A stretch of DNA of 62,270 bases, filler included, from Dugesia japonica (Eukaryota), in assembly GCA_001938525.1 (NCBI GenBank). It is 7 parts of 7 records of this genome, joined end to end, with 100 filler letters (N's around TTAATTAATTAA, not from the genome) between each part and the next. Parts side by side here need not be neighbours in the genome. Positions count along the whole stretch, not along the records: positions 53,352 to 62,270 come from MQRL01605860.1; 6 more parts are not named here. One strand, given 5' to 3'. Both the position numbers and the translations under genes were made by a program. This document shows, one piece after another, positions 1 through 62,270 of the stretch. The stretch's first letter is position 1. Every line of letters begins with the position of its first letter. Below the pieces are notes generated by a model. That model saw only the letters and a program-made list of their open reading frames with translations, was not told the DNA's origin and ran no database searches.

Positions 1-1349
1 AAATCTGAATTCTCAAATCGGTATAACAACATTTTATTTAAAATTTATAAACAATCTACTAAAATGTTAATGAAAAAACGCTTGTAAATCGAATTCAATC
101 ATTTAAAATACTCTTATTTAAATCATAATCGTAACTGTATGATAACTATTCTAATCGGACTTTTCTTGTTGGCTTTTAACAATCAATTCTATTGTTAGAA
201 TATTTTGTGTCAATCGATATNNNNNNNNNNNNNNNNNNNNNNNNNNNNNNNNNNNNNNNNNNNNNNNNNNNNNNNNNNNNNNNNNNNNNNNNNNNNNNNN
301 NNTATTTCGAGTTTCTATGTTTAAATGATATAATATTTCGAGTTTTCAGAATGAGTGATTCAATATCTGAATATAATTTATTGATATAAAATAATAATAT
401 ATATAATTTATTGATAATTTAAATTTGGAATTGAATACGAGAGAATTGATTGAATTCGTAGTTTGCTGGTGACTCGCGATAACANTGTCACTATCTGATA
501 ATCGATTTNTTATTGATAACAAATTGATTATGAAAATGTAAATAGGTGTCAAGTGGTATAGATTTCTTCATTTGTTTTTCACTCAAATTTTGATAAATTA
601 TCGATTTTTTAAATTTACTTTTAAAAATTAATTGTTTTCAGTTTACATATTTAATCCATTAATTAGATCAATTTTTCCATAATTTCCTTTTATTTAATGT
701 TTTTCCAATTCATTTTTCAGGGGAAAATTAAGAGTTTCTAAGTTCTTTTATTTTCATTAATTATTTTACTCTATTTACTAGGTTATGTCGTGATTTGATT
801 TTGTTCATCATTTTTATTGCAATTGTTATCTTGATATACACATTGAAGAATCGTCTCGTTATTTTTGTAAATGAGTAGAGAGACTAATCAAAAGCTATAT
901 AAAAATAATATTGTTAAAAACTTTCACAATTTGTGTATAAATAGAACGGTTTATAAATGAGTGATTTATGATAAAGTATTTCGACTCTTACAACAATGTA
1001 CAAATAATTGAAATCAGTGTTTGTTTCCAGATGATGAATGAACCATCGAAATATATAGGAATTTTAAAATGATTTTTATTAAAGAAATTCTTGTTACTTT
1101 TTTTAGAATTTTTATAATAATTTATCAAGTAAATAAATTTTGACAGTTTTCCCCGTATATTTTTGTGGTTTTACTTGGTTTTCATCGATCTAAATTATTC
1201 ATACAATTTTAAATTAAATAAAATGAGGGGATTGGTCTTAGAGACTTAATTATTTTTCATTGGAAAAATGGACTAAATGGATGAACAACAGTTACTGAAA
1301 TCTGCGTTGTATGAGGTGTGGGAACCAAAAAGTTATATTTTTACCCTTA

Positions 1350-1945
1350 AAAATTATGAAACTCAAATATACATATTTGTATATTAAAAATCCAGTGATA
1401 TTTCTTTGTTCGTGATGCTCAAAATTTTAAACCTCAAAACTAATGATTCAGATTTATATTAATTTTATTAAAAGTTAAAAAAATTCGAAAGATTTAATAA
1501 AAATAATTCAGAAAATGGCCAAGAAAAGTATACAAAAATGGTCAACTTCAATGATTATAATTTTAAAAGTTTTAATGAAAAATATTAAAACATTCAATGA
1601 AATAATATATTAAAAACCCAGTGGTGTTTATATGTTTGAGCGTGATGCTCGAAATTTTAAACTAAAACTAAAAGACAAAAGCATGAAGATTGAACATTAT
1701 AAGACAACTTCCTGAAGTAATTGATGTGCCAAATATGGCGTGCGGTTGGTGGAGAAATCAAAGTGGACAAGAGGTATGTTTACAACAGGGAGAAAGAGAG
1801 CAGGTTGAAGGCAACCACTGACCTGAAATGTCTTCTCGATACTCACATTTCAGAAGATTTTGATCCGCAGTCAAAAAATCGTTGTTTGTGCCTGTTTTAC
1901 AAACATTACAGATTGTACTGCAATATTGTTTTTTCTGTGGGCTGA
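1350..1945 (+). mobile_element. Deleted relative of the same Helitron family, opposite orientation
   Basis: Shares the repeat (CCAGTG...GTGATGCTC) and the segment CAACTTCCTGAAG.AATTGAT...AAATCAAAG.GGAC with the reverse complement of 6300-6420. Confidence 0.7.
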
Positions 1946-2444
1946 GAACCAATTACACGCCTAACGACCAAGTCTTTAAATTAGAATACAACTTTAAAAA
2001 AAATAGAAACTATTCCTTCAAATAATTTAAATTGATTTGGTTACATTTTAAGAAATTGGTATTTGAATTTTATTTTTAAAGAATTTACTAATTAAAAACT
2101 TTTTGAAAACAATTTAAACACAAAATTTTACTTGTATTTTTAAATTGTCACACTGAATATAAAATAGGTAGTCTAAGAATCAACCATATATTTATGTTAT
2201 CCCGTATTTCTGCAAAATTTCAGATTTCCATATAACCAAAATAGTCATGTTTCGAATATAAATAACTTCGAAAAGATACGAGCTAAGAAAAGGAACATAA
2301 GTGAGATCTCTTTACTTTCAGCTATTTTAGAGTTCATAGATATTAGAGTTAGAAAATCGGCCGAAATTTCACATTTTATATTTGTCAAAAATATTGGATT
2401 GAATTTTTATTTTATAAGTCTCTTACCGAATTATATTTTCACAG

Positions 2445-2615
2445 GGTTATTTCAAAAATGTTGCTCAATTTTGTTGCCGGTATGATTATCCGAAAAAATG
2501 GGAAGTGATTTATAAAAAGAATCTGAATGATATGGAATCGGATGATTTGATAGATGACGATGACGCCCATCATGTTTTATTTAAAAATGAAAAGATTTGC
2601 AATGAAAATACGTAG
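2445..2615 (+). CDS. Possible terminal exon, weakly like a DHHC palmitoyltransferase C-terminus
   Basis: TTTTCACAG acceptor, then GYFKNVAQFCCRYDYPKKWEVIY...ENT*. Upstream exons could not be built. Confidence 0.3.
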   Translation, partial: GYFKNVAQFCCRYDYPKKWEVIYKKNLNDMESDDLIDDDDAHHVLFKNEKICNENT

Positions 2616-3057
2616 ATTTATTAAATGTGATATCGTTTTAATATCTACTTTATTTGCTTTCAATTTTATATTTAATTTCTGTTGATAGCAATTTGAATTT
2701 TTTTATCTTGGTGCTGCAAATATGATACAAATTTTATTGGCTAAATATAAAATATTAACTTTGTTGTAATTAATAATTTTTAAGGATAATTTTGCACTTA
2801 TAATGACGAATCTAATTTTTCAAAATTTCGATTCCTTAAAAGAGCACTGAAATTTATCAAATTTAGAATTCAAAATATAAATGATCAAGACTAGTGATAA
2901 GAGAAAATCTAAACTTCAAATTTAATCTATTTCTGCATGTGACAGTTAATTTTTCAATTAGATAAAAGTTTGATATTCTTGAATATTATTTTTGTTAAAA
3001 AGATATAATTTAAACTGATAAATTCATATTTGAAAATTACTTTTCTCTAAACAGATA

Positions 3058-4043
3058 CAGTAAAATCTTCAACTGCGCTGTAGATACGTTTTTCAAGCAC
3101 AGCACTAAAAACGAAATCTCGCAAGGTGAACCAGGGTTGATATACAATTATTGGTTCGGTTCCGGATATTAGAGAAAATTCAAAAATAAAATAAGTCTTT
3201 ATTCAATGTATTAGTTAAATTGAAAACCTCACAACTCTCCATAAATTTTTATATTAATAAGTTTTAAAATAAAAAGGATTAAGAATAATATATAGTATTC
3301 AAACAAATAATCTGAGAAATTCAATTTCAGTTGTCAATAAAATGTTTAAAAAAATATTGAATATAATTTTAAAAAATATTTTTACTTTTCATAAATTTTT
3401 AATTGTTTGTAAACATAATTTCATAAAATAAATTTTATACTTTTAAAATTTTTCCTAATATAATATATAGAAATTATTTAAATAAATTGTATTTATAAAA
3501 TGTTTTATATATTTAAAATTTGTTTTTACTTTTTTACAATAATTTTACAATAGAATGTTCCCAGATATTTTAAAATCTATGAATGACTCTTACACAATGA
3601 CTAATTTATTTGAATTAATATAAACATATAAAANNNNNNNNNNNNNNNNNNNNNNNNNNNNNNNNNNNNNNNNNNNNNNNNNNNNNNNNNNNNNNNNNNN
3701 NNNNNNNNNNNNNNNNNNNNNNNNNNNNNNNNNNNNNNNNNNNNNNNNNNNNNNNNNNNNNNNNNNNNNNNNNNNNNNNNNNNNNNNNNNNNNNNNNNNN
3801 NNNNNNNNNNNNNNNCTGTAACTTGTGGAAAAAGTCTTGTTAACAGTGATTGTTTACGGAATTTTTGTTTTTTTTTATATTTTAGTCTATAAGGCTAAAG
3901 CTCAAAATTCGGGGATCACTATTTTTGGTTTCTTATATTCGTTATTTCACGGGATTCATCAACATGCATCAACTAATTTTTTTGTTACAAATTAAAAAAC
4001 AGCGCAGCTATGATTTTTTTACCGCGCAGATCGAAGTTTTGGT
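3058..4043. mobile_element. Non-autonomous pogo/Tc1-like element
   Basis: Imperfect TIRs CAGTAAAATCTTCAACTGCGC and GCGCAGATCGAAGTTTTGG, flanked by TA. Confidence 0.5.
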
Positions 4044-5484
4044 ATTAAATACTTGGGTTACTGTATTTAAAAATTCTTTCTTTTAAAAGTAGTTCACATT
4101 TTTAAACTTGTTTAATTAAATATGGTAAGTTATTATTTAAAATTTTAAAAATAATTAAAGTAGTGCAAGTCTTTTTGTATCGAAAATTTAATTTGTAAAT
4201 TTTACTGATGTATAATATCCATTTTCTATAATTTGTTAATTTATTTTATGTAAAATGGATATCTAGGGACTATTATCTGATAATTGGAGGAAACAATTCA
4301 ATTAGTCTTTCAATGGTAAGCAAATTAACTAGTATTTCGCATTTTTCTTCACTTTTCTTTTTAAATGATACCACTTCATTTTATGTGCGTCTTCTGTCTC
4401 TTATAAAAGATTTTATATGGNNNNNNNNNNNNNNNNNNNNNNNNNNNNNNNNNNNNNNNATTTTGAATATGCGATGTTTTTTGCAATAAAACCTGTCTTA
4501 TTATTAGTTATTCTAAAAGCAGGATTAATACTAGTTGATTTCAATTTTTTTCCAAAAAAAATTCCTATTCAAAAGTATACAAATATAAATAATTTCCAAA
4601 TAAAAAAATTTCAAATAAAATATTTCTAAATAAAAAGAAGTGATGTCCTGAAATTTTAATTCAATGATTTTAATTTTATGTTAAAAATTTTATAATATAT
4701 AAATCTTAAAATATAATTAAATTTTTACTAAAATTATGTCTAAATTTTAGATTAAAAAATCATAGTAAAAAACATTTCAAATTAAAAAATTTTCCAATTT
4801 TTAAATATTTGTTGTTAAAATAACTATAACTTATTTTAATTAACCCAAAAATTAATTAGCCAATCAGAAATAGTTATAAAGAAGAAAATTGTGGTAATGG
4901 ATTTTTCTATGCATATTTTGCCCTGTTTAATCGGGTTGGTCATTCCAGTGTTTGTTAAATAAAACTTTATTTTTTAAGAGAGTTTTGAAAGTGTTTTTAG
5001 GTTTTCAGAATTTTACTATTAATAAATTAATATTAATTAAATTAATCAAATAAATTAGTAACTGGCAAATAAATAAATNNNNNNNNATAAAGAAAAAGTT
5101 TTCAACAATTACTCAATATCGTGGAAGAAATTAGCTACTCGGAAGAAATTGAAAGAAGTGTTGTAGAAAAAAAATCTGCAGTTTCAGTTATAATTTGTTT
5201 TTCTGGTAATAAAAATTTTTAAGAACAAAGTTATTGAGTAGATTGAACTGACACCCGCTACATGCCCATGTCTTTCGATTGCTTAACTGTTGTTATCCTA
5301 TGATTCAAATTCATCTGAATATGCTCAACACATGGTTGTGAATTTTATTTAGAATACTCTAACCCTGAATGTGTTTATATGAGTGATATAGTAATTTAAA
5401 TGTGTCTAATTGCAACAGAGCACATTGAATTTTAAATATTTTAATAGTTGTTTTCATTTTGTTACTTAAGTTTATTGTTTAAAA

Positions 5485-5811
5485 CAGGGGTGCCAAACCA
5501 AAAGGCTAACTTGGGCCGCAAAAAATCAATATTCATAGAAACACATATTCATTTCGAATAATACATTATAATAAACATATATAAAAGAACAAGAAAAATT
5601 TAATATTTACGCCCTGATACTTGACATCTCTTTTTGTGCTACTATCTTTCCTATTTCTGGAGAAATTTTGTATTATATTCTTATCTTATTTTTATTCTGA
5701 GTCGGTTTGTTATTTTATTATATATTATTGTGTGCCAATATATTGGATGCGTCGCAAAAATGTTCGTTGAAGGCCGCATGCAGCCTGCGGGTCGCGAGTT
5801 GGACACCTCTG
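5485..5811. mobile_element. hAT MITE
   Basis: TIRs CAGGGGTGCCAAAC and GTTGGACACCTCTG, with a perfect 8-bp TSD GTTTAAAA. Confidence 0.9.
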
Positions 5812-6129
5812 GTTTAAAACAATGATTTATAGATTAGTTGTGGTTATTATTCTGACAGATAATCATGTATTATTTTACTAGTTAATGAATGCTTGACATT
5901 TTCTATCATATACTTGGTGTTCTTACTTATTTTTAATCAATTTAAATTATTTAAGTTTTTTAAATTAAAGGAAATGAAGAGCAAAATGCAATTAGAGCCT
6001 AAAATAGATATTTGGTGATTTATAAGTAGCAATAGACACCGTGATCAAAGAAAGTGCATAGAAAAAAATCATTTGCAGAATTTTTTACTAAATTTTATTT
6101 ATGCATCATTATATTTTTACAATAGAAAA

Positions 6130-7518
6130 GATAAAAACATACACAGTAATTGTCGATGTGACATGGAAATGAGATCTGCTAAAATTATTTCCACCAATCA
6201 ATCGCCTTTTAGGCATCTCATTTTTGTCTTATTCGTTTTTTTGCTTAGGACTTGCTAAGGAAATCTTACTCTTTCAACATCAGTAACTTTCACTTGCTTT
6301 CTTTCATTCTGTTGTCCAACAAATCTGAAGTCCGCTTTGATTTTCTCAATAACAACCCGCTTTAGTTGACAGATCAATTTCTTCAGGAAGTTGCTCGATT
6401 ATGTTAACCGCCATTTATTGATATTCTTTGATCGCACCTGCTTCCCGCTTGCTCTCATTTTTATCATTTTACTGAAATTTTAATTGACGTCGTATCTTTG
6501 AAGTTAAATACGGAAGAATTCGTTATGGATCATGTTGCGAGTGAATTCTCAGCCATCTTTCAGCAATCAGTTTTTCTCGTGTGATTGTGAAATTGTCACT
6601 TTAATATTTTCTCCGTTGCGAATACTTGAAAAAGTAACAAAAAAACTGGCTAAATACCGGAAACTGCAAGTCAATNCCCATTATGGCATAAGTTTTACCT
6701 TGGAATTATTTCGTGGTAAGGTAGAACACCGGAGTCACCTGGAATTGATGTCGTCGTAAGACAAATGACAAGATAAATTCAAAGGATGCAAAAATAAATT
6801 GCCCCGTTTGCACTCAGAAATAATTTGTGTAGTGATTACATTCTAATAAAGATACTTAACTACCAATCGTTGCGTAAACCCTTCTTCAGATTCAAATTTC
6901 TCAATACGATGATAATAGTTCCAATCTTAAGAAAAGATTTGTGTCGGGACATGCAGAATAGAGTAACTTGGTTGAGAAATTTGGTAGTGAAATCCAGAGC
7001 ATCAGCAGATTAGATACTACTGAATTGACACTGCAATAAATTGCAAGATCATCTGGAAATCCGCAAATGATTTCACGATTCATTTCAAGAGCTTGATAAA
7101 ATTGAGCATCACTTACAAACAAACATATACTACTGGGTATTAAATATATTAATTGAAATTTTAAAAAGCCATAATAAAAAATCACAATTTTTGAATTTTT
7201 TAATAATATTGAGCATCATGCATTAACAAACAAGCAAGCATTCACCACTGAATTTTTTTATTAATAATTGAACTTTTAAAAGCTATAATAAAAAATAAAG
7301 AAATTTTAAAATTTTTGAAATTTATCGAATAATATTGAGAATCTCGCAGAAACCAATATATATATATACATACACCACTGGTATTTTGATATATTAACTG
7401 AAATCTTTAAAACCTAAAATAAACAATCACATCTTTTAAATAATTTTGAAATTTGCTGAATAATATTGAGCATCACGCGTAAACAAGAAAACAAACAAAC
7501 ACTACTGCGTGTTTATTA
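6130..7518 (-). mobile_element. Helitron remnant: PIF1-like helicase C-terminus (~6590-7100), downstream unknown ORF and ~110-130 bp tandem repeats
   Basis: Manual translation gives FLKIGTIIIVLRNLNLKKGLRN and RRHQFQVTPVFYLTTK*FQGKTYAIMGIDLQFPVFS, matching the Helitron motifs LKVG..I.LLRNL...GLCNG and RRQFP......TINKSQGQT. About 4 repeat units containing GAGCATCA lie at 7100-7518. Confidence 0.85.
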
Positions 7519-8453
7519 TGTTGGGGATTCACCTGAGTTGGATGTTAAGAAAAGGATGGCTGGGAAAAAACAGCCCTCGGGGAATCCTTTCAAGAATTTG
7601 AATCCAACACCCCTCAGTTGGATATTCAGTGCAGAGCGGTTGACATTCAACCTATACCGGAGGTTCACACTCGTACACCTTTAATTTGGGTTCATTAATT
7701 GCCCTTATAGACATAGATACAAAATTGGACAAAAGTTATCAAAACATCTATTAGTATTACATCTTATATGTCTTCCATCACACCAGGATCTAACCACTGA
7801 TTCGGGTCAGTCCCCCAAAAGTCAAACGCGGCAGTATCGTCATTGTCATCACACTGCGTCCACACAGGGTTTCCCATTTGGCTGGACAGGTCGGCTATGT
7901 ATTGCTTCAAGAATTCTATCTTTCTTTGTAATGTTTGTTTATTTTGTATTTCAAGAGCCATATTTTGGGCAGCCAAGTCACTCTGTTTTTAGACTATTAA
8001 ATCTAATTTCTTTATTAATCGGTTCCTCTGGGTGAGATGTTTTAGGATGACCTGTTCGGTCTTACGTTTTAAATGGCGTTCTAACAATAATCGTCGCATA
8101 ATCCGGTGACACCGTCGCAAACTTGTCGGGAATACGATTCGTGGCACTAAATGAAAAGTATAGTTAAGTCGGCTAAAACCAATTTTAAAAACAGAGAAGC
8201 AAATTAGAGTTGATGCAATTAAAACAATGTATTAAAGACAATCAAAATCATAAACGCGATAGCTCACGAGCATTTGGTCTGGGTACCTTTATCTACCAAG
8301 AGTGGGGGCAAAGGAATGGCTGTTCGCAACTTCAGGATATTCTCTATTAACTGATTCTCGCGCTCCTGGTATGACTTGATGAATTCGGTGAGGGATCCGA
8401 CTTGTGCTTTCCATACCCTTTCCTGCTTCTGGGTTGCTTCTATCTCTGATTTG
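7519..8453 (-). mobile_element. Copy B of the cassette element (3' part, cut by the contig end)
   Basis: Contains the ORF3 C-terminus (8264-8453, ...LVDKGTQTKCS*), ORF4 (7764-8146, premature TAA at ~7990) and the same 3' terminus. It interrupts a Helitron-associated repeat unit. Confidence 0.85.
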
Positions 8454-8498
8454 ANNNNNNNNNNNNNNNNNNNNNNNNNNNNNNNNNNNNNNNNNNNN

Positions 8499-8510
8499 TT
8501 AATTAATTAA
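8499..8510. other. Artificial assembly linker TTAATTAATTAA; also near 18258, 26898, 35603, 44198 and 53296
   Basis: The same 12-mer, with stops in all six frames, sits centred in ~100-nt N runs. Confidence 0.95.
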
Positions 8511-8554
8511 NNNNNNNNNNNNNNNNNNNNNNNNNNNNNNNNNNNNNNNNNNNN

Positions 8555-9300
8555 CAGAGCCATTTGAAACAGTATGTGTAGACATCACAGAACCATTAAC
8601 AACAGTAGCCGGTTATTCCTACATCTTAAGAATAATAGACGTATACTCCATGTATGTATCATTAATCCCGATGAAAAATATTACCGCAAAGGAGATCACA
8701 AAATCTATACTAGAAAGATGGATATCAAATTTTGGAATACCTAAAATCATTCATTCAGGCAATGGAACATAATTTAAGTCATCATCGATGAACAGATTAT
8801 GCGAGGAGCTACAGATAAATCAATCATATTCATCTCCATATTACCATGANNNNNNNNNNNNNNNNNNNNNNNNNNNNNNNNNNNNNNNNNNNNNNNNNNN
8901 NNNNNNNNNNNNNNNNNNNNNNNNNNNNNNNNNNNNNNNNNNNNNNNNNNNNNNNNNNNNNNNNNNNNNNNNNNNNNNNNNNNNNNNNNNNNNNNNNNNN
9001 NNNNNNNNNNNNNNNNNNNNNNNNNNNNNNNNNNNNNNNNNNNNNNNNNNNNNNNNNNNNNNNNNNNNNNNNNNNNNNNNNNNNNNNNNNNNNNNNNNNN
9101 NNNNNNNNNNNNNNNNNNNNNNNNNNNNNNNNNNNNNTAAAAATACCGGAAGAACCACGAACAGAACAAAACAAAGCCAAAGTAGGAGATTTGGTTATGG
9201 TAAAAACCAACTAGAAGAGATTCTCAGGACCATGGAAAGTTAATAATATTTTACCTAATAATAATTTAGAGCTTTCACTGAACAATAAAATAAGAAATTA
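8555..9300 (+). pseudogene. Gypsy integrase remnant
   Basis: Reads PFETVCVDIT...WISNFGIPKIIHSGNG...SSPYYH, with stops and a gap. Confidence 0.85.
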
Positions 9301-9449
9301 GGAAATAAAAGATTTACATAAAACTATATTGAGAAAATTGAAAAACTAAAGATTTCTTAAAAAGATGGAAAACGTTTAAATATTTTTAAAATTTAATTTA
9401 AATTATTAACCAATAAAAATTGAATCAGCTAATTAGGTCTTATTCGACT

Positions 9450-9760
9450 AAAATATCTATAATATCCTTGATGTTGCTTTAAATAATGCTGTCGTGTTAT
9501 ATGTTGGATAAAAGAATTTTCAAAAAAAACACAAATATCAGTAAAGAAGAGTTTTGGAAAAAACTATCTGAGAAAATTCTTGGAGATTATGAAGACAATC
9601 TACAAAATATGTAAGAAAATCGGAAAACTTCCATAAAAAGATTTTGCCATATGCGATCTTTGCCAAGAATCATAAAAGAGAAGCAGGTCAACCTTCCCTA
9701 GTTCAATGAATGTTTGTGAAGGGCAAAAAATTGAGATAAAGATCTGTCATAGCATTTAAT
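9450..9760 (+). pseudogene. Probable piggyBac transposase C-terminal remnant
   Basis: YNILDVALNNAVVLY...EEFWKKLSEKIL followed by a Cys-containing tail. Confidence 0.5.
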
Positions 9761-11360
9761 ATTTACTTTTTTATTTGTACTTATTCTATAATTAATTATC
9801 AAATGATCACCCTGGCCATGTTCAGATAAAAAATAAATTTTTATTCAAACACTTTTTGTAACAAAGACCAATAAAATCAAAAACCTAATATTTCCAGTGT
9901 TTTGTAAAAGCATTCGATAATTCGAATTATTTTTACATTACCTTTAGAAAATATAAAAGATTGAAACTTAGGGTCTTGTAACTTATAATTAAAAGTAACA
10001 ACAGGTGACTAAATATGGAAAAATGTTATCAAACGTTAACGGTTCGAGTTTAATGTTTCTTATAGTCAAATTATTTAAATTACCTTATAAATTGAAGAAC
10101 TAAATTATAATATTAATATAATTTGTTTATAACATCACAATTAAGTTCGAAATCGTATTTATATTGAAATTATTATAATATTTTCCAATTTAGGCTCAAG
10201 TAGATAATTAGAAAAGAATTAACATTAATTTGTCCACTTGTATTGAAATTCTATTAAGCATTCTTGATTAGTAAATCTAATAGTTAATTTTAAAGAATCA
10301 ACAAACAAGTTTTCATCGATAAACCAATTAGATTCACAGTACAAATAATTTTGTTACTTATAAAATTTTAAAAAATCATTTAAATCGTAATTTCATACTC
10401 ACGGTGAGCTGCTTGAAATAAAAGGTCCACTGCTAATAATTATATTGAATAAATTCATGTCAAATCTTTAATAAAACTAACTATTTGCGCCATTGAGTAT
10501 ACATAATAATAAATATTGATAACTTATATTTAAATCAAATTAACGCAAAATATAAATTCACTTTATTATAACAAAACAATTTGTTACAAAATTTAAATAA
10601 CAAAACATGCGTCTTTTAATTAAAATTTTATTCTTTTTTAATAATTAACACAAACCATAGCTAAAAAGATTCACGACCGCACAAACTAAGCATACATAGC
10701 GAGCAAAGAGAAAAATAAATACAGCACGAAATAACTTCATTAAAACTGACAAACTATCGCAATTTATACAGGTGAGAGTGACGGTAAAGTATAACAAATA
10801 AGCATTTGATTTCACGTTCCAGCATCAAGAAGTCACATATCATCTATCTTGTCAAGTCACGAGTATAAATATCATCTCAAAACTATCACTTGTGTCAGCA
10901 GATTTACCACATACTACCACACCGCACACCAACTACAATGCAAATAATTAATCTTAATTAACATCATTGATATAGAATCAAATTATAAAAATTAAAAAAT
11001 GAGATTTTTAGGAAAAAATAAATTATTAATAAAAATGAATGTTTCGCTATTGGTCTTTTACTTCGGTTGTGGTTTTGTGACTTAAGGCTTTGACCTAAAA
11101 CTCATCAATTTCCCTTTTGATAGAACATCGGTGTACTATATTTATCAATAAAGATCCATCTGAAACATTTAGAATAAAAAACAAATTAACAATGGAAGAA
11201 ATCTATTAACACAAACATCATTCTAAATCAAAAAAGGTAATAAAGCCTAAAACAAAGAAACTGATAAATGCTCCAATAATAACGGCGAGTTTTAAATTTG
11301 TAATAAACATTAAAGGGTATAAATTATAGATTAGTCATTTCAATGCAAAATTCATGATTA

Positions 11361-12489
11361 CAGAGTTATTAATAATTATACGCAAAAATATATTTAATTA
11401 TATGCAAAAATATTAATTTTATATATGTGAATCTGAAAACTAGTATGCATAGTATAAAACCAATACATTAATTATTTTCTATTGATTTTATTTAACTTTT
11501 CGATTTTATAAGCCATGGATAATAAAATAGTAAATTTAAATAATAAAGGTGGTGTTGATATCAACAAAATACGAAATACTAGTACTCAAGAAACAATACG
11601 GAATAGTAAAAACATGGTATTAAATGGAAAGACGGCGGCACAAATATCGACGGATTTACGTCTGTCTAAAAGAATTGTTTNNNNNNNNNNNNNNNNNNNN
11701 NNNNNNNNNNNNNNNNNNNNNNNNNNNNNNAATATTTTGAATGACATAGATTTGAAATCCTTGGTTCAAAAACCGGGATCAAAATTTTCTATACTTACAC
11801 CAAAGGGTGTGGCGCATGCGGAGGCCGTTCAAAACGACCCAAGTTTGACACAAAAAGGAATGGCATTGGTGTTCGAAATTAGTCAACCATCAGTAAGTTG
11901 GCATTTGAAAAACTTGAAATGACGAAAAAAAATTGTTATAGTTGAAAGAAAAAATTCTAGTTAAGTTATCAATCTTAGAAAAAAATTTGCTATCAGATAT
12001 TGGTTAAAAAATAACGACATATTAATTTATCTCGATAAAACAGGAATGAATTTCCATTCTACGAGAAATTATGGTTATAGCCCGAAGAATACGCTAGCGA
12101 GAGTCCAAGAGGAAAGAATAATTCAATTTTAACAATATTTTCGCATTACACACAAAAATGATACAAGGTGCTTTTAATTCGGCTTTATTGATTGATTTTT
12201 TAAATTAATATCAAATTAAAAACTTTTTTCAATAAATGTTAGTCTAGATTTCACAAGACTAACTTAGTCAGGGAATTTTTTAATGCAAAATGGATTTCAT
12301 TTCCTTTTATACCACCCTATAGTCCAGAATTTAACCCCATTGAAGAGCTGTTCAGTACTATGAAAAACAGGTTGTACGAAAAAAGCGAAAGACCAACTAC
12401 AACTTTGATATTAACGAGGTATATTGAAGAGGCTTTTAATGAGACGAACACAAATTTAAATTTCGGAAGTTTTATAGAGGCATGCGTGA

Positions 12490-12525
<36 letters not shown>

Positions 12526-12647
12526 TTGTTATTATTTTGCATATAATTATTAATATTCTTGTATATAACTATTAATATTTTTGCATAATTATTAATATTC
12601 TTGTATATAATTATTAATATTTTTGCATATAATTATTAATAACTCTG
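11361..12647 (+). mobile_element. Tc1/IS630-type DNA transposon, decayed
   Basis: TIRs CAGAGTTATTAATAATTATA with ~22-bp subterminal repeats. Motifs IYLDKTG, YGYSPK and PPYSPEFNPIEELFS. Confidence 0.9.
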
Positions 12648-12809
12648 AATTATCAAATATCTATTTGTGGTTTCTGATAATTTCAAAACTTTCTACCAAT
12701 ATATATATTATAACATGATTGTATTAATATTTTAATCAATTATGCTTTAGAAATAAGTGTCTAAAGCAGTATTTATACTAAGCATATATAAATCGGTGGA
12801 AGTTTTAAA

Positions 12810-14117
12810 TTGTCACACGAAGCGTATTTCTTAAATCAAATAAATCGATATTTGAGAATTGCAGTGTAAACTAATCGAATCAAAATATTGGAAATAAAAT
12901 ATTGGAAAGATTTGGATGGTTAATTAAAGATGATAAATTTCTTCCCCCTGAATTGTATAAGGTTCTTAAAGTGGTTGGTTCAGAACCATCCAAGTTGTAT
13001 GGTCTTTCTAAAGTCCATAAGAGTAATGTTCCTATAAAACATGTGTTATCTATGATACACATAACTCAGATTAATCTTGTTAAGTTTTTAGATAAGAAAA
13101 TTAAGCCTTTAATCGACCACAAGGATAGCTTTGATTTTTTAAATTTTATTTCTAACTCTGAAGCTGTTAGTAGTTCTGAATATATGGTATATTCTGATGT
13201 TGCTAGTTTATTTATAAATGTTTCATTAGAGGAAACTATTATTCTTTGTTGTATATTATGGAAAAAACTTGTCTTAGCATGATTTATTAAGTGTAATTGA
13301 TTTTTTAGAGCTTTAGACTATTGCTACGTTTAATGTACATTTTGTTTAATGATGAATGGTACAAACAAAGTTGATGGAGTTACTATGGGTTCATCTCTTG
13401 CACCTACACTAGCTTCTTTATTTTTGTCAAAATATTGAGGAAAATATTGATTTGTTTATTGGAAATAAGCCGCTAGTGTATAAACGCTATGTGGATGATA
13501 TATTTCTGGTTTTTAGCAACCAAATAGATATTGACCAATTCATAAACTATATGCATTTGTTACATAGCAACATTAGATTCACTACAGAAATGGAATGAAA
13601 ATCTAAACTTTCTTTCCTTGACTTATTAATAGAAAAAAAGTCTAAACATTATGAAACAGAGATTTATCACAAACCAACGAATACAGGCTTGTATACATCT
13701 GGTAATTTTTGTGAATCTCGTTATAAGTATAATATGATTAAAGGAATGTTGTATAGATCATGGAATCTTTACTTTTCATACTTGAAGTCTTGTGCTAATA
13801 TTCAAAGTTTAACATCTTTACTAAATAAAAAGGATTATTGTAAATCAATTGTGGAGAAATTAAATCGTGAAACAATTGATAAAATCGTTCATAAAAATAA
13901 TGAAATTAAAGATGTTACTAATAATGATAATAATTTAAACTGTGAAAATATTATCAAAGACCCAGATAAAATAGATAAGTNTAGTTACGTATTAACTGTT
14001 CTGTATTCGGAAGGATTTAAACAATTTAAGAGTGAATTGTTAAAATATAGAAATGTCTCTTTGAATTTGAAAATCGGTAATAAATTTGGAACACTTCTAG
14101 TTAAATCTAATTTTTAA
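12810..14117 (+). mobile_element. Penelope-like element reverse transcriptase remnant
   Basis: Motifs LYGLSKVHK, DVASLFINV, DGVTMGSSLAP, YKRYVDDIF, SFLDLLI and YHKPT, with frameshifts. Confidence 0.9.
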
Positions 14118-15289
14118 CACTAAACTTAAATGCAAATACTATTTAAATATATTTTTTAGGTCTAAAATAAATTCCCTATTGATTACATTAATCTGTTATA
14201 TATAAAGATTGTAAATAAATCATAATTATGTTTTTTATTTCTTATTTATTTCAATAATAATTGTTTGTATGAAAAAATTAGTTTTTGTTGAAGTGTTAAT
14301 AAATAGATAATTTTACCAAACATTCATATTAAAGAAATAGAAATGTGAAAATTTTGGTCATCAGAACAAGTCGCTTGTACAATTTATTTATATCGTATAG
14401 AAATTTATTCTACTTTTATACGAAAGCACATTCACATCGAAAAATAAAATCTTGCAAAATACCTAATTTACATAATTGAAAACTATATTTTATTAATTTG
14501 CTATTACTACATACGCTGTCCGTATTTTGATAATTCCATCATATTTTCATTTTTTTTTAATTAGTTAGTGAATTTTTCATCCCTTTCATGCTGTGTTAGT
14601 GTTCAACTATACTTTAATCAATAATTGAAAATGTGCTCCTTTTATTATTTCTAATGTGATTACTAACAAACATACTAAATGGAAATATAATAATGAAATT
14701 TTAATTAATTTTCTAAGTTGAATATGAAATATTTCCAATTTTTGTGACAATATTTTATTTATTTTTAGAAACTAGAACTAATTTTTAAATTCTTATTTTC
14801 AATAAAATATAACCAATGCAAAATTAGTAATAATAATCGAATTCTAAAATAACACACTGCATTCTTTAAGAATCCCTTCTCTAAACCATTCATCTCACTG
14901 TGTAACTTAATTACAAATAAACATAATATTGTTTCATACATTTCAATTTTAATTTAATAAATGAAAGAAGTTCATATTGGAAGATTTCAATTTTATTTTG
15001 AATAAAATGATATTTACACATCTAATTAAATGTGTTTTGGAAGCTATCCATTTGTTTGGTTATTATAAAATAGTTTCTCACTGACATGTTTAGATTTATG
15101 ATTAAAACTTATATATTAAACCAGAGATCCTCCTCGGGTTTAGCAAAAACATTTTTGACAGTGTGAGTTAACACTTTCGAATCAATTATATATTATTAGA
15201 ATAATTATATATTAAAATAATATTAACATAAATATAAATAAAAATTTTATTTTATTTAATATAACAAAATAATATAAAAAAGACTTTAA

Positions 15290-15760
15290 AAATAAAACTT
15301 TTTCTCAAGAAAATGAAATTCCTTATAATAAAATTTGATCAGTTTGAACTGATAGTGCTTAATCCATACTCAGAAAAAAAAACTAAATACAAAGATCAAT
15401 CACTGCATTCTGCATGTACTTATGAGTAAGATGTTACCACTAAATTTAAAAGTAACATTATCCTGTGCAATAAGCGTTGTAAATTTAATTCGAAGATTAT
15501 TTTGTTTATTATGTAAAGAAATGAGATTTGATAATGAAACCTTACTTTATAAAGAATTTAGATGGCTTTCAAGAGGCTGAATGTTATCATGAGTATTCGC
15601 ATTAAAAGAAAAAATAATAAATGAGAAATGTCATAATACAGAAATTGACAAACATAATTTTTGGTTTAAGATCAACTTGTTTAGCTGATAGTTCTAGTTA
15701 TCGAAAGGACTTAAAATGACCAATGCAAATAAACTAAACTCAATTAAAAAAATTAAATCC
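15290..15760 (+). pseudogene. hAT (Buster-like) transposase remnant
   Basis: LLYKEFRWLSRG motif. Confidence 0.65.
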
Positions 15761-15824
15761 ATTCATNAAAACAAGAATAATTTTAATAACAAGATCAACA
15801 TTTTTTATTGTTCACCGTTTTAAA

Positions 15825-15868
15825 ATTTTGCCTGATGACAGTTAATCTGTCGAAACACGCTGCCGAAA
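15825..15868 (+). ncRNA. Degenerate minimal hammerhead ribozyme motif
   Basis: CTGATGA-CAG TTAAT CTG TC-GAAACACG. Confidence 0.45.
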
Positions 15869-16249
15869 AGCATTTCTTTTAATGGTGTTCTTTATTATTT
15901 TTTTAAAAAAATGCAATACTTTCTTCACTTTTTAGATATTTTATATTTTGCTATTTAAACGATTCTATTAAACGCACGTATCATAAATAGAAGAGGAAAT
16001 AATTAGAAAATAACAATACTGGAATACAAGAAATATCTCAATATACTCATGTATTCATAATATCAGCATTCAAATATATCGAACAATTAACCAAATAAAT
16101 TTCATTTGTAAATATACAGACATACCAATAATATACTTCAATCATTTAATAATTCATTCACTTAATTTAGATAATTTTCATTCTTTATCTATAATAATAA
16201 ACACTAAAGTCCGGAATTCGGATCTCTGACAAGAAATTATTATGTATTC

Positions 16250-16460
16250 ATAATTGTTTAAAAAATTTGATCGTGTTTTCTGTTTTTGCATTTCAAGACA
16301 TATTTTTATCCTAGATAAAACATAAGTATCATTATGAAGTTCACCTTTTCGATATTTAATGTACAAAGAAAATTTATCCAATTTCAAAAGTGAACATTAT
16401 GAGTGCTTTGTGATCTATTTGTTAAATTAAACTTTTGTTAAATGATGTTTAAGATGTAAG
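16250..16460 (-). pseudogene. Gypsy RNase H C-terminal fragment
   Basis: DHKAL...YIKYRKGELHNDTYVLSR. Confidence 0.6.
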
Positions 16461-19354
16461 NNNNNNNNNNNNNNNNNNNNNNNNNNNNNNNNNNNNNNNN
16501 NNNNNNNNNNTTTCTATTAGATGAATATTGTTTTATGTGGTTGAACAATGAATGCAAAAAAACATTTAATAAGGTTGTTGAATTAATTTAGAAAAAGTTT
16601 GTTTGTTAATAGTTATGAATCATTGATGATTCATTGAAATTTGTCAAACCTGGAGAAATCCTTATAAACACGAAGTCTCGAAATCAACGTGGCCATCTTG
16701 GTGACTCTACCTAAACGTCATTTATCATCACGTGTGAAAAGTTATAAATAAGTTCATGCAGGAAATATGATTTGAATTATTATATTACTTATTATTCTAA
16801 ACTCTTTTTCAGTAGTATTCATTCTAATTTTGTTTTATAACTAAAAATCATTCACTTAATTTCATTTCTTCATTTCAACCTCTAATGTAGACTATAATAG
16901 GAAATTCGGATCTTCGACAAGAAATTAAAAATAATTTTAATATAGACTTTCCAAAATACTGAAAATTCAACTTTTATTTCAACCAACAAAATATTTAGAT
17001 CAATCAATATGTTAACACCCATAATAATTATTTTAAAAAATATTTAAATTCAACTTATAAATTATTTTTCTACCCGCAATAAAGTTATTTATTATTTTTT
17101 TGAGTAAATATGGATCAGCAATCAAGAAAGAAATATGATAAATCCAATATAAAATAAAATTCAAGAAAAGCTTTTGAACAAGAAACTGATTTGACAGATG
17201 ACGTCGTTAATTTGAATCTATCGTATAATTTCCTTATCGGGTTTTATAATTTTGTCGATATATTCATCGACACAGCATATTCAATAAGATAAAAGATCCA
17301 TTTCTTAAACTTTGTTCTAACTTAATTCTGATAAGGTATATTTTGTTGATTCAATTTAAGCATGTGAGTAATGGATTATTAATTTATCCAAATCGTTTGC
17401 AATTGCAAATATTCAATTTGTACGCATGATTGAATTAACTATGATTTGCTTGTTTCTTGGTTGACATGTTATAAAATTAAGAATATCGATATGTTAAATA
17501 AATAAAATAACGTACGCATCACATAAAGAAGGTGAGATAATTAGATAACGATATTGAAATACAAGAAATCCACATACTCGCATTCATAGAACAATCAATC
17601 ACATAAGGTACATAATACAAATTCATTCAAATATAAGTTCAAATTAATTTTAAAGAAGTTATATATTAATTTAACTTAACATTATTTAATTTTGGAATTT
17701 CTAGGATAATTATTTACAATTTAAATTTGATATAAGTTTTGTATATTGGAAACTTGTTAAGAAATTTTCTTCTTGAAATAGTTAAATTTACTCACAAATG
17801 TTATTTTTTTTAAAAATTGTCAATATTTCAGATAAAGAAAATATTTTTTTCAACTTTTAATTCGATTATGAACACATATATTGATTGAATAACAACGTCG
17901 TTTCTATGAATAATTTATTTCAATTATTACGAATATTTCATTTAATTAAAATAGTAACGAAATAATTACAAAATCGCACGATTAATTTCTTTTTTTTCAA
18001 AAATCAATTAAATCAAATTTGTACTTAGAAGTTTAATAAAATTTATTTTCTGTCACAGGAAAAACAGGTTCCAGCTGTTCAAATTCAAACACAAGCAATA
18101 AAAAAACTTCAATTAATTTAATTTACTTTTACATACACCAAGTTCTGTTTTTACGTGAATTTGATTTAATACGATTCAAAAAATTCAAATTTTTACGCGA
18201 TTTGATTTGATTTNNNNNNNNNNNNNNNNNNNNNNNNNNNNNNNNNNNNNNNNNNNNTTAATTAATTAANNNNNNNNNNNNNNNNNNNNNNNNNNNNNNN
18301 NNNNNNNNNNNNNTTTTCGATTAAGTCCTTTCAAATTTTTTTAGAATAATCTGCCCTTGAAAAGTTTTCAAACATTAAATCGGCAAATTAACACTTAAAA
18401 TCAGGTAGCAGTTTTTGAATTCCTGCTAGTTGATATCGTCCCGACATGCGATCTACGATGCCAAGCCATAGGGTTTCCAGTCTGAAAAATGGTTTTGTTT
18501 ATCGTGATGTATTAATATGTGTAGTTTCCAGGTATGTTTTACACATTCTTAGTTTTTTGTATAAGTTAGAATTCGTAAATCTTGTTCACCAATTAACATT
18601 TATCTTGAAATCTAATATTATATATTTTTATTTCTTTTATGTATGAAATTGAATGCATTCACAGCGACTTTTCTCTAATTATGACCTGCTGGGATTACCT
18701 TAGCTAGAAGATTTTAATGTTTAAAGTTTAGTAGTAAAAGATTTCTCTCACGGCTCTTACTAAAGATCCATTTAAATATTAATTTAAATATTAATTTGAT
18801 AAAAATTCAATACTTTTAATTTATCACTCAAAACTTTCGAGGATGTTTAGTTGTTAAAATTTATGTTGTTTATATTATTCAAATTGAATTCATTTCAATT
18901 TCATATGAAACCATTTAAAAGCAACCATTGCATTTTTCAGTTTTCTTAATAATTAAAACAATTATATATTGACTAAATCTGAAATGAAATCACAATTCAA
19001 AATTAATTAGAAAATAGTAATTCGTTTTTAAGAAATCAAATGAGACATTAACGGTTTGGTAAGGAAAAATTTTGCTATCCGTTTGATTTGATCAATTCCA
19101 TATTTTATTACAATTTTTAGGCATTTCTTCCAGTTATAAATCAAGCTTAATAATATAATTTCTCAGATTATGTATGACTGATAATGGCACATCTTTCAAG
19201 TATCTCATTCTAATTTTGTTGTAGCCCAGTAATTATTTTTAATTACAGTTGTCTCGATATTTGAAACTTAGATTTTCAGAAAAATTTTATTGATTTTTTA
19301 AAATTTTTTACAGATTTTACTAGCAATCTNTTAATACAAAATAAATATGAATAT

Positions 19355-20060
19355 TAGGCTGATGCATAAATCCGTAGCGTTTGTTTTAAAAAGCAACTGT
19401 TATTTAAAATAAAATATTGCTAGGCATGTGCTAAAGTTATCTTAATACCATTTTTTTGTTTAAAGAAATTATTTTTGAGATTTTGAATTGGATATTAGTT
19501 TCAATATAATTATTAATAATTATATAATTATTATATAATTATAATATAATTAAGTTTATCAAACCATATAGAAATACTTCTTATTGGTTAATTTTTTGGA
19601 ATTCCAAAACCGGTGGAATCCAATTGGTGGTTCTTAAAACTCTTGTAACCTTCTTCTTGATAAAGTTACAACAGCTTAGATTTTCGGTGTTCGTTGGTTA
19701 AGGAGCGCAGAAAAAATTTAGCAGATTCATTTGTTTTTTTGAAATCTACGTGTAAAATTACTTAGATTTTTGTTTGCTGGCCATTAAAGGTTCTTCCATC
19801 ATTCTCAATGACACACAAATATTGTATATCACGAAATACGAAACTTTTTCTATAATTTCCTGTGATTGACCTTCTCATATGCTCATCGTTTTCCAATGAA
19901 TATCTACCTTCCAAGAAACGTCTGTGCCGCAAAAATATTTGACCTGCTTAAACAAAGATTATGGTAGACTTGATACATCAATTGGAATGTTTCAGAAGCA
20001 CTTTTCACAAGTTTGGCATTAAATTTGAAAACAGCTTTTTGTTCCATCTTTAATTATAAA
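19355..20060 (-). mobile_element. mariner remnant
   Basis: TA-TTAGGCTGATGCATAA TIR and N-terminus MEQKAVFKFNAKLVKSASETFQLM. Confidence 0.7.
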
Positions 20061-21270
20061 TATGAGTATTTCCATTTGATTATATATGTCCACTGGGAGC
20101 TTAGATATGATGTTAATCTTAAAACTCAATTGGCACACAGTGTAATCTTCTGATAAACAAATTTAATGTTTAATTTATATAACTTAGAACCCAATATTCC
20201 ACCAGGAATAAATCTTTATTCGAAAGTTACACTATTCCATTAAATAAATGAATGATTTTAACACAATTCTTTGGTTAACACGTGTGATTAATAATCGATA
20301 AAATTAATTGTAGCTCATAAAATATTGAAAGAAATATATAGAAAAAAATATAAAATAATTTTTGAAAAATAAAATAATAAAAGCATATATTTTCAGCTAA
20401 ACAAAATATCTAATTTGGATAATTACTTTTTGGGGTTTTATTATTTAATGATAGATTTATTTGTTACTTAATCTACAAAAATATGTCCAGAAATTAATTT
20501 CACCAATCATAATCATTAATTTTTGATAGATTGCTTTTAGTCTCCGCCATAATTATGTTTGATGAACAAGATAAATTAATTACCTATTTTATGTCTCGCA
20601 TTTATTGTGATAACAGGCGTTCATCTTTGTTATTAATTATTAAATGAATTTAATAAAAAAACTTTAAAATTTTTTTTTGGGTAACAATAATCACTTATGA
20701 CTTCATATTCTATCACAATGCTTTTATTCATTATTTTTTAGACCAAACCAAATTTAATTAATAAATAGATGTAGTGGAATAACTAAACATTAGTAAAAAC
20801 CATGAACAAATTACAGCAATTAAAGAGAAATCAAAATCAATTATGAAAATCAAATTTAATATTCCAATAAATCAAATATTAAGCTAATTATTTAACCATT
20901 TAGTAATAAAATAAATGATATTCTTGGAATAAAAATATAATTTACAAAAAATTCAAATCATTTTACAAATTGAAATGAATTTTAAAATTATACTCAACAA
21001 ATCAAAAATGGGTACGGAAAAGAATGTATATACCATAATAAATACAAATAGTTAGAACTAATATTGCCAATTTTCTAAAATCAATTCCATTAATTTACCA
21101 TTTATTGTATTTATTCGTTTTATTTGAAAACCGAATAAACAAATCAGAAAGGTCAAATAAAAATATCCCAGAATAATCCAATTCTAGTTTATCCAATTGA
21201 AAAAAAAANNNNNNNNNNNNNNNNNNNNNNNNNNNNNNNNNNNNNNNNNNNNNNNNNNNNNNNNNNNNNN

Positions 21271-21701
21271 CAGTGGCGTAGCCAGGAATATATGAATTTT
21301 TAAAATTTTTTGTCAAAATTTTTGTTTTCGTTTACTAACATAAAACCACAAAGACGCCAAGTATTAAATTATGACGTCATTAGCTGATTCTTTAAAGTAC
21401 GGAAACAACGTATGGGACATCAGAAAAAAATAAATAATTATAGTGTAATGAGAGTACAGAGTACAGACAAATTATTACTGTATTACAGTATTACTGTAAA
21501 TAAATTACTACAATAATAATAATAATAAAAAAGGGTATAAAGTAGGAAAAACAATTTTTATATAACAATTGTTTTCTTTTTCTATTATTTAAGTGAATGA
21601 CCTTTTTATAGGCACATGAAGTCGCATCAAAAAATGAAAATTTTTTTTCATACGCCAAGTAGGGGTTTTAACTCCCNAAACCCCCTTTGGCTACGCCACT
21701 G
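21271..21701. mobile_element. MITE (hAT-like)
   Basis: Perfect 14-bp TIR CAGTGGCGTAGCCA. Confidence 0.85.
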
Positions 21702-22500
21702 ATTCAGAGAGGTTAAACAGAATTTGAAAGCACCTACAAAACTATATAAATTAGTAGGTACTTTATTTGTTCAATAATCAGATAATAAAATTAATTCAAT
21801 TCAGAACAATTTCTAGACAAACGCTGAAATCAATAAAGCAGAAAACTCGGATTATAAATTTTTAACAGTGAGTCAATTAATTCTCAATAAATTAAAAAGA
21901 CAATTAAATTAACACCAACAGGATGTTTCTTTTTTATAATGTTTTTGTTTTTTAAATGCACTTTGGACCATAAAAGCTTTTGTCTTGATTTTTGTAACTG
22001 GATACTCAAAGTTGCTTGTGTTTTGAATATTATTATTGGATTGTGCTTGAGTTGCGATTTTTATATTGTATTTTGCATGCTTTGGCTACATTTCTTGTTA
22101 ATCATAGGCAATGTAATTACTGTTTTTGTTTTATTTTATTAAATTTTATTTTATATAGGAAGATAAATTTTTGATACAATTTTATTTGGATAGCTGTTAT
22201 TTAGAAATATATTATTTATCAATATGAGAAAAGTCAATTTCATTTCTTCACTTGAAAATAGTCTTTCGGCTCTAATTCTTATACTTTTAATTACACCAGT
22301 TTTCAGTCTTATGGTAGGATTGCTACTACAAATTAATATACATCTACTATAAAATGGTTTTATATATCATTGATTGTTAATATTTCACTAGGTTTTTTTT
22401 GGATTATAATATCTGCGGAAAATATGAAAGTCTATCGAATTCTCTAAAGTGAATGTAAAGTTTACATTAACATTATTATTATCTAGAATATTCTTTAAAG

Positions 22501-22787
22501 CAATGTTTTTTAACGTTTTTGTTAAATGGACCCCTTTTAAAAATTTTTAGAAATCGCGGACCCTCTCTTACAATGTGTAAAACAAAAATTAATTTATAGC
22601 TTCCACAACTCGTTTTACAATCAATGGGTAGGTTTTCTCACAGAAGACCAAAACGCTCCAAGTGTTTGTGAATCGAATCATATGTTTTGAAATTTATGAA
22701 TTAAAATTTAAATTGAAGTAGGCGGACCCAAAAATATTCACCCATAAACCCCTAAGGGGTCCATGGACCACAGTTTAAGAAATTCTA
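22501..22787. mobile_element. hAT MITE
   Basis: Degenerate TIRs, GGACCC motifs and a near-TSD CTTTAAAG/CTCTAAAG. Confidence 0.6.
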
Positions 22788-24999
22788 CTCTAAAGGATAA
22801 TTAATAGTGAAAAAATATATTCTATTTATTTAAACCATATATGAACTTTTTTGTTTGCTTTAAGAATTATTTGTTTTTCAATAAAGTCCATAAAAGCTGT
22901 GGCCAAAATAGAAGACAAATTATTATTCATTGTCTTGTTTTAAAAAGTTAATCAATTATGAAGATGCTATCAAAAAAAAAACATGAAAATCTCAATGATA
23001 TTGTATGTGGTTTCTTTGAAAGATACAAAGAACATACAGATATTCAAGAGATTACCAAAGACGATTTCAAATGCATCATTAGTGTATTTCTCTGAATCTT
23101 TTAAGTAAAAAACCGTTTTAAACTATGGTCATCAAGAATAATTAATTATTTAATTAATGTTACTGAAAATCTAAATCTTGATAAAACCCTAGATATTATC
23201 TATCAACAATTTTTATTATTAAATTAAAAAATACCAGACAACCGTATCTTCGTATGAAATTTATTAATATGAAACTTGATTTAAAAAATTAACAATTAAT
23301 AACTGGAGTTAACATTAATATGAAGTGCACAGTTGATTATATTCTAAATCAGTGCTCCACAGTCTATTCCCACTCATGACACACTAAGGCACTTTGTTAT
23401 ATTTGTGGACATCAACAGTATAATTCCATAAAAGGGATTTTTGATTATTTATATAAAATATACCACAAATATTACCATATTTATAAAGTTTTCTTATTTA
23501 TTTCACATATATATGTTAGTGTATTAACATACTAACAAACAAAATTCTTTAAACTCGAACCATAAATTATTTTTGTTGAATCAAGTACCCAACCAACGAC
23601 GGATCCAGGAATTTTTCATTGGGGGGCGATAGAAAAATAATTACGTCATTTATTATTTAATCAACGAGGAATGAAATTTTTAGTTTAAATAAAGTGAGAC
23701 TAATGATTTTTTGTTTACATTTACTAAAATTAATTTTTAATTAATTTTCACGGAAATCCAGTAGAAAAGTCAATTATGTTTAAATATTTAATTTTTTTAA
23801 ATAATAAAATTAAATATTTTCAAAATGAAGAAATTTAACTAAGGCTCAGAGGAGTACCTAGTTTGTTTGGCGCCTGGGGACAAGATTCATATTTTGCGTA
23901 CCCCCTCCCCACTGAAAAATTAAGAGTCATCCAATGTAATGGCTACTAAAGTAAAGACTAAAGAAGAAACTGATGCAGACGAAACATGTGATTAGTCAAG
24001 AAAGAAGTAATACAAACGAAATACTATATCCAAATAAGCTGTATGTTTCTGGTCATAGGTTACGAAATTCATAGACTAGGTTTTGCAATATTAAATTCAC
24101 ACAATAATATTGATAGTGCATAACAAAAATGTGACTGCAAATGAGTGACGAATCTTGATAGATATTATATTAAAAAGATACAAAAAATGCACAATACAAA
24201 TATTTCAAATCCCATTTTGGCGCCNNNNNNNNNNNNNNNNNNNNNNNNNNNNNNNNNNNNNNNNNNNNNNNNNNNNNNNNNNNNNTTTTTTTAATTTTTA
24301 TTAGTGTTGAAAATTTCAAAAATTTAATTTTCTTCGACCAAATTTTTCGATTTTACTTTCTTCAGGATTTGTGTTTAAAAAAATTGAATAAAATCAATCA
24401 CAACTCTCAAAAAAGATAAACTTAAACATTTGGTTAAGCAAGTTAAATTTTTGAAAATTTTAACCTTACTAAAAGTTTTTAGAAAACATTTTTTGATCTA
24501 AACCTTAGTTTATTTTCTTAATTTTGAAAATATTTAATTTTATTCAGAGATCAATGGTCAAACATTTTTAAAAAGTGAATAATTACCAAAAAATAAACTT
24601 ATACAATAAACAAATTTTTTTTTAAATAATTCAAATTTTCATGGGAACCCAGGTGAACAGTCCAAGCTTTTCAAAATTAATTTTCTTGCTCAGATTTTAA
24701 ATACTTTTATACTAATATGTTAAGAATTCGACGGGGTCATTTTTGGTTTTTTCAATATTTTATATAGATTTTTCGAAAAATAAAAAGTATTTCATATTTT
24801 ATCATCAATCCATTTATTCAATAGAGAATTTTATACTGAGTAAGAATAATACGGGTAAAAATCGCAGAAACGTATTTCCAAGGAAATAAATGAAAATAAC
24901 AATAAAAACTAACAAGTATAATTTCTATATGAGGTTAGTTTTTATTATAAAATTTATTTAATTTATCATTTTAGCATTTAATATTTTTACAGAATACTA

Positions 25000-26450
25000 A
25001 ATAGATACTAAATTACTAACGTACTATCGTTCGCACAACGCAACTTTAACTCAGAACCATAACAGCTTATTTTTCAAGTTTTTTCAACAGTCTAAACTTA
25101 TCATATTTACTCTTCAACCCGTATCGAGAAGACACTCCATCTGCTTTCCATTAATTTGTACAGATACACTAAGTTTACTCTAAAATATGTTGTTCTCAAT
25201 GAATGGTTACTCACTCTTCTCGAAAACATTTATCAAATTCAAAATCATTTCCTCTTCAAATGATTCTCTACGAAAAAATCTAAAAACTTTTTTACCTATC
25301 AACTCAACACCTTCCAAACTTTCCACTCTCTGAAGATATTCTGCCAAACTGTTTTCTAATATATGAATCCAACTAGATCCTCTATTGTTGAAGCTCTCTC
25401 TTTTGGGAAAAATTTATTCTTTTGAATTTTGTTTAATTCTGCGACTTCGTCCAGAATCATTTCTTTCTAAACTCCATTCAACTGTCTACACTTATTATCT
25501 CGACTCTTCATCTTAAATTTCCTCTCATTTATTCCACAATAAAACAAGTTTTAATTAATAATTAGTATAAATTTTATCTAATTTCAGGCCATATTTTCCT
25601 TTATTTACATATCTATTTCTCAATTCCTAGCTCCTGCAACTAATATGACCTCTCAAATCACACCGAAAACATTGTATCAGCTNNNNNNNNNNNNNNNNNN
25701 NNNNNNNNNNNNNNNNNNNNNNNNNNNNNNNNNNNNNNNNNNNNNNNNNNNNNNNNNNNNNNNNNNNNNNNNNNNNNNNNNNNNNNNNNNNNNNNNNNNN
25801 NNNNNNNNNNNNNNNNNNNNNNNNNNNNNNNNNNNNNNNNNNNNNNNNNNNNNNNNNNNNNNNTTTTCCAATGACTACATTAACAAACTTCACACTGCAA
25901 TAACTGAATCTTGTTCTCTACTTTGTTAAACAATTTTAATGTTTCCTTAATATTATTCACGCTATCCAGTTTGCGCAATAGTATTTTTCATTCAGTTCTT
26001 TTATTCCCTAAATAATGAATTAGAATTTTTCCTGTAAGATTCTTTTTCGTAAATATCTTATTCTGAAACAAATTACCAACTAGAATTTACACTTTATTTA
26101 TATATACTTCAATAACTTCATCTAACCTTTTGTATTCCAGTACAGTCCGTAAATCTCATGAAATATCTTTTCCTATGGTAAAAGCTAACCTTAATCGTAC
26201 TTAGAATCATTTTGCTTTTTTAAAATTGGCTACATATTTCTCACTATATCCTTATCATTCAAACATGTTATTAATCTTTCTTGTTCTTTTTTTGTTCGTG
26301 ATTCTTTCCCATTCAAAATAAAAGTTGCATGTTCTTATAAATTTTTCTATTTCTCTATTTCTTCCAAAGGTTTCAGGCATTAACCGGTCCGTATTGACCG
26401 CTACCATACATANNTANATACTGGTGCAACATCAAAGGACGAAATTTTCA
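25000..26450 (-). pseudogene. Gypsy gag-region remnant
   Basis: Zinc-knuckle relics CFRCDLRGHIS and CFYCG. Confidence 0.55.
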
Positions 26451-26953
26451 TAACTAAAGATATATTCATAAAAATAAAATTAAATAAACTGTTACCAGAT
26501 TAAAAAAAATGTCTAAAATACACTTACAGAAGAAGATAAATAAAAATTACAAATATTAATAAATTTTCAATCGCTAAATCTTGTATTTTAAAATCTGTTA
26601 CAATCAAAATCCAATATTATGTCAAAATTATATGTATTCAATTTAATTGCAAATCGACTTAATTCTAAACACCAATACAAATCTAAATACAATTACGAGT
26701 ACAAATACCAATTATAAAAAATTTAAAATAAGCTATTAATTACAAATCCTCACAAATATAGTCAATGAAGTGGTCAGATATATTCATTAAAAAATTATGT
26801 TATTTAGTAATAAAGAAGATATTTTCATATTTAGAAAATGATTATTACTGGCCNNNNNNNNNNNNNNNNNNNNNNNNNNNNNNNNNNNNNNNNNNNNTTA
26901 ATTAATTAANNNNNNNNNNNNNNNNNNNNNNNNNNNNNNNNNNNNNNNNNNNN

Positions 26954-29450
26954 TACTTTTTCTGCTCTAGCATGACACAAAAGATGGTGTATCCTTAATA
27001 TAATCTTTTCTACTTTATTATCAGGTATCCATGTTCTTACATCATTCTCACTAAAATTGCCTTTTTTGTCTTGTATTTAATGTTCTTGTTTTTAATTTTC
27101 CAATTTTGGGATCTTCATGCGACATTAGACATTGTGTATATGTACCGCATTCATTAATAGACAACATATCCGCATTTGTATGAAGTCATCCTTCTTTATA
27201 TTCCAATTTTATATCTAAACTGATCAAATAATTAATCCAAGTTTGAAACTGTGATTTCACGGGATTCTTGGTATTTAGCATAAAAGTGATGGATTTATGG
27301 TCTGTTCTGAGGACAAACTTCATTCCATTTAAGTAATGTTTGAAATGAATACAAAAGTAGTAAATTGCTAGCAATTCTTTCCGTGTAGTTCAATATTTTT
27401 TCTAATGACTCGTCATTGCATGAGACCCATATGCAATTACTCTTTCTTGCCCATTGTTGTTCTTTGAAGATAGTACTGCCCCAAGCGTATCAAAACTCGA
27501 ATCCGTGTCCAAATTAAATTCTCTATTTATATCTGGAAAATATAATATTGGAGACATCATTAGTGTTTCTTTTATTCCATTAAAAATTTCTTCTAATTCA
27601 TTCGCCCATTTAATATTCTTGTTACTTGGCTCACTATACAGTTGTTCAGCAATCTAGCTTTTTTCGAATAATCTTTAATAAACTTGCGATAGTAATTGCA
27701 AATTCCTAAAAAGATTCTCATTTTCTTAACGCAGTTTGGTTTATCAAAGTTCTTAATTGCTTCTATTTTATTTGGATCTGTTTTGACATTTTCTTTATTG
27801 ATAATGTGTCCCAAAAGTTTGATTTCTTTTTGCATGAATTGACATTTCTCTGGATTAACTTTTAGACCAGCCTTTTTAATTTCTGTCATTACTTTATTGG
27901 CTACTTTATAGTGTTGCTCCTTTGATTTGGTAAATATGAGAATATCATCTAGATAAATTATTGCTTCTTTTATTTTCCGGATCACTTTATTCATCATTTC
28001 CTCGAACGTCCGTGGTGCTGCTGAAATTCCAAAAGGCATTTTATTGAAACAAAATTGCCCTTGTTTGGTGGAAAAGCCGTCTTTTCTTGAGAATCTTCAC
28101 TGAGTTGCAATTGATAATATGCATTTCCCAAGTCTATTGAGCCAAAATACTGCGTAACTTCCAAAGCATCCAGCATTTAGTCCACATTTTGCATAGGAAA
28201 AGCTTGTCCTTTTGTTATTGCTTGAGCTGTCTAAAATCTAAGCATGATAGTATATTCTTTTTTTCCTTTTTCCAAATCCAGATTAATGGCCTATTTCATT
28301 GCAAATTAAACTTCTGGATGATACCATTGTCATATAGATTTTTGATGAACTCTTTAATTTTTTCCTCTAGATTCATTGATTAGCGATACGGTTTTATGTT
28401 GATAGGACCTTCTTTAGTGATTATTCGATGCTTTTTTAAGTGTGTACTGCCAATATTCCATTTATATGTCATAGATACATCCTCATTGTTTTGAATAATC
28501 ACAGTCAATCTATGATCTTTGTTAATTTTTAGAATCTTTATTGCTTGTCTCAATTGTTCACCCGTCTGTATCTGCCTTCCAGATGTTTCCTCAATATTGC
28601 AAACAAATTTTTCTCGATGATTATTGATGTCTATCCTGCACTTTTATTTGAAGATGATACTCAAAAGTATTCTGAATTTCGACTCCACTAATTAGATATG
28701 GTAATAATTAATCTCTCTACTATTATAAATATTACTTCCTTGCACACCTTTGAAACTACAACTTCTTGTCTCCAATGAGATTTAATTCGCGCAATGCAAT
28801 CGTTCTTCGCTTTTCTCTAACATTGTTTCTTTGAGTCTATTAAATCCTTTCATGCTCATCACATTTTTATTTGCTCATGTATTTCACAAACAATGAAACT
28901 GTTCTTCCTTGCATTTTTTCATATGAAATTTTTACATTCTGTTTCTCTTCAATTGCTCATATCACTTCTGTTTTGTTAATTTTTGCATCATTTAAATATT
29001 TTCGTTTTAGGAATCTGTAAACCTTTTCTTTCACTTTACTCGTCTCTTACCGTTTTTCAGTCTTTTGAGGACATTCAAACGGTATCTCGTTAAATGAATG
29101 GCTCCAACCAACTTCTCTAGTCACGGAGCCCTGCCTTTTGAATATTTTCTTCTTTGATCTTCATTTTTTATTATGCTCCCAGAAAATATCTCTTCATTCT
29201 TTTATCATAATCTTCTTAAATGGCATGAATTGGTTAGGTCCGAATCCAATCTTTTGTTTGTTGTTCGCTTTTAAAATTGTATTTTCTCTCTTCTAGTCTT
29301 GTGTTATTAATGTGACCTCGTCTTTTACATCTACCAAATAAAATTTCTTTGCACATATTTCTGATGTGACTAATCTTACCGCACCCAAAACATTTTAGTG
29401 GTTTCTTATCTGGACAATTTCTACTTAAATGTTCTTTTTTCATTATTTAT
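26954..29450 (-). mobile_element. Ty3/Gypsy gag-pol, decayed
   Basis: CCHC knuckles (29234-29443), RT motifs IDLGNAYYQL, MPFGISAAP and YLDDILI, and RNase H motif RTDHK. Confidence 0.95.
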
Positions 29451-31469
29451 TCAAATTTTATTCTTGTCGTTTACCTAATTGTAATCGACAGCATTATTTA
29501 TTGTGGTTGAAATATCAACACTGTTTTTGAAAGTTATACATTATGATTGAACATTGTTTTATAGGTGTTGTATAAAACTGAATATGTTTACAACATTTGT
29601 CTTGTGTAAAATGTTTTCAATAATTTGAATTATAAATGCAATACAGGTGCAGTAATAAGAAAGAAATTCAGTAGAGATTCAATTATTCAGTGAATCATAC
29701 ACATAATAACAATTGTACTGTGGTTGAAAAATCAATATTATGTTCTTTAAAAACTATTATTTTTAATAAAAATTATTTGTTTTCAATTTATTTTTATTTA
29801 TTTGTTTTCAATTTATTTTTAAAAGTATGCATAAACCAATAAAACATTTCAAAATCTGCATATACATCGATAGCAGTTTTCAGTCATAACATAGAAGTCG
29901 ACAGAACCTTCGAGATCCCACGTAAAACATAGGAAAACATTTTCAAAAATTGCAGAAAGTTTAACAAAGAAAGTGCAATACACGTGTAAATTAAACAAAG
30001 AATTTAGTAATGACGAATATTTCACTAGGTATTTTATTTTTCATCTCATAACAGCTTTATCAGTTATTACATTGCAAATATAATGATACCAAGTTTCATG
30101 CAGTTTTGATAAAAAAATGTCAAAAAACCATTATTAAAATTTATTTTTAATATTGCAATATTTACACGCAGTAAGTGTACAGTACGCATACATGATGAAA
30201 ATATTTCATTAATATTTTAAGTAAATTTTATCTATTTACAATTTTTAAGTAGCTAATAGCGAATATTTTATCATTCTTTTATCAAATGCGTCATTATTTA
30301 AATTTAAATTTTACATGTAAAATGTCTAAGTAAGTATTTGTTATACTGATTTGAAAAAATCAATGGTATCTTTTATTCGTAAAGAAATGATAACAAAAAA
30401 AAATTTTTTAAATTATTTTTTAAAAATACTTTGTTTTTGGTTTTTTGATTTTCTCAATGAACATGCATTTGTTGGTATTAGCTCTTTAGAAAATGTATAA
30501 ACCGTGTTTAATTCTCTATTCAATAGTATTAAATTTGAGTAAAGTTGTTAAAAAAGTATCTGTAAATGTAAAAGTAACTGTAAAAGGTTTTTAAGATTTT
30601 AAAATTTTGAATCTTTAATAGTTTATCACCAATTTGTCCGTTTGAACTTTTGACTTGACATTATTATCCGTGATCTGATTGCATATCCAATTATGCTGAG
30701 TTGAAAACATGTATCTACTTGTTTTAAATTCAAAATCTTGAACTTTTAATTGTCTTTGTTTCAATGCGCTATTATCTAGTTCATGGGAGGCCAAGAAGCG
30801 ACCTACCTTGAACATTTTTTCAACCTTCATGATTCATCACACTTTTACAAAATATATTTATTTTATAATGCCCAAAGTAGTGAAAACTAATGTGTGATGA
30901 ATCATCACATGTTCATTAAAAAGTTTAGAAATCTACGTAAAAATTAATTTATTTGAATAGGCTTGTTATTAAATTACACATATAAACATGTAGTTTACAT
31001 GTAAGAATAAAAGTAAACACAATAATAATAACACACATTAATAATGTTAAAATTTTTCACTCCAAAGGAAATGTCTATAACAAGTCTAAATATAATATGG
31101 GATTATAATTTTATATGCCCTTGAAGTTATAATGCATTTCCAAAATGGCCCTGAAGATCATTTGGATTGGCCACCCATGCTCTAGCTATTACGGAAAGAC
31201 ACCTTTTTAGGCAATGTATAGGTAATTTTTGATTTTTTTTCTGATGAATGTGGTTTCAAGTTAACTATTGGAATCATCCATATTTATTTATTTGACTGAT
31301 TTTAAAGTTTATGTATTGATTTTGACCTTTGTATGATTGGGTATAATTTTTACGTAATGTGTTACAATTTGTATTGTGTTGGCTTAAACTTTAGTAAATT
31401 CTAGTAAAGTTTTATGAATTCTCAAATACTTCTATTGAATTATTATGAATATTCATGTACTTCGTAATA

Positions 31470-31830
31470 ATTAGATAGAAGTATATGAGAATTCATAAAG
31501 ATTTACTAGATGGTGAAATAATTTCTCAAATATTTGCTAGAAGTATATAATAATGATCTAAACATTACAAGAAAATATATCAAAAATCTTAAACATTTGC
31601 TAGAAGTATGCAAATAGTTTATATAGTATAATATAATAATTAAATAGTATATAAAATTTCTAGAAACATTTACTAGAAGTTGATAAAAGTATCGAAATCC
31701 TATGTAAAACAATAGGAAAATAATTCAAATATTTAATAGAAATATATAAAAATTATCTAAAAATTACTAGAAGTATATAATAACTATCAAAAGATTATTA
31801 GAAGTATATAGATTGGTTATATATCAATAA
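31470..31830. repeat. Degenerate tandem repeat with TAGAAGTATATA core
   Basis: The core recurs about 8 times at ~30-60 bp spacing. Confidence 0.6.
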
Positions 31831-32421
31831 ATATATTCATACACTTAATCTACTCAATTCATTTTATTAGCCAACATAATACTAAATATAGTGAATCAAC
31901 TCACTCAAAACAATCAATTAATTTAATCCATATCATTCATTCACTCTATTCACTCATGTCAATAATCTAATTTCATTATCATATATACTATTTTATTAAA
32001 GAATATATAAAGAATACATAATCTTGTGAATAGTATAACAATTTTAATCAACCATGTATAAATATTTCATACGTAAACAATAATTTCATACTATTCTCAC
32101 CAAACTTTCAATACAATAATACCATTTTTATTCCAATTTCATTGAATCACACAAATATACTTTATTTTTAATAAAATATATATTGATTTTGTTGAGAACT
32201 ATACAAATCTCATGCAAACATTTATAAATTTTAATACGTTTTCTAAAACATAGCACTTTTGTTCAAAATATGTGCTTAACACTTTTAATTATTTGATACA
32301 ACTGAGACCTGTAATATACTTAATCTACTTAATACATTCAATATAATCAACCAATTCATCAAATTTAATAAAAGCATTCAATACATACGATCTATTTATT
32401 TCACCAAGATTACTTAATTAC

Positions 32422-34230
32422 TAGGGCCTACGATTTACCGTGGCAAAAATTTTATTAAATTCCATGGCACATTGCAGATGACATAGTNTGCTAGTTTACG
32501 CAATAAATTATTAGTAATAATTTTACAGTGAAATATAATTAAATGCAAAAAAACTCAAATCAATTTAAATGAAAAAAATATTGCAATAATTATTTATTAT
32601 TAAAGTAAATGGCATTGCAGGCTTTTAGGTTTTGCTGTGACAGAGAATATCTTAGTGGCGATAGTATTGTTTCATATTTCGAGAATGAGCGTTCAACATC
32701 AACAGAAGAGATCGGCAAGGCTATGTATACTTTAGCAAAATTTTTTAAGTGAGGCAATCTTTCCTCTAACGCCAAAAATCATTGATATTAGCATGCTTCA
32801 TGAGATTTCTTTTCTAAATAAGCTTGCCATTCATCCGCTACATCTATCATTGCCGGAACTAATTTTGCATATTCTCCAAATTTTTTTGATAAGAGTGGTA
32901 GTTATCCTGGATTAACTATTCTGACAAATCTAAATAAATTTATTACTGGTTGTTTAATTCCATACACATATTCTGTAAGTTTAGTAGCAGCATTGTGCAT
33001 TGTATCTTCACAGCTGCTAATTGCAAGGGGAAATTTGTAGGATTTCAGAAAAGACAGTAAGTCAGACTCTTTGTTGAAAACATCGACAGCCATAAATGAC
33101 TTTGTCTTAAAAGAAGTCAGATAGCTCATAATTGGCTGGCAGTGAACACATGAAAATTCAAGTTTAGCTCTCAGCTCTTTCAATGTATTAGTGCTTTGCA
33201 GTCCTGCTGACAGCTTATTTAACTTTATTTTAGCTCTACTGTGTTTGATTTCAGCAGCAACAAATGACATATAAATGTCAAATTATTCAACGTGATACTT
33301 CACGGCTTCGAACCAAGAGTTTTATTTTGTGATTACTCGAGTCTGCGTCATGATTGCCTTTTCGGCATTTATTTGTCACAGATGATGAAGATATCTGGCA
33401 CGGCGTCCTGGTGATTTGTAGAAAATGGACTTGACAGAAGCAGCCAGCATATTAGAAAGTTCAAGTGCTTCATGAAACTCTTCTCCAACTAATGACAAAA
33501 TATGCGCCCAACATGTTATATGAATGGCACTTGGCGATATTCCTTGCAAATGGTGCTGAAAACATTTTTCTATATAAACTGCATTATCTGTGACAAATTC
33601 CACAATGTTATTGTTAAGAAATCTGTATTAACTAACATTGCTATGCATTCATCTTGTTTAAGAGCATTGAGTGGCTTAAAAAGCACATTCACAACGTAAC
33701 GTCCAACAACATCAGTGGTTTCATCAGCTATAATCGCCACTTTCTGTCTGGCTAATTTTGCTATTATATTAGCGTGATTTTGTTTGTAAAATTTTGGAAC
33801 ATATTCCTTGAACGTATTTGCTTGCGCTATCTTTTACCACCCTTTACGTTTTTCTGTATGAAACTGCGCAATATAGGGTTGTCAAGTTTCTCCCAGAGGT
33901 ATATTGGCTGCCATAAATGCTTCAACTAATTTTATAACTAAAATATCTTTACAGCAGTAGCATAGCTTAATCTTTCAATAAATTCTATGATGGTACTTTG
34001 TCGTTTGGTGTTTGTAGAGTCATTCTGTTATCGTGCTGTCTTCTGCTTGCACGCGCTGTATGCTTTCTTGTTGCCAGATACTCTGTCGTTTAATATAATC
34101 AACTGATTCATTGCAGGTCTTAAAACACATTAAACCCCCATCGGTGAAGAATTAATCCTGTCCAAATTCTTTAATTCGCTGTACCGGACTAATATTTATT
34201 GCAGTTTTATTGCGTTGTTTGTTCATTGCT
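32422..34230 (-). mobile_element. hAT transposon (CGGBP1-like transposase), frameshifted
   Basis: Motifs IADETTD, VTDNA, HITCWAHIL and LPISSVDVERSFS. Terminus TAGGGCCTA at 32422. Confidence 0.9.
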
Positions 34231-37011
34231 ATACTAAAGGATTAATATTAGAAATGTATAATAATTTAATTTAACAATTAATAATAATTTATTTTAATAA
34301 TTATACCAAAAACAATTTCAAAAATTATACAATTTTAATATATATTATATTCCAAAATTAGAAGTTAATTAAATCAGAAACTTTCAAAAATTTACAAAAT
34401 ATTACAAAATATATATTGAATATTATTAAACAATTACTTTCATTAAACATTGATAACATAACAATGAGCATTTCATAATTAATAATCACATCTAGAAATT
34501 GATATTTCAGATTTATATATAGATTGATATTAAACTAAAACAATATTTTAATAATTTCTTACATGATGAATGATCAGTAAATTTATCAGACGTATTACAT
34601 AATTAAAAGGTTGAATTACAGAATTCCGCGACGCGGTTGTGAAATCAGCAAATTCCAACTACTGGTGAAAACCTATCGATAAAAAATTAAAATATGGTTA
34701 GCGAAAAATTTTTAAATACTAAAAAGATTCAAAAATAATTTAAAATAATTTTAAAATAAAAGATTTTTCGCAAAATTTCAAATTTGAAAAAATCTAAATA
34801 TTTCGAAAAAAGTCGAACCAGGCACTCATAAAGTACGACCAAAAGTTATGTGATCGTACATAATTTTTTCTCGTCGCCTATTTACATTGCGAATTTTCCA
34901 ACTTACTTACGTAAACACACACAAATCTTTGTTTCCGCTGATTTACATTGGAAAATAGCAACTCACTTTTTTTTCCCACGTGTGGGAGAAGGATGAGCTG
35001 GTGCGCTATTATCCTACTACTTATTGTTGTCGTCATTGCTTTTTTATAGACAGTTTTGAATTCTAATTCTAAGGGTAGCAAAATTGAAGCCATACAATAA
35101 TTTTTAACTGATAAAAACAAACACCAGAGAGAATTTCTCGCTATTACATACCTATAATTAATATTCAATTGAATTATTGAATTAAATTCAGTTATAATTC
35201 TTAGATTGAATATATAATTATTTATGATGTTCAGAATTATTTTGTAAATATTATTGTCTAAAACAATTTTTAAAACAAAATAAAGTATTGTAGTGAAACA
35301 TGTCTAACTGAAAAGTAATTTCCATTCTAGCAATAATATAATAATTTATTCTAATTATTGAACTCATTAACACCTATTCAGTGTTTGCGTAGATAATAAA
35401 AATTTATTACGTTAGAAAATGGAAATTAATTTTATTCATTATTTTACTAATTGCACTAATATTCATAAAAGTCATATTCAGATATTTCAATTCTATTGAT
35501 TATCGCTAATTCATAGTTCAGTTTGGTTGTAATTATTCTGCATAACATATTTTCATTCNNNNNNNNNNNNNNNNNNNNNNNNNNNNNNNNNNNNNNNNNN
35601 NNTTAATTAATTAANNNNNNNNNNNNNNNNNNNNNNNNNNNNNNNNNNNNNNNNNNNNTTCTGTCCCAACATTATTATTATTATTATTATCAGTTTAAAT
35701 AATAAGTTCAAGTACTTTTTGTTGGTAACCTTAAAGAATTTATTTTTATAATCAATTTATAAAAGCATTTCATTCATAAAACTTTGACATAAAACTCAAA
35801 TTACTCCTGAAAAAGTAACGTCTTACTCATATTATAATAACTATTTATGTTGAAAAATAAGTTTCCAACAATTACTGAGACTTTTAAAGTAATTTTCGAA
35901 AAGTGTATTAGATTTGATTTTTACTTTTTCTGTTTTAATTATATATTCAAATCTTGTGGTCAAAATTTTGGATACTTTTTTCAAGTCTAGTCAAAATTTC
36001 ATATTATATATAATATAATGTATCAAAATTCGATTAGTGTAATGATTGAATAATGGGTTTTGTTTAAAATGAATAGCCATTGTAAATTATTCAGAACTAA
36101 ATGATTAACAAAACAATTTAGATGAGTTGGCAATGTTTTTGAAAATAAGGAAAGTTTAAATGCATAATAAGAAAGGAAATTGTACTTGCTTTTGTTTGTA
36201 TTTCCGATTGTTGAAACTTTCATGGTTTAGAAAATCTATTGGTAGAATAATAATGCGATCATATAGAACACATTAAATATAAATTAAATAGAAACAATCG
36301 GGGTAACATTAATCTAGAAATAGAAATACTTGAGTTATAACTACAAAGCTCAAGAAAGAATTGAACTAAATTGAGACGAAAATCAAAATTAAACATCATA
36401 ACNNNNNNNNNNNNNNNNNNNNNNNNNNNNNNNNNNNNNNNNNNNNNNNNNNAAACAATTTAGATGAGTTGGCAATGTTTTTGAAAATAAGGAAAGTTTA
36501 AATGCATAATAAGAAAGGAAATTGTATTTGCTTTTGTTTGTATTTCCGATTGTTGAAACTTTCATGGTTTAGAAAATCTATTGGTACAATAATAATGAGA
36601 TCATATAGAACACATTAAATATAAATTAAATAGAAATAATCGGGGCAACATTAATCTAAAAATAGAAATTCTTGAGCTATAACTACAAAGGTCAAGAAAG
36701 AATTGAACTAAATTGAGATGAAAATCAAAATTAAACATCATAACGTAAATTAATAATAAAATAATAAAGTGTCGTAATGAATACAAAGAAAATCCGAAGA
36801 ACGCCTAATGGTATCTGGATAGCATGTTGAGTAACAATATTTTAAAGGTTAGATTTCATTTAAACTTAAATTTCTATTCCAAATTCATATTAAAAAATAT
36901 AAGCATCAAATTAAGAAATTTTTCAATATCAACAACATTATAACAAAATTTTTACTTTACATTCCAACAAATATAAAATTGGAAACTTGATAAATCAACA
37001 AAATTATTAAA

Positions 37012-37919
37012 TTAGGTTTTTCGGTTTACACGATACGTTTTACTCCAGATATCCATTAAACAAATTGATGAATGAAATCGAAAAAATATTATTAATGGCA
37101 AGAGTGTATGTGTGATAATGCTCCAAGGAGTTTTTTGGTAATATTTCGTAAAAATTAAGTGTTCGTCGGATCGTTTAGCTTCAAAAATACTAACAATCCA
37201 TAACGCTAAATTGATAACAATTAGAAATGTTACTAAAGATCTTCCGGGTTTGAGCTTTACTTGAATTTCACTAATTGTTCCTTTTCTTGAGCTTTCAAGT
37301 ACAAAAAGAACTTGTATAGATGACTGTATTATTTCTGTAAGAGACTTTAAAATAAACAAAATAATGATCAAAGAATATTTCGGATTGTCTAATCTTATAA
37401 ACGAATCAATTGTTGAAATAAATAAGAAAAGATTATATGAAAAGACACCAGCCAAACCAATTAAAAGAAGATTATCATCCAATGCTTGTTCTTCTGTTAA
37501 CTGTCGGAATTGCAAACTTCTCATTTTAATAAAAGCCCAAATAAGAGTTATAATTCCTGAAATTAAAAGTATTATTTCTGATGATTGATAAACGAGAATC
37601 GATAGAGCCTTTGTTGCTATTTTCTTTCTAAAAAGAAAAAATATAGCAACCCCAACTAAAGTAACCATAAAGAAAAACAATCCAATAAATAGTCCTCGAT
37701 GTGATCTGTGACATTCTGAATATTTAACTCTACTTTCTTCTGTAGGTGCAGTGTACTTGTCCCGATAATGAGGTTCTTTGTATTTTCTCCCAACTTTTTG
37801 AAGCATTTTATAAAATATGGCAGCACTAATTAAACTATATTCAATTGAACAAGGAAATAAATATGGTGACACTGTGTATGATAATTGTTGAGAACAGTTT
37901 GAGTAACTGTCGGTTTCAT
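37012..37919 (-). CDS. otop: Otopetrin family proton channel, terminal exon
   Basis: Motifs SPYLFPCSIEYSLI, GLFIG, KPGRSLVTFLIVINLALW and PLIIFFRFHSSICL. The acceptor TTTAG at 37920-37924 is phase-compatible with the upstream exon. Confidence 0.95.
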
Positions 37920-37997
37920 CTAAATCGAATCAATTATGAATATAAATATTAAAAAAATCTTAAAAAAATTTAAATAATTTAACTATTAAAAAAATAA

Positions 37998-38391
37998 ATA
38001 ACGTCATTTAAAATAAAAATTTATTGTTATATATTTTGACAGATCAACCGTCATCATCAGACATAATGAAAAATATGAGATTATTCAGTCTACATTATTC
38101 AAACAAAGATTCAAGCAATTATACTGAATATAAGATGGTTATAATCAAAAAAATTTTATAATAAAATAATAGAATATTTAAAATTTTTAAAACCTATATA
38201 AAATTAAAAAAACAAGAAATTTTTTTTTACTCCAAGTAATTTTTCAAATTTCAAATTAAAAATGTATTGAAATTTTAAAAAAACTATAATAAAATTATAA
38301 TTGATTGAATCTTTGTTTAAATAATACAGACTGAATAATCTCATATCCGTCGAAAAATATAACAATTAAATTTTATTTTAAATGGCGTTAT
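37998..38391. repeat. Long imperfect inverted repeat in an otopetrin intron with a hammerhead relic
   Basis: Outer arms AATAACGTCATTTAAAA / TTTTAAATGGCGTTATT and inner arms ATATGAGATTATTCAGTCT / AGACTGAATAATCTCATAT. The minus strand carries CTGATGA TGAC...GTC AAAA. Confidence 0.75.
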
Positions 38392-39343
38392 TTAATTTTT
38401 ATCAAACATTTGTTATAGTTTCTTTCATATTAATTTAATTACCCTATAAACATTTTAAAGCTCTTTAAACAAATTAATAAAATATGATAAATTCTTTCAA
38501 TAATTATTTATGTACATATTTACATTGATTTTCACATCTAATTAATTTTCTAAATGAATTATTAGTATTTCTACAATAAATATAAATTTATAGAAATTGT
38601 TTTATTTAAAACGGTATTTTATAAAATTTTTATATAAAATCAAATCATCAAAACTTTATATTATTTTGTTTTAATCTCTTATTTTTAAAGATAATTGAAT
38701 GAATGAACGAAAGATTGGTTAATAAGAGAAATTCCAATAAAAACTTTATTCATTAAAACAAATTAATTTCTTCAATATATTCTAAACTTTTTGAACTTTT
38801 TAATTTTCAAATTACCCTTTTTTATTTATTAGTAAGTATTTAAATAAGTTATTATTTTTTATTTAAATTAATTTTAAAAAGACGTTTTAATAAATTATCT
38901 TATTTACAAATTTTAAATCCAATAAAAATCTATACATTTAGAAAAATATCTCAATACTTAATACTTAATAAGTTTAAATTCTTAAATCTATCTTAGAAAT
39001 TAAAAATAAAAAACCGAATTAAAAAATCTATACACTAACTAAATTTCATAGTTTTCATTTATTAGGTGTGTGAATTAGTTTCCGGATTCAGATTAAAAAC
39101 GCCACAATTGAAATATGCAATTAAAATACATTAATGAGATATATGCTATTTAAAACTGTCAATAAATATCTATTAATTCCAGTATGAAAATGTTTTGTTT
39201 AAATATTCATCATTTTATAATCAAACATGGAAATAATTTTTTAACTCTTAGAAACAAATAAACCAATTCTTAATAGAAATTAAGAAATTATATATCTGCT
39301 TTTTATAAGTTCAACATTTAATAACTATTTATAAAGTTGATAC

Positions 39344-39488
39344 TTGTTTTCATATTTTGCAGAAGATGATGTTCAATTAATTCATGATTGATTTCATAAA
39401 CCACAGTCTTGAACCATTGACAAATATTCGAAGTAACAAGATTATATAAAATAAACCGAATAGTTGCTTTGTGTTTCAAAAATATTAT
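39344..39488 (-). CDS. otop: Otopetrin internal exon
   Basis: Reads IIFLKHKATIRFILYNLVTSNICQWFKTVVYE, matching the RF...TN.C.W....E motif. AG/GT boundaries; the donor position is less certain. Confidence 0.85.
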
Positions 39489-39564
39489 CTATAAAAAGAT
39501 CAAATTTATTTTCTTCGAAATTAAAATTTTTTATTAATTAAAATGTATTTAATAAGGTGCTTAC

Positions 39565-39722
39565 TCTGTGATATTTGAAAACGAAAAATGTTTGAATAAA
39601 AATATATGTTAAATGCAAAATATGTTTAGGAGTCCATAATTCATTGTGACAATTATCGCCTTCTAATCTGAATTTGTCAGCAATTTTAAAACCATCATGA
39701 ACCATTACTCCAAAACCAAAAC
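39565..39722 (-). CDS. otop: Otopetrin internal exon
   Basis: Reads FGFGVMVHDG...HLTYIFIQTFFVFKYHR, with a TATAG acceptor and GTAAGC donor. Confidence 0.9.
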
Positions 39723-40404
39723 CTATAAAAAAAATAAATAAAAGAAATCCTGGTAATATTGATTTAATTAATTAAAAATATTTGTATTATGTTATGAAAT
39801 ACAAAGTTAAATTAAAATGTAACCATATAACGGGACAAACGTAGTAATTCTTACAAATTTCCCGTTTTTATTTATCTATAGAATTTGAATAAAATAAAAA
39901 TTAAATTAAATATATTTATTAAAGAATATAAAAAACTAAATATCATTATATAATAAACATTTAAATATTATAAATAAAATCTTTTGATTATTTTTTATTA
40001 TAAATTATTTGTCTTTAAATTTTAGGCAGTCTTTCTAGATCAATTCAAAAAGTGAAAATAAACAATGGATTTTAAACATTAAAATTTTTAAATTATATAG
40101 TTATTTAATATAAAAACAATTCTATTCGGATTCATTTTCTTTTCATAAAAAGTAATATACAACGCAAACAAACTATAATATATTATTTCGATTATTATTT
40201 TTATTTTTATTTGAGTTCGATCACTTATTCTTCTCACCTATCCAGTGCACGAACGGGATACAAATATATTACATGCGACTATTGGATGTTACAATGCTAG
40301 ACGTGAGTAGTGGAGGTTTAATAACTTATTTTATGTTTACATTTTAAAAATTTGTTTAAATTTTTGTGAAAAAAATAAAATGAAAAAACAGAACAAAGTG
40401 AATT

Positions 40405-41180
40405 ATTAGATTGTAAACAAATAAATTGCGGTTTTTGGAATTTTTGTTTTTCATGATGATTTTTTAAATAAAATTTATTTTTATTATTATAAAGTAGGTT
40501 ATTAATTTGAAGCGAGTTGTTCTAATAAATTATTATAATTTAAAATACTTTTGAGTTAATTATTGAAACATTTTCCTGGAATTTGATGAAAAATCAAAAT
40601 AAAAATAATTTTGCTATCTGTACTCAAAAAAGTTAAGAAAGTTTCACAAATCACTTAAAATATCAATCTTATATTTGGGTTTCGAAAATTTAAAACTGGA
40701 GATGCGATTTCTAAGATGAAGAAGGCCTTGGAGGAAACCCTGCAATCGACATTGATTAGTTGAATGAGTTAGTTGAAACTGATCAATTATTTGGAGACTT
40801 GCTTCTGAACTAGGCGTATCAGCCATAACCCTTCATAACCATGTGCAAGAAATTAAAATAAAATCGATGAAATGAACCAGAATGTGAAGCTGAGCTATTC
40901 GGTTCATGTAAATAGAAAGAAGCCAATACTTCAGCATGATAACACTTGACAACACTTGGCACAATATATTTTACAAAAATTAAACCAGTCAGACTATAAA
41001 ATTCTGCCTCACTTGCATACTAACCAAACCTCTCGTCTATTAATAACCATTTTTTTAAAAAGATTTGGACAGTTCTTTAAACAATTGCATCCAGAACACT
41101 ATATTTATATTATATATATATTTACAACAAACTTATAATTTGTTGGGTGAAATGTTTATAAATGGGTTTTAATTTGATTA
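40405..41180 (+). mobile_element. mariner remnant
   Basis: mariner TIR, LQHDN and YKILPH motifs; related to 50148-51303. Confidence 0.75.
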
Positions 41181-42469
41181 GTAAATTTTTTTCGATCTAA
41201 TACAATCTAAAATGATACAAAAATTAAGANNNNNNNNNNNNNNNNNNNNNNNNNNNNNNNNNNNNNNNNNNNNNNNNNNNNNNNNNNNNNNNNNNNNNNN
41301 NNNNNNNNNNNNNNNNNNNNNNNNNNNNTTTAAATATAATAAAATAAATGAAATTCCATTAAAAAATATATTTATTACTATATTACTATATTTATTACCA
41401 TTTTTAGTCGTGAAAAACTTGTTAAATATATTCAATATTTTATAAAAGTATGTAATGTCTTTAAAATAAATTAATTCGAGTTCAGGTAATTAAATTTACT
41501 TTGTAAAGTACTTTTATTTTATTGCTTTTTCTAAATTTAATAAACCTTTAAAAGTTATCAGTTATTCGTATAATTACTTATTAAACTTTTACATTTTTCA
41601 GTACTACAATATTCAATTTTTTCAGATATTTTTCTAAATATTTTCTTTTAAATTTCAACTGACTAATTAACATTTTTTTAATTTAGATTAATTAATTAAT
41701 GAATTTCAATAGTTTAGAATACGCAATACTTTATTTACAAATTTACAAATGATATTTGATTTACTAGATATATAACTTGTGTTATCGATTTTTATTTGTT
41801 GATTTATAAGAAAATACCGAAAAAACAAGTTTGACTGACAATAAAATTTAGAGAAAGGTAGGATCTTAAAGTACGATTAAGTAATCTTTTTGAATAGAAC
41901 ACGCAAAGATTGATAGTCACCATACAGGAGGAGAATTATAAAATTCTATAAGTTTTTTAGAGAATGCCTAATGCCGAGAACTATTATAGGTATATTACTT
42001 CATTTAGTAGATAATATTAATATTAATGTTAATATGTAAGTAGAAATTGGTTCAACTTATATATATACTTATAACATATAAGTAATACCATAAGTAATAA
42101 CATTAAAACTTACTAAGTTTTAAGAAGAATCATAATTCGGATGTAGAACTGTTTATTTATTATTTTTTATTCATCAATAGTTGATCATGAAAAATTAGCA
42201 ATCAAAATGATGGTCACTAGACTCTCATCATATCATGGGAACGTCTTCGTTTAACTCTATTCGTGGTCTTTTCAAATTTTTTAATAAACTTTAATAATAA
42301 TAAACACAATTTTGGCAAAAGGATTTTCTCATACCAAATATATATTANGTCATTTGAAAAGTAATGGCGGATTTCTAAAGCAAATTATAAACTGTCATAA
42401 TTGAGTTCATTATAAGAAATTTATTAAAAATAATCATCCTTAAAATATATGAAATTTTGAAAACGTTTT

Positions 42470-43570
42470 AAATGTTTATTAATTTCCATTTGAAAAAATA
42501 CGGATTTCTTGAGTTAATGAAATCTTAGAATGTTGTTTCGATATCGAATTTATTTTTGAACATTTTATCCTTCAAAAAGTGATCAAGAAATTCAAAAAAA
42601 TCGAAATCTGTAGGTGATCATTGTATCTATTGTACATCTTAACTTTTGTAGTTTATGTACGATCGTTCATAAAACATAATAACTTGCGGTTTCATGAAAG
42701 ATTATTAAATACTTTCAATTGACTAAAGCCGACTGCTTTTGCTCTGATGTTCTATGCATTTCTTTCAACTCTCCATAGCATAATGTTGCATTGATTGCTT
42801 CGTCACGCTCTGTGTAATAAACGTGAATAACTCCAACAATGGACCACCATACAGTAAGCACAAACTTCTTCGGGTTGGAACTTCATTTTTGGGATTTATT
42901 AAGAGATTCATTAACTGTCCAATGTGCAGAACGTTTTCGGTTATTATAAACAATCCTCCTTTCATGATGCGATCCAAAAAAGGATAGGTTTAATATCTTC
43001 TGAAGATGGTCACTAGACCATGTTGGTAGCTTTAGTCTGCTTTTCAAGTAAATTTTCGTAAGATTATGTGACACCCAATTAAACGATTTCTTGATTTTGA
43101 CGATCAGTTTCAGATAATCGAAGGCAGTTGATTGCAAAACATGTATCATTGTTGCTATCTCTGACATACTTTGACTTTTAAAACGTCATCATCAATAGCG
43201 AAAAGTCGCCATATTCTTTCTTTATTTTTAAGAGACTCATTTATACTTTGGAACATATAGAACCATATCTGAGATGCAGTACCATTTCCTCAAACTCTGT
43301 TTACATTTTCAGTTGTTTCTGTTTCATTGTGACCGAGTTTAAATTCGTGAAATGTCATGGTAGGAAAAGCGGTAGATGTCCACGGTAACTAATTTGTTAA
43401 ATGACAACTAAATAGTAATTTAATCACCATACAAAACATTGCAATCTTTAGGAAACATGTTGTTAATTATATTAACATAAAAAAATCGAAATAGATATTC
43501 ATGAAATTCTGGATCAGTGAAAATCTACCAAACTGTTAAGAAACGCGTATTAAATCGACTATCTTATTAG
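42470..43570 (-). mobile_element. mariner remnant
   Basis: WVSHNLT (WVPHEL-like) and RIVYNNRKRSAHW motifs. Confidence 0.75.
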
Positions 43571-43773
43571 CTATCCTGATCTAAATAATATTTAAAAATT
43601 GAATAAATTTAAAGACTGTTTAAATTTTAATTTTTTCGTTTAGTTGAACTTTATGTTAAAAAGTGATAAAACTATCAAACAGTTTCAAATAAATTTTCTC
43701 ATAAACAATTTAAATTTTATTTTGTTTAAAATTTTTTCATTTTTTGTAAAAACAAACTAAAAATTAAAATAAC

Positions 43774-44005
43774 CTACGGCACCAAGTCTTAAATAAAGAT
43801 TTATTCCTTCATGATCTCGAACAATTGGATATTTCTCAAAACTTTGAGAGGCAATACTACTGACCTCTGATGAAGGATAGCTTGTTTTCAACGAATTTAA
43901 ATAATAATCGTCTGTTTGAATTGAAGTTATCGATAATTCATTTAGTGCTTGATTAACATTATTTAAATTGCTGCATCCTTCTTCAGATTTTAAATCAAAT
44001 GTAAC
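43774..44005 (-). CDS. otop: Otopetrin internal exon
   Basis: Open frame ending HEGINLYLRLGAV-G. The phase-1 donor joins the next exon to give YLRLGAVGFG. Confidence 0.9.
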
Positions 44006-44054
44006 CTAAAATATAGTAAAATTACAATACAAGAAATTTCAAGATATTTCAAAC

Positions 44055-44153
44055 TTTTGGTGAATCAGTTACATCCATGGTGTCATTTTTTAAAATTACT
44101 TCTGATTCCTTTCTATTTCTTCTATCATAATCACCATTCATTCCTTTTTAAAA
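44055..44153 (-). CDS. otop: Otopetrin exon, truncated by contig end
   Basis: Open frame GMNGDYDRRNRKESEVILKNDTMDVTDSPK, followed by a 49-nt GT-AG intron in phase 0. Confidence 0.7.
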
Positions 44154-44699
44154 NNNNNNNNNNNNNNNNNNNNNNNNNNNNNNNNNNNNNNNNNNNNTTA
44201 ATTAATTAANNNNNNNNNNNNNNNNNNNNNNNNNNNNNNNNNNNNNNNNNNNNAAAGGCGCGGGAAAAGGGAAAATTAAGACGAGAATTTTACAAACAAT
44301 AGCTCCAGTGAAAATTGAGTAAGACGTGGAAAGAAATTCGGAATGGTATAATAAGGAAGTTTCGAGGATACATAAACTGTTGTGTCACCCTGGGATAGAA
44401 AAATTGACAGATTACATTAAAAGACAATGGCCGAAGGCTAAATGGAGAGAGGAGATCAAAGAAATGATTTAAAGTTGCGAAAATTGTCAGAGAACAAAAA
44501 TTGGACGAGCGTAATAAAAGAAGGGATAGTGAAAAAAGAAACAAGTCCTCCAGCTGAAACACTGTGGATAGATATGTGGACCGTGGAGAGAAACATTAGG
44601 AAGGAAAAAATATATATGGGGTATGATAGATCAATATACCAAACGAATAGTCTTAGTAGCACTGTCTCGGCAGGACGAATTAACAGTACAACGAGCGAT

Positions 44700-44945
44700 T
44701 ATGAACCAGTGATGATTGAAGTGGGGTTGTCCGAGAATGATAAGAGCAGGTTGTGGCCAGATTTTTGAATCCAAATTTATAAAAGATCTTACATCAGATT
44801 TGGGGATGGAATTACAGACTTCGAGTCCGTATCAACACAAAACGAATTGCCAAATAGATCGGCAATAAAGAACGGTAAGAGAATGGATTAATGCAACTCT
44901 AAGAGAGAGAAGAACTTCAGATTGGGTCGAAATATTACCTTTTGG
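44700..44945 (+). pseudogene. Gypsy integrase fragment
   Basis: TSSPYQHKTNCQIDR...WINATL...DWVEILP. Confidence 0.7.
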
Positions 44946-45034
44946 TTTATAAACGCTTTGATACTTTTCTTGTTTTTGAAAATCGTTCCCGAGTAAATCC
45001 GTTTTTGGAGTAAATAAATAACTTGCATTCAAAT

Positions 45035-45720
45035 ATAGGATTTACGGTTGAAGAAAAGGTCAATTAAACGATTCCATTTCTTGATATGCTTATTCAAAGA
45101 AAGAATACCTCCTTTGAAACAGAAATATATAGAAAGAAACCTGATACCAGTTTGTTTAAAAATCCTGCCAGGTTTTGGAATTAAAATATAAAAGTAATAT
45201 TATTAAAGGACTAATTCATCGTCCTTGATTACTCTCTTCTACTTTAGAAGACAAGAGCCTAAATAAATTAATTGAATTATTTCATAATAATGGATATTAT
45301 AATATGTTCACAGAGAAATTAAAATATGAAACATTGAATAAAGTAAATAGTAATTTGTCTCGTGCTGACGTATGTGAGGTTATAGAAAAAAATCCTAAAA
45401 TTGTTTTTTCTTTACCTTATTCTGAAGGCTTTAAAAAATTTAAACTTTCAATTGAAAATGCTCTTAAGAATATTTGAAATAAAAAAATTTGTATCTCAAA
45501 CTCATAAGGTTATAAATAAGTTTAATAATAAATCTATAACCCCTTTAGGGTTGTGTTCTAATCTGGTCTATCAATTTAAATTTAATGGATGTAATGCTAA
45601 ATATATTGAATTGACATTCCATCATCTATTCACCAGAGTACAAGAGCCTAATAGAAATAATGGAAATAGTAATATTATTAAGCATCGTTGAAAATGTATA
45701 GTCAATAGGGTATAGTAAAT
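45035..45720 (+). mobile_element. Penelope-like RT C-terminus and GIY-YIG endonuclease remnant
   Basis: IPFLDMLI, EIYRKKPDT and NLVYQFKFNGCNAKYI. Confidence 0.8.
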
Positions 45721-45722
45721 AG

Positions 45723-45726
<4 letters not shown>

Positions 45727-45789
<63 letters not shown>

Positions 45790-45859
45790 NNNNNNNNNNN
45801 NNNNNNNNNNNNNNNNNNNNNNNNNNNNNNNNNNNNNNNNNNNNNNNNNNNNNNNNNNN

Positions 45860-45921
<62 letters not shown>
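45727..45921 (+). repeat. (AAT)n microsatellite; further arrays at 46665-46727 and 49492-49622
   Basis: Direct reading; each array runs into an assembly gap. Confidence 0.95.
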
Positions 45922-45922
<1 letters not shown>

Positions 45923-46663
45923 TTATTTTTTCATAGTAATATTTCTTAAATTATACCTTTAAATGCAATGATTCAATTTTGACTTTCTCTTCAACACCTT
46001 TGGATTTTTCAACTAATTTATTGTTATTTTTATCACCGGATAATTCTAGCGGAATTTTATCATGATTGTTCGATAACTTTTTTGGTCGACCTCTTGGCCT
46101 TTTATTATTTGAACAACGGGAATTAATACTTTTAACTCGATACGCAATTGGTTCAATTAATAATTTGGATTTTACTTCATTTTCCAAACAGTCAAACTTT
46201 GTTTGTTTTAATCGAATTGAAAAGCGATCGCCTTCTTTGATACGTGATCTTCTTATTTTTGCTGGAAAATGTCAAACATAAATATATTTTAGACTANNNN
46301 NNNNNNNNNNNNNNNNNNNNNNNNNNNNNNNNNNNNNNNNNNNNNNNNNNNNNNNNNNNNNNNNNNNNNNNNTTACTTTTCATCCAAAAACAGTAATTTT
46401 ATAATATCCTCTAATATCCGAATAATAAATTCACTAGTATATTGAATATTTAATAAAAAATAGACAATTTTCATTAGTATTTTAATTTTTAAAACCTAAT
46501 GAAATAAACAATATCCTATTTAACAAATGTTCATCACATTGATAAGATTACTGTACACTACAAAGGGATTACAGATAAAAAACTTGAAAGTATGTTATTT
46601 TCTACATTTGAATCGATTCTAATATTTTGTTGGAACTTGAGGATTTAAGAGCTATAAATATTC

Positions 46664-46727
<64 letters not shown>

Positions 46728-47934
46728 NNNNNNNNNNNNNNNNNNNNNNNNNNNNNNNNNNNNNNNNNNNNNNNNNNNNNNNNNNNNNNNNNNNNNNNNN
46801 NNNNNNNNNNNNNNNNNNNNNNNNNNNNNNNNNNNNNNNNNNNNNNNNNNNNNNNNNNNNNNNNNNNNNNNNNNNNNNNNNNNNNNNNNNNNNNAATAAA
46901 TTTTATTTTTGTATCTTATTATTTCTTAAATTATACCTTTAAATGTAATGATCCAATTTTGACATTCTGTTCAATAAAACTTTTTTGCAACTAAAGTTTT
47001 GTTATTTTTATCACCTTAGAATTTTGGTTGAATTTTATCATGACTGTTCGTTAATTTTTTCGGTCGACCTCTTCGCCTTTTATGTTAAAAGAGTAGCTAG
47101 ACTCTATTTTTAGCGGAGAGAAGAAAAGGATTTAATCAATACATATAAAAAACAATAGAGTATGTAATTTATGTATTTGAAAAAAACGCATTTCCCATTG
47201 CTGAATGAAGAGGATATCAACAAATAGAAGGTAATGCATTCATTTTTATAGAAATTATGGTGAAAAAGTGCGCGTTTAAAAGGAAGTTTTAAACAGTAAC
47301 TCTGCCGAACAGATTGGGCACCACTACTATAGAACTTAATAAACTGATTTAATAAGCCAAATAAACTGAAAAAACAATATTGCTTAATATTACTTAGCAC
47401 ATGAAACCAACTTCAACACAACTCTTACTGTGTTTCCTATATTATAAGTCTTTAATGCAACCATCCGGGTACAAAAATTTGCCTTCTAAATAAGTTTGGA
47501 AAAGAAAAGTACTACCAAAAAAAAATAAAAATTATCTTTTACTTTTAAAAATTTTAAAAATATTCTTTTCCATGGTACTTGTATATTTAAAAATCAAGAA
47601 GATTAATAATTTTTAAATAGAAAAAATATCAATTAACAAGCAGATTTTCAAAATTAGCCAAATGTTTATTTTTATATGTTTTTATTAATGTTCTAATATT
47701 AATGTTCAACATAAGAGAATTTTATATCTCTATGTAGGAAAAATATTCTCTGAAACATTTGTGTGTGCATTAATCTATCTCTACTCTTTGTGCGTTCATT
47801 AATCTATATGATTTACCTTAGTAGTAAATTTCTATATCTTGATTTGCGCTTGTTTGGGCCCNTGTTAATATTGCTTCTTCATTTTATTTAAATACTGGAT
47901 ATTAATTTTCTAAATATGTTTGTTTGCTTGTATG

Positions 47935-48900
47935 AACAGGGACAACAATCAGCAACTATGACATGGAAGAACTTAAGAAGACAATCACAGAAGTGATAAG
48001 ACAGTGTGAAGCGTGCTGAAAGAACAAAGTTAATACTGGGGCAACAAAAGTGACAACAGTAAAATTAAGCGCACATTGTCCATTTGAAAAGATATGGACA
48101 TTTGTGGGCCTTTTCGAGAGACTGTGAACAGACGAAGATATATATGTGGAATAATAGATCAATATAGTCGATATGTAAGCCTAACGGCAATCAGCAAGCA
48201 AGATGATGAGACAATTAAAAAAGTGATAATGGAAAAATGGATCCTGAGATTTGAAGCTCCGAGAGAAGTTCATGTGGACAGTGGTAAAACATTTGAATCG
48301 AAAAACTTCAGGAGTCTGGTGGAATCGATGAACATGAAAGTATATTTTTCAAGTCCATACCATCACAATACAAACGGGATAATAGAGAGACGATTCCGCA
48401 CAATCAGAGACTGTATTAACGCAGCCGCAGAGGAAGATAGAAGAAAGGATTGGAATAACAGAATACCGGAGATTGAATACATGATGAATGCGACAAGGCA
48501 AAAGATATTGGGGATATCACCAGCAGAATTAATATTTGGTAGGAGAATTCACAGAGAACAATGGTTCGACAGCCAAAAAGATGACAAAGAGTCGATGGAA
48601 GAAACACCTACAAAAAGACAATTTCAAGTGGGAGACGAAGTATTGATAAAACTAGAACAAAAGACAATGAAAGATATGCTGGCCCATAAAAGATAGCGTA
48701 GAAGGTTCATGAGAGAGGATATCGTATACGAAATGCAAATGGAAAATTGCTAGAAGGGAACGTAGAAAAACTTAAACAATTCTTTTAATCGAGGGGGATG
48801 TAAGTATTAAAAATTGAAATTGCAATTTAAAGTTTGAAAAAGAAAATGCTAAAAAAGATTTCAAGAATTTTTTAAAAATATTTAAACAACTTTGTTTAAA
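47935..48900 (+). mobile_element. Gypsy integrase, polypurine tract and start of 3' LTR
   Basis: CEAC zinc finger, MDICGP, HVDSG and SPYHHNTNGIIER. PPT GAGGGGGA is followed by TGTAAG at 48799. Confidence 0.92.
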
Positions 48901-50147
48901 TATTCAGCCTTTAAAAAATAGTTTTTTTAAGATTTGAAGATTTGAAATTTCATAGATAAAATTTTGTTGACTTTAATGGACTTTTCAGAAAGTTTATCAG
49001 TAACTAATAGAAATTTTAAAACAATAAACTTTTAAAACTTGACAATAATTACTCTAAAACATATAAAATCTGTTAAACGTTAATCTTATTCCAAATAATT
49101 AATTGTCGTCATTATGAACATTTAATAAAAAATAATATATCTATAAAATATCTAATCAGATAACATAATATGGTAAGCACGCACACACATTACATTGCAA
49201 ATTCACTGCATAATTATTTATTTATACTCATTGCAATTATAAAAATAAATAAATATTCATATTTTTAGTTTAATGTTATAAAAAAACATTAACAATGACA
49301 TTGTATATTCATACTTCAGAAGTAATTAAAATTATACATAAATTTATTTGTGAATTATGTTGGCGTCTGTGATAAAATATTTTAATATCAGGTCTAGACA
49401 ATAATAACAGAAGCAATTCATAAACTATCTAATATAAAACGAAACTGATAAAAATCAATACACAGAAAGTGTTATAATTGTAATAACTTCCAATAATAAT
49501 AATAATAATAATNNNNNNNNNNNNNNNNNNNNNNNNNNNNNNNNNNNNNNNNNNNNNNNNNNNNNNNNNNNNNNNNNNNNNNNNNNNNNNNNNNNNNNNN
49601 NNNNNNNNNTAATAATAATAATACATCCAATTAAAAAGTTATAATTAAAATTAAATTTTATTAATAATTTACTTTCTATAAAAAATATTCAAACTTGCAT
49701 TATTTTATTTTAAAGATTAATTAATAAGTTCTGAATGAAAACAAATTAATGTGAATTAGATATTATTAATAATTTTTAGATGAAGTATTTCCAATGTTGA
49801 AATTAACATTAAAATGTGAGTTGCACAAATATCAAATACGAAACAATTTATACAGATATCACGAATTATAATGTAGTATAATCTATTTATTATATTTATT
49901 GGATATTATTATTAAATTTATAGTGTGGTAATAAAATTGATATGTGCAGCATTGTTTTTTTCATTTTACCAAATAAAATTTGAACAAAATTCAGGTTATT
50001 AATTGGCAAATTNNNNNNNNNNNNNNNNNNNNNNNNNNNNNNNNNNNNNNNNNNNNNNNNNNGTTAAGTTGGAAATTTTTGAAAAAGAAGTAAAGATAAG
50101 TTTAAGCAAATAATGTAAATATCTAGTGCTTATGACAAATTGGATTA

Positions 50148-51303
50148 TTAGGTTGTAAAAATATAAAAGGCGGTTTTCGAAATTTTCGTGTTTTTATGAT
50201 TTTGTAAATAAAATTTTTTATTATTTTGAAGTGTGTTTTCCAATTAACGTAATATAATAAAAATTTTACTTTAGTTAATTATTGAAAGTTTTTACTAGTA
50301 TTTCTAGAAACCATTAATAATTAACAGATTAGGATAATTTTGCTATATCAATCGAAATATCAATCATTTATTTAACAAAGAAGCAACAAGTGAACGTACC
50401 ACTGAACGCTGAAATTTAAAACTGGAAATAAAAGTCTTGAAGATGAACAGAACTCTCCAATTGAATGAATTCGTCGAAACTGATCCGCGTACAACTGTTT
50501 GAGAACTTACTTGTGACCTAGAAGTATCACTCTGATCGTTTCCAATCATTTGAGAGAAATTTAGAAATCAAAGCAACTTAAGAAATGAATACCTCACGAA
50601 TTAACATAAATTCAAAAATATCGTCGTTTGGAGGTATCTTAAGCAGTTCTTTCACCCAACAAAACGCGTTTCTTGATAGGATTGATGCGTCCTACGAAAA
50701 GTGGATACTTTACGACAAACATCGACGTCTTTTGCAATGATTAGATCGAAATTAGGCTACTAAATATTTTTCTAAGCCAAAGCTGCGCCGACGGAAGGTT
50801 ATGATGACTGTTTAATGGTCTTCTACAGGTTTGGTCAATTACAACTTCTGGAAACAATTTTGATCAAACCGATGAAGTTAACAAGAAACTGAAGTTGGGC
50901 TACCGAGCCATTGTCAACAGAATGAAGCCACTATTTCTCCATAACAACGCCCGGCCACACCTCACACAATCTACACTACAAAATTTTAACCAGTTAGGCT
51001 ATAAAATTTTGCCTCGGCCTGTTTACTCACCATACCTCTCGCTTACTGATGATTTTTTCAAACATTTGAACAAGTTATTGAACGGGAAAATCTTAAACAA
51101 CCGAAATGATGTTATTAATGCCTTCAGAGATTTCATTGCATACAGAACTCCCGATTTCTATTCTATTTGGATAAATATACTTGTTGGTAGATATGTGTAC
51201 ATTGTTATGGGCTTTATTTTGATTAAAAAATTTTGGTTTAAGCTGAGATTTGTTCATTTAAAATTGAAGATTGAAAACCGCCATTTATTTATTTATAATC
51301 TAA
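50148..51303 (+). mobile_element. Near full-length mariner, inactivated
   Basis: TIRs with TA TSDs. Motifs EKWILYD, HNNARPH and YSPYLSLTD. Confidence 0.92.
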
Positions 51304-51379
51304 TACACTAATTCAAAAACTAGATGGAAAAAATGTCAGTTCATAAATTAAAATAATAGGCTTCGAATGAATACATTTA

Positions 51380-52740
51380 GAAAGTTGTCCTGTTCCGTTA
51401 TGCCTTCTTTGCAATAAAAAATGTATCAATGGCTCAAGCCAATTGAAACAACATTTTACAATAACCATCACTTAAACATGTAGAATTCCTAAAGACAATT
51501 AGACTCTCAAAATAACAAGAGTAAATTCATTGAGAAAACAAACGTACCAGTGAAAACATTCGATAATTATGTTATTTTGTAACAAAACATGTTCCCCAAA
51601 AAGAATTTTATACAACACGGGTGAATTTAAAAATACAAACATGTAGCATTATAGCTGTTAAAATGTTAGGACAACATGCAATACCATCAATCAAAAGTGT
51701 TTCCCTTTTCAAAAAGTACAATAAATCGATGTCCTGGTAATATGTTGCATGGTTTTGAAGATGTCTTATAAAATAAGTAATGAAATAATAATTTTTACTA
51801 TTCCGGTTGATGACAAAATATATCTTAACAATAAATTACATGTTGAAACTGTCAATAATAATGAATTTACAGAAATCGATTTCTTTTGCAAAGAAATACC
51901 TGGGGCCAGCAATGAAATAAAGAAATTTGATATTTAGATTTATTATTGAAAAGATCGTCAATGATTGGTTTCAAAGAGGCTTCTGTACTTCTGTACTTCT
52001 CATAAAATGAAATTCAAAAAAATGATTTTATTTCAGTCTCAGGATAAATAATTTTCGATGAAGCTACAAATATGATGAATTATAAACTTTAACTAATTCA
52101 CTCTAAAATTTTAACAAAAAAATTATGTGGAAATATAAAAAAAATTAAAGATTATGATTGAACTAAAATTTTAATGAAATATTTCCAAAAATTACTAAAA
52201 TAAATTTTACTAGGTTCTTTGAAGATTGAAAATGCTTGCAACTGAAAAGCCGATTCATAGTACTAAATAATGTATTACCATCAAACTATAAACTCTTGAA
52301 TACTTTTGGAAGAAAATATTAATTATTTCAATTAAAATTAGAGCTTAAAATGAATGATACCTTAAAAGTCTATGTACATCTGAAAATACTAGTAATCAAA
52401 ATTGAAAACTATTTTTTTGTAAAAAATTTAGTTTAAAATTTTGGAACGGAATAATGATCTGAACCTTTTATTTATTCTGAGAACCTGACAATCATTATAA
52501 ACTCAAGATAATATTTGTATATCTTTTCTTAAACAAATACTTGAATCCTGTGAAGATTAAGCGTTTTTTTTTATAAAAGCAGTCAAATAAATTCTAAATT
52601 TTTCAGCATATTAAAAACTTTCTCTTATTCAATAAGCTTCAAGAATAAAAGCAGAAACCATAATTTTACAATTTACGATGAAATTCGTATTTGATTATCT
52701 AAAATTCCATCCTAAATTAGATGTGTACCAAAAGACAAAG
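51380..52740 (+). pseudogene. hAT (Buster/ZBED-like) transposase remnant, highly decayed
   Basis: BED-finger relic PLCLLCNK...SSQLKQH and a C-terminal relic. Confidence 0.5.
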
Positions 52741-52888
52741 ACATATTTCTAATTATAGAATGATTGCTTATATTGATTTCAAAATAAAATTGATTGATAA
52801 ATAAAAAAAAATTTTGAAGTTTAATTAATATTCAAACTATTATTTTATTTTAAGAAACAATCAATTAGTCACGAATGACAAGCAATTA

Positions 52889-53069
52889 CCGTATTTTCCG
52901 GACCATAAGGCGCAGGTAGAAACCTTCGAGATATTGAAACCTGTTTTATTTTTTGACCACTTTTTGGTGTTATTAAAATAAAATGATTTCATTAATAAAA
53001 CTGACTGTAAGAAAAGATTGAATAGGCAAACTTTGTTATCAGGTGTGCCTTATAATCCAGAAATTGCGG
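52889..53069. mobile_element. pogo/Tigger-like MITE
   Basis: TIRs CCGTATTTTCCGGACCATAAGGCGCA and TGTGCCTTATAATCCAGAAATTGCGG, flanked by TA. Confidence 0.8.
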
Positions 53070-53657
53070 TAATGTGAATTAAATATCAATATTATAACAG
53101 TTGTTAAGCTGGGACTAGATAGTTCAATGATAAATATCGTTATTTTGTTATTATAGGGTTTTCGCAAATATAAGTAATTTTATAATTACAATTATTGTGA
53201 GAATAATTGTTGAACTTAATCATTGATCGCATTTGAGATTTCATTAAAATANNNNNNNNNNNNNNNNNNNNNNNNNNNNNNNNNNNNNNNNNNNNTTAAT
53301 TAATTAANNNNNNNNNNNNNNNNNNNNNNNNNNNNNNNNNNNNNNNNNNNNTATTCTTTTATTGATTTGCCACAAAAAAATTCCCCGAATCAATCTGTCT
53401 ATTTAATTTACCTCACAATTATGATCAGAACCCAATACAAAATCAGAACCATTTTACTATTTTCGAAATTTATTTCATTCATTATTATTTATTTTTATTN
53501 TGGTGGTATTGTTCTATGGCTCACTAATTTTTCGAAAATTTATTTGTTATTAGTAGATGAATAGGTAAGTATCAGACCAGTTGAGAATAAAACTTAATCT
53601 ATTCACATAACAAGCACGGTATTTTGTATATTACATAATCACTTTCATGAAATTTTA

Positions 53658-53773
53658 GGGGGTGCAGACATAATTTCCCCTTAGAAATATTTTCTTCTTG
53701 GAAATAATATCCCCTTGGAAATAATAAATAAAATAAATAATTATTTCCAAGAGGAAATTATTGCATTAACCCA
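53658..53773. repeat. Small inverted-repeat element
   Basis: ATAATTTCCCCTTAGAAATA / TATTTCCAAGAGGAAATTAT, plus internal CTTGGAAATAATA repeats. Confidence 0.6.
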
Positions 53774-54132
53774 ATTTTAGCATTATATAGAACGATACGT
53801 AATTGCTATGTTACATAATAAATATTTTTATTATCATTGTTTATCTTATTATATGATTATTTACAATTTTTTTATAACAACTATCAGAGATATATTATCT
53901 ATTAAATATATAACACCACAAGTAAATATTTCTTATTATTAAACGGGAACAAGCCAAAAAGCTAAATCAACGGAAAAGAATAGCAGGACCGTTATAATCA
54001 CCATTAACGAAATATGAAGTATGAAATCAACATTAGAAGAAAACGAAATAAAATCAAAGGTGAATGTGAAGTTTATAATTACAATTATTGTGAGAATAAT
54101 TGTTGGACTTAACCATTGATCGGATTTGAGAT

Positions 54133-54310
54133 TTCATTAAAATAAGATAAGGCTTCGATCAAAACAAAATTTATTTGTAAACAAAGTTCAAATTTTCGAC
54201 AATAGTCTTCTTTCAGGAAGAAGTCTCCTGAAGAAGACTAATGTCGAAAATTTGAACTTTGTTTACAAATAAATTTTGTTTTGATCGAAGCCTTATCTTA
54301 TTTTAATGAA
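54133..54310. repeat. Near-perfect 178-bp palindrome containing hammerhead cores
   Basis: ~85-bp arms differing at about 2 positions, with a 7-nt spacer. Confidence 0.95.
54221..54259 (+). ncRNA. Minimal type I hammerhead ribozyme (Penelope-type)
   Basis: AAGTCTC-CTGAAGA-A-GAC TAAT GTC-GAAA-ATTT-GAACTT: core boxes, stem II and an imperfect stem I. Confidence 0.6.
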
Positions 54311-56437
54311 TGTAAAGAACCGGGTAACATAAAAACCACTTACGCATGGAAATTAAGAACAATTAGTAATTTAATAATAAACAACGAAGAAAAGCGATAA
54401 GAAAAAATAATTAATTAGCAAAAGGAAATTAATTAATTTTAAAATAAAAAAGAAGAGAAATTAGTTAAAAATCTGTTTTATCAAGATAACTTTGTTCAAG
54501 GAAGTCGGAAAGAGCCCGGACAAGAAAAAATGAAGAGAGAACATCAAGATACAATTGAAATTACGAAGAGAAAAAACTTACCACCTTCCATAAGGGTACT
54601 GCAAGGTTTCCAAGATCCAGCCAATAAGAAACCTAAAAACAAAAATAGAACAAAGACACCAGTGTCAAGTGTCATGATAAAAATAACTACCAACGGAATC
54701 ACAGAAAAGTCTGTAAAATTCCAGAAAAGTAGCATCAATGCAAATAAAAACGGATTGTTTCAATTTAAAAATAACGGACCAATGTCAAACAAGTTGGGGT
54801 GTCTCAGAAACCCTATATAAAGGATCCCTGATTTCAACATTTTCATCTAAAAAATCAAGTTTCTAATAAAAAATTTTAACGATAAAATTTTTAACAGAAT
54901 ATAACTGTTCACCAAAGAAATTTCACCAGATAACAAGTTAGTACCTGGCCAGAAGAATTCGATTCCACCAGAATACGATTTAGTAAAAAACTTGATTAAT
55001 TAGATCACGATTAATTTTATTTCAAGAGTACCAAATCACCTCCGAAGAAATCTAATAATTCTAGTGTTGGAAATAGCGAGAACCGTTGTAGACAGCTTAT
55101 AAGAATAGTAAAAGTAAATTGTTATTTTTGATTATAAAAGTGATAAATTTGTTAATGTCGAATATTATTTAACTTAATAAAAGTAGTTTCTGTTATGCGA
55201 TTGGGCATTAATTTTTCTTTTAACTGATAATTTTAGAAAGCATTGGGAAATTGACCTCAAATCAAGCTAAGAATCCCTTTAAAAAATTATTGATTATTGC
55301 AAAGGCAAATATTTTTTTTTGTGGCGCACAAATAATAAAATATGGGAAAAATTGGTAATTTCAAAAGGCATGTTCTGGATTAACTAAAATTCGAGTATTC
55401 AGACAGGGTTTGATGGTTTTTGACAATTTTGCGTTACCCAGCTAGACTAAAATATCATAATAAAATAATCGAACAAATAAACCATTTCTAATTATTTATT
55501 AAAAAAAAACAGTAAATAGTAAAGCAACTCACCTCAATAAATTCCAATGAAATATGATCAAGAAGAATTGGCAATAAAATAAATTCCAAAATAATCATAG
55601 CATTCACTCTAAATCTCCTACTCATTATTGACAGCGGATTTTCAGAATCAGATGCTATAAGAGTAAAATTTTCCTTTAAGTCAATTAGGTACCATGTAAC
55701 ATATCTTACCCGTATGGTGAGAACTCCCAAGTAAAATTCAGCCAGATAAATTAATATTCATGCTAGTCGCAGTAGAGTGACTAATAGATATTCATTATTT
55801 AAATCAGATTATCTGCCCTACACACATACTTAAACTAACAGGCACACACTCCAACATGTAAAATCCAAATAGCTAATTTAAACAATGTTGCCACGCAACA
55901 ATAATAGGCAGAAATACAAAATCTCAAAAATAATAATTTTTAATTTGTTTTCTATGTTTTCTTCATGAATCTATTGATGAATAATAATATAGTAACAACT
56001 GTCGGGATCGGTATTACTAGAAGCTGGTCATGGTCCGCAATGATGGAGTTAGTAAATAAATAGGCATCGATTTATCATGATATTAAGAAAATTGAATTAA
56101 CATTTGGGTAGCCACTAATCAGGATCAGGATAGGGGTTAACCCCAGGGATATCAACCACGATATGGCCATGCTTTTATGCGTTAATGAGTAACTATATTG
56201 TGGATAAAAAGGGGGGAAATGAATTATTTGCGTTATGTGTTTTTGCGGTAAAATTAATTATTATGTTAAATACCCCTAATTCCATAACCAAAGTGCGATA
56301 ATCCTAGATAACTTACTTCCTTTAATGACTCCCGTTTCATGATACGACTCCTTAATTAAACCAAATGCTACAATAGTTTAATTCAGCAAGTAAATCAAGA
56401 GGCAAAGATCATAGTTAATCAGTTCATTTTTTTTAGT

Positions 56438-56620
56438 ATGTCAGATAAATTATATCATACCTTACGCTGGATTGGAAAACAGCGACAAAGTTGTCGGACA
56501 AAACAGTTGATAGCGCACCTCCTCACCAAGGGGCAAATTGAACACCCTGACGAAACAGATCTTTGCTGTTTCGCCGAGTTGTACCCTGTAGAGGTGAAAG
56601 TAGACTTGGACGAGGAGTGA
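56438..56620 (+). CDS. Cassette ORF1, 60 aa, unknown
   Basis: ATG lies 1 nt after the acceptor TTTTTTTTAG (56436). AATAAA follows at 56659. Confidence 0.5.
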   Translation: MSDKLYHTLRWIGKQRQSCRTKQLIAHLLTKGQIEHPDETDLCCFAELYPVEVKVDLDEE

Positions 56621-56748
56621 CATCGATTGTGTATTAGTATCCGTAAGGTGATTTCCTGAATAAAACTCTGTGTATTGTATTAATAATTGCATTTAAATGA
56701 CTCTTAAAATTTTATTTGTGGTTTATTATTATTTCATTATTCTTAGAA

Positions 56749-57105
56749 ATGGAGTCAATATGGGAGAGAACCGTAGATAGGAGAACGCGGCGAATCGTTT
56801 TCCGACGGCACCGCAATCCCCACAGTCGTGATGCAGGGATTCTAGCGGATAGAAGCAATCTGCCTCCCATAGAGTCAATTGTCGCACGTATAAGAGACTT
56901 CGGCGAGCGGCAGCAGTACCAGAATTGGACCAGGCCAGATCGCACCTTCGCGACCTCTTTCCAGTACCAGCCTCCTGCCCCTCTCCCCGCTCCGGCCATA
57001 CAGGCGTTCATAACTAACCTTCTTTGGGGGATTAGAGAACCGTCTGGAGTCATTGACAGTGAAAATACAGCCCCTAATATCGAAAATATTAATCCTGATA
57101 CCTAA
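56749..57105 (+). CDS. Cassette ORF2, 118 aa, Arg-rich N-terminus and Pro-rich segment, unknown
   Basis: Acceptor TTCTTAG (56746) is followed by AA-ATG. The frame reads MESIWERTVDRRTRRIVFRRHR...QPPAPLPAPA. AATAAA at 57124. Confidence 0.6.
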   Translation: MESIWERTVDRRTRRIVFRRHRNPHSRDAGILADRSNLPPIESIVARIRDFGERQQYQNWTRPDRTFATSFQYQPPAPLPAPAIQAFITNLLWGIREPSGVIDSENTAPNIENINPDT

Positions 57106-57255
57106 ATTTTGTCTGTTGCTTAAAATAAATGAATAGGTGTTTAAATTTTGTCTTCTTGTATTATATTTCTTTCGTTGCACAAGATAAGTTTTCGTTTTAT
57201 AAATATTATTCAACTAGACCTTGTAATTGTCATATTTAACAATCATAATATTCAG

Positions 57256-57614
57256 TGCATTCTTCTCTGAACAATTCTCAAGCTCCCCATAAAAAGTTAC
57301 GTGAGACAAGTGAAGATCTCGATCTCACATGGGATCTTTATAGATTAGCCAAAAGGCGATGGGAAACAGAGATCGCCGCGGCCGACGCTAAAGTAAAACG
57401 CTGCAAGCAAAAATGTTTAACTTTTAAAGCCGAACTGGACGCCACCCAGAAGCAAGAGAGGGTGTGGAAGTCCCAGGTTGAAACATTTACCAAGATTGTC
57501 CATTCTTATCAGGAGCGGGAGAATAGTTTGATGGAAAATGTATTGAAGCTGAGAGCAGCTACTCCTTTGGCCCCTCTCTGGATAGATAAGGGCACTCAGA
57601 CCAACCGCTCCTGA
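57256..57614 (+). CDS. Cassette ORF3, ~119 aa predicted coiled-coil protein ending in LC8-type motif DKGTQT
   Basis: Phase-1 acceptor ATTCAG|TG. The C-terminal part is conserved in copy B with synonymous changes. AATAAA at 57643. Confidence 0.75.
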
Positions 57615-57725
57615 GTGTCATGTTTACTAATTGATTGAGTTTAATAAACTATTTGTATCTTTGCTAATTGTCTTTTCTAATTATGAACTTGAGTTTTCGT
57701 CAGTTTAATTATACTTTTCATTCAG

Positions 57726-58108
57726 TGCCACGAATTAACTTTCCCAATAGTATCCGGAGGTGCCATAGAATTATGCGCCGCTTACTGGTCGAACGGCACC
57801 TAAAACTTAAGACAAATAGGGCATTTATGAAACAATTGGATCAGTGTGATCAATTAATTAAAAAATTAGATTTAATTGTCAAAAAGCAAAATGACCTGGC
57901 GGCTCAAACTAAAGCTTTAGAAACCGAAACCAAACAACTGTTGATGCGGAAAATAGAATTCTTGAAACAATACATCGCCGATCTGACCCGCCAAATAGGT
58001 AATCCAACCTGGATCCAGTGGAATGATAATGGCGATATCGCCGCCTTTAACTTCTCGATAACCGACCCGGATCAGAGGTTAGATCCCGGAGCACTGGAAC
58101 TGTTATAA
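57726..58108 (+). CDS. Cassette ORF4, ~127 aa basic, predicted coiled-coil protein with acidic aromatic tail
   Basis: Acceptor TTTTCATTCAG|TG is conserved in copy B as TTTTCATTTAG|TG. RKIEFLKQYIADL is identical in both copies. ATTAAA at 58201 is conserved. Confidence 0.75.
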
Positions 58109-59099
58109 ATAATTTTTGTGTGTGTATGAAAGAAAATATATATAACTAACCTCGTATTTTCTTCTTTGCTGACAAGAACAGAGAAAAGATTGAACCCGAA
58201 ATTAAAGGTTTTTGGGTGTGTACCTCTAATCAAGAATGACGTTAACCACCATGAACTGAAGACCTACTCTAGGGACGGTAGGATAAATTCTTGAACGGGT
58301 TCCCCTGAGGGCTGTTTTTTCCCCAGCCACTTTATTTTTCATTCAATTCAGGTGGGACCCCAACATTATTATCCTCATAAATAAATCTAAGAAGTCATTA
58401 TACTTAAAAAAATGACAAAAAAAATAATTTCTCAACTTAGGAATAACATATACATAATCAAAAAATAAAAAGATTTATCACAAAATTTATTTCATCATTT
58501 AAACTAAAATCATCGTCTTCTTCTTTGGCAAGCTGAAACCATTAAAACAGCAATTAAATACGTATTATTTAATTATTAATTTTGTAATGATAAACCTGAT
58601 GATTTATTGATTCNAAGTTAGTCTGCATAACTTTGTTTGGTTCTTCATCACCGTCTCCATCTTTGTTGGATGCATTTAAATTTTATGTGCGTTTAGAAAA
58701 ACGAGTTAAAATTTTTGTGTGATTAGTGATAGTATTTTTAAAATCTTTTGTTGAAAAGAAAGATTTAAAGTATTGATGGAGAATTTAAATAACAAATATT
58801 TTTTTCGATGATAAATTAAAGCTTTTGAGTAAAAGAAAACTTTAAATCAATAAATAAAATGTTGAAATAAATTAAATTAAATTAATTTTAAATAAATTAA
58901 GTTTAAATTAAAAAGAATTCATAAATGATAATTTGATAATAAAGTAAATTTTTATTAAAATTTGTAGCGTAAAAGAAAATTTGTCTTAAATTTTAAATAA
59001 ATAAATAAAATGTTTGAAATAAATTAAGTTAAATTTAGATAAATAAATTACAGTTTTCGATTTTGAAAAATGATCACCAATGAAAACACAGGATTTTAA

Positions 59100-59690
59100 T
59101 ATTTTTAAATAAATAAATAATGTTAAGCATAGTTTTTATTTGAATAAATTTTATGGAATTGAATTTTGATTTTGATAATCCTAGTTCACAAAACTCATCT
59201 AACATATTGATATCTATTTGTTTTAAACTGATCCCTTTCCCCTTCATTGTCATAATAGCACCTGATTTCTTCAAACTTTAGCACTTTGGCCTTAAGAATA
59301 CCCATTCAGTATAATCTTTACTTTCTCTCTCATCTTTAAACAATCCAATTTTGTTGGTCACATAGTTGGAATAGAGTGGATAATCTTTTGAGTAATTGCT
59401 TGTATCCAAGAGACCATCCGATTTTATATAAGAACCGAGTTAGTTTCTTTCCGCCCCAGTACATGATAAGAAAACGCTTTCCGTATCTCCAGCAATAATA
59501 TCAATTTTTCAATGAAATTGTTAACAATATCTTTCTAACTCTTCATTTTGGAGCCTATACATTCGTAATTTACTCAAATCCTGAACCACCTGACCAATAA
59601 AACTTGGTCTATCTATGTATATGTAGTTTTTGATTCTTAGTCGAATGGTATCAAAAGATTATCATTATATTGTCATTATATATGAACATT
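59100..59690 (-). pseudogene. Polinton/Maverick-type protein-primed DNA polymerase B, C-terminal remnant
   Basis: One frame with stops: DRPSFIGQVVQDLSKLRMY...GDTES...LDTSNYSKDYPLYS...IGLFKDE...EWVFLRPK...MKGKGI. Confidence 0.88.
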
Positions 59691-59879
59691 ATCATTAAAA
59701 TTTAATTTTTCTAGAAAAAATATTTTTTATCGCTGTGTATTAAACAATGTATAGGTATCATTTTATTCAGAGTTGAATGGGAATAGTTTCATCATAGTAA
59801 TCCACTTAATGAAAAATAAATTAATTTGTAACGTTGAGATTTCTTCGGAAGGAAATAACTTTAATAAATTAATTTAATA

Positions 59880-61090
59880 AATTTTAAGGGATATGTTGAG
59901 TTTTCGACAATTTGTTTAGTGGTTTTATGAGGATTTTCATGGATTTTAATGAGAATTTTTAAATTTTACGAATATAAATGAAATTATGGGTATTTCATCA
60001 ATTTAAAAGTTTTTAATTATTGGGTTTTTAATGAATTTTGAAGTATTTATTGTGAATTTATATGTGTTTTATAATGAAATTTTATATAATGTCATAATAA
60101 GTTTGACAAGGGTTTATAGTGCTTTTATATCGGTTTGAAGGATATTATTTAATATTTCATGAATTTTAAGGGGTTTTATCGGTTTCCATGAATTTTATAT
60201 GGTTTATGTGGATTTTTCGTGATTTCTAAGTAATTATTTGGTTTTCATAAGTAATTTGTGGTGGGTTTATAGATGCTTTATAAGGATATTTTATATGAGT
60301 TTGAAATGATGTTACGGGACTATATACGGGTTTCAATGACTTTATCTAATGTTTCATGAAATTTCATGAGATTTAATAGATTTTAGGTAAGTTTAAGTAA
60401 TATTTTGGGGTTTACATGAATTTTAAGGGATATATGAAGGTTTTATAGCGGTTTTATAAAAATAATTTATGAGTTTTTAGTACGTTAATAGGAGTTTTCT
60501 ATAGTTTTCGTGAATATTAATGGATTTACGGATTAATAGATATTTATAAGGATATTTTATATTAGTTTTATATGATGGTATAAAGAGTTTTTAATTGTTT
60601 ATATGGTTTTTTAATGGGTTTTAAGGACTTTATCGAATATTTCATGGACTTTTTAAGGACTTTATGGAGATTTTGTGAATTTTCAGAGATTTATGGGAGT
60701 TTTCTCCAATTTAATGATTCATGGAAATTTCATGAATTTTATGGGATATATGTTACTTTTTACAATTTTTAGTGATTTTATGGGATTTTCGTGAATTCCA
60801 GGGATTATGAAGGTTTCATAACTTTTAAGGATTAATGAAGATTTCATGAATTTTAATGGGATTCTTGTGGAATTTTATTGATTTATTGTGTTTCATAAGA
60901 GTTTTATAATGGTATTTTATATGAGTTTTATATGCTATTATACTAATAATAATTATTTTAACATTGTTTTATCGAGACATTCTACTGGTTTTGAAGGACT
61001 TTATCGAATATTTCATGAATATTTAGTGGTTTTGTGGGGTTTTCGTGAAACTTAGGGATTCATAGAAATTTGAACGCTGATAACTGAATT
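59880..61090. repeat. Strand-asymmetric (T/G-rich) degenerate repeat tract
   Basis: Recurrent TTTCATGAATTTTAAGGG and AAGGACTTTATCGAATATTTCATG, with higher-order blocks near 60270, 60540 and 60900. Confidence 0.75.
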
Positions 61091-61437
61091 TTAAGAATTT
61101 ATTGATTCAATAATTTATATGAATTAGGTTTAAATTTAACTGATTTATTAAAACTTATTAATGCTATTATTTTCTGATACTATTTTATATATACCTATAA
61201 GGTTAACAAGTTTCTTTTTATAGTTAAGAATTAATTATATAATTAAATTATATTAAGAGTATTAAGAATATTAATGTTTGTTTAATCCCATCCATTTAAT
61301 TATAAAGTATATATGTGTATGTATATTAATTAATTTGGGGTATAAACAAATACAAATATTGCTTCGTCATAACTTAAAAACTAAGAATGTAAGTTAAGTA
61401 GGTAGATAGTAGCGCACTGTATCACCCCCCTCCCCTC

Positions 61438-61846
61438 TCAAGGTCAAATTTTTCAAGGTCACTGATACAGTATACTTGTATCTGATTGGTACGTGATTTA
61501 GTATACTCAATTCTTATTAGTGGAAAATTTGAAGGTCGAATTTTCAAGGTCAAACTGATACAGTATACTCTATTTTAATTGGTCGAAATATTTTCAAGGT
61601 CAAAGTGATATAGTACCCTGTGTTCTGATTGGTTGATGGGCTTCAAGGTCAATGTGATATAGTATACTGCGTTGGATTGGTTGATGGGGTTCAAGGTCAA
61701 AGTGATATAGTACACTGCGTTGGATTGGTTGATGAAGTTCAATGTCAAAGTGATACAGTATTCTATGTTCTGATTGATTGATGTGGTTCAAGGTCAAAGC
61801 GATATAGTATCCTATAATGTGATTAGTCAAAATTTTTCAAGGTCAT
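61438..61846 (+). repeat. 48-50 bp tandem array with TCAAGGTCA and GATTGG motifs
   Basis: Units start at 61544, 61594, 61643, 61691, 61739 and 61788, with partial units on both sides. Confidence 0.92.
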
Positions 61847-61994
61847 TTGATTAACTTCATATTTAAATTCCCCAGGGATACTCAATATTTCAATTTCCCA
61901 CGCAAAATTAATATTAATATAATTATTTATTTATTTTGTTTTTGTTTTTTAATATTAGAATTTAAACAAAGTTTTTACTTTATTATTAAATCGT

Positions 61995-62240
61995 CATTTA
62001 AAATTTAAAACAAAAATAATCNNTCGTTATTTAAAACAAAAATAATCATTCGTTATTAAATTTTCATTAAAAATTTAAAACAAAAATAATCGTTCGCTAT
62101 TTTATTTTCATCCAAAATTTAAAACAAAAATAATCACTCGTTATTAAATTACCATTTAAAATTTTAAACAAAATAATCATTCATTATTAAATTTTTATTC
62201 AAAATTTAAAACAAAAATAATCATTCGTTATTAAATCTTT
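61995..62240 (+). repeat. ~44-bp tandem repeat
   Basis: AAAATTTAAAACAAAAATAATCATTCGTTATTAAA, about 6 copies. Confidence 0.9.
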
Positions 62241-62270
62241 ATCCAACCACACAAAAATTTCGATTCGCTT

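Follow-up and report, generated by a model that had tools for sequence, protein, structure and literature searches.

A cassette of four acceptor-ORF-poly(A) units in a high-copy, probable LTR element of Dugesia japonica

The window analyzed here is a 62,270-nucleotide stretch of Dugesia japonica DNA. It contains a cassette of four open reading frames on the same strand with a GC content of 41–52%, separated by spacers of 111–150 nt with a GC content of 23–25%. Each frame follows an acceptor AG, is closed by a stop codon ahead of its spacer, and is followed by a poly(A) signal. The four units are as follows.

56435..56664, plus strand: unit 1, with acceptor AG at 56436, ORF1 at 56438–56620 (60 aa, own ATG) and AATAAA at 56659.
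56745..57129, plus strand: unit 2, with acceptor AG at 56746, ORF2 at 56749–57105 (118 aa, own ATG) and AATAAA at 57124.
57254..57648, plus strand: unit 3, with acceptor AG at 57255, ORF3 at 57256–57614 (starts with TG, phase 1) and AATAAA at 57643.
57724..58206, plus strand: unit 4, with acceptor AG at 57725, ORF4 at 57726–58108 (starts with TG, phase 1) and ATTAAA at 58201.

A preliminary description of this DNA had reported four same-strand ORFs with AT-rich spacers, each ORF with its own acceptor and poly(A) signal, and no gag, pol or transposase within the element. All three observations were borne out. A strict scan for the acceptor-ORF-poly(A) order on both strands of the 62-kb window recovered 3/4 units and no further unit outside the cassette. 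Unit 3 was missed because its pyrimidine tract is weak. In simulated elements, which served as the control, the strict scan found at most one unit, in 8/2000. Taken singly the poly(A) hexamers are weak (chance 0.08–0.31 per spacer); the chance of all four together is about 0.001 if they are independent. Because the frames all end in stops and no GTRA donor-like site lies near the end of ORF3 or ORF4, the ORFs are not supported as exons of one ordinary multi-exon host gene. Weak sites of this type are found near the ends of ORF1 and ORF2.

The cassette belongs to a large, high-copy family in which the ORF order is conserved. Between 534 and 4817 contigs were matched per DNA run, and contig depth over unit 1 was 1284–2664 compared with 32–105 upstream (three DNA runs). 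In one DNA run (X1), the terminal bin counted 157,730, compared with up to 5419 in ORF bins and 239–272 in spacer bins. The passages from spacer 1 to ORF2, from ORF2 to acceptor 3, and from ORF3 to acceptor 4 are spanned by diverged contigs. The window itself holds another member of the family.

7519..8452, minus strand: second, diverged copy, 69% identical over 947 columns, its left side cut by an N gap.

Copy 2 extends from the end of ORF3 through acceptor 4, ORF4 and the last poly(A) signal to the right terminus; its ORF4 has a single in-frame stop near 7990. The expectation that acceptors and poly(A) signals would be conserved held in part: acceptor 4 with its TG (20/25 nt) and the last poly(A) signal are kept, and poly(A) signal 3 reads AATACA rather than an exact AATAAA. 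pN/pS was 0.22 for ORF3 (bootstrap 0.12–0.35; 59 codons, one copy pair) and 0.26 for ORF4 (bootstrap 0.18–0.37; 123 codons, one copy pair). Both ratios lie well below 1, the neutral value against which the ORFs were to be checked, in a comparison that covers ORF3 and ORF4 only, comes from a single pair of copies and has near-saturated silent sites. Differences at the three codon positions numbered 17/4/30 in ORF3 and 31/21/60 in ORF4. In a frame control, the +1 frame of ORF3 alone gave a pS of 0.25 and a pN of 0.32. The sequence comparison thus indicates purifying selection on both ORF3 and ORF4. The cassette copy itself looks silent and decaying. Among the best 40 of 1131 sites by support, 18/26 ORF sites at which it is unlike most contigs change an amino acid (11/12 in ORF3 plus ORF4), which fits neutral decay.

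At their acceptors ORF3 and ORF4 lack an ATG and instead begin AG|TG, a feature that the preliminary description had not noted. The only in-frame ATG of ORF3 is at 57531 and is not kept in copy 2. Ahead of the first ATG of ORF4, 12/15 residues are identical in copy 2, 8 of them via different codons. In both ORFs constraint extends to codons ahead of the first ATG, and together with the AG|TG starts this leads to the prediction that the start codon is completed by splicing. ORF2, ORF3 and ORF4 each need one leader base, and ORF1 carries its own ATG. The model of a single shared leader gains a specific argument from the split start codon and this common phase. Planarian trans-splicing has been described, and the cistrons of flatworm operons lie under 300 bp apart, so an operon resolved by spliced-leader trans-splicing would suit same-strand spacers of 111–150 nt in which a poly(A) signal is followed by an acceptor. 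However, flatworm spliced leaders end in AUG. Such a leader would miss the reading frame at 4/4 acceptors (its phase opens only 3, 9, 4 and 25 codons, respectively) and would leave ORF3 and ORF4 without a usable start, and we regard an operon as very improbable.

The right end of the element is marked by two features.

58358..58365, plus strand: right terminus CCCCAACA, identical in copy 2, with unrelated flanks.
58297..58360, plus strand: predicted terminal stem-loop, U5-like, in the same register in both copies.

The last 81 nt are common to both window copies and both stop at CCCCAACA, which confirms the right end. LTR ends are laid out as a poly(A) signal, a GT-rich stretch and then YNYAACA (PMC3601003). 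CCCCAACA fits the YNYAACA consensus in 2/2 window copies, and ATTAAA at 58201 with a GT-rich tract lies near the right end and is kept in copy 2. TGG directly after the right end is absent in both copies. Eleven stem positions are paired in both copies, with 2 changed on both sides and 2 on one. The stem-loop z scores were −2.7 and −2.0, and weaker on 141-nt windows (−1.4 and −1.3). A hammerhead reading of 58257–58290 was dropped, its core being incomplete and without an Rfam match; the one match that Rfam gave was a chance match.

Placing the left end proved less straightforward. Two positions were considered.

56000..56009, plus strand: left end in the preliminary description, TGTCGGGATC, which fits an LTR left end better than any other site nearby.
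56206..56219, plus strand: candidate polypurine tract, 14 nt long and including a G6 run, immediately followed by TG at 56220.

The element had been described as having TG...CA ends with 8/10 inverted identity. TGTCGGGATC at 56000 does show this 8/10 inverted match to the right end, but a comparable TG match arises by chance in 177/500 simulated 4.85-kb regions. The site at 56000 matches TGTTRNR at 6/7 positions but is not common to the copies: position 56001 reads A in 182/195, 261/261 and 170/170 depth units (contigs, three DNA runs). Other copies run through it, one contig of about 88% identity bridging 55891–56125, and the DNA runs show no depth step at 56000. No 4–6 bp target-site duplication (TSD) surrounds 56000–58365 (CAAC/ACAAC on the left, TTAT/TTATT on the right), and no empty-site joint from 55999 to 58366 was found among the joints listed (15 of 34). 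The proposal of a 2.37-kb solo LTR beginning at 56000, and with it the expectation that copies share both termini, therefore failed at the left end. Sequence left of 56000 is itself multi-copy and common to other copies, and it is possible that the LTR left end lies beyond 56000, further left. Further TTAT(T)|TG sites on that side were dropped as element ends because they are too common.

The candidate polypurine tract is one of two purine tracts in the window that include a G6 run (chance 27/2000) and is oriented as the cassette. Since it directly precedes a TG, 56220 is a rival LTR start, giving an LTR of 2146 bp. The tract and its TG would suit a real cassette placed in the 3' internal region or overlapping the 3' LTR, spliced from the genomic 5' leader in the manner of nef and MMTV sag, with solo and 5' copies silent. 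The shared sequence left of 56000, the missing TSD and the lack of visible expression in four RNA runs with almost no coverage would all agree with it. Against this arrangement, there is no depth step at 56220 in the DNA runs, and its inverted match to the right end is only 3/10 (TG/CA, with TG the only match to TGTTRNR). In addition, 0/7 donor-like sites in 58109–58360 are preceded by A, a count whose range stops short of a donor past the PBS. We consider this arrangement unlikely.

The four RNA runs yielded 36 reads in total, nearly all partial and none 99% alike, and no splice joint, transcript start or transcript end was found among them. In runs X11 and X12, for which library strandedness is not given, most reads have the mate orientation that as a rule indicates the opposite strand, and the few reads at the terminus also lean that way. 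An integrase fragment lies beside copy 2, likewise on the opposite strand. These points could be accommodated by an antisense accessory unit, in which gag-pol would lie on the opposite strand and the left end of the element would be the TG end at 58365. Antisense extra ORFs are known, as in Retand, Grande and Boty. However, the poly(A) signal, GT-rich stretch, stem and purine tract are all oriented with the cassette, the integrase fragment lies across an N gap, and the strand lean is read from libraries of unspecified strandedness. An antisense unit is improbable.

The ORF products are predicted to be soluble and basic, with long helices in ORF3 and ORF4. No hydrophobic segment is present in any of the four. 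ORF2 has an Arg-rich start and a Pro-rich middle. ORF3 was modeled as a single long helix (residues 10–102, pLDDT 86) and ORF4 as a long helix plus an uncertain hairpin (pLDDT 72). None of the proteins had been recognized previously, and the searches agreed. No homologues of ORF1, ORF3 or ORF4 were found in a search that covered near-length proteins for these three ORFs; no viral or host homologue was found for the ORFs searched, and no loci in the viral and metagenome collections. Phmmer with ORF4 against 1.84 billion proteins returned 2 matches to bacterial repeat proteins, which were rejected as summed weak stretches. Atlas gave no usable match for ORF4 or ORF1. Pfam, PHROG and PDB sequence matches were all below the cut-off and coiled-coil-like; ORF2 had no Pfam or PHROG match. 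The fold check that had been proposed gave no Foldseek match to the ORF4 model at E 0.001, and the best VIA match to that model was to generic helices (Z 7.0), with none at Z 8. From these model-based searches, ORF4 can be assigned neither to a known fold nor to a new one.

The lack of viral or host homologues also bears on a non-LTR origin, in which the locus would be a non-autonomous DNA element, what remains of an endogenous virus, or a block of host genes that was amplified. A stop ends each ORF before its spacer, and the sharp LTR-type right end is common to far more sequences in the DNA runs than the ORFs are; both speak against such an origin. It would agree with a left flank that is itself multi-copy and with an element for which TSD, PBS and pol are not shown. 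We judge it quite improbable.

Taken together, we think it somewhat probable that the locus is a high-copy mobile element, likely a Gypsy-type LTR with an accessory cassette, whose ORFs are expressed through one leader and alternative last exons. Of the earlier proposal of a solo LTR with an undescribed accessory cassette, the mobile element, the LTR-type right end and the coding constraint on ORF3 and ORF4 stood, and the solo LTR from 56000 did not. A possible source of the leader came from motif scans.

56352..56395, plus strand: candidate promoter and leader donor, with TTAATTAA at 56352 and GTAAAT from 56390.

In the preferred reading, four alternative last exons would share a short leader ending in A, joined to them by splicing. 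A terminal exon would run from an acceptor to the poly(A) signal that follows it, and each mRNA would thus carry one ORF. The final A of the leader would complete the start codon of ORF3 and ORF4 (A|TG), and their proteins would therefore be made only from spliced RNA. Genomic RNA that remains unspliced would bypass the unused poly(A) sites. A promoter immediately left of ORF1, with 56390 as candidate donor, is the most likely origin of the leader. This candidate leader exon ends in A at 56389, and the putative first intron to acceptor 1 is only 47 nt. Alternatively, the 5' leader of the element itself could be used, joined to a 3' LTR by splicing across gag-pol. By analogy with complex retroviruses, the proteins would most likely be accessory regulators or scaffolds in the element life cycle.

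LTRs are viewed as promoters and terminators without coding content, and the retrotransposons of invertebrates are regarded as simple elements with gag-pol(-env). If the preferred reading is true, a selected, multi-gene, splice-controlled cassette at the LTR end would bring regulation in the style of complex retroviruses to the Gypsy lineage. It would also reveal orphan protein families, which gene finders miss because two ORFs are without a genomic ATG. The cassette also raises the question of how several poly(A) signals are bypassed in genomic RNA. More tentatively, there may be a giant invertebrate Gypsy clade in which the LTR is a self-contained accessory mini-genome, with a promoter and micro-leader, at least 4 orphan proteins and splice-built starts, and in which hundreds to thousands of solo LTRs could supply the products in trans. 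The planarian host is a model animal in which the ORF proteins would be testable by RNAi.

Several known systems share parts of this layout. HIV nef and MMTV sag are single genes in U3 that are reached by splicing and share the LTR poly(A) site. The major late unit of adenovirus, a DNA virus, joins one leader to alternative acceptors and poly(A) sites. Both are likenesses of layout only, without a sequence or fold link.

No description of a multi-gene cassette in an invertebrate LTR was found in the literature covered, which did not include the main planarian genome paper. The closest host parallel is Burro/GYPSM1, described in PMC6431247 as very long, giant Gypsy-like planarian LTR retrotransposons with thousands of copies, long LTRs and accessory coding. 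Compared by description, the Burro accessory domains (BIR, BCL2-like, MATH, Env) lie in or beside the polyprotein, whereas here small ORFs lie in the LTR. The eLife table gives six S. mediterranea elements, without LTR coordinates. One giant retrotransposon of planarians is reported to be of help to stem cells (PMC13465017, citing Lee 2026). In the springer subclade of Drosophila errantiviruses the env start codon is likewise split and finished by splicing, according to bioRxiv 10.1101/2023.08.03.551782. There the leader gives AU to a single env gene, whereas here a predicted A is given to two of four non-membrane ORFs with separate poly(A) signals. The MDG1-group sORF1 and sORF2 of Drosophila 412, Mdg1 and Stalker2 are also small accessory Metaviridae ORFs, with an internal poly(A) site and a short one-ORF RNA. 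According to PMC11952523, they are unspliced and located upstream of gag, after the 5' LTR, and sORF2 is a membrane protein, whereas none here has a hydrophobic segment. Finally, the extra ORFs of Grande, RIRE2, Retand and Boty, as portrayed in PMC7264820, are conserved orphan ORFs near the 3' LTR and under selection. Those are internal, antisense and usually single, whereas the four here are in tandem and apparently sense to the LTR poly(A) end.

The cassette, four plus-strand units each with a splice acceptor, an open reading frame (ORF1–ORF4) and a poly(A) signal, is real. The acceptors, frames and hexamers of the preliminary description (AATAAA at 56659, 57124 and 57643, ATTAAA at 58201) were all confirmed in place. 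The ORFs have a GC content of 41–52% whereas the spacers have 23–25%. A strict acceptor-ORF-poly(A) scan recovered 3/4 units, missing unit 3 because of its weak pyrimidine tract, and identified zero further units on either strand of the rest of the window. With the same scan, two units in one simulated element occurred in 0/2000 cases. The poly(A) hexamers are weak one by one (chance 0.08–0.31 each).

A diverged, partial second copy (copy 2) lies at 7519–8452 on the minus strand, its left part missing in an N gap. It is 69% identical to the right part of the cassette and retains the end of ORF3, acceptor 4 (20/25 nt), ORF4 with one stop, the final ATTAAA and the CCCCAACA terminus. Past ORF4, identity falls to 43% within the UTR and to 35% beyond the end. 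The third poly(A) signal, AATAAA, is not exactly kept.

Selection figures cover ORF3 and ORF4, the two ORFs for which the window contains a second copy. Between the cassette and copy 2, pN/pS was 0.22 for ORF3 (59 codons, bootstrap 0.12–0.35) and 0.26 for ORF4 (123 codons, bootstrap 0.18–0.37), which indicates purifying selection on both frames in this one pair of copies. Silent sites are almost saturated (pS 0.72–0.73), and therefore the corrected ratio is lower yet unstable. An off-frame control in one frame gave pS 0.25 and pN 0.32. Among 40 listed of the 1131 sites where the window departs from the majority of contigs, 26 are in ORFs and 18 are residue-changing; in ORF3 plus ORF4, 11/12 of the listed ORF differences change a residue. 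Because these differences set the window against most contigs, they fit decay of the window copy after insertion, and they count against present-day selection on it.

TG directly follows the acceptor in ORF3 and ORF4, and a leader ending in A would complete a start codon (A|TG) in spliced RNA only. The sole in-frame ATG of ORF3, at 57531, is absent from copy 2, and the 35 ORF3 codons upstream of it are constrained in the copy comparison. Ahead of the first ATG of ORF4, 12/15 residues are identical between copies, 8 via different codons. ORF2, ORF3 and ORF4 each require one base from an incoming exon, and ORF1 has its own ATG. Judged by these frames, one leader with a terminal A would suit all four ORFs, and so would a leader that brings an ATG of its own in phase 1. 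The flatworm spliced leader has a terminal AUG. A spliced-leader operon was rejected: such a leader yields only 3, 9, 4 and 25 codons at the four acceptors, so an operon does not account for ORF3 and ORF4. The candidate leader features are:

56390, plus strand: candidate leader donor preceded by A, 47 nt before acceptor 1
56352, plus strand: TATA-like TTAATTAA, from a motif scan

Four more A-preceded candidate donors lie further left of 56390 or just after it. The incoming base might instead come from a genomic leader spliced into the element's 3' end, which we regard as improbable. We lean slightly towards a shared leader with alternative last exons, the leader being local within the LTR. A single short leader would be joined to one of the four acceptors, each with its own poly(A) signal, giving an mRNA that holds one gene. 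Acceptor use and poly(A) use are coupled in terminal exons; with such coupling, genomic RNA that stays unspliced could run past the internal signals, and the split start codons would keep ORF3 and ORF4 off in that RNA.

Four RNA runs were sampled at 1.6–1.9 billion letters each (6–26% of each run), and 2, 14, 3 and 17 reads matched the cassette region. Matches were mainly to the terminal motif and right flank; 34/36 were partial and 0/36 reached 99% identity. The cassette family is close to silent in the sampled RNA. No splice joints, transcript starts or transcript ends were found in the 36 reads of these partly sampled runs, and for this reason the shared-leader splicing model counts as unproven. 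In two RNA runs, X11 and X12, the first mate was mostly on the plus strand, which usually means opposite-strand RNA if the libraries are of the usual stranded type. PIWI repression of Gypsy elements has been reported in planarians.

The right end follows the order described for LTRs in PMC3601003, a poly(A) signal followed by a GT-rich stretch and YNYAACA, and its terminus is the one kept in copy 2. The final 81 nt form the same predicted stem in both copies (z −2.7 and −2.0); 2/11 shared pairs are altered on both sides, thin evidence from two sequences, and the signal is weak on 141-nt windows. A hairpin with a G-rich loop precedes the conserved terminal motif in both copies (58260–58284 and 7601–7625), with different stem letters; loop-loop pairing with downstream C runs is possible. 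The right flank at 58416–58600 is itself a high-depth repeat (~1300–2300 in three DNA runs).

The proposed left end at 56000 is doubtful. It is the best inverted match to the right end, but over 4.85 kb such a match would arise by chance in 35% of cases. No TSD was found for an element ended there, and other copies differ and run through: position 56001 is A in nearly all contig depth of three runs, a contig of about 88% identity spans 55891–56125, and the DNA runs have no depth step at 56000. A polypurine tract is a purine run immediately preceding the TG of an LTR, a layout found at:

56206–56219, plus strand: 14-nt purine tract with G6, directly before TG (chance 27/2000)

As a polypurine tract it would give a 2146-bp 3' LTR with some internal sequence at the left, and this would account for the absence of a TSD. 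The TG that follows has a 3/10 inverted match to the right end, and the DNA runs have no depth step at the tract or this TG. The element may also begin further out, to the left of 55713.

Contigs matched in four DNA runs numbered 3654, 4817, 4000 and 534. In one run, X1, depth was 7–9 for near-identical contigs, 1198–5419 in the ORF3 and ORF4 bins, 308–438 (low) in the Pro-rich middle of ORF2, 239 in the spacer-2 bin, 272 in the post-ORF4 bin and 157,730 in the terminal bin. These depths, which are not copy numbers, show that ORF conservation exceeds spacer conservation and that the terminal motif is far more widespread. Among the pieces listed (32 of 13,075, with 24 of 1717 loose ends), diverged contigs span spacer 1 to ORF2, ORF2 to acceptor 3 and ORF3 to acceptor 4; such contigs also occur in X8, a run with another organism label.

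The window is AT-rich animal DNA (GC ~25%) and also carries an otopetrin exon and scattered reverse transcriptase (RT) and integrase fragments:

37012–37929, minus strand: large otopetrin exon of a host gene (Pfam PF03189, E 2.5e-67, profile 161–434)
8575–8850 (plus), 48088–48696 (plus) and 27593–28096 (minus): Gypsy-type fragments, two integrase-core and one RT

Because no pol could be linked to the cassette, the element was not assigned to Metaviridae. The fragment at 8575–8850 adjoins copy 2 on the opposite strand, with an N gap between. A near-perfect fold-back with 80-nt arms (54133–54310) has a minimal-hammerhead-like core, CTGAAGA...GAAA, near 54230. On the minus strand, a hydrophobic open frame (55533–55757) runs up to a GTGAGT donor. 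A second hydrophobic frame, this one decayed, lies beyond it (54500–55000); neither has a Pfam match, and the portion of this region within 55700–55990 is multi-copy in the DNA runs. Decayed plus-strand frames at 50400–51311, resembling a mariner-type transposase remnant (no Pfam match for 50808–51308), and at 12875–14117, RT-like and resembling Penelope elements, were also found. A tandem array at 61543–61837 has six copies of a 48–50 nt unit, each with TTCAAGGTCA, which resembles a nuclear-receptor half site.

Homologue searches with ORF1, ORF3 and ORF4, profile searches and a structure search with the ORF4 model found no known family, homologue or fold for the cassette proteins. ORF3 is predicted to form a single 93-residue helix; the ORF4 prediction has two helices, one short and one of 60 residues, plus a hairpin of low confidence. 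ORF1 includes the stretch EHxDETDxxC. The proteins may have a regulatory or scaffold role. A literature search, with key planarian genome and retrotransposon studies outside its scope, found no paper on a four-ORF cassette like this one. A promoter within the Burro-1 LTR and spliced transcripts are reportedly in the extended data of Grohme 2018, whose supplements could hold prior notice of such a cassette. Precedents exist for the parts, and no published account was found of four orphan ORFs combined at an LTR end, with an acceptor and a poly(A) signal for each. The splice-built start codon predicted for ORF3 and ORF4 resembles that of springer-subclade env, whose start codon is made by splicing according to bioRxiv 10.1101/2023.08.03.551782. 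MDG1 sORF2 is a FAST-like fusogen according to PMC11952523; the cassette proteins differ in not being FAST-like fusogens, because a membrane segment is absent from all four ORFs.

Follow-up and report, generated by a model that had tools for sequence, protein, structure and literature searches.

Start codons assembled by splicing have been described in LTR retroelements: in the springer subclade of the Drosophila errantiviruses, env is reported to be spliced to an AU dinucleotide, giving AU|G (bioRxiv 10.1101/2023.08.03.551782). In the adenovirus major late unit, the protein to be made depends on which of the competing 3′ splice sites is joined to the common 5′ splice site and on which of several poly(A) sites is used (PMC4346872). 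Small accessory ORFs of Ty3/gypsy elements are known from the Drosophila MDG1 group, whose sORF1 and sORF2 have a poly(A) site between them (PMC11952523). The giant gypsy-like elements of planarians, Burro/GYPSM1, also carry accessory ORFs; their internal region is given as up to 25 kb and their total length as more than 30 kb, which implies LTRs of multiple kb, in the range of the 4.4-kb unit described here (PMC6431247). Flatworms also trans-splice, and the spliced leaders reported from them all end in ATG (PMC12582326).

Here, we describe four small ORFs that stand in a row on one strand inside a repeated mobile element of Dugesia japonica, two of the four lacking the first letter of their start codon. 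The window, i.e. the whole stretch of DNA analysed, has a length of 62,270 nt. As in springer env, the start codon of an LTR retroelement would be completed across a splice junction; however, that codon is split as AU|G, in a single ORF (env), and was mapped by experiment according to the preprint, whereas the present one reads A|TG, concerns two small non-env ORFs in a set of four acceptors and is known from DNA. The likeness to adenovirus is an analogy only, since this is a DNA virus with ~20 mRNAs from 28 kb, and the description of its major late unit mentions no split start (PMC4346872). The two MDG1-group ORFs lie upstream of gag on unspliced RNA, sORF2 being described as membrane fusogen-like, and no sequence link to them was found here (PMC11952523). 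Burro/GYPSM1 is likened to this unit by description alone, and the account of it describes no spliced micro-genes in the LTR (PMC6431247). Like this locus, spliced-leader operons of flatworms have genes set close together on one strand with an acceptor ahead of each, and their start may be supplied by another exon; they receive a complete AUG in trans, however, and at both acceptors followed by TG this AUG is out of frame (PMC12582326). By analogy, the layout is likely that of the springer split codon placed in an adenovirus-like arrangement. Splice-split start codons as such are known from springer env; finding them in two of four accessory genes standing in an array would add a new variation.

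A repeated unit with four small ORFs, probably a terminal repeat

The features of the locus are collected in Table 1. The unit between 53940 and 58365 is referred to as copy A, and its partial relative on the minus strand as copy B.

Table 1 Features of the four-ORF unit and of its second copy
Feature	Position	Strand	Remarks
Mobile unit bearing ORF1-ORF4; candidate solo long terminal repeat	53940..58365	+	right end ...CCCCAACA firm; left end 53940 or 54792
Palindromic insertion of very high copy number, left part of unit	~54072..54316	.	80-nt inverted arms 54133-54212/54231-54310
TATATAAA box and ATG-free stretch up to donor CAA|GTTAGT (GT 54937); second candidate leader	54814..54936	+	predicted
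Alternative phase-1 coding mini-exon: ATG, 3 codons and G, then TTG|GTAATT at 55355	55342..55354	+	predicted; U1 match 6/9
Candidate shared leader end ...TTCAGCAA, last base A	56366..56389	+	no open ATG runs into donor
Proposed 47-nt intron, GTAAAT donor to ORF1 acceptor TTTTTTTAG	56390..56436	+	candidate from sequence; U1 match 7/9
ORF1, 60 aa; own ATG 1 nt past acceptor; AATAAA at 56659	56438..56620	+
ORF2, 118 aa; acceptor before 56747, own ATG 2 nt on; AATAAA at 57124	56749..57105	+
ORF3 exon opening with TG; 118 codons after split codon; likely coiled coil; AATAAA at 57643	57256..57614	+
ORF4 exon opening with TG; 126 codons after split codon; conserved ATTAAA at 58201	57726..58108	+
Copy B: ORF3 end, ORF4 with in-frame stop, right end; 69% identical	7519..8440	-	upstream part in gap

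The four ORFs differ in composition from the AT-rich spacers between them (GC 0.41-0.52 vs 0.23-0.25), and at the acceptors of ORF2-4 the GC content climbs from 0.20-0.27 to 0.40-0.43. YAG and a T-rich stretch precede each of ORF1-4, the stretch of ORF3 being the weakest (5 T in 15). AATAAA stands behind ORF1, ORF2 and ORF3, and ATTAAA behind ORF4; copy B keeps the latter and has AATACA in place of the AATAAA of ORF3.

Sequencing reads were examined for one run, X1, and for three of seven raw RNA runs (X2, X3 and X6; 6 in 100 of one run and 25 in 100 of each of the other two were read), from 24 runs listed. Among these 24 runs, X1 was the sole match (0.38 of words); it is not on record as RNA, covers 30 of 30 bins and appears to behave as DNA. 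The unit is dispersed and multi-copy, as seen from copy B in the window and from the high X1 depth over the ORFs: the summed contig depth reached 4423 at ORF3 and 3615 at ORF4 vs 60-126 over 54835-56504, depth not being equal to copy number. One X1 contig is identical to 56218-56433 (0 differences), so the proposed donor region is no lone assembly error, although X1 is possibly the source of the window itself. X1 contigs also skip 54053-54315 and 54071-54349, where the palindromic insertion sits. An insertion of the same type also begins at 53176, and the type was seen in the reads of all three RNA runs.

The similarity of copies A and B runs as far as CCCCAACA (58365) and fades beyond it, and the right terminus CA is common to both. 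The TG...CA termini and the 4-6 bp target-site duplication of a Ty3/gypsy solo LTR were looked for. The left candidates open with TA (53940) or AG (54792). TTATTAT adjoins both 53940 and 58365, a match equalled or exceeded in length elsewhere in the same flank. The candidate at 54792 shares 8 bases with the inverted right end and is followed 22 nt further on by a canonical TATA box; 54792-54821 is a possible inner terminus of the unit. No gag or pol was found attached to the unit. The unit probably represents a terminal repeat that belongs to a large element of Ty3/gypsy type, and the ORFs would encode its accessory proteins; since the giant gypsy elements of planarians have multi-kb LTRs, a solo LTR is the best guess (PMC6431247). 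If the ATTAAA at 58201 serves as the poly(A) signal of the LTR, the ORFs would be part of U3 or R. In both copies, a T/C-rich stretch with CAG|GTG, 14 nt short of the right end (58330-58365 and 7519-7555), was also noticed; it could serve as a fifth acceptor or, alternatively, as a donor for splicing into sequence past the repeat.

ORF3 and ORF4 open with TG behind an acceptor, probably split start codons

The first-pass annotation had proposed that the start codons of ORF3 and ORF4 are created by splicing. Both ORFs indeed open in frame as N|TG (TTCAG|TGCATT at 57256 and TTCAG|TGCCAC at 57726), with one upstream base wanting. An in-frame stop lies 3 codons above the ORF3 acceptor, and the sole in-frame ATG of this ORF is late (57531) and reads ATA in copy B, as had been noted.

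Purifying selection was evaluated by comparing copy A with copy B, which spans ORF4 together with the final 58 codons of ORF3; a gap above 8454 removes the ORF3 acceptor and the donor. Upstream of the internal Met of ORF4 lie 15 codons, in which all six synonymous codon pairs cited by the first-pass annotation were present. These codons are evidently coding: 10 of the 16 differences are synonymous (10 over 11.8 synonymous sites, 6 over 33.2 non-synonymous sites; Fisher p=1.2e-4), compared with p=0.69 and 1 when the two remaining frames are read. In ORF3, 31 codons upstream of 57531 could be compared (p=1.9e-8), and dN/dS amounts to 0.087 over 58 codons of ORF3 and 0.099 over 125 codons of ORF4. 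Judged from these two copies, purifying selection acts on the codons behind AG|TG in ORF3 and ORF4 when they are read as N|TG, and in no other frame. The in-frame stop in the ORF4 of copy B marks that copy as decayed.

Despite an identity of 69%, copy B preserves both the AG|TG of ORF4 and the tract preceding it, and the differences in the 30 nt above the acceptor fall 2, 2 and 3 on the three codon positions, so third-position bias is absent there. Together, the selected codons, the patternless 30 nt and the kept tract and AG|TG indicate that translation most likely enters ORF4 at the junction. This bears on ordinary starts, in which ORF4 would begin at an ATG at 57683 or at the Met at 57773, ORF3 would be the tail of a longer spliced gene (e.g. 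joined to ORF2), and the pair of TG openings would be due to chance. The ATG at 57683, overlooked by the first-pass annotation, is in frame above the ORF4 acceptor in copy A, and phase-1 GT sites do occur inside ORF2. However, copy B is without 57683, the codons above 57773 are selected, no third-position bias extends above the acceptor, and ORF2 has its own stop and AATAAA, which makes ordinary starts very improbable.

TG follows an acceptor-like YAG at 28 of 474 sites in the window (0.059), and N-TG codons account for 27 of 422 in the four ORFs (0.064); two TG starts would thus arise by chance with a probability of ~0.004, a post hoc figure. Taken together, the split-start anatomy of ORF3 and ORF4, that is, a partial start codon behind an acceptor and selected coding sequence after it, was confirmed at the level of the sequence.

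Because the host is a flatworm, the array could also be an operon resolved by spliced-leader trans-splicing, the terminal AUG of the leader starting each ORF. Neighbouring ORFs are 110-150 nt apart, a poly(A) signal and then an acceptor standing in the gap, which fits the operon criteria given for flatworms (300 bp or less; PMC12582326), and copy A has an in-frame alternative ORF4 acceptor at 57704. The first-pass annotation had held, correctly, that the leader would be out of frame at both TG acceptors: its AUG reads 4 codons at ORF3 and 25 codons at ORF4, in an unselected frame (p=0.69 or more), and would mask the ORF. In addition, copy B does not have the 57704 acceptor in this phase, and ORF3 is without a good in-frame acceptor. 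We therefore consider trans-splicing of this kind improbable.

The completed A|TG would fit a common pattern of the four junctions, which read AG|T-ATG at ORF1 (56437), AG|AA-ATG at ORF2 (56747) and AG|TG at ORF3 and ORF4, the start positions relative to the junction being +1, +2, -1 and -1. All four starts are thus at a junction and ORF1 is in a different phase, so a non-coding leader fits better than a shared coding exon, which would be unable to serve all four ORFs. Nevertheless, ORF2-4 could all be joined to one coding mini-exon that has an ATG of its own and ends at a phase-1 donor, with TG merely ending a Val, Leu or Met codon. One base is wanted at the ORF2, ORF3 and ORF4 acceptors alike, the env genes of ZAM, Beagle and idefix are reported to be spliced to short upstream peptides (bioRxiv 10.1101/2023.08.03.551782), and a candidate that the first-pass annotation overlooked does exist (ATG 55342, donor at 55355 ending in G). 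On the other hand, this arrangement leaves the two TG starts, the own ATG of ORF2 and the phase-2 ORF1 unexplained, and the candidate donor scores lower and is 1.9 kb off. A coding mini-exon is, in our judgement, unlikely.

Two donors could supply the missing A

A total of 113 plus-strand GT sites between 54820 and 57256 were scored by their match to a generic U1 consensus (a motif taken from general knowledge). The donor named by the first-pass annotation, CAGCAA|GTAAAT with its GT at 56390, is present and ends in A; with the acceptor before 56437, it would delimit an intron of 47 nt. Only two of the 113 sites reached a U1 match of 7/9, 56390 and 54937; both read CAA|GT, and neither is served by an open ATG. 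The ATG nearest to the 56390 donor, at 56365, runs into a stop at once, and the nearest one upstream of 54937 is at 54782. The site at 54937 lies ~115 nt below TATATAAA (54814, a TATA box) with no ATG between; since it ties in score and ends in A, it is a real alternative leader that would give the identical A|TG. The claim of a shared leader ending in A stands in so far as 56390 is a joint-best donor with a final A, but not as to this donor being the single choice, because 54937 matches it in score and in its last base. Unless short upstream ORFs are tolerated, a leader that is free of ATG and ends at 56390 would have fewer than 25 nt.

The final A itself adds little support, because A-ending donors are common by composition (10 of the 27 strong GT sites in the window). 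The one host donor that could be placed by homology, CAGA|GTAAGC in an otopetrin gene, also ends in A (n=1).

The same data bear on a near-cognate start of ORF3 and ORF4, in which a donor ending in G or C would give G|TG or C|TG, or the genomic GTG would be used in unspliced RNA. Such a start accounts equally well for the conserved TG, AG followed by TG makes an in-frame GTG automatically, and G is the usual final exon base in animals. Nevertheless, both best donors end in A, the G-ending ones score lower, and the conserved pyrimidine tract favours real splicing. We regard near-cognate initiation as unlikely, by a shade more so than the coding mini-exon.

Directly above the 56390 donor, TTTAATTCAG (56377-56389) is itself acceptor-like and would leave a 3-nt CAA; a spliced leader received there would be in frame with an unspliced ORF1 and out of frame with ORF3 and ORF4. 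On the minus strand, near-canonical donors were noticed at 56316, 55709, 55532 and 54581 (54581-56316), with acceptor-like sites that give introns of 55 and 86 nt. The last exon base at the minus-strand donor 56316 is again A, and only 73 nt separate this donor from the one on the plus strand, a hint that a spliced transcript may run in the divergent direction from a shared promoter. A search of minus-strand exon chains assembled no convincing protein.

Proposed selection of one ORF by splicing

On balance, we lean towards a reading in which A|TG is completed by a leader without ATG whose final base is A, the ORFs serving as its alternative last exons. Transcription of the unit would be on the plus strand, and one 5′ splice site, most likely 56390 with 54937 as the alternative, would compete for four 3′ splice sites, so that the shared ATG-free leader is cis-spliced to one ORF at a time. 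Its final A would complete the A|TG of ORF3 and that of ORF4, and translation of ORF1 and ORF2 would begin at the ATG that each of them has 1-2 nt past the junction. Cleavage at the poly(A) signal behind the chosen ORF would then yield four monocistronic mRNAs. Unspliced or read-through RNA would have no full-length start for ORF3 or ORF4, the ATG at 57683 in copy A being the exception.

Of the first-pass interpretation as a whole, the coding N-termini needing one base, the candidate donor and the out-of-frame leader held up; as to the identity of the donor, 54937 is an equal candidate. Its further proposal, that translation is gated by splice choice, may follow from this arrangement, yet the choice of splice site and poly(A) site would select the ORF even if the codon were not split. 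The full picture, a four-gene cassette in a terminal repeat with a tiny leader giving its A to two genes, splice choice as the on-switch in the manner of an adenovirus late unit, and four protein families absent from the databases searched, is put forward tentatively.

If the leader does complete the codons, genomic RNA running through the repeat would be unable to make full-length ORF3 and ORF4 proteins, and the gift of one base to two ORFs would extend the env trick of gypsy elements to the silencing of accessory genes on unspliced RNA. An ATG that exists only after splicing also leaves a gene invisible to ORF finders, and giant flatworm retroelements may encode accessory proteins that are so far unannotated.

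Products of the ORFs

A protein search with ORF3 and ORF4 gave no match at E 0.001 or better. Pfam returned no match for ORF1 and ORF2 and sub-threshold matches only for ORF3, the Atlas returned no usable match for ORF4 or ORF2, and ORF1, ORF2 and the otopetrin piece were absent from a protein collection in an exact look-up. No relative was found among viral and metagenome contigs; eight of eight motif matches in contigs were attributed to chance. Two ORF4 matches among representative proteins, one a DUF7507/DUF11 protein and the other an InlB B-repeat protein with a secretion tail, were rejected as multi-repeat proteins matched over short stretches only. A sigma-70 promoter scan was set aside as inapplicable to an animal. 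A single-sequence model predicts for ORF4 a short helix (residues 7-22, low confidence), a 60-residue helix and a beta hairpin, with a mean pLDDT of 72. We found no description of the four-ORF cassette in the open-access literature, and the accessible text of PMC13524379 and PMC11410931 contains nothing on it.

RNA reads over the ORFs

Over the bins of 56338-58174, X6 had an RNA depth of 0, X2 reached 0.22 in a single bin, and X3 showed 0.13-0.9 in three. The few reads of X3 all have the first-mate-plus orientation, which in most stranded libraries denotes the opposite strand. The proposed junctions were found in none of 15 of the 69 joints listed, all 15 coming from X1; the RNA runs are nearly without reads on the ORFs. 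LTR elements of planarians are reported to be de-repressed upon knockdown of piRNA silencing, and their silencing is expected in normal animals (PMC8532177).

Other features of the window

The otopetrin gene is a host gene on the minus strand (37012-39696) with at least three exons, one 76-nt intron of which was placed by homology; the two best-scoring named hits among 8 are from flatworms. Further segments resemble what we take to be gypsy reverse transcriptase (27593-28096, minus strand), integrase (48088-48696, plus strand), mariner transposase (50808-51311, plus strand) and Penelope-type reverse transcriptase (12875-14117, plus strand). At 61543-61862, a tandem array comprises about six units of 48-50 nt built on TTCAAGGTCA and GATTGG motifs.

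What the first reader, a model, noticed from the sequence alone, without database searches (positions are those of the whole stretch)
57256..57614. Element-encoded coiled-coil protein with a conserved dynein light chain (LC8) motif DKGTQT
Seen: copy A ends WIDKGTQTNRS and copy B ends LVDKGTQTKCS, with three synonymous changes inside the motif (aag/aaa, ggc/ggt, act/acc). Established: K-x-T-Q-T is the canonical LC8/DYNLL-binding motif (DKSTQT in rabies virus P and in Bim), often next to coiled coils that LC8 dimerises. Inference: the element recruits host LC8 for dimerisation or transport, a virus-like accessory function.
Basis: partly seen in the sequence, partly recalled or inferred. Interest (0 to 1): 0.75.

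Follow-up and report, generated by a model that had tools for sequence, protein, structure and literature searches.

The report
Mobile-element coiled coil with LC8 tail
A repeated, probably retrotransposon-derived element in an animal genome carries a small gene, kept by selection, for a predicted long coiled-coil protein whose last residues match the textbook docking site of the host clamp protein LC8, so the element likely borrows LC8 as many viruses do, though binding and expression are untested.

Summary
Copy A (57256-57614, +) ends WIDKGTQTNRS and copy B (8452-8264, -) ends LVDKGTQTKCS. The ORF is under purifying selection (dN 0.19, dS 2.9). It folds as one helix (residues 9-102) with an unbroken heptad, then a low-confidence tail holding the motif. 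DKGTQT meets the published LC8 rules from -4 to +1; K-x-T-Q-T occurs in 15 of 79 known binders and 0 of 32 non-binders. The four family variants listed inside the motif are synonymous.

Limits: the three synonymous changes are what any six conserved codons here show (about 3 expected). The motif is only marginally better kept than its flanks (p 0.04-0.075). N/K at +2 is unfavourable (1 of 79 binders, 4 of 32 non-binders). No read covered the motif in RNA, the start codon is unknown, and no LC8 complex could be modelled.

The gene is one of four small ORFs in a multi-copy element of unproven class, probably a long LTR. Verdict: a credible, untested LC8 client in an unusual carrier.

The parts
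57256..57614 (+). ORF3 of copy A: coiled-coil protein exon from a splice-acceptor-like AG to the stop; no in-frame ATG before residue 93
   Evidence: dN/dS about 0.07 against copy B
57279..57560 (+). predicted single helix, residues 9-102, unbroken heptad repeat
   Evidence: AlphaFold2 pLDDT 94-98 over residues 21-100; heptad count
57585..57602 (+). DKGTQT, candidate LC8/DYNLL motif (positions -4 to +1), residues 111-116, in the low-confidence tail
57226..57255 (+). T-rich tract and AG: putative splice acceptor, followed by TG
   Evidence: sequence; no spliced read seen
8264..8452 (-). copy B: last 62 codons of ORF3 and stop; cut upstream by an assembly gap
   Evidence: 66% amino-acid identity to A; N runs at 8455-8554
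8276..8293 (-). DKGTQT in copy B
56438..56620 (+). ORF1, 60 aa, directly after an AG acceptor-like site; no Pfam match
56749..57105 (+). ORF2, 118 aa, after an AG acceptor-like site; no Pfam match
57726..58108 (+). ORF4, second helical/coiled-coil protein, also starting AG|TG; no TQT
7764..8146 (-). ORF4 of copy B, broken by one in-frame stop near 7990
57643..57648 (+). AATAAA 29 nt after the ORF3 stop; similar hexamers follow ORF1 (56659), ORF2 (57124) and ORF4 (58201)
   Evidence: such hexamers are common in AT-rich DNA
58200..58365 (+). conserved structured end of the element, closing in CA; shared with copy B (7519-7690, -)
   Evidence: 73% identity versus 45% in the flank beyond; 7 of 35 predicted pairs change on both sides, two sequences only
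56206..56221 (+). 14-purine run followed by TG: possible polypurine tract and LTR start
   Evidence: sequence only; not confirmed

Best explanation
ORF3 is a gene kept by purifying selection in a multi-copy mobile element, and it likely encodes a parallel coiled-coil oligomer whose C-terminal DKGTQT tails would be bound and clamped together by a host LC8 dimer. Shown: the ORF, its selection, the motif, its invariance in the copies seen. Predicted: the long helix and flexible tail. Inferred: translation from a spliced leader, self-association, LC8 binding as a beta-strand in the LC8 groove, and LC8 acting as a dimerisation clamp that stabilises an accessory protein of the element (probably an LTR retrotransposon) rather than as a link to the dynein motor.
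For: dN 0.19 and dS 2.9 over 62 codons. Helix 9-102 then a tail at pLDDT 54-70; unbroken heptad. Motif fits the rules of PMC6607443 section 9 at -4, -3, -2, -1, 0 and +1. In its Table S4, counted by eye, K-x-T-Q-T is in 15 of 79 binders and 0 of 32 non-binders, and [DE]-K-x-[TV]-Q-T in 9 of 79 and 0 of 32; NEK9 and SLC9A2 bind through KGTQT. Motif unchanged between A and B while 6 of 11 other tail residues differ. In 73, 118 and 96 contigs of three runs, all 4 listed variants inside the motif are third-position synonymous, at 2-43% of depth, and the highest bin in each run falls on the motif.
Against: N or K at +2 is seen in 1 of 79 binders and 4 of 32 non-binders. Excess conservation of the motif is marginal: p 0.037, or 0.075 without the copy-private W109, on a window chosen after the fact. 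20 of the 24 listed coding variants are synonymous, so flanks look as constrained as the motif; 16 of 56 variant rows were not shown and only contigs at least 80% alike were laid. TQT anchors often fail to bind: 7 of 19 predicted peptides bound in PMC6607443. The start codon is unknown. RNA support is nearly absent: 2, 21 and 5 partly fitting reads on the whole element, none on the motif and no splice joint.
Confidence: 0.6

Rival explanations
1. The tail is conserved for another reason (a partner among the element's own proteins, or overall constraint on a small protein) and the LC8 match is incidental.
For: The whole ORF is constrained; a given six-residue window is unchanged with p about 0.07; a longer identical run of 10 lies in the helix; +2 is unfavourable.
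Against: Chance of DK.TQT in the four ORFs is 0.06%, and it sits where LC8 motifs are expected, in a flexible tail beside a coiled coil.
Confidence: 0.2
2. The motif binds LC8 in order to ride dynein, carrying element particles or RNA towards the centrosome or nucleus.
For: Foamy virus Gag uses a coiled-coil docking site for dynein-directed trafficking (PMC7828637 passages).
Against: Partners use the same symmetrical LC8 grooves and LC8 is generally accepted as a dimerisation hub, not a cargo adaptor (PMC6607443). Nothing links ORF3 to a capsid or RNA.
Confidence: 0.1
3. ORF3 is an LC8 decoy or competitor that weakens an LC8-dependent host transposon-silencing complex.
For: In Drosophila LC8/Cut-up dimerises the PICTS silencing complex through Panoramix motifs (PMC7861614 abstract); the carrier here is a mobile element.
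Against: No LC8-dependent silencing complex was shown for this host; LC8 is abundant with over 100 partners, so one site is a poor sponge (inference); expression is at best very low.
Confidence: 0.07
4. The frame is no longer or never was translated.
For: No ATG before residue 93; no RNA read on the motif; no homologue in protein collections.
Against: 32 of 54 A/B differences are at third positions and only 4 at second positions; 20 of 24 listed family variants are synonymous.
Confidence: 0.03

Closest known systems
Canonical KxTQT LC8/DYNLL clients: Bim, Bmf, NEK9, SLC9A2 (PMC6607443; sections 7 and 9, passages and Table S4 read)
   Same: D/E-K-x-T-Q-T core; NEK9 and SLC9A2 share KGTQT exactly; KIBRA/WWC share V-D-K at -5 to -3 with copy B
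   Different: +2 is N/K instead of the preferred P/D/E; the motif lies 3 residues from the C-terminus; the carrier is a mobile element; binding untested
Viral LC8 clients: rabies P, Ebola VP35, HPIV3 P, papillomavirus E4 (PMC8615749 passages; PMC6607443 Table S4)
   Same: parasite-encoded protein with an LC8 motif; in VP35 and HPIV3 P the motif adjoins a multimerisation domain
   Different: no sequence relationship found; those are larger polymerase cofactors or viral proteins of known role, whereas ORF3 is little more than coiled coil plus motif
Foamy virus Gag and dynein/LC8 (PMC7828637, passages and a reference title)
   Same: retroelement protein with a coiled coil linked to LC8
   Different: a structural Gag protein docking through a coiled-coil motif; ORF3 is a separate small ORF with a linear TQT motif
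MDG1-group sORF1/sORF2 of Drosophila LTR retrotransposons (PMC11952523, section 7 read)
   Same: short accessory ORFs under purifying selection in LTR retrotransposons
   Different: two ORFs upstream of gag on unspliced RNA; here four ORFs, each after an acceptor-like site; no LC8 motif mentioned in the section read
Burro/GYPSM1 giant gypsy elements of planarians (PMC6431247, passages)
   Same: large LTR elements with accessory ORFs and host-like domains
   Different: no link to Burro was tested; the passages do not describe small ORFs inside the LTR

Membership tests
LC8/DYNLL client | TQT anchor at -1, 0, +1 | tested here: met
   both copies; listed family variants synonymous
LC8/DYNLL client | polar -4, large or basic -3, non-bulky -2, no internal proline | tested here: met
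   D, K, G; nearest proline is at -8
LC8/DYNLL client | preferred P/D/E at +2 (a preference; hydrophobic is disfavoured) | tested here: not met
   N in A, K in B; N/K in 1 of 79 binders and 4 of 32 non-binders; not hydrophobic
LC8/DYNLL client | motif in a disordered or extended segment | tested here: met
   tail 103-119 without secondary structure, pLDDT 54-70; a prediction from a two-sequence alignment
LC8/DYNLL client | motif conserved beyond its surroundings | tested here: inconclusive
   p 0.037-0.075; flanks also mostly synonymous
LC8/DYNLL client | self-associating chain next to the motif | tested here: inconclusive
   heptad pattern; no dimer model obtained
LC8/DYNLL client | anchor-dependent physical binding to LC8 | not testable with these tools
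   no LC8 sequence was available from any tool; needs ITC or pull-down
LTR retrotransposon (gypsy/Burro-like) LTR | TG...CA ends with a sharp boundary | tested here: inconclusive
   right end CA shared by A (58365) and B (7519), identity drops from 73% to 45% beyond it; left end not fixed (candidates 56000 and 56220)
LTR retrotransposon (gypsy/Burro-like) LTR | 4-5 bp target-site duplication | tested here: inconclusive
   no left TG in 52000-56500 had both a duplication and a terminal inverted match
LTR retrotransposon (gypsy/Burro-like) LTR | linked gag-pol with PBS and PPT | tested here: inconclusive
   PPT-like run at 56206-56219; rve fragment beside copy B is on the opposite strand and across a gap; no genome held

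The most novel reading that the evidence does not exclude
A transposon encodes a minimal LC8-hijacking protein, coiled coil plus TQT tail, that competes with or infiltrates an LC8-dimerised host silencing complex: a transposon counter-defence aimed at the hub that piRNA silencing uses in flies.
Probability: 0.07. Interest if true: 0.85.

Novelty: new member of a known kind. Interest (0 to 1): 0.5.

Why it matters
LC8 hijacking is well known for viruses, but three full-text searches (listings only) showed no transposon-encoded accessory protein with a canonical TQT motif; the library lacks most subscription papers. If binding is real, it gives a first functional handle on an unnamed small-gene array of an abundant animal mobile element, testable with one peptide, and raises the question of whether transposons meet the host at LC8, which flies use for transposon silencing.

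Tried and rejected
Homologue searches found nothing usable: ORF3 near and longer lengths, ORF4, viral contigs with ORF4, metagenome contigs with the ORF3 alignment and with a terminal DNA pattern, PDB sequences with the 26-residue tail. The 1.84-billion-protein profile search gave 2 hits: P0002 is a repetitive helical protein and P0001 had no matched stretch; both were rejected as compositional. Pfam hits for ORF3 and ORF4 were all below cut-off. The Atlas gave unnamed clusters at 0.93 with a low recognition value, treated as uninformative; a second Atlas query did not complete. No Rfam match in 55800-58700, so a hammerhead reading of the structured end was dropped. No RNA holder was listed; run X12 laid 0 reads, which is no test. 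The complex predictor was not available, so neither a homodimer nor an LC8 complex was modelled. No fold search was run, since a single helix matches any coiled coil. No whole genome is held. The original Burro paper was not found under the id tried. The three synonymous changes were rejected as motif-specific evidence.

Full report
Observation. The finding's coordinates run from just after an AG at 57254-57255 to the stop at 57614. The frame ends WIDKGTQTNRS, and a second copy on the minus strand ends LVDKGTQTKCS at 8264. The three codon differences quoted are correct. The two matches are the only K-x-T-Q-T in six frames of the window and are homologous. Locally shuffled windows give 0.5 K.TQT and no DK.TQT on average over 40 shuffles; in the element's four ORFs pooled, the chance is 0.8% and 0.06%. 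These figures ignore the many other motifs a reader might have recognised.

The ORF is a real gene. Over the 62 shared codons, 19 are identical, 22 differ synonymously and 21 non-synonymously; differences by codon position are 18, 4 and 32; dN is 0.19 and dS 2.9, near saturation. ORF4 gives dN 0.23 and dS 3.3. AlphaFold2 on the two-copy alignment gives one helix from residue 9 to 102 and an unstructured low-confidence tail. One heptad register has 77% hydrophobic a/d residues against 15-56% for the others. There is no ATG before residue 93; the exon begins TG after the acceptor-like AG, as ORF4 does, so the N-terminus would have to come from a spliced leader or a near-cognate start.

Motif quality. 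By the rules in PMC6607443 section 9 the site has the TQT anchor, D at -4, K at -3, G at -2 and no internal proline. Against: +2 is N or K, seen in 1 of 79 binders and 4 of 32 non-binders, and only 7 of 19 predicted peptides bound in that study. The pattern counted was chosen after seeing the motif, and the binder list may itself be enriched for it because early searches used it (my inference).

Conservation across copies. The motif is unchanged between A and B while 6 of 11 other tail residues differ (p 0.037; 0.075 without W109, which nearly all laid contigs lack). Laying three DNA-like runs on 57500-57680 at 80% gave 73, 118 and 96 contigs. Of 56 variant rows 40 were shown; 24 are in the coding part, 20 of them synonymous, and all 4 inside DKGTQT are synonymous third-position changes at 2-43% of depth. 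The highest bin in each run lies on the motif and depth falls after the stop.

The carrier. The host is an AT-rich animal (otopetrin exon); earlier notes call it a planarian, which I did not check. The element holds four short co-oriented ORFs, each after an acceptor-like AG, each followed by an AATAAA or ATTAAA. Run X3 laid 3421 contigs on it; near-exact contigs have depth about 11 while summed depth on the motif is about 2700-3000, suggesting hundreds of copies, with the tool's warning that this is no copy number. A and B share a structured end closing in CA, beyond which identity falls from 73% to 45%. A purine run followed by TG at 56206-56221 could mark a 3' LTR of about 2.1 kb, but no target-site duplication or linked gag-pol was found. 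ORF1 fits the motif of e1-9268182, which reads its element as a retrotransposon LTR; that is a lead, not independent support. No homologue of ORF3 or ORF4 was found.

Expression. Three RNA runs, read in part (6-25%), gave 2, 21 and 5 partly fitting reads; in X11 a few lay on the first third of ORF3, none on the motif, and no joint was listed. This neither shows nor excludes expression.

Mechanism. Most likely (0.6) two ORF3 chains pair through the long helix, their tails lie side by side, and an LC8 dimer binds both and stabilises the oligomer, as for viral multimerisation domains next to LC8 sites (PMC8615749 passages). Every binding step is inferred; no complex could be modelled. Transport on dynein is less likely (0.1), because LC8 is regarded as a dimerisation hub, although foamy virus Gag is a retroelement precedent. 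An incidental match has 0.2. A decoy against LC8-dependent silencing, known from the Drosophila PICTS complex (abstract), has 0.07.

Papers seen. PMC6607443: outline, sections 7 and 9, passages, Table S4 whole and search hits in another supplement. PMC6431247, PMC7828637, PMC8615749, PMC8532177, PMC13524379: passages. PMC11952523: abstract and section 7. PMC7861614, PMC12057147: abstracts. Searches for a transposon-encoded TQT client and for small ORFs in planarian LTRs were read as listings and showed none.

Verdict. A real, selected small gene with a strong but untested LC8 motif in the expected structural setting: a new member of a known kind (parasite-encoded LC8 client), in an unusual carrier. 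Interest 0.5.

Noticed in passing
window 56438-58206: Each of the four ORFs has its own acceptor-like AG and a poly(A)-like hexamer 19-93 nt after its stop, with the next acceptor about 80-130 nt further on: an alternative-last-exon or operon-like layout.
   Followed up: partly
window 58222-58333: This short part of the structured end has summed contig depth about 161,000 in run X3, some 30- to 100-fold above ORF3 and ORF4, so it is shared with a far larger repeat family; no Rfam match.
   Followed up: partly
window 55992-56191 (+): A decayed frame of about 66 codons with two internal stops lies upstream of the purine run; no similarity to ORF1-4 was found.
   Followed up: partly
window 54133-54310: Near-perfect fold-back with 80-nt arms and a minimal hammerhead-like core at about 54228, like the Penelope stubs in earlier notes; the hammerhead label is from recalled consensus.
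   Followed up: no
window 37012-37929 and 39538-39771 (-): Otopetrin exon (Pfam E 2.5e-67) and a probable further exon of the same host gene.
   Followed up: no
window 8555-9243 (+), 27402-28643 (-), 48088-48696 (+): Fragments of LTR-retrotransposon integrase and reverse transcriptase; the one beside copy B is across an assembly gap and on the opposite strand.
   Followed up: partly
window 57726-58108: ORF4 is a second long helix followed by a short beta hairpin in the model; an ORF3-ORF4 heteromer was not tested.
   Followed up: partly
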